36,604 bases of DNA, taken from assembly GCA_031556555.1 (NCBI GenBank), contig JAVBSU010000141.1:1-36604 (forward strand), given 5' to 3'. The position numbers and the translations under genes were made by a program. Numbering within the stretch: position 1 is the stretch's first letter; each line of letters opens with the position of its first letter. Below, piece after piece: positions 1 through 36,604 of this stretch. The DNA is from Christensenellaceae bacterium (GTDB lineage: Bacteria > Bacillota > Clostridia > Christensenellales > Christensenellaceae). The notes under the pieces are model-generated. The model did not search any database and was not told the origin of the DNA. It worked only from the letters and a program-made list of their open reading frames with translations.

Positions 1-2
1 TG

Positions 3-1457
3 ATCTTTTGGGTCAACATACTTGCCTCCGAACTGCCCCAGTCCTTCCATTCCGCCCATCAACCCGAACAGTGGAGCGCTCGTTCTCGCGGTAATTCTTT
101 TAACAATTTCGGATTGGTTATAGTACAGCCCCTCGCCATCCACGGAATAGTCACCCAAGAGTAGTACCGTGTCCGAAGGCAGCGCGGCTATCTGGTTCAA
201 AAGAGTATTCAGGGTAAGGTTTTCATTGTACTCGATATCAATGATTTCTTCCATCGGTTCGAGCTGCGCTTTAACATCTTCCCGCCAGGCTGTCCCGCGG
301 CTTGTGTAGTCATTTATAACAAATACGCTTTCCGCGCCTGGAAAGAGGCTTATTGCCTCTTCCACAGTCTCCATTGCCGCAATGTTTTCATACACGCCCG
401 TGTAGTTGCCTCCGAGCTCCCAGATGTACTCCACATCATCATTTATTCCGCAAAACACCACGGGAACACCCCTGAAAAACACCCCATAATAGTCGCATAC
501 AAATTTGAGCGCGTTTACGTCCGAAATCAGGATGACATCCGGCGGGCTCGACAGAAACATAGTCCTGACCGAATGATAGGCGTTTTGCGCCCGCTCGTAT
601 TCGGAATGAAAACGATTGGAATACAGCGGTATGTTATAATAGGATATATCTTCGTGCCCGCTCAAAACCGAATCGACGCCTTCTTTGAGCGCTCCGTCCC
701 AGGGGTCGTCCGGATAGTAAGATGAAATATGCAGCACTTCCTTTTGCCTGCCGCTGCTGTAGTAATCGCCGCTTACTATTGCGTCGTAGGAGCCGTCTTC
801 TTTCATGGCCTTTAAATTCCCGGCAACATCGGAAAGCATGTCTTCATGATCCTTGTTAAGGTATGTGAACGAAGGTATGTTGTCGAGTACGCCCACTTTT
901 TTGATGCCCCCGGCCACTATAAGGTCGACCCCGCTCGTTTCACTTGTGACGATAACGTCGCACTCCCCCGCGAGAAGCGCCATATTGAGTTCGTAAAACG
1001 ATTCTTTTTGCACTATTTCCGCAACGTCTTTGGGTAAATGGTTCATTATGTAAGTCTTTTGGTAAAGGCAACCTACTCTCAGGCCCGAATAATCGGCCCA
1101 TGAATTTATTTCAATATCCGAGTCTTCCATCGCGAACGCGGGGAAGCTCACCGATGAAAGCTGCTCCGGAACCATTACCAGGTTGGGAAAGTTCGCCTCA
1201 ATCCCCGCCGCCTGTGACGCAAGGCCGTCACTCTCCCCGCTGTTGGCCATCTGTATGGCATAGCCCATGGGAGCCGAGTCCATCGTCATGCTGTAGCCCG
1301 TTCTGCGCATCGCTTCGTAAAGCAGCCTGTCGATCATCGTGGACTCGTCCATACTTATAGCATAGTGGAAAATATCACTCTCGGCCGCGACAAATCCGGG
1401 GGCGGTAACGCACAATGCCAGCATTGCCAATAGTACAAACAACAGCGTGCGTTTCAT
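3..1457 (-). CDS. Exported or membrane-anchored protein with periplasmic solute-binding-like domains. Only the N-terminal 485 codons are present; the C-terminus lies beyond the window start.
   Basis: It is absent from the ORF track because it has no stop codon inside the window. I scanned every codon of this minus-strand frame from the ATG at 1457 down to position 3 and found no stop. The N-terminus MKRTLLFVLLAMLALCVTAPGFVAAE is a signal peptide. AGGAG lies 5 nt upstream of the ATG. The body resembles the tandem substrate-binding sensor modules at the N-termini of clostridial signalling proteins; that call is from memory only. Confidence 0.6.
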   Translation of the reverse strand, partial: MKRTLLFVLLAMLALCVTAPGFVAAESDIFHYAISMDESTMIDRLLYEAMRRTGYSMTMDSAPMGYAIQMANSGESDGLASQAAGIEANFPNLVMVPEQLSSVSFPAFAMEDSDIEINSWADYSGLRVGCLYQKTYIMNHLPKDVAEIVQKESFYELNMALLAGECDVIVTSETSGVDLIVAGGIKKVGVLDNIPSFTYLNKDHEDMLSDVAGNLKAMKEDGSYDAIVSGDYYSSGRQKEVLHISSYYPDDPWDGALKEGVDSVLSGHEDISYYNIPLYSNRFHSEYERAQNAYHSVRTMFLSSPPDVILISDVNALKFVCDYYGVFFRGVPVVFCGINDDVEYIWELGGNYTGVYENIAAMETVEEAISLFPGAESVFVINDYTSRGTAWREDVKAQLEPMEEIIDIEYNENLTLNTLLNQIAALPSDTVLLLGDYSVDGEGLYYNQSEIVKRITARTSAPLFGLMGGMEGLGQFGGKYVDPKD

Positions 1458-1593
1458 TACATCTCCTCTCATCTCAGCTCAGCTTTGCCGGGCGTTCGCC
1501 CCGTCTTTAACGAAATCACATTATTTTAGACACAGATTACAGTATATAACAAAATATTGGGATTAGAAACATATTTTTCACAGATTCAACAGC

Positions 1594-2535
1594 TTAATCC
1601 TCGCGGTTCCCGCCGCTCTCTTTTTCGATGTAAATGGGGCGGCGTTTAACTTCAAGATAGGTTTTGGCCATGTACTGGCTCAGGATGCCCACGCAAAAGA
1701 GCTGTATGCCGCCCACGAAGAGTATCATGCAGGCCAGCGAAGGCCAGCCTGCCACGGGATCGCCCCATATGAGCGCCCTTATGATTATCCAGATTATCAT
1801 TACGGCGGACACAAGGAACATTATCATGCCGAATATAGAGGCCAGGGCCAGCGGCGATGTTGAAAAGCCGATTATGCCGTCCAGCGAATACCTTAAAAGC
1901 TTCCAGAACGACCACTTTGTCTCTCCCGCCGCGCGCTCGACGTTCTCGTACTCAATCCACTTGACATCAAAGCCCACCCAGCTGAATATGCCTTTGGAAA
2001 AACGGTTGTACTCCTTTAAGGCGAGTATGGCGTTGACCATCTTGCGCCGCATTATGCGGTAGTCCCGCGCACCGTCCACGATGTTCGTTGGCGAGATCTT
2101 ATTGATCAGCTTGTAGAACGAGCGCGCGAAGAACGAGCGTATGGGCGGCTCTCCCGCGCGCGTAACCCTTCTCGTAGCGACGCAATCGTATCCGCCTTCT
2201 TTTAATTCGGTATACATTTCGGGCAGCAGGCCGGGAGGGTCCTGCATGTCCACGTCCATGACGGCCACGTAATCCCCCGTGGATTTTTCCAGCCCCGCGT
2301 ACATCGCGCCCTCCTTGCCGAAGTTGCGCGACAGTGAGACGTACTTAACGCGCCCATCCTTTTGGGCGAAGGAGCGCAGCACATCGAGCGTCGAGTCCCC
2401 CGAGCCGTCGTCTATAAATATGAGTTCGAAGGAGGCCCCGGCCATTTTCTCCATGACCTTCTCCATCTCGCCGTAAAATATGGGTAGCGACGCCTCTTCG
2501 TTGTAGCAGGGCACGACTATGCTTATTTTTTCCAT
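1594..2535 (-). CDS. Family 2 glycosyltransferase, polyprenyl-phosphate sugar transferase type (GtrB/ArnC/DPM1-like)
   Basis: The N-terminus ISIVVPCYNEE...FIDDGSGDST is the GT2 signature and includes a DxD-type motif (MDVDMQD). The C-terminus has two hydrophobic helices, as in GtrB-type enzymes. The start lies 1 nt after the glpK stop. Confidence 0.85.
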   Translation of the reverse strand: MEKISIVVPCYNEEASLPIFYGEMEKVMEKMAGASFELIFIDDGSGDSTLDVLRSFAQKDGRVKYVSLSRNFGKEGAMYAGLEKSTGDYVAVMDVDMQDPPGLLPEMYTELKEGGYDCVATRRVTRAGEPPIRSFFARSFYKLINKISPTNIVDGARDYRIMRRKMVNAILALKEYNRFSKGIFSWVGFDVKWIEYENVERAAGETKWSFWKLLRYSLDGIIGFSTSPLALASIFGMIMFLVSAVMIIWIIIRALIWGDPVAGWPSLACMILFVGGIQLFCVGILSQYMAKTYLEVKRRPIYIEKESGGNRED

Positions 2536-2536
2536 G

Positions 2537-4024
2537 TCACTCCTCGCTCCATCCCATAGACCGGCCGACGGCCTTGTCCCATCCCGAAAGGAGTTTTGCC
2601 CTCTCGTCTTCTTCCATATCAGGTACGAAGCGCTCCCCCTCGGGGTAGCCTTGCGCCGCGTCCTCCCCGTCTTTGTACATGCCCGCGCCGATCCCCGCCA
2701 GCCGCGCGGCTCCGATCGCGGTCGCCTCCGTCGTGGCTGAGCGGAGCACGCTTAATTGGCTTATATCTGACTGGAACTTCATTAAAAACCTGTTTGCCGA
2801 AGCGCCGCCGTCCGCCTTAAGGCTGGTAAGCTCCAATCCGGCATCCGCGCGCATGGCCACTATTACGTCGTTCGTCTGGTAGGCGATGGCCTCGAGCGCC
2901 GCCCGGATTATGTGGTCTTTGCCTGTTCCGCGCGTAAGGCCCAGCACAGCGCCGCGCGCGTACATATCCCAGCGCGGAGCCCCCAGGCCGGTAAAGGCAG
3001 GCACCACATAAACGCCGCCGTTGTCTTTCACTTTGCCCGCGAAGTACTCGCTGTCCGCGCTCGTGTCTATGAGCTTAAGCTCGTCCCGGAGCCACTGTAT
3101 CACAGCCCCGCCCATGAACACGCTCCCCTCTACCGCGTAGCAGGGTTTCCCGCCAAAAGACGCCGCCATGGTTGTCAGCAGTCCGTTCGCGCTCACGCAA
3201 GGTTTTCCGCCCGTGTTCATGAGCATAAAGCAACCCGTTCCGTAAGTGTTCTTGGCAGTGCCCGGCGCAAAACAGCCCTGGCCGAAGAGCGCCGCCTGCT
3301 GGTCGCCTGCCATTCCCGCTATCGGGATCTCCGCGCCCAGCGCGTCCGTACTTCCGTATACGTGTGCCGACGGGAAAATTTCAGGCAGCATTTGCCTTGG
3401 GATGTCCATCGCGCCCAACAGTTTTTCGTCCCACTCGAGCGAGTGTATGTTGAAAAACATGGTGCGCGAGGCGTTCGTGTAGTCGGTCGCGTGCACCGCG
3501 CCTTTTGTAAGCTTCCAGAGAAGCCAAGTGTCCACCGTGCCGAAGAGCAACTCTCCCCTCTCCGCTTTCTCCCGCGCGCCGGGTACTTCGTTAAGTATCC
3601 ACATGAGCTTGGTTGCGGAAAAGTACGCGTCGATCAAAAGGCCTGTCGCCTCTTGAATATATCCTTCAAGTCCGTCCGCTTTGAGCCGGGCGCATATGTC
3701 CGCCGTGCGGCGGCACTGCCACACTATCGCGTTGTAAACCGGTTTGCCGGTGGCCTTTTCCCAGACGACCGTTGTTTCCCGCTGGTTGGTTACGCCTATG
3801 GCCGCGATTTTCTTTATGTCCACGCCCGAAGCCTGCGCCGCTTCGCTCATAGCGCTCATCTGCGAGACGTATATCTCATCCGGGTCGTGTTCCACCCAGC
3901 CGGGTTTAGGATAGTACTGGGTGAACTCCCTGCCCCCCCGTCCCACTATATTCTGCCCCTCGTCGAAGATCAGGCAGCGGGAACTCGTAGTGCCCTGGTC
4001 GAGGGCCATTATGTACTTGGGCAT
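2537..4024 (-). CDS. glpK: Glycerol kinase
   Basis: 495 aa. [27 protein letters not shown] and [13 protein letters not shown] are canonical GlpK/FGGY motifs. Confidence 0.95.
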
Positions 4025-5224
4025 TTACCCGTCCTCCCCGCCCTTATTCCATGCCGCAACCGCCGCCCCGCTCACTTCTCCGAACGAAACGCCGTGCTTG
4101 CGCGCGGCTGCCGCAACGTCCTCGAATTCGGGCTTTATCTTGTCCGCGCCGTAGCCTTGATAGCGCTTTATCTTCACCTCTCCGTAAGCTGTGGAGACGG
4201 AGCTCAGACTGGAAGACATCACGTAGCGCTTGCACATGCCTACCCTAACGCCCGCCGTACTCGTATGCTTTAATATGAGAGCCGCCATCCGGCCGGCTTC
4301 ATTCTCCGCGCAAAGGCAGGTCAAAAGCGTGGCCTGCCGGTTTTTCTTCATCATTATGGGGGTGGTGAAAGCATCGAGCGCGCCCTCAACAAACAGCCGC
4401 TCCATTGCGAAACTTACCGCCTCGGGAGGCATGTCGTCCAGGTTGCAGCAAAGCTCGGCGATCACGCTGTGCGCGCCGCCCGCCTCGCCTATAAAAGCCC
4501 TCACGCAGTTCAGCAGGGCAAAATCCTTACTGCCCATGCCGTAGCCCAGCCTCTGCGCGGCAATCCGCGCGTCGTCCGTGAATTCATCAACAAAATGGCG
4601 CAACAGCGCGGCCCCTGTGGGCGTGCAAAGCTCCGCCTCGATCTTGCCCCGCCTCGACGGGATGCCGTTCAAAAGTTCGGCCGTTGCGGGCGCGGGCACG
4701 GGCAGCTCGCCGTGGCTGTTTTTTATGTGGCCGTAGCCTGTCACGACCTCGGACGCCATTATCCTGTCCGGCGCAAGTTCTTCTATCAAGAGGCAGAAGC
4801 CCGCTATGTCCATGACCGCGTCCATCGCCCCAAGCTCGTGGAAATGCACCTCTAATACGGGCACTCCATGCACTTTGGCTTCCGCGTCCGCCAGCAGCTT
4901 GTAGACGGCGGCGGTGTTCTCCTTTACGAAATCCGAAGCATTAAGCCTTTCTATTATGCTGCCGATATCGGCAGGCGTCCTTCCGCCGTGATCCGATGCC
5001 GCGGCCACGCCCTGTTTCTCTACCTGCCCGCCGATCGAAACGCTTACGCCGCTCCCCTCTATTCCCATCTTAGAGACGCGTTTATGCGTGACACGCGCGC
5101 CCGGCACGCCCAGCGCGTTCAGCTTTTCCACCGCGCGCCCGGCATCGGGCATAAGGTCTAACAGCGCGGCCATCAGCATGTCCCCGGACGCTCCCATCGC
5201 GCACTCAAGGTAGAGTGTTTTCAT
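4025..5224 (-). CDS. larC: LarC, nickel insertion (cyclometallase) protein for the nickel-pincer nucleotide cofactor (DUF111 family)
   Basis: The N-terminus LYLECAMGASGDMLMAALLDL matches the LarC/DUF111 signature. Length is 399 aa. It overlaps larB by 20 nt and abuts the glpK start. Confidence 0.85.
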   Translation of the reverse strand: MKTLYLECAMGASGDMLMAALLDLMPDAGRAVEKLNALGVPGARVTHKRVSKMGIEGSGVSVSIGGQVEKQGVAAASDHGGRTPADIGSIIERLNASDFVKENTAAVYKLLADAEAKVHGVPVLEVHFHELGAMDAVMDIAGFCLLIEELAPDRIMASEVVTGYGHIKNSHGELPVPAPATAELLNGIPSRRGKIEAELCTPTGAALLRHFVDEFTDDARIAAQRLGYGMGSKDFALLNCVRAFIGEAGGAHSVIAELCCNLDDMPPEAVSFAMERLFVEGALDAFTTPIMMKKNRQATLLTCLCAENEAGRMAALILKHTSTAGVRVGMCKRYVMSSSLSSVSTAYGEVKIKRYQGYGADKIKPEFEDVAAAARKHGVSFGEVSGAAVAAWNKGGEDG

Positions 5225-5972
5225 TATCTTCTCCTATGCGGTTTATCATGGCGGCCAGGTAGCCCGCGCCAAAACCGTTGTCTATATTCACCACGCTGAC
5301 CCCGCTCGAGCAGGAATTCAACATGGCTAAAAGCGCCGCCACCCCGCCGAAAGACGCGCCGTAACCCACGCTCGTGGGCACGGCTATCACAGGGCAGTCA
5401 CTGAGCCCGCCGACCACGCTGGCGAGCGCGCCCTCCATCCCCGCTACGGCTATCACGGCGTTCGCGCTCATTATTTCGTCCATGTGCGAAAGCAGCCTTT
5501 GCAGCCCAGCCACGCCCGCGTCGTACACGCGCGTGACTCTGCTGCCCAAAAGCTCGGCCGTGAGCGCGGCTTCCTCCGCTATGGGCATGTCGCTCGTACC
5601 GCCCGACGCGACGAGGACGCTTCCCCTGCCCGGCGGCATCCCGCCCACCCAGCCTATGCGGGAAATATCGCAGTAAGTGAAGTCGTGATGGCTTTTTACG
5701 AGTTCAGCGGCTTCTTCCGACATCTTTGTTATGATGACGGTCTTCTCGCCGTTTTCAACCATGGAATCGACTATACCGAGTATCTGCCCTGGCGTCTTGC
5801 CCATGCCGAATATCACTTCTGCCGCGCCCTGCCTGAGGCCCCTGTGGTGGTCCACTTTCGCGTACCCCAAATCCTCGAAGGGCTTAGCCTTTACGCGCAG
5901 CACCGCCTCGTCCGGTGTGAGCCCGCCGTCCCTCACGGCATTGAAGAGTTCTTTCAGTTCACGTTTATTCAT
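5205..5972 (-). CDS. larB: LarB, pyridinium-3,5-biscarboxylic acid mononucleotide synthase (PurE-like NaAD carboxylase/hydrolase)
   Basis: KVDHHRGLRQGAAEVIFGMGKTP is followed by a PurE-like GGTSDMPIAEEA block. It sits next to larC. Confidence 0.85.
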   Translation of the reverse strand: MNKRELKELFNAVRDGGLTPDEAVLRVKAKPFEDLGYAKVDHHRGLRQGAAEVIFGMGKTPGQILGIVDSMVENGEKTVIITKMSEEAAELVKSHHDFTYCDISRIGWVGGMPPGRGSVLVASGGTSDMPIAEEAALTAELLGSRVTRVYDAGVAGLQRLLSHMDEIMSANAVIAVAGMEGALASVVGGLSDCPVIAVPTSVGYGASFGGVAALLAMLNSCSSGVSVVNIDNGFGAGYLAAMINRIGEDNENTLP

Positions 5973-6321
5973 TTTCTTCCTTTATTGAAACTAGCACCTT
6001 TTGTATATCTTCCCTTAATACAGGAGTTTTGCTGTTTATAAAATCCCACAGTAAATCCGGCAATATGCTGTTGTCATAGTCATGAGCCAATAAATTTCTA
6101 AAATTATATAACGCACGGGCAGATAAAGACAGCTTTTCTTTGCCGTGATCCGTCAACTTATAGCACAACTCTCCCACAACATTGACAGCCATCGCGGCGG
6201 CCAGTTGCTTTTCAAGATTATTACAGAATTCCGCTTTGCTCAAACCGCCTGTGATATCGCTTAGGATATCCAGCCAGTTTTGCATCTTAACCCAGATTTC
6301 AAAGTCTTTATTTCTTCTCAT
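5965..6321 (-). CDS. hepT: HepT-family (DUF86, HEPN) toxin of a type VII toxin-antitoxin pair
   Basis: 118 aa. The RX4HXY motif is present as RNLLAHDY. It overlaps the upstream nucleotidyltransferase gene by 14 nt and the larB start by 8 nt. Confidence 0.8.
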   Translation of the reverse strand: MRRNKDFEIWVKMQNWLDILSDITGGLSKAEFCNNLEKQLAAAMAVNVVGELCYKLTDHGKEKLSLSARALYNFRNLLAHDYDNSILPDLLWDFINSKTPVLREDIQKVLVSIKEENE

Positions 6322-6592
6322 AAAGCACTATTTCCTTATCAAGGGCAAATCCATTCTTTTTGGCGTTAGACGTTACTACATCTACCGGCAAATGCAAAGC
6401 ATCCTGGAGCTCCAATTGATAACAGGAAAGCTCATATAATGTGAATCCCTTTTTATACTCGATAAAAATATCCACATCGCTTCTATCGTCCGCTTCACCT
6501 GTCGCGTACGAGCCAAACAAAAAAACTTTTTCTATGTCATATCCGGGAGTTATCTTGTTAACCTCTTTTTTGATCTTGTCTGCGGTCAGCAA
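6308..6592 (-). CDS. mntA: MntA-family minimal nucleotidyltransferase antitoxin
   Basis: 94 aa. The GSX10DXD motif is present as GSYATGEADDRSDVD. The start codon is TTG, with AAGGAG 8 nt upstream. Confidence 0.8.
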   Translation of the reverse strand: MLTADKIKKEVNKITPGYDIEKVFLFGSYATGEADDRSDVDIFIEYKKGFTLYELSCYQLELQDALHLPVDVVTSNAKKNGFALDKEIVLYEKK

Positions 6593-6622
6593 AGCAATCA
6601 GCTCCTTTTTTGTCTAATTATA

Positions 6623-7690
6623 TCACATTCGTGCCTTTATCTCATCCCTGACGGCGTCCCCCATGACGGACGTAGAGACGTACTCGCCGCCGCCCGCGAT
6701 ATCCGCCGTCCTAAGCCCTTTTGTAATTACGCTGCTTACCGCATCCTCCACAACCTTTGCTTCGTCTTCCAGCCCCAGCGAGTGCCTCAGCAGCATGGCG
6801 CAGGAAAGTATTGTGGCCAGGGGGTTCGCAAGGCCTTTGCCCGCGATGTCCGGTGCGGAACCGTGGATGGGTTCGTACATTCCAAGGGCCGATTCGCCCA
6901 GTGAAGCCGACGGCAGCATGCCTATAGAGCCGGTTATCATGCTCGCCTCGTCCGAAAGAATGTCCCCGAAAAGGTTGCCCGTCAGAATAACGTCGAACTG
7001 GCGCGGGTTCCTTATGAGCTGCATGGCGGCGTTGTCCACGTACATATGGTTTAATTCTATGTCCGTGTACTCCTCCGCCGTCTCGGTAACTACCTTGCGC
7101 CATAGCTTGGACGTTGCCAGCACGTTGGCCTTGTCCACGCTCGTTACCCTGCCGCCGCGGCCCCTCGCCGCCTCGAACGCCACGCGCGCGATCCGCGAAA
7201 CTTCACCCGCAGTGTAGTTCATCACGTCGTACATCCTGTTGTCGTCCCCGCCCTTCTCGCCAAAGTAAACGTCGCCCGTTAGCTCGCGCACAACGAGTAT
7301 GTCCAGCTTGTCGCCTATTATCTCATTTTTTAGCGGGCAGGCGTCCTTGAGTTCATTATATATTATTGCCGGGCGGAGGTTGGCGAAAAGGCCCAGCCCG
7401 CCCCTCAGCCGCAGCAGCCCCCGCTCCGGGCGTTTGTCCACGGGCAGCGCGTCCCACTTCTCTCCGCCCACGGCGGCCAGGAACACCGCGTCGCTCTCCC
7501 TGCACGCCTCAAGCGAAACCTCGGGCAGCGGGTCTCCGCATTCGTCTATGGCCACGCCGCCGGCCAGCACTTCCTCAAAAACGAATTTATGAGAATATAC
7601 CTCGCCCACGCGTCTTAAAATCTTTACGCCTTCTTCCGCTATTTCGGGGCCAATCCCGTCGCCCCGTATAAGCGCTATCCTGTAAGCCAT
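6623..7690 (-). CDS. leuB: 3-isopropylmalate dehydrogenase
   Basis: [13 protein letters not shown] and [26 protein letters not shown] are canonical LeuB motifs. I place the start at the ATG at 7690 (MAYRIALI...), which has AGGT 6 nt upstream. The track's TTG at 7708 would add only 6 residues. Confidence 0.93.
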
Positions 7691-7767
7691 AATTTTACCT
7701 GCTTTCAATTTAAATTTATGTTAAACTATATTATATATCAAAAATGGCAATGCAGAAAGTATGAGTT

Positions 7768-8586
7768 ATGAAAACCGGAATGTCAACAGCCTGCTTTTTC
7801 AACAGGCTGTACAACGAGGACGCTATAGTAAGGATTGGACGCTTTGGGATAAGGGAGGCTGAAATTTTCTTTTCGGCGCGCATGGAGTACACAAAGGAAT
7901 ACATAAGCGAGCTCAAGCGCGTGTGTGACGGCGAGGGCGTTAAGGTTGTTTCGGTGCACGCGCTGCCCACGCACTTTGAGCCCCAGCTCTTTTCCAGGCA
8001 CGGACGGCAGCAGGCCGAGGCGATGGAAATTTTCGAAGCCGTGCTTAATGCGGCGCACAGCCTGGGCGCGGGCGTGTACGTGTTTCACGGGCCCATACAC
8101 TTAAAAGTCGCGAGAAAGCCCAATATAAATTTCAAACGGGTGGGCGAGCGCCTGACCGCCCTTTGCGAGCGCGCCGGGGAGTTTGGCGTGGCGCTCTGCT
8201 ACGAGACTGTGCACTGGTGCTGGTACAGCACTCCTTCCTTCGCGAAACAGCTGCTGCGCCATACCGGTACCGGCAACCTTTACTTTACCCTGGACATGAA
8301 GCAGGCCGCGCAGTCCGGCTACCCGCCCGCGGAATACATCGAGGGCATGGGCGGCCGTTTAAAGCACGTGCACGTCTGCGATTACAGGATAGATCCTGAG
8401 AAAGGCGTTACGCCCTGCCTTCCCTTTACGGGCGAATCCGACTGGCAGGGCCTTAAAGCCTCTCTTTTAAACGCTAACTTCGACGGACACATTATGATGG
8501 AAGTCTACGCGAACAACTATAAAAGCTACGCCCAGCTCGCCCGCAGCTACGAAGAAGTGAAAACCTTCTTCAACGCTCCGCTGTAG
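7768..8586 (+). CDS. Sugar phosphate isomerase/epimerase (xylose-isomerase-like TIM barrel family)
   Basis: 272 aa. The layout of family-like blocks (VHALP..., GAGVYVFHGP, ALCYETVHW, HVHVCDY, MMEVY) fits AP-endonuclease-2/xylose isomerase-like TIM barrels. The substrate is unknown. Confidence 0.7.
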   Translation: MKTGMSTACFFNRLYNEDAIVRIGRFGIREAEIFFSARMEYTKEYISELKRVCDGEGVKVVSVHALPTHFEPQLFSRHGRQQAEAMEIFEAVLNAAHSLGAGVYVFHGPIHLKVARKPNINFKRVGERLTALCERAGEFGVALCYETVHWCWYSTPSFAKQLLRHTGTGNLYFTLDMKQAAQSGYPPAEYIEGMGGRLKHVHVCDYRIDPEKGVTPCLPFTGESDWQGLKASLLNANFDGHIMMEVYANNYKSYAQLARSYEEVKTFFNAPL

Positions 8587-9286
8587 CGACTGTCTTGGCT
8601 TTTGCAGTGCCCGCGAGCTGCGCTTTGGCCTGCGCCTTCGCGCGGTTAAACATCCTTGATATGGCGGGTATGGCCGCTACGGCTATGCAAACCGCGCACT
8701 CTATTCCCACAACCGAGCCGCTGTAGCCCAGCGAATACAGCCATGCGGGCACGCCTTCGGGCGCGTATTCCCCGAAAAAGACGAAGCCGCTAACGAACTG
8801 GCACAAAAAGCGGCCCGCGCAGCCGTAGATTATTCCGGGTATAATGTTGTTCTTGGCCAGGCCGGCAAGTCCCAAAAGCGAGAAGGCGAGGACGTAGTCC
8901 AGCAAAAACTGTACGGGCGTCAGGAAAAACGGCTCCTGTACAAACTGGAGCAGCGAGTAGCAAAACCCGACTATCATGCCCTTCTTTACGCCGTAAATGT
9001 AGGCGAACGCCATTATGGGCAGCATGCTGGCCGGCGTTATCGACCCGCCCTGGGGCATTGAAAACAGTTTTATATAGCTTAACAGGAAGGCCACGCCTAT
9101 AGACAGGGCAGCGGTCGTCACTTCTTTTGTAGTCCACTGGGATTTTGTGAGCTTGCCGCCCTCCCTGGCCTTTTTCCGGTAGAAGACGTAGCCCGCTATC
9201 CCCACGGCAAGCGCCGCGATCACTATCACCAGCGTCACCGCCGTTATTTCCGAAAAACCGCCGAACGCTTCATTAAACCAATCCAT
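8570..9286 (-). CDS. thiT: ECF-transporter S component for thiamine (ThiT-like), with an extra N-terminal helix
   Basis: The FSMPQGGSITPASMLPIMAFAYIYG and LLDYVLAFSLLGLAGL blocks match ThiT. GGAGG lies 9 nt upstream. A TPP riboswitch lies immediately 5' on the same strand. Confidence 0.75.
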   Translation of the reverse strand: MDWFNEAFGGFSEITAVTLVIVIAALAVGIAGYVFYRKKAREGGKLTKSQWTTKEVTTAALSIGVAFLLSYIKLFSMPQGGSITPASMLPIMAFAYIYGVKKGMIVGFCYSLLQFVQEPFFLTPVQFLLDYVLAFSLLGLAGLAKNNIIPGIIYGCAGRFLCQFVSGFVFFGEYAPEGVPAWLYSLGYSGSVVGIECAVCIAVAAIPAISRMFNRAKAQAKAQLAGTAKAKTVATAER

Positions 9287-9363
9287 GCTTTTAATCCTCC
9301 AAATTTCTAATCGTAGATTTTTAAACTCCCGCCGCGGTTTTAACCCAAAAAACTCCGCATCGA

Positions 9364-9392
9364 ATAAAAAAACTCCGCACCGGAGCAGGAGT
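9364..9392 (-). terminator. Intrinsic terminator forming the expression platform of the TPP riboswitch
   Basis: On the minus strand the sequence reads CUCCG-gug-CGGAG (plus-strand 9373-9385), followed by 7 U (plus-strand A-run 9366-9372). It lies between the aptamer and the thiT RBS. Confidence 0.6.
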
Positions 9393-9411
9393 TGAAAAAA
9401 ATTTAGAAAGA

Positions 9412-9507
9412 CTCGCTTTCCTGCACACGAATTACCGTGACCGGTTCATAGGGTATGTATCTCAGCCAGCTTACAAAACCAAGTGGTTTTAAGGCACCCC
9501 TAGCGGC
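9412..9507 (-). promoter_or_regulatory. TPP (THI-box) riboswitch aptamer
   Basis: The minus strand reads CGCUAGGGGUGCC...GGCUGAGAUACAUACCCUAUGAACCGGUCACGGUAAUUCGUGUGCAGGAAAGCG. All hallmark blocks are in order: GGGGUGC, CUGAGA, ACCC, GAACC, a helix with the UAAU loop, and AGGAA closing P1 (CGCU/AGCG). A TATAAT box lies about 35 nt upstream on the same strand (plus-strand 9542-9547). Confidence 0.8.
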
Positions 9508-9532
9508 GTATGAAGTTTTATGCCACGCTTTG

Positions 9533-9547
9533 TGGTATAGTATTATA
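9533..9547. promoter_or_regulatory. Overlapping divergent -10 elements for yfbR (+) and the thiT leader (-)
   Basis: The plus strand has TGgTATAGT (TG at 9533-9534, box at 9536-9541), an extended -10. The minus strand has TATAAT at 9542-9547. The nearest minus-strand TTGACA is 20 nt away, so the -35 is poor. Confidence 0.4.
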
Positions 9548-9573
9548 CTAGATTAAAATAAAAGGAGTGTCAA

Positions 9574-10158
9574 GTGTATATGAAAAAAAGCTTTTACGCT
9601 TACCTCTCCCGCTTAAAGCACATAAAGCGCTGGGGGCTCATGAGGAATACATTAGAAGAAAACGTTTCCGAGCACTCGTTTGACGTCGCGGTCATCGCCC
9701 ACGCGCTGGCCGTAATAAACCGGGAAATGTTCGGCGGGAGCATATCCGAGGCCGAAGCCGTGCTGGCCGCCCTCTACCACGAGGCGGGCGAAGCCATAAC
9801 CGGCGATTTGCCCACGCCGGTAAAATACTTTGACGACAGCATCGCCAAAGCCTACCAGAACATAGAAGCGCACGCCCAGAGGACCATGGCCGAAATGCTG
9901 CCCGGCCAAATGAAAGCGCGCATCGCCCCCTACGTATTGGGAGAAGTAGACCCGGAAGTCAAGCGCATAGTAAAGGCGGCCGATAAGATCTGCGCCTACG
10001 TAAAGTGCGTGGAGGAAAAAAAGAGCGGCAACACGGAGTTCACCAAAGCCGAGGCCCAGACGCTCAAAGCCATAAAACGAATGAACATGCCCGAAGCCGA
10101 TTACTTCTTGGAAAACTTTACGGAAGGTTATCTTTTAACGCTGGACGAATTAAATTAG
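9574..10158 (+). CDS. yfbR: HD-domain 5'-deoxynucleotidase (YfbR-like)
   Basis: YLSRLKHIKRWGLMRNTLEENVSEHSFDVAVIAHALA and YHEAGEAITGDLPTPVKY align almost block for block with E. coli YfbR as I remember it. The start could be the GTG at 9574 or the ATG at 9580. Confidence 0.85.
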   Translation: MYMKKSFYAYLSRLKHIKRWGLMRNTLEENVSEHSFDVAVIAHALAVINREMFGGSISEAEAVLAALYHEAGEAITGDLPTPVKYFDDSIAKAYQNIEAHAQRTMAEMLPGQMKARIAPYVLGEVDPEVKRIVKAADKICAYVKCVEEKKSGNTEFTKAEAQTLKAIKRMNMPEADYFLENFTEGYLLTLDELN

Positions 10159-10161
10159 GCG

Positions 10162-10968
10162 TTAAAGAACCTCGTTCATGCTGCCCCGGCGGTAGCCGCT
10201 AAGGTCGAGCGCCACGTAGGTAAAACCCAGTTCCTTAAGAAACGCGTCTATCTCTTTTGCCGCGTTTTTTTGGGTGAAGCCGGCGACTTCGTCCACGTTT
10301 ACTTCTATACGGGCCAGACCGCCGTGCACACGCACGCGCGCGTCCGCATAACCCAGGCCGTGCAAATAGCTTTCCGCCGCGTCCACCATCCTTAGTTTTT
10401 CTTCGCTTATGCGCTCGCCGTACACGAAGCGCGACGCCAGGCAGGCGTATGCGGGCTTGTCCCAGGTGCGCAGCCCAAGTTCGCGGGAGAGCGTTCTTAT
10501 TTCATCCTTGCCAAGGCCCGCGTCCTTAAGAGGGCTTAACAGCCCCAGTTCGGCAACGGCGCGCGCGCCCGGCCGGTAATCGGACTCGTCATCCGTATTG
10601 GAACCCTCGGCCAGGTTTTTAAAACCGTGCCCGCGGGCGATCTCTCTCGCCCTGCCCATCACGGCGCGCTTGCAGATGTAGCAACGGTCGGGCGGGTTTC
10701 CGGCAAAACCGTCGATCGTAAGCTCGTCCATGTCGAAAACAACTTGCTCAACGCCGTGCTCCTCCGCGAAGGCCCGGGCGCCGCCTATTTCCCAGCTCGG
10801 GGTGGAGCGCAGCCGCGCCGTTACCGCCAACACGTTACCGTTGAGCGCCATCTTAGCCGACTTCAATAAAAAAGCCGAATCCACGCCGCCCGAAAACGCT
10901 ACGGCAAGATTTTTTAGGCTTTTAAGGCTTTCCATCAGCTTTCTTTGTTTTTCGTTAATACTGTTCAT
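10162..10968 (-). CDS. larE: LarE, ATP-dependent sacrificial sulfur transferase (PP-loop ATP pyrophosphatase)
   Basis: It has the PP-loop AVAFSGGVDSAFLL and the conserved cysteine context YACLASRF. Length is 268 aa. Confidence 0.85.
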   Translation of the reverse strand: MNSINEKQRKLMESLKSLKNLAVAFSGGVDSAFLLKSAKMALNGNVLAVTARLRSTPSWEIGGARAFAEEHGVEQVVFDMDELTIDGFAGNPPDRCYICKRAVMGRAREIARGHGFKNLAEGSNTDDESDYRPGARAVAELGLLSPLKDAGLGKDEIRTLSRELGLRTWDKPAYACLASRFVYGERISEEKLRMVDAAESYLHGLGYADARVRVHGGLARIEVNVDEVAGFTQKNAAKEIDAFLKELGFTYVALDLSGYRRGSMNEVL

Positions 10969-10977
10969 ACTAATTTA

Positions 10978-11005
10978 ATTATATAGAGGTTTAACAAATG
11001 CGCAA
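10978..11005 (-). promoter_or_regulatory. Candidate larE promoter that would give a near-leaderless mRNA
   Basis: The minus strand reads TTGCGC (11000-11005), 16 nt, TATAAT (10978-10983), then only 9 nt (taaattagt, no SD) before the ATG at 10968. Confidence 0.4.
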
Positions 11006-11045
11006 CGTTTTATTAAAGATTGCTTAAGTATATTGAGAAAGCGTA

Positions 11046-11074
11046 TTGAGTCGTCTAAGATGATGTAGTATAAT
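11046..11074 (+). promoter_or_regulatory. Sigma-A-type promoter for the small ORF plus acyl-CoA synthetase
   Basis: TTGAGT (11046-11051), a 17-nt spacer, then TATAAT (11069-11074). Confidence 0.45.
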
Positions 11075-11100
11075 AACTTGAGTAAAGGGAGAGTAATATT

Positions 11101-11187
11101 ATGAAATTTTTGAGTTTGTTGACTTACGGAGTCATGGTATTCGTGGGAACGCTCATATTGCTGAAAACCCGGAAACGGGTGGCATAG
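11101..11187 (+). CDS. Candidate 28-aa membrane micropeptide (MKFLSLLTYGVMVFVGTLILLKTRKRVA)
   Basis: It is below the track's length cutoff. AAGGGAGAG lies 7 nt upstream of the ATG. It has one hydrophobic helix and a basic tail, and ends 34 nt before the acyl-CoA synthetase start. Confidence 0.35.
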   Translation: MKFLSLLTYGVMVFVGTLILLKTRKRVA

Positions 11188-11221
11188 AGCATATTATATT
11201 GTTTTGGGGGTATAAAATAGC

Positions 11222-12865
11222 ATGCCGATAACTGAGATATTGATCGAGAACGCAAAAAAATTTAGTGACGACATTTGCCTTGTGGAGCTTAATCCCGAGG
11301 TCCAGGAACATCACGAGAAAACCTGGAAGGAATATGAGCTCGTGGAACCGGGCATGGCAAAGGGCTACCGCTTTGAGATAACGTGGAAGGAATTCAACGA
11401 TAAAGCCAACCGCTTCGCCAACCACCTTCTCAGCAAGGGGATAGGCAAAGGCAACAAAGTCGCCGTGCTGCTCATGAACTGCCTGGAGTGGCTGCCCATT
11501 TACTTTGGCGTGCTAAAGACGGGCGCTGTCGTGGTTCCCATGAATTTCCGCTACACGGCGGACGAGATAAAGTACTGCCTCGAGCTTTCGGAATCGGACG
11601 CGCTTGTGTTCGGGCCGGAATTCTTAGAGAGGGTCTCGGGCATATGGGACAGCGTGCCGCGCGTCAAATATTTCTATTACGTCGACCTTTTAGGGGACAA
11701 TAGCTGCCCTTCCTTCGCGATGGACTACGATGAAACCGTTAAAGACGCTTCTACCGAAGAACCGGGAATACCCCTTTCGGACGATGAGGACGCGGCCATA
11801 TATTTCTCATCCGGAACAACGGGCTTTCCAAAGGCCATACTGCACACGCACAGCAGCCTCGTATCCGCCTGCGAAACCGAACAGAACCACCACTCCCAAA
11901 CAAAGGAAGACGTATTTTTGTGCATACCGCCCCTCTACCACACGGGCGCTAAAATGCACTGGTTCGGCAGCTTTCTTGTTGGCGGCAGGGCGGTAATACT
12001 GCGCGGCGTGAAGCCGAGGTGGATATTAAGGGCCGCTTCGGAGGAACAGGCCAGCATAGTTTGGCTCCTGGTACCCTGGGCGCAGGACATCCTGGACAGC
12101 ATAGAAAACGGCAAAATCAAGCTTGAAGACTATGACCTCGGTAATTGGCGGCTCATGCACATCGGGGCGCAGCCCGTGCCTCCCAGCCTCATAAAGCGCT
12201 GGCTGAAATACTTTCCCGATAACGAATACGATACTAACTACGGCCTGAGCGAGTCCACCGGCCCCGGCTGCGTGCACCTCGGTGTGGAGAACATAGCTAA
12301 AGTGGGCGCGATCGGCGTGCCCGGTTACAAATGGGAAGCTAAAATAGTTGACGAGGGCGGCGCGGAAGCCGCGCCCGGCGAAGTGGGCGAACTTATTGTA
12401 AGAGGCCCCGGCCTAATGAAGTGCTACTTCAACGACGAGGAAGCCACGGCCGCTTCGCTTAAGGACGGCTGGCTTTACACCGGCGACATGGCCAAGTGCG
12501 ACGACGGCTTCATATACCTTGTTGACCGCAAGAAGGACGTTATAATCTCGGGCGGCGAGAACATATACCCTGTGCAGATAGAAGACTTCCTGCACACTAA
12601 CGAGAACGTAAAGGACGTTGCGGTCATCGGCCTGCCCGACCACCGCCTCGGAGAGATAACCGCCGCCATACTAGAGCTCAAGGAAGGCGTTTCATGCACG
12701 GAAGAGGACATCGCCTACTTCTGTAAGGCGCTGCCAAGGTACAAGCGCCCGCGGCGGATAATCTTCGCCGAAGTCCCGAGAAACCTCACGGGCAAGATAG
12801 AAAAGCCCAAACTCCGGCAGACTTACTGCGGCGAATCGCTTGTCGAGGCGCAGACAAAAGGGTAA
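11222..12865 (+). CDS. AMP-dependent acyl-CoA synthetase/ligase (adenylate-forming class I)
   Basis: It has the AMP-binding motif YFSSGTTGFPKAILHTH, then GELIVRGPGLMKCYFND, YTGDMA and the C-terminal GKIEKPKL lysine motif. Confidence 0.85.
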   Translation: MPITEILIENAKKFSDDICLVELNPEVQEHHEKTWKEYELVEPGMAKGYRFEITWKEFNDKANRFANHLLSKGIGKGNKVAVLLMNCLEWLPIYFGVLKTGAVVVPMNFRYTADEIKYCLELSESDALVFGPEFLERVSGIWDSVPRVKYFYYVDLLGDNSCPSFAMDYDETVKDASTEEPGIPLSDDEDAAIYFSSGTTGFPKAILHTHSSLVSACETEQNHHSQTKEDVFLCIPPLYHTGAKMHWFGSFLVGGRAVILRGVKPRWILRAASEEQASIVWLLVPWAQDILDSIENGKIKLEDYDLGNWRLMHIGAQPVPPSLIKRWLKYFPDNEYDTNYGLSESTGPGCVHLGVENIAKVGAIGVPGYKWEAKIVDEGGAEAAPGEVGELIVRGPGLMKCYFNDEEATAASLKDGWLYTGDMAKCDDGFIYLVDRKKDVIISGGENIYPVQIEDFLHTNENVKDVAVIGLPDHRLGEITAAILELKEGVSCTEEDIAYFCKALPRYKRPRRIIFAEVPRNLTGKIEKPKLRQTYCGESLVEAQTKG

Positions 12866-12894
12866 GCGCCGGTATAGTATTTTTTCGCCTCCGT

Positions 12895-12922
12895 TTGACA
12901 TTATTGTAAAATGGGGTATAAT
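12895..12922 (+). promoter_or_regulatory. Strong consensus promoter inside the spacer downstream of the acyl-CoA synthetase
   Basis: TTGACA (12895-12900), a 16-nt spacer, then TATAAT (12917-12922). Confidence 0.45.
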
Positions 12923-12928
12923 AGGAGC

Positions 12929-13006
12929 AAGGATATGACCGTTTTGAACGGTTAGCCGTCACATGCTAAATAGCCGTCACGTACCAGTGTGGGCGGCTAT
13001 TTTTCT
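12929..13006 (+). ncRNA. Candidate ~80-nt small RNA or leader transcript
   Basis: It runs from the predicted TSS after the 12917 TATAAT to the terminator at 12970-13006. It contains the perfect hairpin ACCGTT-ttg-AACGGT, two direct copies of TAGCCGTCAC (12953-12962 and 12971-12980), and a 6-codon mini-ORF (MTVLNG) behind AGGAG. Its 3' end is antisense to the 3' end of the 22-aa ORF. Confidence 0.3.
12970..13006. terminator. Hairpin terminator shared by convergent transcripts
   Basis: ATAGCCGTCAC-gtacca-GTGtGGGCGGCTAT is followed by TTTTCTTT on the plus strand. It could also simply terminate the acyl-CoA synthetase mRNA. Confidence 0.6.
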
Positions 13007-13065
13007 TTGCGAAAAAGCTTGTGGAGGATCACAAGTATTACTACTAAAATGATTAAATACTCCAT
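12997..13065 (-). CDS. Candidate 22-aa hydrophobic peptide (MEYLIILVVILVILHKLFRKEK), type-I-toxin-like
   Basis: I translated it codon by codon. GGAGGTG lies about 8 nt upstream of the ATG at 13065. The stop TAG (12997-12999) lies inside the terminator hairpin. TTGCGG-17 nt-TATAAT lies about 85 nt upstream on the minus strand; the 13143-13155 stretch (gcgcggctattat) contains that TATAAT box. Confidence 0.35.
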   Translation of the reverse strand: MEYLIILVVILVILHKLFRKEK

Positions 13066-13266
13066 GAGCACCACCTCCGTCCTATCCCCACCCATAGTGG
13101 AAATAGAGCTTTGGCGGCTAACCGTCCGCAACCATATCCCTGCGCGGCTATTATACCTCAATTCAACCTCCTCCGCAACAAGGCGCTATTTACTGTTCTT
13201 TCGACCAAAACCAATCAACTTCGAAAACAAATTGCGTTTTTTTCCGCAAAATATTCGACATTAGTA

Positions 13267-13295
13267 TTGACATATGATCAATCGTGTACTAAATT
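13267..13295 (+). promoter_or_regulatory. Candidate promoter of the ABC/DeoR sugar locus
   Basis: TTGACA (13267-13272), 17 nt, then TAAATT (13290-13295). TTCGA(n)AAAAC-like repeats at about 13200-13260 could be operator sites for the embedded DeoR regulator; that is speculative. Confidence 0.35.
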
Positions 13296-13403
13296 AGAAT
13301 TAATTAATCAAAAGCGTTATTCCGTAAAAATAAAATATTAGTTTTACATGAGCCTGTCGGAAGAGTCACTTTTTCGCTACATTGTATACGAAGGGAAGTA
13401 CAT

Positions 13404-14912
13404 ATGGACAACATAATACTTCAGATTGAAAATGTTTCCAAAAGCTACGGCGTCGTCCAGGCGCTCACAAATGTGAGCTTCACCATAAAAAAGGGCGAAG
13501 TGCACACGCTTTTGGGTGAGAACGGAGCGGGCAAATCCACGCTTATAAAAATAATAAGCGGCGAGGAAGAACCGACCAGCGGCCAGATCATAATGGACGG
13601 CGAGCCAATAAAGCACTACGATCCCAAGCACGCCATGGACATGGGCATAGCGATGGTGCACCAGGAACTCGCCATCTTCGAGAACATGACCGTGGCCGAA
13701 AACATGTTTCCCGGCATGATTTACCGCACCAAGCGCGGACTCATAGACAGGAAAAAAATGAACGCGGAAGCCGCCGGCAAAATCCAGATGTTCGGCATGG
13801 ACATAAGCCCTTCGCAGAAAATGGACGAACTGACGCTGGCGCAGCAGCAAATGGTAGAGATACTGCGGGCACTTTCCGTCGGCCAGAAAATAATCCTGCT
13901 GGACGAACCCACCAGCGGCCTCAACATGGAGGAAGCGGACAAGCTTTTAGAAATAATAGGCCACCTTAAGGCCCAGGATATAACCGTAATATACATATCC
14001 CACCGCATAAACGAGGTCATGAGCATTTCCGACCGCATAACCGTTTTAAGGGACGGCACGTACATAGGCACTTACGGCAACACGAGCGAACTCACCGAAA
14101 TGGATCTTATAAGCAAAATGGTGGGGCGCGAGCTCACGGACACGCTTTACGCCGTGCGCGCGGACGACACCGTCATAAGCGACGAAGTCATATTCGAGGT
14201 CAAGGGCCTAACAAAGAGAAAATCCATACAGGACGTGAGCTTCGGGCTAAGGAAGGGTGAAATACTCGGCTTCTTCGGCCTTGAGGGTTCGGGCACCAAC
14301 TCGCTGTCCCGCATGATATACGGCCTTGAGGCGGCGAGCAGCGGCGAGGTCTTTTTCAAAGGGAAGAAGATAGAAAAGCTCAACACGCCCACCATGGTTC
14401 AAAACCGCATAATGTACCTTAACAACAACCGCAAAAACGCCGGCCTGCTACTGGAATCACCGGCCCTCGACAATATTTCGATGCCCATTTTAGATAAGGT
14501 CACCCACGGCATATTCCTCGATAAGGAAAAAATGATAGAGTACACGGACAAGTATATACGGGAGTTCAACATAGTGATACCTTCCGTGTGGCAGCTCCCC
14601 AAAAACCTTTCGGGCGGCAACCAGCAAAAGCTCATGTTCTCCGTGTGCCTGACGAGGGAGCCCGAAGTCCTCATACTGAACGAACCCACGAGGGGCGTTG
14701 ACGTGGGCGCTAAGTCCGAGATACACAAGTTCATGATAGACCTCGTCAAGAAGGGCGTTAGCATAATCGTTTTCAGTTCGGAAATGCCCGAGCTCATGAA
14801 CATAGCAGACCGCATAATCGTAATGCACGAGAACCAAGTGTCGGCCGAGATAGCAAAAGACGAAATAAGCGAAGAACACATACTGGCCTCGGCGTCAGGC
14901 ACCGTGCACTAA
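13404..14912 (+). CDS. Sugar ABC transporter ATP-binding protein with two fused ABC domains (RbsA/MglA type)
   Basis: It has Walker A GENGAGKST, a degenerate first signature, LSGGNQQK, and Walker B ILLDEPT / LILNEPT. At 502 aa it is typical of CUT2 ATPases. Confidence 0.92.
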   Translation: MDNIILQIENVSKSYGVVQALTNVSFTIKKGEVHTLLGENGAGKSTLIKIISGEEEPTSGQIIMDGEPIKHYDPKHAMDMGIAMVHQELAIFENMTVAENMFPGMIYRTKRGLIDRKKMNAEAAGKIQMFGMDISPSQKMDELTLAQQQMVEILRALSVGQKIILLDEPTSGLNMEEADKLLEIIGHLKAQDITVIYISHRINEVMSISDRITVLRDGTYIGTYGNTSELTEMDLISKMVGRELTDTLYAVRADDTVISDEVIFEVKGLTKRKSIQDVSFGLRKGEILGFFGLEGSGTNSLSRMIYGLEAASSGEVFFKGKKIEKLNTPTMVQNRIMYLNNNRKNAGLLLESPALDNISMPILDKVTHGIFLDKEKMIEYTDKYIREFNIVIPSVWQLPKNLSGGNQQKLMFSVCLTREPEVLILNEPTRGVDVGAKSEIHKFMIDLVKKGVSIIVFSSEMPELMNIADRIIVMHENQVSAEIAKDEISEEHILASASGTVH

Positions 14913-14939
14913 GTAACACGGATAAAAGGGGGTAAGCAT

Positions 14940-15971
14940 ATGAGTGTAAAAGATACAGGCATTAAGATCGACACAAAGAAAAAATTCGATCCAAGCTCTC
15001 TGACCATCATAATAATCGCCCTGGCGCTGTTCATATTCCTGTCGGCGACCAAGGGCAACACCTTCCTATCTTTCAACAACATACACTCCATACTCTACGG
15101 CGTTTCAATAAACTTCTTCGGCGCGATAGGCTTTACGCTGCTCATCATAATGGGCGAACTGGACCTTTCGATAGGTTCTGTGTTCGCCTTCTCGGGAATG
15201 ATGGCCGGTATGCTGATGAAGAGCGGCGCGGAGCTTTTCCCGGCTGTTGTGCTTTCACTGACGCTGTGCGGACTGATTGGACTCGCGAACGGCTTCATGG
15301 TCGTCAAGTTCAAGGTTTCCTCAATGATGGTAACGCTCGGGAGCATGACGGCTGTACGCGGGCTGGCCGATTTATTGTGCTCCAACCTCTACGGCTACGA
15401 TTACCCTCAGAAGTACCAGGCCATAGCAAAGGTGAGGGTGGGCGAAGGCCAGCAGGCCGTCTACCTTACAATAATACTAATGGTAGTAATGGTCATAGTA
15501 CTCGAAATACTCCTGAAACGCACATCTATCTTCAAAAAGATGTACTTCGTGGGCGAGAACATAGAGACGGCCAAAATATACGGCATACGGTCGGGCATGA
15601 TAAAAATAATCGTCTTCGTCGTGTCTTCCGTCGTTTCTGGGATAGGAGGGCTGCTGACCGGCGCGCGGCTGGGGTTCGCGGAGACGACTATCGGCCTTGG
15701 CCTGGAGTTCACCGTGCTGACGGCCGTCGTCCTCGGAGGCGCTTCCCTCTCCGGCGGCAAGGGCAGCATACTAAGGTCGTGCGTTGGCCTGATATTTTTA
15801 TCGATGATATCCAGCGGAATGATAATATACAACATAAACCCCCTCATCCAGCAGTTCGTGGTGGGCGTTATCCTGATAGTTGCCGTGTTCATAGACACGC
15901 GCGTGAGGATCGCGGGCGATAAGGGCGTTAGTAAGGCGCAGTCTTCACACAAGAAGGAGGCGGTACAATGA
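14940..15971 (+). CDS. CUT2-family sugar ABC transporter permease (RbsC-like)
   Basis: It is polytopic and carries GELDLSIGSV and VLGGASLSGGKGS blocks typical of RbsC/BPD_transp_2 permeases. Confidence 0.9.
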   Translation: MSVKDTGIKIDTKKKFDPSSLTIIIIALALFIFLSATKGNTFLSFNNIHSILYGVSINFFGAIGFTLLIIMGELDLSIGSVFAFSGMMAGMLMKSGAELFPAVVLSLTLCGLIGLANGFMVVKFKVSSMMVTLGSMTAVRGLADLLCSNLYGYDYPQKYQAIAKVRVGEGQQAVYLTIILMVVMVIVLEILLKRTSIFKKMYFVGENIETAKIYGIRSGMIKIIVFVVSSVVSGIGGLLTGARLGFAETTIGLGLEFTVLTAVVLGGASLSGGKGSILRSCVGLIFLSMISSGMIIYNINPLIQQFVVGVILIVAVFIDTRVRIAGDKGVSKAQSSHKKEAVQ

Positions 15972-16963
15972 AAAACAACGTAGCCGCAAGGAAAAACCCG
16001 CTCGGAGGCTTCTTCAAACGGACGGAAAGCATCTCCATAACGCTGTGCGTGGCCATGGTATTAATACTGGGCATAACGAGCAAGTACTTCTTCAATTCCT
16101 ACAACCTTGAATCGCTGGTATTCAGCATCTCCCCCGAGGGCATAGTCGCGCTGGGCATGATGATGCTGCTCATAACGGGCGTTTTCGACCTTTCGGTGGG
16201 TTCGGTGATGTGCCTTGGCGGCCTTGTCGCGGCCATGGCCCTTACGGCTGGCATGCCCACTCCGGTGTCGGTGTTCCTGGGCCTCGGCGCGGGCGCGCTT
16301 GTGGGCGTCATCAACGGCCTCATAACGGAAAAGGCGGGCGTCAACCCCCTTATAGCAACACTGGGCATGATGTACATAATAAGGAGTATAACGGAGCTAA
16401 TTATCGTCGGCCAGGGCCAGACGGGCTACTCCGACCTTCCCGAAAGCTTCAAGCAGATCGGCCAGGGCCATCTTTTCGGCATTTACTACATGTTCTGGAT
16501 AATGATAATACTCTGCGTGGTATTTACAATAATACTGAGCTACACCGCCTGGGGCAGGAGCATGTACTTCATAGGCGGCAACGAATCGGCAGCCCGCGCC
16601 ATGGGCATAAACAAGAGCCGCATAAGGATAAGCCTGTTTATAATAACGGGCGTGCTCGCCGCCCTTGGCGGAATACTCATAGACGCGCGCTCGGGCGCGG
16701 CCACGCGCTACATAGGCCAAAACTCGCACATGAACGTCATAATTTCCTGCGTAATCGGCGGCGGCAGCCTTTTAGGCGGCAAGGGCAACATGATAGGCGC
16801 GCTCTTCGGAACGTTCTTCCTGTCGCTCTTAAGCAACGCCTTCAACCTCTACGAGATCAACCAGCACGTGCAGAGCATTACGCTCGGCATAGTGCTCATA
16901 GCAGTCGTTTCCGTTGACGGCTACCTGCAAATAAGAAAGCGGAGAATGCTCGGAAAGGAGTAA
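15968..16963 (+). CDS. Second CUT2-family ABC transporter permease (RbsC-like)
   Basis: It has GVFDLSVGSV and IGGGSLLGGKGN blocks. It overlaps the previous permease gene by 4 nt. Confidence 0.9.
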   Translation: MKNNVAARKNPLGGFFKRTESISITLCVAMVLILGITSKYFFNSYNLESLVFSISPEGIVALGMMMLLITGVFDLSVGSVMCLGGLVAAMALTAGMPTPVSVFLGLGAGALVGVINGLITEKAGVNPLIATLGMMYIIRSITELIIVGQGQTGYSDLPESFKQIGQGHLFGIYYMFWIMIILCVVFTIILSYTAWGRSMYFIGGNESAARAMGINKSRIRISLFIITGVLAALGGILIDARSGAATRYIGQNSHMNVIISCVIGGGSLLGGKGNMIGALFGTFFLSLLSNAFNLYEINQHVQSITLGIVLIAVVSVDGYLQIRKRRMLGKE

Positions 16964-16969
16964 GCCTAT

Positions 16970-17749
16970 ATGTTGGCCGAAGAACGCTGGCAGCACATTG
17001 TAAACATAATCCAGAAAAAGAATATAGCGTCGGTCATTGAACTCAGCCAGAGGCTGAACACTTCCGAAGTCACCATAAGGCGCGACCTTAAAGAACTTGA
17101 GGAGCTCGGCAGGCTTAAGCGCACGCGCGGCGGCGCCGTAAGGATAGACCCTTACAGCGGCACTTACAACGAGCCGCAGTTCGCCGAGTTCGAAGCAATG
17201 AACATTGACCTTAAGGAGCGGATATGCCGCAAGGCGTACGATCTTATAGCGGACAATACGGCGATAATCATGGACTCTTCGTCCACCACCAAGCAGCTCT
17301 GCCAGATTATACGCCAAAAGCCGCCCGTGGGGCTTATGGTCGTCACCAATTCCGTGCACGTCGTTACCGAGCTTGCCAGCTGCGATGTGGAGATCGTCAT
17401 GATAGGCGGGCAGATAAGGAAGAACCTCCTCTCTTGCACCGGCCCGCTGTCCGACCTCATTTTAAGGCAGGTCAAGGTGGACAAGGCTTTCCTTGGGATA
17501 AACGGCATAGACTTTGTTGGAAACGTGCTTACGACGCCCAATATTTCAGAGGGCGCGGTCAAGCGGAACATGATGCGCTGCGCCCGCGAAACAATAATAC
17601 TCGCCGACCACACCAAGTTCAACGAGACGTATTTGAGCAAGGTGTGCGACGCGACGGACGTGGACTTAATAGTTACCGATAAGGAAGTGGATCAGTCCAC
17701 AATAGACGAGGCCAAGGAATGCGGCGTGGAACTTCTGGTTGCGGATTAA
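16970..17749 (+). CDS. DeoR-family transcriptional regulator
   Basis: It has an N-terminal winged HTH (ERWQHIVNIIQKKNIASVIELSQRLNTSEVTIRRDLKELEE) and a C-terminal DeoR sugar-phosphate sensor domain (ILADHTKF). Confidence 0.9.
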   Translation: MLAEERWQHIVNIIQKKNIASVIELSQRLNTSEVTIRRDLKELEELGRLKRTRGGAVRIDPYSGTYNEPQFAEFEAMNIDLKERICRKAYDLIADNTAIIMDSSSTTKQLCQIIRQKPPVGLMVVTNSVHVVTELASCDVEIVMIGGQIRKNLLSCTGPLSDLILRQVKVDKAFLGINGIDFVGNVLTTPNISEGAVKRNMMRCARETIILADHTKFNETYLSKVCDATDVDLIVTDKEVDQSTIDEAKECGVELLVAD

Positions 17750-17796
17750 TTTTAAACTTTAGCGAAAGCTATTAATATTAAGGAGGAAATGAAGTA

Positions 17797-18870
17797 ATGA
17801 AGAAAATGAAAGTCATCTCTATCATCCTGGCAGTTGCTCTCACGTTCACTATCATGGGCGGCGTCGCTCTTGCCGGCGAAGAAGCCGCGGGGCCGCAGGT
17901 CACGTTCGCGAATCTCGCCGAAGGCCGCACCTACTACATGTGCTCTTCACACCAGGCGCACACCTACTTCGCCGATTCCCACCTCGCCCTCCGTTACGCC
18001 GCCGAGTACTTTGGCGTAAACATAGTCGCCTTAGGGCCGGACGGCTGGGACACTGACGCTCAAGCCGAAGCTATCGAGCAGGCCATAGCGAAAGAGCCCG
18101 CGGGCATAATCACCCGTTTCTGGGACGCTACTCCCCTTGAGGCCGTAAGAAGAGCCACCGAGGCGGGCATCCCCGTTGTCGCCACCGAGACGCGCATAGG
18201 CGAAGTGCAGGAAGACATCGGCGGAGCGCTGACCTATATCGGCCTTGACAACTACGTTTGCGGACGCGACACCGCGAGGGAGCTCGTAAAGAACGCGGGC
18301 GAATCCGGCAAGCTCGTTTGCATGGGCAACTGGGGCGCTTCCAACACCGACGCCAAACTGAGGGGCGTAAAAGACTATCTTGCCGAAAACTATCCCGATT
18401 GGGAAATAATAGCTGAAGTTGACGACAAAGCCGTAACAGCCGACGCTATCGAAGCGGGCAAGACCGTTATAAACAACTATCCCGACGCCACAGCCATAGT
18501 TGGCCTCGACTCTTCCTCCGGCACGGGCATCTCCAAGGCCATGGAAGAACTGAATGTCGCCGCCGGCACATACACGGTAGTCGTTCACGACCGTGAGCCT
18601 TCCACCCTCCAGTACATAAAGGACGGCTACATTGCCGCGACCCTGTGCAACAAGACAGGCACGGACGAATACATGGCCATCCTCGTTATGGAAGACTACA
18701 ACAACGGCGGACTCAAGAACGTTCCGCTTTCTTCCGATAACGCCGCCGCCGGCATCAACCCCGTTCCCGACAACATGTACAACACGGCTTTCACTATCAA
18801 CCAGGACAATGTCGACTACTTCTTCGTAGACGTACTGCCCAACATCCAGACTGATCTTTACAATAAATAA
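17797..18870 (+). CDS. Sugar ABC transporter substrate-binding protein (periplasmic binding protein type I)
   Basis: It has a signal peptide MKKMKVISIILAVALTFTIMGGVALAG with no lipobox cysteine, and an RbsB-like fold pattern. AAGGAGG lies upstream. Confidence 0.85.
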   Translation: MKKMKVISIILAVALTFTIMGGVALAGEEAAGPQVTFANLAEGRTYYMCSSHQAHTYFADSHLALRYAAEYFGVNIVALGPDGWDTDAQAEAIEQAIAKEPAGIITRFWDATPLEAVRRATEAGIPVVATETRIGEVQEDIGGALTYIGLDNYVCGRDTARELVKNAGESGKLVCMGNWGASNTDAKLRGVKDYLAENYPDWEIIAEVDDKAVTADAIEAGKTVINNYPDATAIVGLDSSSGTGISKAMEELNVAAGTYTVVVHDREPSTLQYIKDGYIAATLCNKTGTDEYMAILVMEDYNNGGLKNVPLSSDNAAAGINPVPDNMYNTAFTINQDNVDYFFVDVLPNIQTDLYNK

Positions 18871-18875
18871 TTAAT

Positions 18876-18919
18876 CAGGGGCGTTGCCCCTGAAACCCCA
18901 CAAGGGCCGGCCGGCCCTT
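18876..18919. repeat. GC-rich double hairpin module (repeat type 1)
   Basis: CAGGGGC-gtt-GCCCCTG (18876-18892), then AAACCCCAC, then the palindrome AAGGGCCGG/CCGGCCCTT (18902-18919). The first half recurs at 23045-23067. Confidence 0.7.
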
Positions 18920-18963
18920 GACCCGGCACACAACGTTAGCCCAACTAAAAATAAATTTATATT

Positions 18964-19038
18964 AGTACGCGAACGCCCGTGAGCGGGGGTCTGGGGAACA
19001 AGTTCCCCCGCGGGATTCTTAAGGGCGGAGCCCTTAAG
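18964..19038. repeat. 75-nt structured intergenic repeat (type 2, copy 1)
   Basis: AGTACGCGAACG...GGGGTCTGGGGAAC-aa-GTTCCCC...GGATTCTTAAGGGC-gga-GCCCTTAAG. The same blocks occur in the same order at 24009-24081. Confidence 0.75.
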
Positions 19039-19058
19039 TTCGTATCAGGAGATAACCA

Positions 19059-19826
19059 ATGGAACTCAACCTCAAAGGTAAAAACGTGATAGTGACAGGC
19101 GGGTCGCGCGGGCTTGGGAAGGCCATAGGCGCGGCGTTCGCGGCCGGGGGCGCGAACGTTGTCCTGAATTACACCGCTAACGCGGACGCGGCAAACGCCG
19201 CAGCCGGTGAAATCGCCGGAAAGCACGGCGTCAAAGCAATTGCAATCAAAGCGGACGTCGCGGACGAAGCTTCGGTAGCGAAGTTGTTCGACGGCGCGGA
19301 AGGGGCGCTGGGCCCCGTAGATATTTTAGTAAACAACGCGGGCGTGTGCCCGGTTACCATGATAGTGGACACAACTTACGACGAGTGGCTGAACGTCATG
19401 GATATAAACGTAAACGGTATTTTTTTAACGTGCAGGGAATTCGCGCGGCGGCTCATAGCGCAAAAGCGCGGCGGCTGGATAACCAACATAACCTCGCAGG
19501 CCGCTTTTAACGGTTCAAAACGCGGAAAAACACACTACTCGGCCTCCAAGGGCGCGGTTGTGTCGTTCACAATATCCTTTGCCAAGGAAGTAGCGGAGCA
19601 CGGCATATACGTAAACGCGGTGGCGCCCGGCATGATGCTGACGGACATGACGAGGGAAACGCTTGCGGGCGAGGGCGAAATGGAGAAATACGGAAAGCAG
19701 ATACCTCTCGGACGGCTGGCCGGACTAGATGAAATAGCGCGCGCGGTGCTGTTTATGTCCAGCGAGGCGTCGTCCTACTCCACCGGCAGCATATTCGACG
19801 CTACCGGCGGGCTGATGAGCAGGTAG
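19059..19826 (+). CDS. SDR-family oxidoreductase (FabG-like)
   Basis: TGGSRGLG, NNAG and the catalytic YSASK are present. Length is 255 aa. Confidence 0.9.
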   Translation: MELNLKGKNVIVTGGSRGLGKAIGAAFAAGGANVVLNYTANADAANAAAGEIAGKHGVKAIAIKADVADEASVAKLFDGAEGALGPVDILVNNAGVCPVTMIVDTTYDEWLNVMDINVNGIFLTCREFARRLIAQKRGGWITNITSQAAFNGSKRGKTHYSASKGAVVSFTISFAKEVAEHGIYVNAVAPGMMLTDMTRETLAGEGEMEKYGKQIPLGRLAGLDEIARAVLFMSSEASSYSTGSIFDATGGLMSR

Positions 19827-19842
19827 GCCCGGGTGAAAAAAC

Positions 19843-21348
19843 ATGGCTAAATACCTTATGGGGATAGATAACGGCTCCACCGCCATCAAGGCTGGGCTCT
19901 TTGATTTACAAGGCAACGAGCGGGGCGTGGCTTCAATAAACTGTGAAGTTAATAGCCCCCGTCCCGGCTGGTACGAGCGCGATATCGGCGAGCTGTGGGA
20001 AGTGAATAAAGCCACCATAGCAGGCGTGATCGCGAAGACCGGCATCGACCCGAAAGACATACTGGCCGTCTCTCTGACCGGCCACGGCGGCGGAGCCTAC
20101 CTGGTCGACGAGCGCGGCAAAGGCATGCGGAATACCATAGAAGGCGCGGACACGCGCGCCCGCGATTACGTGGAACGCTGGATGCGCGACGGAACCTTCG
20201 AAAAAATCCATCCAAAAAACATGCAGTCGCTGTGGCCCGCTATCCCGCTGTGCGTGCTGGCCTGGCTCAAGGACAACGAGCCCGATGCGCTTAAGCGCGC
20301 GAAGTGGTGCTTAATGGTGAAGGACTACGCGCGCATGAAGCTCACCGGCGCGGCCAACCTGGAATACACCAACGCGAGCGGCAGCGGAATATTAAACACG
20401 CTTGAGCGCAGGATAGATACGGACATGCTCCGCGACGCGGGCATAGAAGATTTGGCTCCACTGTTCCCGCCCCTTGTTAACGCCACGGACAGCTGCGGCG
20501 GCGTTACAAAGCAGGCTGCCGCCGAGACGGGGCTCATAGAGGGCACGCCCGTGGCCGCCGGATGCCACGACATCGACACAGCGGCGCTGGCAGCCGGAGT
20601 CCTGGATGAAAAATACCTCAACGTCATAGTCGGCTCGTGGGCGAACAACCAGTACGTCGCGAAAGAGCCGGTGGTTGACCGCAGCTTTTTCAGCACTACC
20701 AACTTCGTCATAGAGGGCCGCTACCTCTTGCTGGAAGGCAGCCCTTCCGGCGCGATGAACCTTGAGTGGTTCGTTAAGACGCTGCTGCCCACCGAGCGAG
20801 CGCAGATTAAGGAAATGGGCGGTTCTGCCTACGACATATGCAACTATGCTTTAAGCGAGACAAACCCCAAAGACAGCAATGTGCTCTTCCTGCCCTTCGT
20901 GTACGGCGGCAACGTCAGCGCGGACGCGAGCGGTACATTCATGGGACTGAGCGGCCACCACGAACGAAAGCACCTCATACGCTCTGTTTATGAAGGCATA
21001 TGCTTTTCACACAAGTGGCACATAGAGAAAATGAAAAAGCACGGACGGCTCCCCGGCGCGGTGCGTATAGCGGGCGGCGCGGCGCGTTCCGCCGAGTGGA
21101 GGCAGATGTTCGCCGATGTGCTCGGCATGCCTATAGAAGTTACAAAGGCCACGGAAATGGGCGCGTTGGGCGCGGCCATGTGCGCGGCGGTTGCCGCGGG
21201 CGTCTACGCAACTCTCGAGGAAGCATCGGAAGCGATGGTCCACGTGAAAAGCGTGACCTACCCCGACGCGGAAAACACCGGCATATACGAAGAAAAATAC
21301 GCAAACTATGAAAGAGCGGTAAAAGCGCTCAAATCTTATTGGGAATAA
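19843..21348 (+). CDS. FGGY-family carbohydrate kinase (xylulokinase or L-xylulose-kinase-like; substrate unknown)
   Basis: GIDNGSTAIKAGLFD sits at the N-terminus and GGAARS near the C-terminus. Length is 501 aa. Confidence 0.9.
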   Translation: MAKYLMGIDNGSTAIKAGLFDLQGNERGVASINCEVNSPRPGWYERDIGELWEVNKATIAGVIAKTGIDPKDILAVSLTGHGGGAYLVDERGKGMRNTIEGADTRARDYVERWMRDGTFEKIHPKNMQSLWPAIPLCVLAWLKDNEPDALKRAKWCLMVKDYARMKLTGAANLEYTNASGSGILNTLERRIDTDMLRDAGIEDLAPLFPPLVNATDSCGGVTKQAAAETGLIEGTPVAAGCHDIDTAALAAGVLDEKYLNVIVGSWANNQYVAKEPVVDRSFFSTTNFVIEGRYLLLEGSPSGAMNLEWFVKTLLPTERAQIKEMGGSAYDICNYALSETNPKDSNVLFLPFVYGGNVSADASGTFMGLSGHHERKHLIRSVYEGICFSHKWHIEKMKKHGRLPGAVRIAGGAARSAEWRQMFADVLGMPIEVTKATEMGALGAAMCAAVAAGVYATLEEASEAMVHVKSVTYPDAENTGIYEEKYANYERAVKALKSYWE

Positions 21349-22181
21349 ATATGAACGAAACAAAAACCAACAATAATAAAGGTCTGTGGATAGTTATATT
21401 AGCCATCCTCGCGGTGGCGATAGTGTTAGTGTTTACGCAATTGATCCTGCCCAAGCTTACGGAAAACACCGAAGGCGGCGTGGTGCGGAGCGTAAGCATG
21501 GAAGACGACACCTGGCCGCTCCGGCTCATTGAGACAGGGCTGCCCCTTTACGAAAACGACTTTCTCATGTCGTCCGCCTACAAGTACGGGCCGGATGGCG
21601 GTGTCGCCACGGTTATGTACTCCACGCAGGCGGAAATACCCGCCATACGCGGCCACTACATGAAAACTGTCGATAAGGCGCGGGAGACGGGCGAAAACAG
21701 CGATTCCAGCTTATCTTTGACCGGCGAGGCAAACGGCCACGGTGTAACTATAAAAAATTATTACTCCGACGTAGCCAACATCGTGTCAGTGGATATGGAC
21801 CACAATTCCCCTAACGCGGATAAAATACGCGAAAAAATCATGGCCGGATTCCCAGAAGACGCGGTAGCCGCCGAAGAGAACATCGCGAAGTTCACCGGCG
21901 GACCGGCGGACAGCGGCTACGTGCTGTATAATTTCGATCCCTACGCAACGGACAGCTACACAGGCGCGCCGATATTTTCAAGGGCTTACGGCTACGACGG
22001 CCCGATCGAGGATCTGAAGGGCGGGATCGCCGCCCTAAAGGATGTTTATCCCGAAGGCAACGAAGCTGTTTTCGAAGAGAACCGCGCACTTATAAAGAAC
22101 GGCGGCTACCTCTACACTCTGAGCGCCATGGAGAACGACGGCGGCGTGTTCACGGTTTTGACCGTGCAGCAGATGCCGTAA
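21339..22181 (+). CDS. Hypothetical N-terminally anchored extracytoplasmic protein
   Basis: It has one TM helix (GLWIVILAILAVAIVLVFTQLIL) followed by about 240 aa with no motif I recognise. It overlaps the kinase stop; an alternative ATG lies at 21351. Composition matches the neighbouring genes. Confidence 0.6.
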   Translation: MGINMNETKTNNNKGLWIVILAILAVAIVLVFTQLILPKLTENTEGGVVRSVSMEDDTWPLRLIETGLPLYENDFLMSSAYKYGPDGGVATVMYSTQAEIPAIRGHYMKTVDKARETGENSDSSLSLTGEANGHGVTIKNYYSDVANIVSVDMDHNSPNADKIREKIMAGFPEDAVAAEENIAKFTGGPADSGYVLYNFDPYATDSYTGAPIFSRAYGYDGPIEDLKGGIAALKDVYPEGNEAVFEENRALIKNGGYLYTLSAMENDGGVFTVLTVQQMP

Positions 22182-22226
22182 GCAGTCAATTAATATTTTA
22201 AAATATAATACAAAAAGGAGAAAGAA

Positions 22227-23015
22227 ATGAGTTTATCAAGTGACCGTTTAAAAGGAAAAGTCTGCGTCGTGACAGGCGCCGCAAAGAGCATAGGTTTTGG
22301 CATAGCGGAAAAATTCGCTTCGCAGGGCGCTAAAGTCGCCATGACGGATATTGATCCCGAAATCATGAACAGCGCAAAGAGCCTGGCCGGCAAGGGGTAT
22401 ACCGCAAAAGGGTACGTTCAGGACGTGACGGACAGGGATGCCACTTTAAAACTGTTTGGCGATATAGTCAAAGAATTAGGCCCGATCTACTGCCTGGTAA
22501 ACAACGCCGGCATGGTCAACAACCAGCCCTTCCTCGAACTCACCGAAAAAGAATTCGAAAAGATGTTCAACGTGAACGTGTACGGCACCGCGTGGTGCTG
22601 CCAGGGCGCGCTGCCCAGCATGATGGAAGCCAGGGAAGGCAAAATAATAAACTTCTCGAGCAAGTCTGGCAAGACCGGCTCCGCGCTTATGGTTCCTTAC
22701 AGCTCGGCAAAAGGCGCTATAATGACGCTTACCCAGGCGCTCGCCTTCGAGTTCGCCGACTACAACATAAACATTAACTGCGTGTGTCCCGGCATAACCG
22801 ACTTCACCGGCGTGTGGTCGGAAGTGAGCAAGGGCTACATACAGAACCTTAAAATGGAGAAAGAAAAGGTTGTGGACAAGTTTTCCGCGAAAATACCGCT
22901 GGGCCGCCTCGCAGCCATAGAAGACGTAGTTGAGTACGTGTTCTTCCTCGCTACATCCGCGGATTACTGCACCGGCCAGTCGCTCAATATCTCGGGCGGA
23001 CGCGAGATGCACTAA
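22227..23015 (+). CDS. SDR-family oxidoreductase (sorbitol-6-phosphate or polyol dehydrogenase-like)
   Basis: TGAAKSIG, NNAG and YSSAKGA are present. Length is 262 aa. AAAGGAG lies upstream. Confidence 0.9.
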   Translation: MSLSSDRLKGKVCVVTGAAKSIGFGIAEKFASQGAKVAMTDIDPEIMNSAKSLAGKGYTAKGYVQDVTDRDATLKLFGDIVKELGPIYCLVNNAGMVNNQPFLELTEKEFEKMFNVNVYGTAWCCQGALPSMMEAREGKIINFSSKSGKTGSALMVPYSSAKGAIMTLTQALAFEFADYNININCVCPGITDFTGVWSEVSKGYIQNLKMEKEKVVDKFSAKIPLGRLAAIEDVVEYVFFLATSADYCTGQSLNISGGREMH

Positions 23016-23032
23016 GGATTATAACTATTTAT

Positions 23033-23194
23033 GCCTCCGGCGGTCAGGGGCGCTGCCCCTGAACCCCGCTGGGGGACATGTCCCCCAAACCCCACGGCAA
23101 GCTTAACGCTTGCCTTATTTTTTAACAAAGCGGGTTTTGAAGAGTCCCGAGGAACTTTTGAGCGCTAGCAAAAGTTCCTTTGGCCGCCGGAGGC
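23033..23194. repeat. Composite 162-nt structured repeat region closed by an 11-bp terminal inverted repeat
   Basis: GCCTCCGGCGG (23033-23043) is the reverse complement of CCGCCGGAGGC (23184-23194). Four hairpins lie between them: CAGGGGC-gct-GCCCCTG (23045-23061), GGGGGAC-at-GTCCCCC (23071-23086), GGCAAGC-ttaac-GCTTGCC (23096-23114) and AGGAACTTTTG-agcgctag-CAAAAGTTCCT (23150-23179). Confidence 0.7.
23096..23120 (+). terminator. Intrinsic terminator of the sugar or polyol operon
   Basis: GGCAAGC-ttaac-GCTTGCC is followed by TTATTTTTT. Confidence 0.6.
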
Positions 23195-23200
23195 GTTTTT

Positions 23201-23920
23201 TTATTTCTCCTTGCCGTAGCCCGCGGCCGCGGTAAGGATCTCGTCCAGTGTTTCCGCGCCGCGTATGGCTTCCATTCGCTTTGTCTCGTCTTCGAGCAAC
23301 CGGCGGGACAGTGCAATAACGTCGTCTATCCTGTCGGCCGGGAACTTGAGCGCGCCGTTCTCATCCATGTGTACGACTTCGCCCGGGGCGGCGTCCATTC
23401 CGCACACGGACACAGGGACATTTATTGCCTTTAGCGAAAAATCGCCGTGCCCCGCGCAAGCGCCCGTCAGCATGAACTGGAAATCCATCTCCCGTACTTC
23501 GCCAAGGTCGCGCGAGGGGCCGTCGGACACGAGGCCCACACAGCCAAGCTTGGTAAAGGTAGTGGTCATTATTCCACCCACAAGGCCGTTTTTATCTTTG
23601 TACTTCTTGGGCATATCCTGCTTTATGACAAGCACGGTTGGCTTTTTTGAAGCGTCCAGCGCTTTGTAGAGGTCGCGGAGACCCAGCCGCTTGAAATTGG
23701 GATCGGGCAGTCCGAACACGCAGGTAACCGCGAACCCCGCCCTTGGCCCCAGCTTGGGGAACATGCACTTTATGCGCTGGTCCGTGTACCAGTTTATGAG
23801 CCACGGGTCGTAAAGCCCCAGGCACTGTTTATCCTTCCCGGGATACGTTGCCACTACGTTTGATATGGACGCCGTGTCAAACTCGCACAGCGCTTTCATT
23901 TTTTCGTGATAGTCTGTCAT
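23201..23920 (-). CDS. RraA-family protein (putative 4-hydroxy-2-oxoacid aldolase or oxaloacetate decarboxylase type)
   Basis: It has N-terminal FDTASISNV and a GLVSDGPSRDLGEVREMDF block typical of the RraA/DlpA fold. GGAGG lies 7 nt upstream. Confidence 0.65.
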   Translation of the reverse strand: MTDYHEKMKALCEFDTASISNVVATYPGKDKQCLGLYDPWLINWYTDQRIKCMFPKLGPRAGFAVTCVFGLPDPNFKRLGLRDLYKALDASKKPTVLVIKQDMPKKYKDKNGLVGGIMTTTFTKLGCVGLVSDGPSRDLGEVREMDFQFMLTGACAGHGDFSLKAINVPVSVCGMDAAPGEVVHMDENGALKFPADRIDDVIALSRRLLEDETKRMEAIRGAETLDEILTAAAGYGKEK

Positions 23921-24008
23921 TTTATTACCTCCGGCGGCTTAATAACCTTTTTGCGGAGAAGCTTCCAAAAAAGGTTCTTAAGAATCTCCAAAAACGCGGT
24001 TTGTTTTT

Positions 24009-24081
24009 AGTAAGCGAACGTCAGTTCGCGCGGGGTCTGGGGACGACCGTCCCCAGCGGATTCTTAAGGCGGATCCTTAAG
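24009..24081. repeat. 73-nt structured intergenic repeat (type 2, copy 2)
   Basis: AGTAAGCGAAC-gtca-GTTCGC...GGGGTCTGGGGAC-gacc-GTCCCCAG..GGATTCTTAAGG-cggat-CCTTAAG. Confidence 0.75.
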
Positions 24082-24089
24082 GTTTATTA

Positions 24090-25034
24090 TCATACTCCGT
24101 TCACCACATTCACAGGCTTGCCGTCTAAAAACGCGCGAAGATGGTTTAACGTTATGTCTATGAGGCGCTCGCGGGATTCCTTAGGCGCCCAGGCGATGTG
24201 CGGCGTGATGAAGCAGTTGGGCGCGGCTAGCAGCGGATTGTTCTCCGATATTGGCTCCACGGACACGACATCCACTCCAGCCGCAAGTACCTTCCCGCCC
24301 GCAAGCGCCCCGGCCAGCGCGGCTTCGTCTATGAGCCCGCCGCGCGCGGTATTCAGTATTATCACGCCATTTTTCATTTTGGCTATGGAACCGCTGTTTA
24401 TCATCTTTTCGGTCTCTTCGGCCAGCATGCAGTGCAGGGAGATCACGTCCGATTTCTCATATAGCTCGTCAAGCGCCACCGCGTTGGCCGCTTTCGCGTG
24501 TCTGCTGTACACCAGAACTTTCATGCCGAAGGCTCTTGCCAGTTTTTCCATTTCCCTGCCTATGTTGCCATAGCCTATTATGCCCATCGTTTTGCCCGAG
24601 AGCTCTATGAGCGGCCGCTTCCAGAAGGAAAAGTCCTTATTCGACGACCATTCCCCATTCTTGACGGCGCTATTGTGCACGCCCACGTTGTTGCATATCT
24701 CAAGCAACAGCGCCATCGCCATCTGCGCTACCGCGTTTGTGCCGTAGGCGGGTATGTTGCACACAGGTATGCCCCGCGCCGCCGCCGCTTCAACGTCGAC
24801 GTTGTTGTAGCCGGTCGCCAGCTCGCCTATGTAGCACAGGTTGGGGCATTTATCCAGCACGCCGGCGTCTATCACCGTCTTGTTGGTCATGATGATCTCC
24901 GCATCCCCGATATGCTCCACCGTGAGGTCTTTGGGCGTCCTGTCGTACACCACTAACTCACCCAGCTCCTCAAGGCCGCTCCAGGACAGGTCTCCCGGGT
25001 TTATCACGTAACCGTCCAGTATGACTATCTTCAT
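24090..25034 (-). CDS. D-isomer-specific 2-hydroxyacid dehydrogenase (glycerate dehydrogenase or hydroxypyruvate reductase-like)
   Basis: It has the NAD-binding motif GIIGYGNIGREM, a catalytic R/E/H pattern (NTARGGLIDE, TPHIAW), and an N-terminus typical of HprA-like enzymes. Confidence 0.9.
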   Translation of the reverse strand: MKIVILDGYVINPGDLSWSGLEELGELVVYDRTPKDLTVEHIGDAEIIMTNKTVIDAGVLDKCPNLCYIGELATGYNNVDVEAAAARGIPVCNIPAYGTNAVAQMAMALLLEICNNVGVHNSAVKNGEWSSNKDFSFWKRPLIELSGKTMGIIGYGNIGREMEKLARAFGMKVLVYSRHAKAANAVALDELYEKSDVISLHCMLAEETEKMINSGSIAKMKNGVIILNTARGGLIDEAALAGALAGGKVLAAGVDVVSVEPISENNPLLAAPNCFITPHIAWAPKESRERLIDITLNHLRAFLDGKPVNVVNGV

Positions 25035-25036
25035 GA

Positions 25037-26536
25037 TCAGCCAGCCTCCATCGCCGCCGTGAGCGGCGCGAGGCCGATGCCGTCCTTATCTTTTAAGAAG
25101 CCGTAAAGCTTTTCCATTATGATCTTTGCGCCGCCAATAGAATCGCTCTCCACGTTTATGGGGATCAGCGGGTCGTGCAGGGACAACCGCAGCAGGAACC
25201 AGCCGTCGCCCTCACCCTTATCGAATGAGACGCGAATGCCCTCGTAATTGTCCGACGCTATGCGCCAGCCCGGCCGTGCCTTAGCGTAATCGTTTAGGCT
25301 TGCTATAAGCTTTTCGCCGTACGCCTTAAAATCATCTTCCTTTATATTGAGCCTTATCTCGCGGCTCTCGGCCGGTTCTTTTAATGTTGATATGAGGCCT
25401 GAAATGGTCTTTCCCCGCTTTTTGAGCTGGGCCATGGCGATCAATATGCGCGTTATAAGGTAAGCGCCGTCGTCCAAAAAATAATTCTCCTTGAACGCCG
25501 CGTGGCCGGAAGTTTCAATGGCAAGCTGGGAATCGGTTCCGCTTTCGTTAAGGCGTATGCTTTCGTCGATGACGTTTTTGTAACCCCGCTTGAAGCGGTG
25601 GTGCACGCCGCCGCACGCCGCTATGAACTCCGCCAGCCCGCTGGACGTCACCGAATCCGTCACGATCGTCGTCCCGGGGAACTCTTTTAAGAGTATCGCG
25701 GAGATAACGGCTATGAGCCGGTTGCGGCCTATCTCAGCGCCGCCCACGTCCACGGCGCCCGCGCGGTCCACGTCCGTGTCGAATATCACTCCAAAGTCCG
25801 CTCCGCTCTTTATTACCGCGTCCCTGATGCTATCCATCGCCTCTTCGTTCTCGGGATTGGGTATGTGGTTGGGGAAAGTGCCGTCCGGCTCCAGAAACTG
25901 GCTGCCGCCCGTGTCCGCCCCCAGCGGCTCAAGCACCCGCGACGCGTAGAAACCGCCAGCGCCGTTGCCCGCGTCCACTATGATCTTGCAGCCCGCGAAA
26001 GGTTTTTGCTCGCCGGTGGCCTTTACTATCTTGTCGCGCAGGATGGCCGCATACGTGGGAATAAAGTCGCGCTGCGCCACGCTCCCCCGCTGCGCGGCTG
26101 GCGTCGCGGCCCCCTTTTCGGCCGTAGCGATAAGCTCCGCGATGTCCGATTTTTCAAGGCCGCCCCGAGCCGTGAAGAATTTTAATCCGTTCCTGTCCAT
26201 GGGAAGGTGGCTGGCCGTGACCATTATGGCTCCGTCCGCCATGAATCCGTCCGTGACCGTGGTCATGAACATGGCTGGCGTGGAGCACAGGCCGCAGTCG
26301 ATTACCTCCGCCCCGGCGCCAGCAAGCGCCTCCGCGCAGGCATTGAGCAGCGCCGGGCCGCTCACCCGCGAGTCCCTGCCTATCGCCACTTTAAGCATGC
26401 CGCCCTTCTTTCGCGCCTTCAGCCATTCGTAGAACGCCGCGGCCAGCGCCTTAGCCGCGCCTTCCGTCAGGTTTGCGCCCTCTCCAATAGCAATTCCCCT
26501 TATATCGCTTCCGTTTTGCAGTTTTTTCAGATCCAT
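25037..26536 (-). CDS. Phosphomannomutase/phosphoglucomutase (alpha-D-phosphohexomutase)
   Basis: It has the active-site serine loop MVTASHLPMDRNGLKF, the metal loop FDTDVDRAGAVD and the sugar loop ETSGHAAF. Confidence 0.88.
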   Translation of the reverse strand: MDLKKLQNGSDIRGIAIGEGANLTEGAAKALAAAFYEWLKARKKGGMLKVAIGRDSRVSGPALLNACAEALAGAGAEVIDCGLCSTPAMFMTTVTDGFMADGAIMVTASHLPMDRNGLKFFTARGGLEKSDIAELIATAEKGAATPAAQRGSVAQRDFIPTYAAILRDKIVKATGEQKPFAGCKIIVDAGNGAGGFYASRVLEPLGADTGGSQFLEPDGTFPNHIPNPENEEAMDSIRDAVIKSGADFGVIFDTDVDRAGAVDVGGAEIGRNRLIAVISAILLKEFPGTTIVTDSVTSSGLAEFIAACGGVHHRFKRGYKNVIDESIRLNESGTDSQLAIETSGHAAFKENYFLDDGAYLITRILIAMAQLKKRGKTISGLISTLKEPAESREIRLNIKEDDFKAYGEKLIASLNDYAKARPGWRIASDNYEGIRVSFDKGEGDGWFLLRLSLHDPLIPINVESDSIGGAKIIMEKLYGFLKDKDGIGLAPLTAAMEAG

Positions 26537-26556
26537 AACAGTTCTCCTTCAAAAAA

Positions 26557-27513
26557 TCAAACGCCCATGAGGGCTATGTATAGCGGTATGCTTATAAACG
26601 AGAGCAGCGTGGACACGACTATGCCCCGCGCCGCGAAGTCGGTATCCGCCCCGATGTTCTCGGCGTAAATCGATACCGAAACCATTACGGGCAGGCCGGT
26701 CTGCACAACCATTATATGCGAAGGCAGGGCGGGCAGGCCCATAGCCAGCGTCACAAAAAACATGACCAGCGGCGAGACCACAAAGCGCCCCACGAGCGAG
26801 AGCGAGAGTTCCCTGTCCATGCGCTTTATGCATGATAGGCCCGTCCTGTGGAGCACCATTCCCACAAAAACGAGCGCCAGCGGCGAAGTTATGTTTCCCG
26901 TGTACCTCAGCGCCGAAGTAATGAAATCCGGCATTACGGCATCCGTCACTCCCGCGAGCGAAAGGACTATTCCAATGGCAACCGCTATGAGCGGCGGCTT
27001 TAGCAGCGAGGACGCTATGAGTTTTAAACTGCTCCCGCTTTTCCCTCCGTTTATGAGGCGGCTGTCCCGCTCCAGCTCGATTATGCCGATGCTGTTCATG
27101 AGCACCGTGTTGCCGATATAGTAGAATATTGCGTAAATCACCGCGCCTTCGCCGAAGATGGCGAGCGCCACCGGCAGGCCCATGAATATTGAGTTGGAGA
27201 AGGAAAACATGTCGGTGAAGACGCCCCGCCGCGTCTTGTGCACCTTCGCCGCCTTCGCCACGGCCTTGCCGATGCAAAACGTAACGATCACGCCTATGAA
27301 GGCGGCGGCTATGTACATCCACGAATCCTTCAAAACCTCGTCTGAAATGCCCAGGAACGTCACAAGTATCGTGCAGGGCATGGTGATATTGACGATAAAA
27401 TTGGATGTGAACGAGGTAACGGAATCGTTTGCCCAGCCACGCGCGGCTACAAAATAACCGATCGCGATTATTATGAGCACCATTAAAACAGCCGAGAGCG
27501 CGTTAAAGACCAT
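26557..27513 (-). CDS. AEC-family (auxin efflux carrier) transporter
   Basis: It is a 318-aa polytopic membrane protein with two repeated 5-TM halves. The N-terminus ...VLMVLIIIAIGYFVAARGW is typical of the family. Confidence 0.8.
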   Translation of the reverse strand: MVFNALSAVLMVLIIIAIGYFVAARGWANDSVTSFTSNFIVNITMPCTILVTFLGISDEVLKDSWMYIAAAFIGVIVTFCIGKAVAKAAKVHKTRRGVFTDMFSFSNSIFMGLPVALAIFGEGAVIYAIFYYIGNTVLMNSIGIIELERDSRLINGGKSGSSLKLIASSLLKPPLIAVAIGIVLSLAGVTDAVMPDFITSALRYTGNITSPLALVFVGMVLHRTGLSCIKRMDRELSLSLVGRFVVSPLVMFFVTLAMGLPALPSHIMVVQTGLPVMVSVSIYAENIGADTDFAARGIVVSTLLSFISIPLYIALMGV

Positions 27514-27515
27514 GA

Positions 27516-28847
27516 CTACACCAGTGCAGTATAAATCGCGCGCACCGCTTTCTCAAAGTCGTCGTTTTCCACGCCGACAATGATGTTTATTTCGCTGGAG
27601 CCCTGGTCGATCATGCGCACGTTGACGCCGCCTTCCGCCAGCGCGCCGAAGAGTTTGGCTGAAATGCCCACCCGGCGTATCATGCCCCGGCCCACCGTCG
27701 CTATGAGCGCCATGTTGGAGTAGACTTCCAAGCTGTCCGGTTTGCAGGTCTTTTTTATTTCATCCAAAAGCTGGTCAAGGCAGCCCTTTATCCTGATATC
27801 CGCTATGACGGCGCATATCGTGTCTATTGATGTGGGCATGTGCTCAAAGGAAATGCTGAACTTCTCAAGGCAGGCCAGGAACCTCCGGCCAAAGCCGATC
27901 TCCTTGTTCATGCCGTCCTTCTCAAGGCTTATGACCGTGAAATTCTTTTTGCCCGCCACGCCGGTTATGCTCTTTTGTGAAAGTTCCGCCGAAACCTCGG
28001 GCACTATCATCGTACCCGGGTTCCCTGGTTCGTTCGTGTTCTTCACGTTTATGGGTATGGCGGATTCTATCACGGGGAAGACGCTGTCTTCGTGCAGCAC
28101 CGTCGCGCCCATGTACGCGAGCTCCCGAAGCTCCCTGTAAGTTATTACGTCTATCTTCTTTGGGCTGTCCACTATGCGCGGGTCGGCCATCATAAAGCCT
28201 GAGACGTCCGTCCAGTTTTCGTAGAGCACCGCTTCAGCCGCGCACGCCACTATCGCGCCCGAAATATCGCTGCCGCCGCGCGAGAATGTTTTTATCATGC
28301 CGTTTTTCTTGCTGCCGTAAAAGCCGGGCACTACAGCGCGCTCGTGTTCCTTTAAAACGCCGGGCAGCACGGACATAGTCCGCTTCTGGTCGTAGTTGCC
28401 GAAGTCGTCGAAAAATATCACGTCCGCCGCGTCTATGAAATCGTAGCCAAGGTAGTCCGCTATGAGTATGCCGTTAAGGTACTCGCCGCGCGACGCGGCA
28501 TAGTCCGCCGACTCACCCTGCCATAAATCTTCAATTATCTTGTTTAACCGCGCTTCTATATCCGTGTTAAGGCTGAGTTCGTCACGAATTGAAACGTAGC
28601 GCTCCACTATCGCGGAGAATATTTCATCCACCGCGTCCCTGTTCACAACGGCGCTGTGCAGCATGTACAACAAGTCCGTTATTTTTGTATCGCCGCCGTC
28701 ACGCTTGCCCGGCGCCGAAGGGACGACAAAGCGCCTGTTCGGGCCGGCCATCACGATATCCTTCATTTTCCTTAACTGTGAGGCGTCGGCCAGTGAGCTC
28801 CCACCGAATTTTGCCACGATCACGCCGTTGCCGTTATCATTTTTCAT
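27516..28847 (-). CDS. lysC: Aspartate kinase
   Basis: VAKFGGSSLADA lies right after the proposed start MKNDNG. C-terminal ACT domains are present. I trimmed the track ORF (to 28973) to the ATG at 28847, which overlaps the DUF1015 stop as ATGA. The 42 extra upstream codons are Arg-rich and lie inside the DUF1015 gene. Confidence 0.9.
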   Translation of the reverse strand: MKNDNGNGVIVAKFGGSSLADASQLRKMKDIVMAGPNRRFVVPSAPGKRDGGDTKITDLLYMLHSAVVNRDAVDEIFSAIVERYVSIRDELSLNTDIEARLNKIIEDLWQGESADYAASRGEYLNGILIADYLGYDFIDAADVIFFDDFGNYDQKRTMSVLPGVLKEHERAVVPGFYGSKKNGMIKTFSRGGSDISGAIVACAAEAVLYENWTDVSGFMMADPRIVDSPKKIDVITYRELRELAYMGATVLHEDSVFPVIESAIPINVKNTNEPGNPGTMIVPEVSAELSQKSITGVAGKKNFTVISLEKDGMNKEIGFGRRFLACLEKFSISFEHMPTSIDTICAVIADIRIKGCLDQLLDEIKKTCKPDSLEVYSNMALIATVGRGMIRRVGISAKLFGALAEGGVNVRMIDQGSSEINIIVGVENDDFEKAVRAIYTALV

Positions 28848-30181
28848 ACTTTCCCCTCTTTTGCATTTGCGTCTTCGTCGTAATCCGCGTATGTCAGCAG
28901 CCTGCACTCCATGTAATAGCGCTTTTCTTCCGCCTCGCCCAGCGAAAAAGTCTTCTTGGGCAGCACGCCGCACTTTACGACCAGGTCGAAAAACTCGGAT
29001 TTTTTCAGCGCGTCAAAGTAAAAGCCTATCGAATCATAGCCCCGGGCGAGTTCCGTAAAAGCCTCGTCTCCGTGGATATAGTCAATGGACGCCTGCGGAT
29101 TTTTCTCTAAAAACTCCTCGAATATATCTTGGACCTCGCCCACCGCCAGGGGATGGACGGGATTTTGTATGCTTATCCTGCCCGCGCCGTCGCGGTAGAG
29201 GAAGGGGATCGTGAAAGAGCCTTCCGCCTCGGGCTGGGTGGACGCGTTCCACCTCGTGAAGACCAGCTTGGGGTTTCTGCCCCTCTCCATAAGGCGTTCG
29301 CTTACAAACTGCGCGCAAGCCGCGGGGTTTACGCCCGTTATAAGCCTGTGTATTGGTTTGAACTCCACCGCCTTGTCCCTTAAGTTTATCACTTCACACA
29401 GCGCGAACCTCAAGGGATGATCGGCCCTCTCCGCTTCGCTCAAATGCTGTTTCGCTTCGTCCCAGATCGTTTTCGCCGTGGCCAGCGAGTGGTTGCCGTC
29501 CCCCACGCAGAAGAGCATGTTGTCCCGCCTCCTAAGCCGGCTTATGGCGCTGACCGCCTCGTCAACGTACTTTTGCCCGGAAGCAAGGTAGCCTTCTATC
29601 CTTCCGCCGCCCATCATTAGGTCAAAGCCGTACACTTTCCTGAGGCTGTTCCGCTGTATGTAAAGACCGCCTATCGCCTCGTCACCGGGGTCGTCCATGA
29701 GCAGCATTATATGCGGCATTTCCACGGCCGCGCCCTTTCTTATCATAACGCGCGGGGGTATCCTCGAGAGCACGGTTTCCTCCGTCGCGCGTATCATTGG
29801 TTTTTTTTCTATATCGTAATCGTAAGCTTCGAGGTCTATCGCCAGCATGATGCCTTTGCGCACCTTTTTACCTATATGGCGGAGCACGAGCATTATTCCC
29901 GGAGGCGCGGCCACAAGCACGCCGTCGTCGAGGTAACGGCTCATAGTTTCCTTCATTCCCGCTATCCTCTCTTTAAGCCCGTCCTGGCCAAGATAGATCT
30001 CCGGCAGCATTATGTGCAGCGCGCTGGCCGACGTTCCCACTATTTTTTCAACCTCGCGCCAGTATTCCGGCTGTGAAGTAAACTGGTCGCAGGCAACGAC
30101 AGCCCACTTGGATAAATCAACGCCCGGCGCCGGTATAAGAATTTCCGGTATCATGAATCCGAGCTCTCTTGTATCTAGCAT
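28844..30181 (-). CDS. DUF1015-family protein (function unknown)
   Basis: 445 aa. The N-terminus ...PAPGVDLSKWAVVACDQFTSQPEYW and the GDGNHSLATAK block match my memory of DUF1015. Confidence 0.7.
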   Translation of the reverse strand: MLDTRELGFMIPEILIPAPGVDLSKWAVVACDQFTSQPEYWREVEKIVGTSASALHIMLPEIYLGQDGLKERIAGMKETMSRYLDDGVLVAAPPGIMLVLRHIGKKVRKGIMLAIDLEAYDYDIEKKPMIRATEETVLSRIPPRVMIRKGAAVEMPHIMLLMDDPGDEAIGGLYIQRNSLRKVYGFDLMMGGGRIEGYLASGQKYVDEAVSAISRLRRRDNMLFCVGDGNHSLATAKTIWDEAKQHLSEAERADHPLRFALCEVINLRDKAVEFKPIHRLITGVNPAACAQFVSERLMERGRNPKLVFTRWNASTQPEAEGSFTIPFLYRDGAGRISIQNPVHPLAVGEVQDIFEEFLEKNPQASIDYIHGDEAFTELARGYDSIGFYFDALKKSEFFDLVVKCGVLPKKTFSLGEAEEKRYYMECRLLTYADYDEDANAKEGKV

Positions 30182-30352
30182 ATACTTCCCCTTCCGATAA
30201 GGTCTTCACAACCAGTATAATATATCATATATAACGCAATCAAGCAAAGAAAAAAGCGGACAGCGCCCGCAAACCTGCCGCGAAATGCCATATGCCAAAT
30301 TTCAGCTTGCGGCCCACGGCCTTTCGCCTTTTGGCATCTTATATAAGTATTA

Positions 30353-30398
30353 AGAAAAAACCTGACAGTGCAAGCACGCGTCAGGTTTCTTTTCGGAT
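30353..30398. terminator. Bidirectional intrinsic terminator
   Basis: AAAAAA-CCTGAC-(13 nt)-GTCAGG-TTTCTTTT. It lies downstream of the 49-aa lipoprotein gene on the minus strand. Confidence 0.6.
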
Positions 30399-30449
30399 CA
30401 AGATGCGCGGGCCGGTTTCAAATACGCCCCACGTTTTTGCAGCCGGTTC

Positions 30450-30599
30450 TTATTCAGCCGCTTCCTCACTCGCCTCAGTGGAAGCCTTAGCATCCGCGGA
30501 AGCCGAAGCGCTGGAGCCGCCATTGCTGCTTGTGCAGCCAGCGAATACAAACAGACCTACAAGTAGTACCGATACGATAGAAACCAATGCTTTTTTCAT
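30450..30599 (-). CDS. 49-aa lipoprotein (MKKALVSIVSVLLVGLFVFAGC-TSSNGGSSASASADAKASTEASEEAAE)
   Basis: It is below the track's length cutoff, so I translated it by hand. AGGAGG lies 9 nt upstream. It has a signal peptide ending in the lipobox-like FAGC. The terminator follows about 55 nt downstream of the stop. Confidence 0.55.
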   Translation of the reverse strand: MKKALVSIVSVLLVGLFVFAGCTSSNGGSSASASADAKASTEASEEAAE

Positions 30600-30705
30600 A
30601 AATGTTTTCCTCCTAAATCATCTGTTCGACAAAGCCGCACCCCCCCACTTAAGAAGGCCGCTTTGTGCATACTACCGCCTCATAACAGACGGCTTGACGC
30701 CTGTT

Positions 30706-30734
30706 ATTTTATTACGGCTTGAAAAAAATGTCAA
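30706..30734 (-). promoter_or_regulatory. Candidate promoter of the micro-lipoprotein gene
   Basis: The minus strand reads TTGACA (30729-30734), 17 nt, then TAAAAT (30706-30711). This leaves a 5' UTR of about 100 nt with two imperfect hairpins. Confidence 0.4.
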
Positions 30735-30874
30735 GCGGCTTTTAGCGCCTCTTTCAAGGAACGGAACGGATTTTGACGCATATAGTTATTGATAACCGCT
30801 CTGTGAGCGCATAAACATGCACATCTTAAAACTTTATTAAAAGAATGTGAACAACATGTGAAGACGGGAAATAA

Positions 30875-31699
30875 TCAGGTGTTCTGCCCGCTTATAGCCT
30901 CTTTTATCCTGCTTCCTTCCGCCAGCAGGCCGCTTAGTTTTTCAAAGTCCCCCGCCATTATGGCTGAGCGTACTTCGAGCATGTTCCCTATCAGCGTGTC
31001 TATGTGCCCGCAGAGGAAGTCGCCGTTTTCAATAAAGAGCTCTGCCCACATACAGGGATTGAGGCGGGCCACGCGCGTAAGGTCTTCAAAGCTCCCGGCT
31101 GAGAATCCTTTTAGTACGGCCATATCGTTCTTTACGTAAGAATTGGAAACAACGTGCGCCAGCTGGGACGTGTAGGCTATGGCCATGTCGTGCTCCTCCG
31201 GAGTACAAAGGGTGACGCGCGCGCAGCCGAGCTCCACAGCTACTTCGGATAAAAGCTTGACCGCCGCTTCGTCCGTGTCTTCACCGCGGCAGATTATGTA
31301 GCTCGCCCCCGCAAACAATTGCGCAACACTGGCCGCAAACCCGCTGAGCTCCCTGCCCGCCATCGGGTGGCCTCCCACGTAGCTAACTCCCTTTTCCCTG
31401 AGTGGCGCGCTGACCCTTTGCGCAATGTAGCGCTTTACGCCGCAAACATCCGTCACGACAGCGCCCGGCTTAAAGTCCGCGTTCAGGATATAATCTACTG
31501 CCGCGTCCGGATACAGGCAGCAAAATACAACGTCGCAGGCGGAGATGCCGCCCTCACCGTCAATAGCGCCTTCGCCGATGGCGGCCCGGATAACGCCTTC
31601 GTCCCTGTCGCAGCCCGCCACAAAGTGCCGCGTGTTTGCTTTAAGCGCCTTTGCGATGGAACCTCCGATAAGCCCCAGTCCGACTATTCCTATCCGCAC
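30875..31699 (-). CDS. tyrA: Prephenate dehydrogenase
   Basis: It has the Rossmann motif IGIVGLGLIGGSIAKAL and HPMAG, followed by a C-terminal prephenate-binding helical domain. It overlaps hisC by 10 nt. Confidence 0.88.
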   Translation of the reverse strand: MRIGIVGLGLIGGSIAKALKANTRHFVAGCDRDEGVIRAAIGEGAIDGEGGISACDVVFCCLYPDAAVDYILNADFKPGAVVTDVCGVKRYIAQRVSAPLREKGVSYVGGHPMAGRELSGFAASVAQLFAGASYIICRGEDTDEAAVKLLSEVAVELGCARVTLCTPEEHDMAIAYTSQLAHVVSNSYVKNDMAVLKGFSAGSFEDLTRVARLNPCMWAELFIENGDFLCGHIDTLIGNMLEVRSAIMAGDFEKLSGLLAEGSRIKEAISGQNT

Positions 31700-32736
31700 G
31701 CCACATCCTCCATAGCCTTTAAAAAGGCGTCCATCTCAACGGGTGTTCCGATGGTAACCCGCAAAAAGCTGCCGGTGCGCCCGCTGTCAAAGTGCCTCAC
31801 AAGTATGCCGTTTTGCCTCAAATGCGCGTACGCCTCCCGGGCGTCGCCGCACCTCACGAATATAAAGTTCGCGCTCGAATCTAGCACGCAAAATCCTCTT
31901 TCCCTAAGGATGTTCACTACCCTCGCGCGCTCGTCCGTTATTTTTTTAATCACGCCGCCGGAGTATTCTTCATCCCGGATGGCCGCTTCCGCGCCAGCCT
32001 GCGCCAGCATATCCAGCGGATAAGAGTTGAAGCTGTCCTTTACCGCCTTTAGCGCCGTGATAAGGCTGCTGTCCGCGATTACGTAGCCCGCGCGCAATCC
32101 CGCGAGGCTGTGCGACTTGGAAAAAGTCCTGACCACGGCAAGGTTACCGTATTTACCAACCAGCCCGGCCACGCTCCCGCCGCCGTAGGCCACGTAGGCC
32201 TCGTCAATGACCGCCACCCCCCTGGCGCTGCTGATTACCGCCTCCAGGCTGTCCGCGTCCAGCGCTATGCCGGTGGGTGCGTTGGGGTTGGCCAGAATAA
32301 CGTTTTCCGCGCCCATGAGCGCCTCAACATCCACAGTATAGTCCTCTTTCAGCGGCGCGCGGTCGAGACTTATGTCAAACAGCCGCGCCCATACAGGGTA
32401 AAAGCTGTAAGTGACGTCAACAGTCTTTACCGGCCGTCCGGGATCGAAAAAGGCCATGTAACAAAACGCCAGCGCCTCGTCCGAACCGTTGGAACAAAAG
32501 ACATTATCCGGCGGGATGCCGTGGCTCTCGGCTATGGCTTCGCACAGGCGTCCGGAATTTGCGTCAGGGTAAAGCCTCAGGCGCTTCGCCGCGCTACCGA
32601 TCGCCTCCAATACCTTGGGGCTGGGCGGGTACGGGTTTTCATTCGTGTTAAGCTTGATGAATTTCGTTTTCGGCTGCTCCCCCGCAACGTAGGGGTCGAG
32701 ACCTAAAACCTTCTGGCTCCAGTATTTTTTATCCAT
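31690..32736 (-). CDS. hisC: Histidinol-phosphate/aromatic aminotransferase
   Basis: KLNTNENPYPPSP is present, and the PLP lysine context is TFSKSHSLAGLRAGY. Length is 348 aa. Confidence 0.9.
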   Translation of the reverse strand: MDKKYWSQKVLGLDPYVAGEQPKTKFIKLNTNENPYPPSPKVLEAIGSAAKRLRLYPDANSGRLCEAIAESHGIPPDNVFCSNGSDEALAFCYMAFFDPGRPVKTVDVTYSFYPVWARLFDISLDRAPLKEDYTVDVEALMGAENVILANPNAPTGIALDADSLEAVISSARGVAVIDEAYVAYGGGSVAGLVGKYGNLAVVRTFSKSHSLAGLRAGYVIADSSLITALKAVKDSFNSYPLDMLAQAGAEAAIRDEEYSGGVIKKITDERARVVNILRERGFCVLDSSANFIFVRCGDAREAYAHLRQNGILVRHFDSGRTGSFLRVTIGTPVEMDAFLKAMEDVACG

Positions 32737-32745
32737 AATACGTCA

Positions 32746-32774
32746 ATTTTAAAATAAATTATTAAATTATTCAA
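32746..32774 (-). promoter_or_regulatory. Candidate hisC promoter giving a near-leaderless mRNA
   Basis: The minus strand reads TTGAAT (32769-32774), 17 nt, TAAAAT (32746-32751), then 9 nt with no SD before the ATG at 32736. Confidence 0.4.
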
Positions 32775-32792
32775 CACAAAAGCATAAAAATG

Positions 32793-32801
32793 TGTTAGTA
32801 T
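32793..32801 (+). promoter_or_regulatory. Candidate extended -10 promoter of tag giving a leaderless mRNA
   Basis: TGtTAGTAT (32793-32801) lies 7 nt upstream of the ATG at 32809. The intervening atctcct contains no SD. Confidence 0.4.
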
Positions 32802-32808
32802 ATCTCCT

Positions 32809-33324
32809 ATGGAAAAAACAGACCTTAAGCGCTGTGCCTGGGCCGTGGGAGACGCACTTACCGCCTACCACGACAATGAGTACGGCAACATAAAGACGAG
32901 TGACAGCGACATATTCGAACAGATATGCCTGAATGTTTTCGGAGCGGGGCGCGTAAAGAGCTCGCTCATTGATAAGCGGGACGCGCTCTGCGAAGCTTTT
33001 TTTGGATACGATATAGAAAAGTGCGCCGGCATGGGCGATGATGACATAGCCAATGCGGCCGGCATAACCGGCCTTACTGTGGCCAAAGCGGCGGCTGTGG
33101 CCCAAAACGCGCGCGCCAGCCAAAAGCTTATAGAGGAAAACGGCAGCCTCTTTAAGTTCATCTATGTGTTCAAGCGCCCGGACAGGTTGCTGTCCGCTCT
33201 GAAAAGTTACGGGTACACACAGATCGGCAACGCAACCGCCGCCGGTATTATGAAGAGCCTGGGTGTAATAGAGGCTCACGAACACAATTGTTTTATGAGG
33301 ACTGCCGCGGTTGAGGAAGTCTGA
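32809..33324 (+). CDS. tag: DNA-3-methyladenine glycosylase I
   Basis: RCAW...YHDNEYG...IFEQICLNVFGAG matches the Tag signature (CxW...YHDxEWG...LFExLxLExxQAG). Length is 171 aa. Confidence 0.88.
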   Translation: MEKTDLKRCAWAVGDALTAYHDNEYGNIKTSDSDIFEQICLNVFGAGRVKSSLIDKRDALCEAFFGYDIEKCAGMGDDDIANAAGITGLTVAKAAAVAQNARASQKLIEENGSLFKFIYVFKRPDRLLSALKSYGYTQIGNATAAGIMKSLGVIEAHEHNCFMRTAAVEEV

Positions 33325-34236
33325 ATGCCTGCTTTCCTTACTCACATGATAATGGCGAATGGCACGCTCGCCAGGATTGAAAACGAAAGAGTGAAAAGCC
33401 TTATATCCTCAAACCTGGCCGCCTACCATTCGGGCGCCCAGGGCGGGGATTATTTTTACCTGTACAAGTATTACTCCATGTGGCTGGGCCACACGTACAA
33501 AATGTTCGGTTACGCGCTGCACAGGGCGCGGCTGCAACGTTTTTTCACGGAAAGCGCTCAGTACATAAAAAACAGCGGTTCCGATACGCTGGCTTCTTTT
33601 TTTTACGGTTACATTACCCACTATTATCTGGATATGCTGCTGCATCCCGCCATAAACGCCGTCGCCCCCGACGCAATGGGCAACCACAACACGCTTGAAT
33701 ACGCCATTGATACTGTTTACGCGCGGGAAAACGGCATAGACGCCATGGAATTCGACCGGGCCGCCTTCGTACATGAGACGACGGTTAAGGACGGCTCCAT
33801 AAGCAGGTTCTTCGAGCACATAAAAAAGGAGCTTTACTATGGCTTCAGGCTCAAGCCGCACGCTTATGAAACGTGCTACGCGTATTTTGAATCGTACAAC
33901 AGAAAAATGTACAAGCCGGACGAAAAGCAGCTTAAGTGGATGAAGTTCCAGAACAAATTCACCATGCTGGACCTTTTCACCATGCTCTACCACCCGTACG
34001 ATGAAATCAAAGACCTCTACGATTACGCGCCTTACCTCGAACTTATTGAAAAGGCAATAAAAAAAAGCCTTGAGCTGATAAATAACGTGGACGGCTACCT
34101 GCACGATGAGCGGCATATATCGGTTATTGAATCTTTTGTTTTCAACGTGAACTGCAACGGCATACCCGTAATTCCAAGGGAGGAACGCAAAGCTTTCCAG
34201 CGCCTCTACAAAAAGGCCCGGCTAAAACTGTTTTGA
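33325..34236 (+). CDS. Zinc-dependent phospholipase C-like family protein (uncharacterised)
   Basis: It has N-terminal PAFLTH, GAQGGDYFY and THYYLDMLLHP histidine blocks, as in the clostridial proteins annotated in this family. The ATG directly follows the tag stop codon. Confidence 0.55.
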   Translation: MPAFLTHMIMANGTLARIENERVKSLISSNLAAYHSGAQGGDYFYLYKYYSMWLGHTYKMFGYALHRARLQRFFTESAQYIKNSGSDTLASFFYGYITHYYLDMLLHPAINAVAPDAMGNHNTLEYAIDTVYARENGIDAMEFDRAAFVHETTVKDGSISRFFEHIKKELYYGFRLKPHAYETCYAYFESYNRKMYKPDEKQLKWMKFQNKFTMLDLFTMLYHPYDEIKDLYDYAPYLELIEKAIKKSLELINNVDGYLHDERHISVIESFVFNVNCNGIPVIPREERKAFQRLYKKARLKLF

Positions 34237-34461
34237 CGCTACCGCCCTTTCAACATAACGTTCCAGGTCGGAAACAGTGACAAAGTACTTAATGCTGGAT
34301 TCCGACACAAGGATATCGTACGCCGCTTCCAGCGCAAACGTAAGCTCAAGCATTTCATATGAGCCTATATTAAGCTCCCTGATCAAATCGCTGTCCGGCC
34401 TGATATCCTCTGCAGGCGTTTCACTAAACGCCGAAACGATGTCCGCTATCTCTCTGAACAT
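34222..34461 (-). CDS. Stand-alone acyl/peptidyl carrier protein, DltC-like
   Basis: 79 aa. The phosphopantetheine-site context is ELNIGSYEMLELTFALEAAYDILV (compare DltC LLDSFGTVELLLAIENRFDILV as I remember it). Confidence 0.65.
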   Translation of the reverse strand: MFREIADIVSAFSETPAEDIRPDSDLIRELNIGSYEMLELTFALEAAYDILVSESSIKYFVTVSDLERYVERAVASKQF

Positions 34462-34469
34462 AATACAAG

Positions 34470-34478
34470 ATTATATCA
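34470..34478 (-). promoter_or_regulatory. Candidate extended -10 promoter giving a near-leaderless carrier-protein mRNA
   Basis: The minus strand reads TGATATAAT (34470-34478), then 8 nt (cttgtatt, no SD) before the ATG at 34461. Confidence 0.35.
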
Positions 34479-34494
34479 TTTGTGGGAAAACCTA

Positions 34495-35754
34495 TCAACC
34501 AAATGTTCTTATATTAAAAATATCCATATCCAAAATGTCCCTGTTCCAGTACGAATAGAGGGAGTGTATAAGGCTTAGAAAAGCGCCGCCCAGCTTTTCA
34601 GCGGCTGCCCCGCTTATGAAATCTCCCGAACAGCGCAGGAAAATGTGCCCCATCTCGCCGCGCCCCCCGACGTTTACGAATACCTCGAGGGGATACATGG
34701 CTCCGCTGCCAATGGACAGTTCAGCCTGGGACGGGAATCCGTAGCCGCTGATATCCGATACGGCCACGCTCATTAGCCCTTCCGTATCAAGGCCGCGCGC
34801 CCGCATATCCGCCGCTACGTTTTGGATGCCGTAGCGCCCCGCGGCCGATGCCTGCGCTATACTCTCCCTGAAACTGTCCACCGCCCGGCCAAGGCTGCCT
34901 TTAGCCAGGTTGTTGAACGGCAGGGGAACAGTATCCACCATGTGGCCCAGTATGGAGCGCGTCGTGGCGTCGCGTCCGTTCCTCGTGTAGCACATGCCTA
35001 CGTCTCCCCGCCCCGTGTACAATTCCAGCACGCAGTGCCAGCACAAGGCCGCCAGGCCGAAAACCGTCATGCGGTGGTCGGCGCAAAGCTGAAGATATTC
35101 CAGCCGTAGCGGCTCATCCATGTTTAGCACGTATACAAAATCGTCACCGCCCGGCCCGCCTTCCAAAAGATCAAACATGTGAGCCGGCGCTTTTATCAGC
35201 CTCGCCCATGCCTCGCCGTCTTCTCTTCGCCTGGCGGACTTTAAGTATTCGCGTTCGCTCTCCGCGTACGCATCGTAGGAGCCGGAAGGGTAGAACAGTG
35301 CTTCGCGCCCGGCCGCATCATCGTCCAATACGTCTTTTATCACTGACAGCGAATAAGCGTCCGTCACCAGGGAATCGGACTTTATGAAAGCCCTGAGCGC
35401 GTCCCCGTACCGGAGCATGTAAAAACGGCAGAGCGCGCCGTCCAAAGGATCGCACACCCTGCCGTTCTGTTCTACTATCCATTCAAACGCAGCCGCCTGC
35501 CCGCTGAATTCCAAAAACTCAGGCGTACCGGCGGGCGCGTAACCGTACTCCGCGCCGCCGCCCTCTTCGCGAAAAGCCATACCCAGCGCGTCGTTACGTT
35601 CCGCCAACCGCGCTATGGAGCTTTCAAGGCGGCTTTTCCCCTGTGCGGAAAAGGGCATGCCGTCCGTGAGCATTGACAGGTTTGAAAAGTTCGAATCTCT
35701 TCTTTTCAGCCTTCTTTCCCACGTAAGGCGCTGGCCGGTGGTGAGCCCGCCCAT
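34495..35754 (-). CDS. Free-standing NRPS-type condensation-domain protein with a degenerate catalytic motif
   Basis: C-domain core motifs appear in order: C1 LTTGQRLTW, C2 LAERNDALGMAF, C3 region FIKSDSLVTDAYS, C4 YDAYAESEREYL and C5 ILGHMVDTVPLPF. In C3 the HHxxxDG histidines are replaced by D and S. Confidence 0.6.
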   Translation of the reverse strand: MGGLTTGQRLTWERRLKRRDSNFSNLSMLTDGMPFSAQGKSRLESSIARLAERNDALGMAFREEGGGAEYGYAPAGTPEFLEFSGQAAAFEWIVEQNGRVCDPLDGALCRFYMLRYGDALRAFIKSDSLVTDAYSLSVIKDVLDDDAAGREALFYPSGSYDAYAESEREYLKSARRREDGEAWARLIKAPAHMFDLLEGGPGGDDFVYVLNMDEPLRLEYLQLCADHRMTVFGLAALCWHCVLELYTGRGDVGMCYTRNGRDATTRSILGHMVDTVPLPFNNLAKGSLGRAVDSFRESIAQASAAGRYGIQNVAADMRARGLDTEGLMSVAVSDISGYGFPSQAELSIGSGAMYPLEVFVNVGGRGEMGHIFLRCSGDFISGAAAEKLGGAFLSLIHSLYSYWNRDILDMDIFNIRTFG

Positions 35755-36278
35755 TACTTCGTCTCGAACGGGATATCCTTGGAGAGCTCGAAGTGGCCGG
35801 TGGTATAATCCTTGCCCTCTACGCTGTAGTAGATTTCGTTCACATCGGGAAGGTTATCGAGGTAGGCGCCAGCTATGCTTTCAAGAAGAGTGGCTTCGCC
35901 CGCCGTGCCAAAATTAGATTCGTATATCTTGTCTGTAAAATCTATGTATAGTTTGCCGCCCTCAACAATTATTGAGTTGGGATTTATGGGCGACTCCTCA
36001 AGAGGCAGGTCGAACATTTCTTCCGCCACAACCTCAAGGCCGAAGGTAGCCAGGCTCGCGGGCGACACCTGCACCTCAATCGTCTTGTCCGCGTCCGTCA
36101 CTATATTGTGATAAGTGTACTTGACCGTGTTGTCCTCGTACTCCAACTTTTGTATCCGGGGAGGAACCTCATCCTTCGCGGTAGCCGGGGCAAAGGCGCA
36201 GAGCATGAACGAAGCCGCTATCAGAACGGCGGCGAGCGCCACTCCAAGTATCCTGCTGCTTTTTCTCACAGTATCCAT
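35754..36278 (-). CDS. GerMN-domain-like exported or anchored protein
   Basis: It has an N-terminal signal/anchor (ILGVALAAVLIAASFMLCAFA). The C-terminal half, LYIDFTDKIYESNFGTAGEATLLESIAGAYLDNLPDVNEIYYSVEGKDY, resembles the GerMN pattern. GGAGG lies 8 nt upstream. Its stop overlaps the next ATG (TAATG). Confidence 0.55.
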   Translation of the reverse strand: MDTVRKSSRILGVALAAVLIAASFMLCAFAPATAKDEVPPRIQKLEYEDNTVKYTYHNIVTDADKTIEVQVSPASLATFGLEVVAEEMFDLPLEESPINPNSIIVEGGKLYIDFTDKIYESNFGTAGEATLLESIAGAYLDNLPDVNEIYYSVEGKDYTTGHFELSKDIPFETK

Positions 36279-36462
36279 ATCGTAAACCTCCTTGCGGTAA
36301 ACGCTTTCCTGATTTTTCCTGTATTTCCTGCATGAATATTATATCACGGTTTTCGCGGCCAGACAATACATTTATTAAGTAAATATTACAAAGTTGTTCA
36401 CAAAAAATTCAAATCTTACGGGGTTTCGGGCCGAAGAAATTGTAGAATTGACGCTGCGGCTG

Positions 36463-36471
36463 TGATATAAT
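36463..36471 (+). promoter_or_regulatory. Candidate extended -10 promoter for a gene starting near the window end
   Basis: TGATATAAT lies at 36463-36471, about 65 nt upstream of a GAGGA-N7-TTG start. Confidence 0.35.
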
Positions 36472-36536
36472 TGCATTGTCTGTCAGAGGCATTTAAAAGG
36501 TAGAATACCAGATATTGCAAGAAAGAGGATTTGTGT

Positions 36537-36604
36537 TTGGCTGTGCAGGAGATATTACCGTTTAAGTCGAATTTTGTAAGAGTCGGATCTCTCGATACGG
36601 GCGG
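36537..36604 (+). CDS. Possible 5' end of an unidentified CDS (LAVQEILPFKSNFVRVGSLDTG...)
   Basis: The frame is open from the TTG at 36537 to the window edge, with AGAAAGAGGA 7 nt upstream. It is too short to identify. Confidence 0.25.
   Translation, partial: MAVQEILPFKSNFVRVGSLDTG

Follow-up and report, generated by a model that had tools for sequence, protein, structure and literature searches.

Organisation of the locus

The window (the whole stretch of DNA analysed, 36.6 kb) is an entire contig of gut-type Clostridia, with 326 nt of sequence remaining on the upstream side of gene 1, the first of three orfs that lie on the minus strand at the positions given in the preliminary description. 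Gene 1 (35754..36278) encodes a protein of 174 aa that begins with a signal/anchor helix and has weak similarity to Germane, gene 2 (34495..35754) a free-standing 419-aa condensation-fold (C-like) protein, and gene 3 (34222..34461) a 79-aa ACP-type carrier. The start of gene 2 overlaps the stop of gene 1 (TAATG; base 35754 is common to the TAA and the ATG), and the carrier gene lies downstream of gene 2 as originally described, but separated from its stop by 33 nt, not 34. The operon contains no gene for an A domain, TE, PPTase or MBOAT, as previously reported, and no PPTase or second carrier is encoded in the entire window. An ANL enzyme resembling long-chain fatty-acid-CoA ligases is encoded at 11222..12865, ~21 kb from the operon, and neither the operon nor the nearest 21 kb (326 nt on the upstream side, where the contig ends) was found to encode a free-standing fatty-acid adenylating enzyme. 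An Rfam scan of the window gave no match, and scans for defence systems and phage families were negative, save for one generic phage ACP.

A promoter-like site, assigned from its match to the consensus (TTGTCT-17-TGnTATAAT; 10/12 positions plus TG extension; 36338..36366, minus strand), is located ~60 nt upstream of the gene 1 ATG, which is preceded at 8 nt by a Shine-Dalgarno sequence readable in the DNA (GGAGG; 36287..36291, minus strand). The TGATATAAT box earlier attributed to the carrier gene was also confirmed. An internal extended -10 promoter consensus (TTGATA-N14-TGA-TATAAT, 17-nt spacing, 11/12 match; 34470..34498, minus strand) overlaps the gene 2 stop, ends 8 nt before the carrier ATG and is the sole match to the extended consensus in the window (0.01 expected by chance). 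No Shine-Dalgarno sequence is present between this predicted promoter and the carrier ATG, from which a leaderless or very short-leader carrier mRNA would be expected.

The product of gene 1 had been labelled GerMN-like, but its score against Germane (PF10646; 18.8 bits, E=0.0026) is below the Pfam cut-off of 23 and involves only the C-terminal half of the profile. The single homologue identified (P0152; 53% identity) has no Germane match and its gene is followed by a GT2 gene, not by a C-like gene. A profile built from the two sequences found no GerM in the PDB, and an AF2 model based on them was poor (pLDDT 48). The label is thus not supported, nor is the link to the cell envelope or spore surface that had been drawn from it, given also that the closest homologue of the C-like protein has no gene 1-like neighbour. 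Gene 1 is best explained as a gene that is probably co-expressed with the other two in this genome and lies outside the conserved module.

The condensation-fold protein, its relatives and its carrier

The 419-aa protein matches the Pfam Condensation family (PF00668) over residues 41-330 (52 bits, cut-off 30.6; E=6e-14), and core motifs C1-C5 are recognisable in order. The AF2 model (pLDDT 90.9, pTM 0.90) has the two-lobed, CAT-like V-shaped condensation fold and was aligned by Foldseek with solved C domains over ~430 columns (TM 0.78-0.84, E down to 3e-26). In place of HHxxxDG are residues D127-S-L-V-T-D-A133 (codons at 35356..35376, minus strand), which the HMMER alignment pairs with HHLVVDG of bacitracin synthase 3, confirming the substitution noted earlier. 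The second His is thus replaced by S128, with the motif Asp (D132) and its partner Arg (R261) retained. The protein had been called catalytically degenerate, for which loss of this His is an insufficient basis: activity survives mutation of the second His in several C domains, and the residue is missing altogether from Cy domains (DxxxxD). Counted against activity, essentially all of the nearest representatives whose alignment covers the motif keep the second His, and it is >99% conserved in characterised C_FAA enzymes (the C domains of the fatty-acid-amide pathways discussed below); because of this conservation, activity without it is put forward here as a proposal.

An exhaustive HMMER search of 1.84 billion representative proteins identified only P0002, P0003 and P0004 as near relatives of the window protein (P0001). 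A word-indexed homologue search returned only the window protein itself or, with a four-sequence profile, itself and P0004; exact look-up found it on no second contig, and genome-collection and metagenome scans with an alignment of P0001 and P0002 yielded no relative. The family is extremely rare. P0002, the closest relative (40% identity), is likewise a free-standing protein without the second His (DTLIADA), so the window protein is not a one-off decaying copy, and the change from HH is conserved within a common motif D-[ST]-L-x-x-D-A-Y-S (DSLVTDAYS in P0001, DTLIADAYS in P0002). This His is absent from P0001, P0002 and P0004 and present in almost all other relatives. Residues 129-143 form one of the three 15-residue segments most conserved between P0001 and P0002 (73% vs 39% overall), and the C3 region, the NGRD loop with the invariant R261, and D132 are in the most conserved segments.

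The P0002 locus (L001) is an operon of C, Sfp-type PPTase and 80-aa ACP genes, located between fba and hsp20 and containing no adenylation gene. The C-plus-carrier pair without an adenylation gene recurs, in these two loci only; gene 1 and the C-like gene are not neighbours in the loci of their respective closest homologues. No carrier gene was found near that of P0004, which has neighbours encoding a MaoC dehydratase, an enoyl-CoA hydratase and an acyl-CoA mutase, fitting an acyl-thioester theme. P0003, the only clade member embedded in an NRPS (C-A-T-C-A-T-C-A-T-R), is followed by a PPTase 47% identical to that of L001. The best matches outside the clade are N-terminal C domains of NRPSs, and in a rough neighbour-joining (NJ) tree (200 bootstraps, not maximum likelihood) the four-member clade (100% support) is nested among N-terminal, HH-bearing C domains, with P0007, an N-terminal C domain with canonical HH, as sister (96%). 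The clade branches off from starter-position C domains with HH intact.

The carrier matches PP-binding (PF00550; 25.2 bits, cut-off 20.8) and has the GS(Y) site reported earlier, the predicted phosphopantetheine attachment residue being Ser34 (34362..34360, minus strand) in 'IGSYEM', which aligns with the DSL serine of FAS ACPs. Its previous designation as DltC-like has been dropped, the carrier being of ACP type and neither PCP- nor DltC-like: the best matches are AcpP-type NCBIfam families, with no DltC family among them, and a Streptomyces coelicolor FAS ACP (E=4e-7, vs E=0.25 for DltC, 4bpg). Scores below the equivalog cut-offs for AcpP itself indicate a specialised ACP, not the housekeeping one. 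Identity is 27% to OaaACP and 28% to the L001 carrier, with which it has in common an unusual helix II (S-Y-[ED]-x-x-E-L). An origin of the free carriers as excised NRPS T domains was considered and rejected, there being no similarity to the T domains of P0003. The Sfp-type PPTase encoded between the C and ACP genes of L001 argues that the carrier is a real thiotemplate component, and gives indirect support to the window carrier being phosphopantetheinylated.

Possible functions of the pair

The system had been suggested to be undescribed, but acyl transfer by a free-standing C and ACP has already been characterised in gut Clostridia, in the fatty-acid-amide (FAA) pathways OaaC/OaaACP/OaaA of Coprococcus eutactus and ebf/ecf of Enterocloster (Chang et al. 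2021; Singh, Grant & Gulick 2026, PMC13310621; Elmassry et al., PMC10871352). OaaC, OaaACP and OaaA (a free-standing C, an ACP and a fatty-acid adenylating enzyme) make fatty acid amides, and free-standing C plus ACP modules of gut Clostridia lead to host-active N-acyl amides that are GPCR ligands. Genes 2 and 3 may similarly constitute a minimal two-component acyl-transfer module, an acyl-ACP-dependent acyltransferase with a carrier loaded in trans, a tentative reading to which we give slightly less than an even chance. The carrier would be phosphopantetheinylated by a PPTase encoded elsewhere and would receive its acyl group in trans, whether from a fatty-acyl-AMP ligase or an acyl-ACP synthetase with a gene elsewhere or from the housekeeping fatty-acid synthase. 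OaaC is unable to use acyl-CoA directly, so a loader would be needed, and none is encoded in the window or L001 operon. The 419-aa protein would bind the acyl-carrier at its donor side and move the acyl group to a free nucleophile, not carrier-bound and most likely an amine, releasing an N-acyl (or O-acyl) product by the same logic as VibH and OaaC. The lineage, which descends from lipoinitiation (starter) C domains, would then have exchanged the acceptor-positioning second His for Ser/Thr and kept the motif Asp and partner Arg.

Alternatively, the C-like protein may be non-catalytic and bind the carrier as a scaffold, chaperone or regulator, docking or sequestering (acyl-)ACP or recruiting another enzyme, as glycopeptide X-domains do with P450s. 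The pattern of second-His loss in the family is consistent with such a role, as is the absence of any loading or releasing enzyme from both operons, and inactive C folds are well known in the form of X-domains, that of teicoplanin (4tx2) being a good structural match. If a docking surface alone mattered, however, the altered motif and adjacent active-site loops would not be expected to be the most conserved parts, D132 and R261 are retained, and no candidate recruited enzyme is conserved alongside; this alternative is considered unlikely, if a serious one.

It is improbable that the operon is a still-expressed relic, devoid of a biosynthetic role, left by an NRPS or FAA-type cluster after loss of its A domain or modules. 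The nearest multidomain relative, P0003, is indeed an NRPS accompanied by a related PPTase, the family is very rare and the A gene is absent, but all orfs are intact, the AF2 model is confident and complete, and the pair and its D-[ST]-L-x-x-D-A-Y-S motif persist at 40% identity in two unrelated genomic contexts. Furthermore, the free carriers do not derive from NRPS-type T domains and a strong predicted promoter of its own precedes the carrier gene.

An equally speculative proposal, also judged improbable, is that in the acyl-transfer module free-standing acyltransferases have arisen from starter C domains independently for a third time, here without the second His or a dedicated adenylating enzyme. 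It might use a different mechanism based on Asp127/Ser-Thr128 (for example a covalent acyl-O-enzyme intermediate, or Asp helping to position the nucleophile in a Cy-like way) and an ACP charged directly by primary fatty-acid synthesis.

Quite doubtful is a Dlt-like modification of the envelope or spore surface by the trio of exported GerMN-like protein, C-like protein and DltC-like carrier. The TAATG overlap implies co-translation of genes 1 and 2, gene 1 encodes an N-terminal hydrophobic signal/anchor and the carrier is DltC-sized. However, the carrier is ACP-like, the DltA ligase, DltB MBOAT and DltD are absent from the window, neither the C-like protein nor the carrier has an export signal, and, as described above, the Germane similarity is sub-threshold and the linkage of gene 1 is not conserved. 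Regarding spores, the nearest match to LeuB is from Christensenella (72%), a genus described as non-spore-forming.

Least probable is a cyclization (Cy)-type enzyme, a class with the signature DxxxxD(xxS), which D-S-L-V-T-D-A-Y-S of P0001 and its counterpart in P0002 both fit (DxxxxDxxS). Cy domains use DxxxxD with both Asp essential, but none occurs among the 36 solved structures matched by sequence or the 50 best fold matches, DxxxxD is found in 0/150 nearest representatives, the clade falls within starter-position C domains that carry HH, and the carrier is of ACP type with no Cys/Ser/Thr-loading A domain; on these comparisons Cy ancestry was rejected, any resemblance being convergent at best.

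Returning to the acyl-transfer module, a lineage that does without the conserved His, and has no adenylating enzyme in its cluster, would provide a natural test of the long-debated need for this His in condensation with soluble acceptors, and would suggest that stand-alone enzymes have been released from starter C domains more than once. Genome-mining rules that demand an A domain or HHxxxDG would probably miss such small loci. If inactive, the protein would be a rare bacterial free-standing pseudo-C domain kept with its carrier; if the third-emergence proposal were true, a new class of N- or O-acyl metabolites would be expected in Christensenellales-like gut anaerobes.

Comparison with known systems

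Likeness to Dlt is confined to a small carrier of similar size; in sequence the window carrier does not resemble DltC, and Dlt includes no C-fold protein. The X-domain of teicoplanin Tcp12 (PDB 4TX2; Foldseek rank 35) also combines a C fold with a degenerate motif, but X-domains are embedded in NRPSs, have HRxxxDD-type motifs and recruit P450s, a context with no counterpart here. Starter C domains include RzmA-Cs (PDB 7C1H/7C1L) and CDA-C1: RzmA-Cs is the best bidirectional structural match to the 419-aa protein (TM 0.84/0.82), the nearest sequence neighbours are N-terminal NRPS C domains, and starters use acyl-thioester donors. Starters, however, belong to NRPS modules, where they acylate an amino acid bound to a PCP, and they retain HHxxxDG, whereas the 419-aa protein is free-standing with no downstream A-T acceptor module. 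VibH (vibriobactin amide synthase, PDB 1L5A), which ranks second by sequence among solved structures (E=5e-15 with the clade profile), is likewise a free-standing C that takes its acyl donor from a separate carrier and uses a soluble amine acceptor, and a review lists it (as its ref 45) among C domains active after second-His mutation. It differs in keeping HHxxxDG and in its siderophore cluster, in which VibB, an aryl carrier, is loaded by a dedicated VibE.

The closest known analogue is the FAA system. In both, a free-standing C is encoded beside a free-standing ~80-aa ACP, in Clostridia, with descent from starter C domains; C_FAA domains are starter-related, with a (D/H)HxxxD(S/A/G) motif (D at position 1, S or A at position 7), and Asp at position 1 with Ala or Ser at position 7 is common to both systems. 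A PPTase is present in the cluster of the relative, L001, as in ebf/ecf. In contrast to FAA clusters, the window and L001 operons lack an adenylating enzyme, the second His is Ser (window) or Thr (P0002), and there are no SCP2-like or hydrolase genes. Membership of C_FAA itself was rejected by motif and by sequence: BLASTP to OaaC gave E=3.5, hhalign a probability of 5%, OaaC ranked 151/151 against the clade profile, and 0/200 bootstraps of the NJ tree, with one C_FAA sequence compared, grouped the clade with OaaC (compared by sequence alone, its structure, PDB 12KH, being absent from the structure-library matches). The window locus thus seems to be a divergent variant of FAA logic that lies outside the C_FAA clade: a rare, uncharacterised cousin of the bacterial fatty-acid-amide makers, not a wholly new kind of system.

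Operon layout and expression signals

Three minus-strand ORFs fill the segment from 36278 to 34222: gene 1 (36278..35754; 174 aa), gene 2 (35754..34495; 419 aa), encoding the condensation (C)-like protein, and gene 3 (34461..34222; 79 aa), encoding the carrier. A promoter-like consensus match (36366..36338, minus strand) lies upstream of gene 1, and a Shine-Dalgarno sequence (GGAGG) is located 8 nt before its ATG. As noted in the preliminary description, gene 1 and gene 2 overlap at TAATG, with one base common to the TAA and the ATG; the carrier gene follows downstream as described, although after a spacer of 33 nt, not 34 nt. The promoter box previously assigned to the carrier gene was recovered in this spacer as TTGATA-N14-TGA-TATAAT (34498..34470, minus strand), the sole match to the extended -10 sigma-70 consensus in the 36.6-kb window (0.01 expected by chance). 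Between the end of this box and the carrier ATG (34459-34461, minus strand) lie 8 nt without a Shine-Dalgarno, so the carrier gene is probably also transcribed separately from the upstream genes, as a leaderless or near-leaderless mRNA.

A convergent zinc-dependent phospholipase-C-like gene (33325..34236, plus strand; PF00882, E=6e-11) overlaps the 3′ end of gene 3 by 15 nt (34222-34236), and no terminator-like hairpin was found within 33900-36604. G+C content is uneven across the operon (about 0.60 in the C-like gene, 0.51 in gene 1 and 0.45 in the carrier gene). Roughly 260 nt upstream of gene 1 begins a divergent ORF (LAVQEILPFKSNFVRVGSLDTG...; ~36537-36604, plus strand), which has an AGAGGA ribosome-binding site and is truncated by the contig end. 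Elsewhere in the window, LeuB shares 72% identity with its counterpart in Christensenella tenuis and 71% with that in C. hongkongensis, indicating a Christensenellales-like member of the Clostridia. Minus-strand genes at 4025-5972 and 10162-10968, adjoining a glycerol-kinase-like FGGY kinase, encode a LarC-like nickel insertion protein, a LarB-like protein (AIR carboxylase family) and a LarE-like PP-loop ATPase, the types (by Pfam family only) of the lactate-racemase nickel-pincer cofactor pathway.

The C-like protein and its relatives

The gene 2 protein scores 52 bits against Pfam Condensation, above the threshold, and a confident full-length AlphaFold model (pLDDT 90.9, pTM 0.90; 19-sequence alignment as input) overlays solved C domains at TM 0.78-0.84, the best two-way structural match being the RzmA starter C domain, all of which upholds its assignment as a condensation-fold protein. 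HMMER aligned residues 127-133 (D-S-L-V-T-D-A) to HHLVVDG of bacitracin synthase, confirming that HHxxxDG is replaced, with Ser in place of the second His; the family alignment shows no variation at the motif Asp (D132) or at its pairing Arg (R261). To call the protein ‘catalytically degenerate’ on this basis is unsafe, because, according to a review, several C domains retain activity when the second His is mutated, and Cy domains lack it.

An indexed homologue search returned only the protein itself, and exhaustive HMMER comparison with 1.84 billion representatives gave just three proteins below E=1e-27, each a singleton cluster. P0002 (405 aa, 40% identity) is also free-standing, with motif D-T-L-I-A-D-A, and is encoded in the order fba / C-like gene, Sfp-type PPTase, 80-aa ACP / hsp20, with overlapping gene ends; both the C-like/carrier pairing and the loss of His thus recur in this operon. 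P0003 (30% identity) keeps the second His (SHLVSDG) and is an N-terminal C domain, heading a C-A-T-C-A-T-C-A-T-R NRPS; the PPTase that follows this NRPS shares 47% identity with its counterpart in the P0002 operon. Beyond this PPTase, the P0003 locus (L005, 12997-15855) continues with an anti-sigma-factor-type module made up of an HATPase_c_2 kinase, a STAS protein and a SpoIIE phosphatase, company that is unusual for an NRPS. P0004 (free-standing, 26% identity, motif NYIFFDG) is the last gene after MaoC-dehydratase, enoyl-CoA-hydratase and DUF6125 genes (L003, 8084-11287). Facing away from this string is a methylmalonyl-CoA-mutase/MeaB/thiolase operon accompanied by a sigma-54 activator. No carrier gene was found at this locus, whose gene content hints at acyl-CoA-derived substrates for the clade.

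Of the 150 nearest representatives, virtually all motif-aligned members retain the second His, with the window protein, P0002 and P0004 as the clear exceptions. In a rough NJ tree the window protein and its three relatives form a clade with 100% bootstrap, sister (96% support) to P0007, an N-terminal C domain with canonical HH, and nested among starter-position C domains. Our leading, still tentative, reading is a two-component acyl-ACP-dependent acyltransferase of starter C-domain ancestry, in which the change from His to Ser/Thr is conserved and loading takes place in trans. A non-catalytic, carrier-binding role for the gene 2 protein appears distinctly less likely. That the operon is a cluster remnant is improbable. 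Conservation against P0002 is 39% overall and reaches 73% in each of the three best-conserved 15-residue windows, which cover the altered C3 motif (129-143), the NGRD loop (256-270) and the helix at 235-249. Motif, tree and window comparisons of the relatives together indicate that constraint still acts on the His-less active-site region and that this is no decaying one-off copy.

Carrier loading and gene 1

Gene 3 encodes a PP-binding protein with Ser34 aligned to the DSL serine. It is similar to type II FAS ACPs (E=4e-7) and to AcpP-type NCBIfam families, versus E=0.25 only for DltC, and no DltC family was present among its NCBIfam matches; the label ‘DltC-like’ is thus valid for size alone. 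The carrier is 28% identical to the P0002-locus ACP, with which it shares an unusual Ser-Tyr-[Glu/Asp]-x-x-Glu-Leu helix II, Tyr directly following the phosphopantetheine Ser in G-S-Y-E-M-L-E-L (window carrier, residues 33-40) and in S-S-Y-D-V-T-E-L (L001, the P0002 locus, 2841-3083). In ACPs this residue is usually Leu or Met; the Tyr may be a recognition signature for the C-like partner.

Neither the window operon nor, beyond the original observation, the P0002 operon contains an adenylation gene, and no PPTase or second carrier was found anywhere in the window. The only adenylate-forming enzyme on the contig is a stand-alone ANL enzyme (11222..12865, plus strand), with the long-chain-fatty-acid-CoA ligase subfamily as its best match (403.7 bits, short of the cut-off of 476) and 24% identical to OaaA, the fatty-acid adenylating enzyme of a described pathway, which is ordinary superfamily similarity. 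It is a possible in-trans loader, with nothing tying its gene to the operon. ACP-type carriers can in principle also be charged by FabD/FAS machinery or an acyl-ACP synthetase encoded elsewhere. The contig, here the entire window, ends 326 nt upstream of gene 1. The lack of an adenylation gene is thus a real, conserved feature of the operon, although no proof of a loader-free system. In the acyltransferase reading, the carrier would be loaded in trans and the acyl-ACP would serve as donor for the free-standing C-fold enzyme.

The GerMN label given to gene 1 is unproven. Its product has an N-terminal hydrophobic helix, the Germane match is half-length and sub-threshold (18.8 versus 23 bits), its single homologue (P0152, 53% identity) has no Germane match, a two-sequence profile found no GerM structure and the AF2 model was too poor to use. 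The homologue's gene is followed by a GT2 glycosyltransferase gene and P0002 has no gene 1-like neighbour, so gene 1 is not a conserved partner of the C-like/carrier pair. The envelope-associated, Dlt-like trio originally proposed is hence quite improbable, given this lack of linkage, the doubtful label and an ACP-type carrier. Christensenella is described as non-spore-forming, further weakening the spore-surface idea.

Comparison with known systems

The sequence observations of the preliminary description stand, as does part of its interpretation. Least probable is a Cy-type enzyme: the DxxxxDxxS motif mimics Cy domains, yet no other link to them was found, DxxxxD occurs in none of the 150 nearest representatives, and a Cy origin was rejected.

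The combination of a conserved, His-less, free-standing C domain with its own ACP but no loader in the cluster is unusual and easily testable; the pairing is seen in only two loci and the function is a prediction. The general architecture (free-standing C domain plus ACP) is not ‘undescribed’, being known from the fatty-acid-amide (FAA) pathways of gut Clostridia, the closest described systems, in which a free-standing C domain (OaaC) and an ACP accompany a fatty-acid adenylating enzyme (PMC13310621; PMC10871352); in ebf/ecf there are additional genes for a PPTase, an SCP2-like protein and a hydrolase. Specific kinship to OaaC (sequence from a preprint supplement) was rejected (BLASTP E=3.5; lowest-ranked of 151 with the clade profile; 5% probability in hhalign), and OaaC never grouped with the window clade in 200 bootstraps. 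Given the shared architecture, yet no specific relation to OaaC, we regard the window protein as an enzyme that works in the FAA or VibH manner, outside C_FAA, the free-standing C domains of these pathways. C_FAA are reported as a starter-related clade with motif (D/H)HxxxD(S/A/G), the second His being >99% conserved. The window protein resembles them in being free-standing, with an ACP partner, starter ancestry, Asp at motif position 1 and Ala at position 7, but differs in lacking the second His and an A gene.
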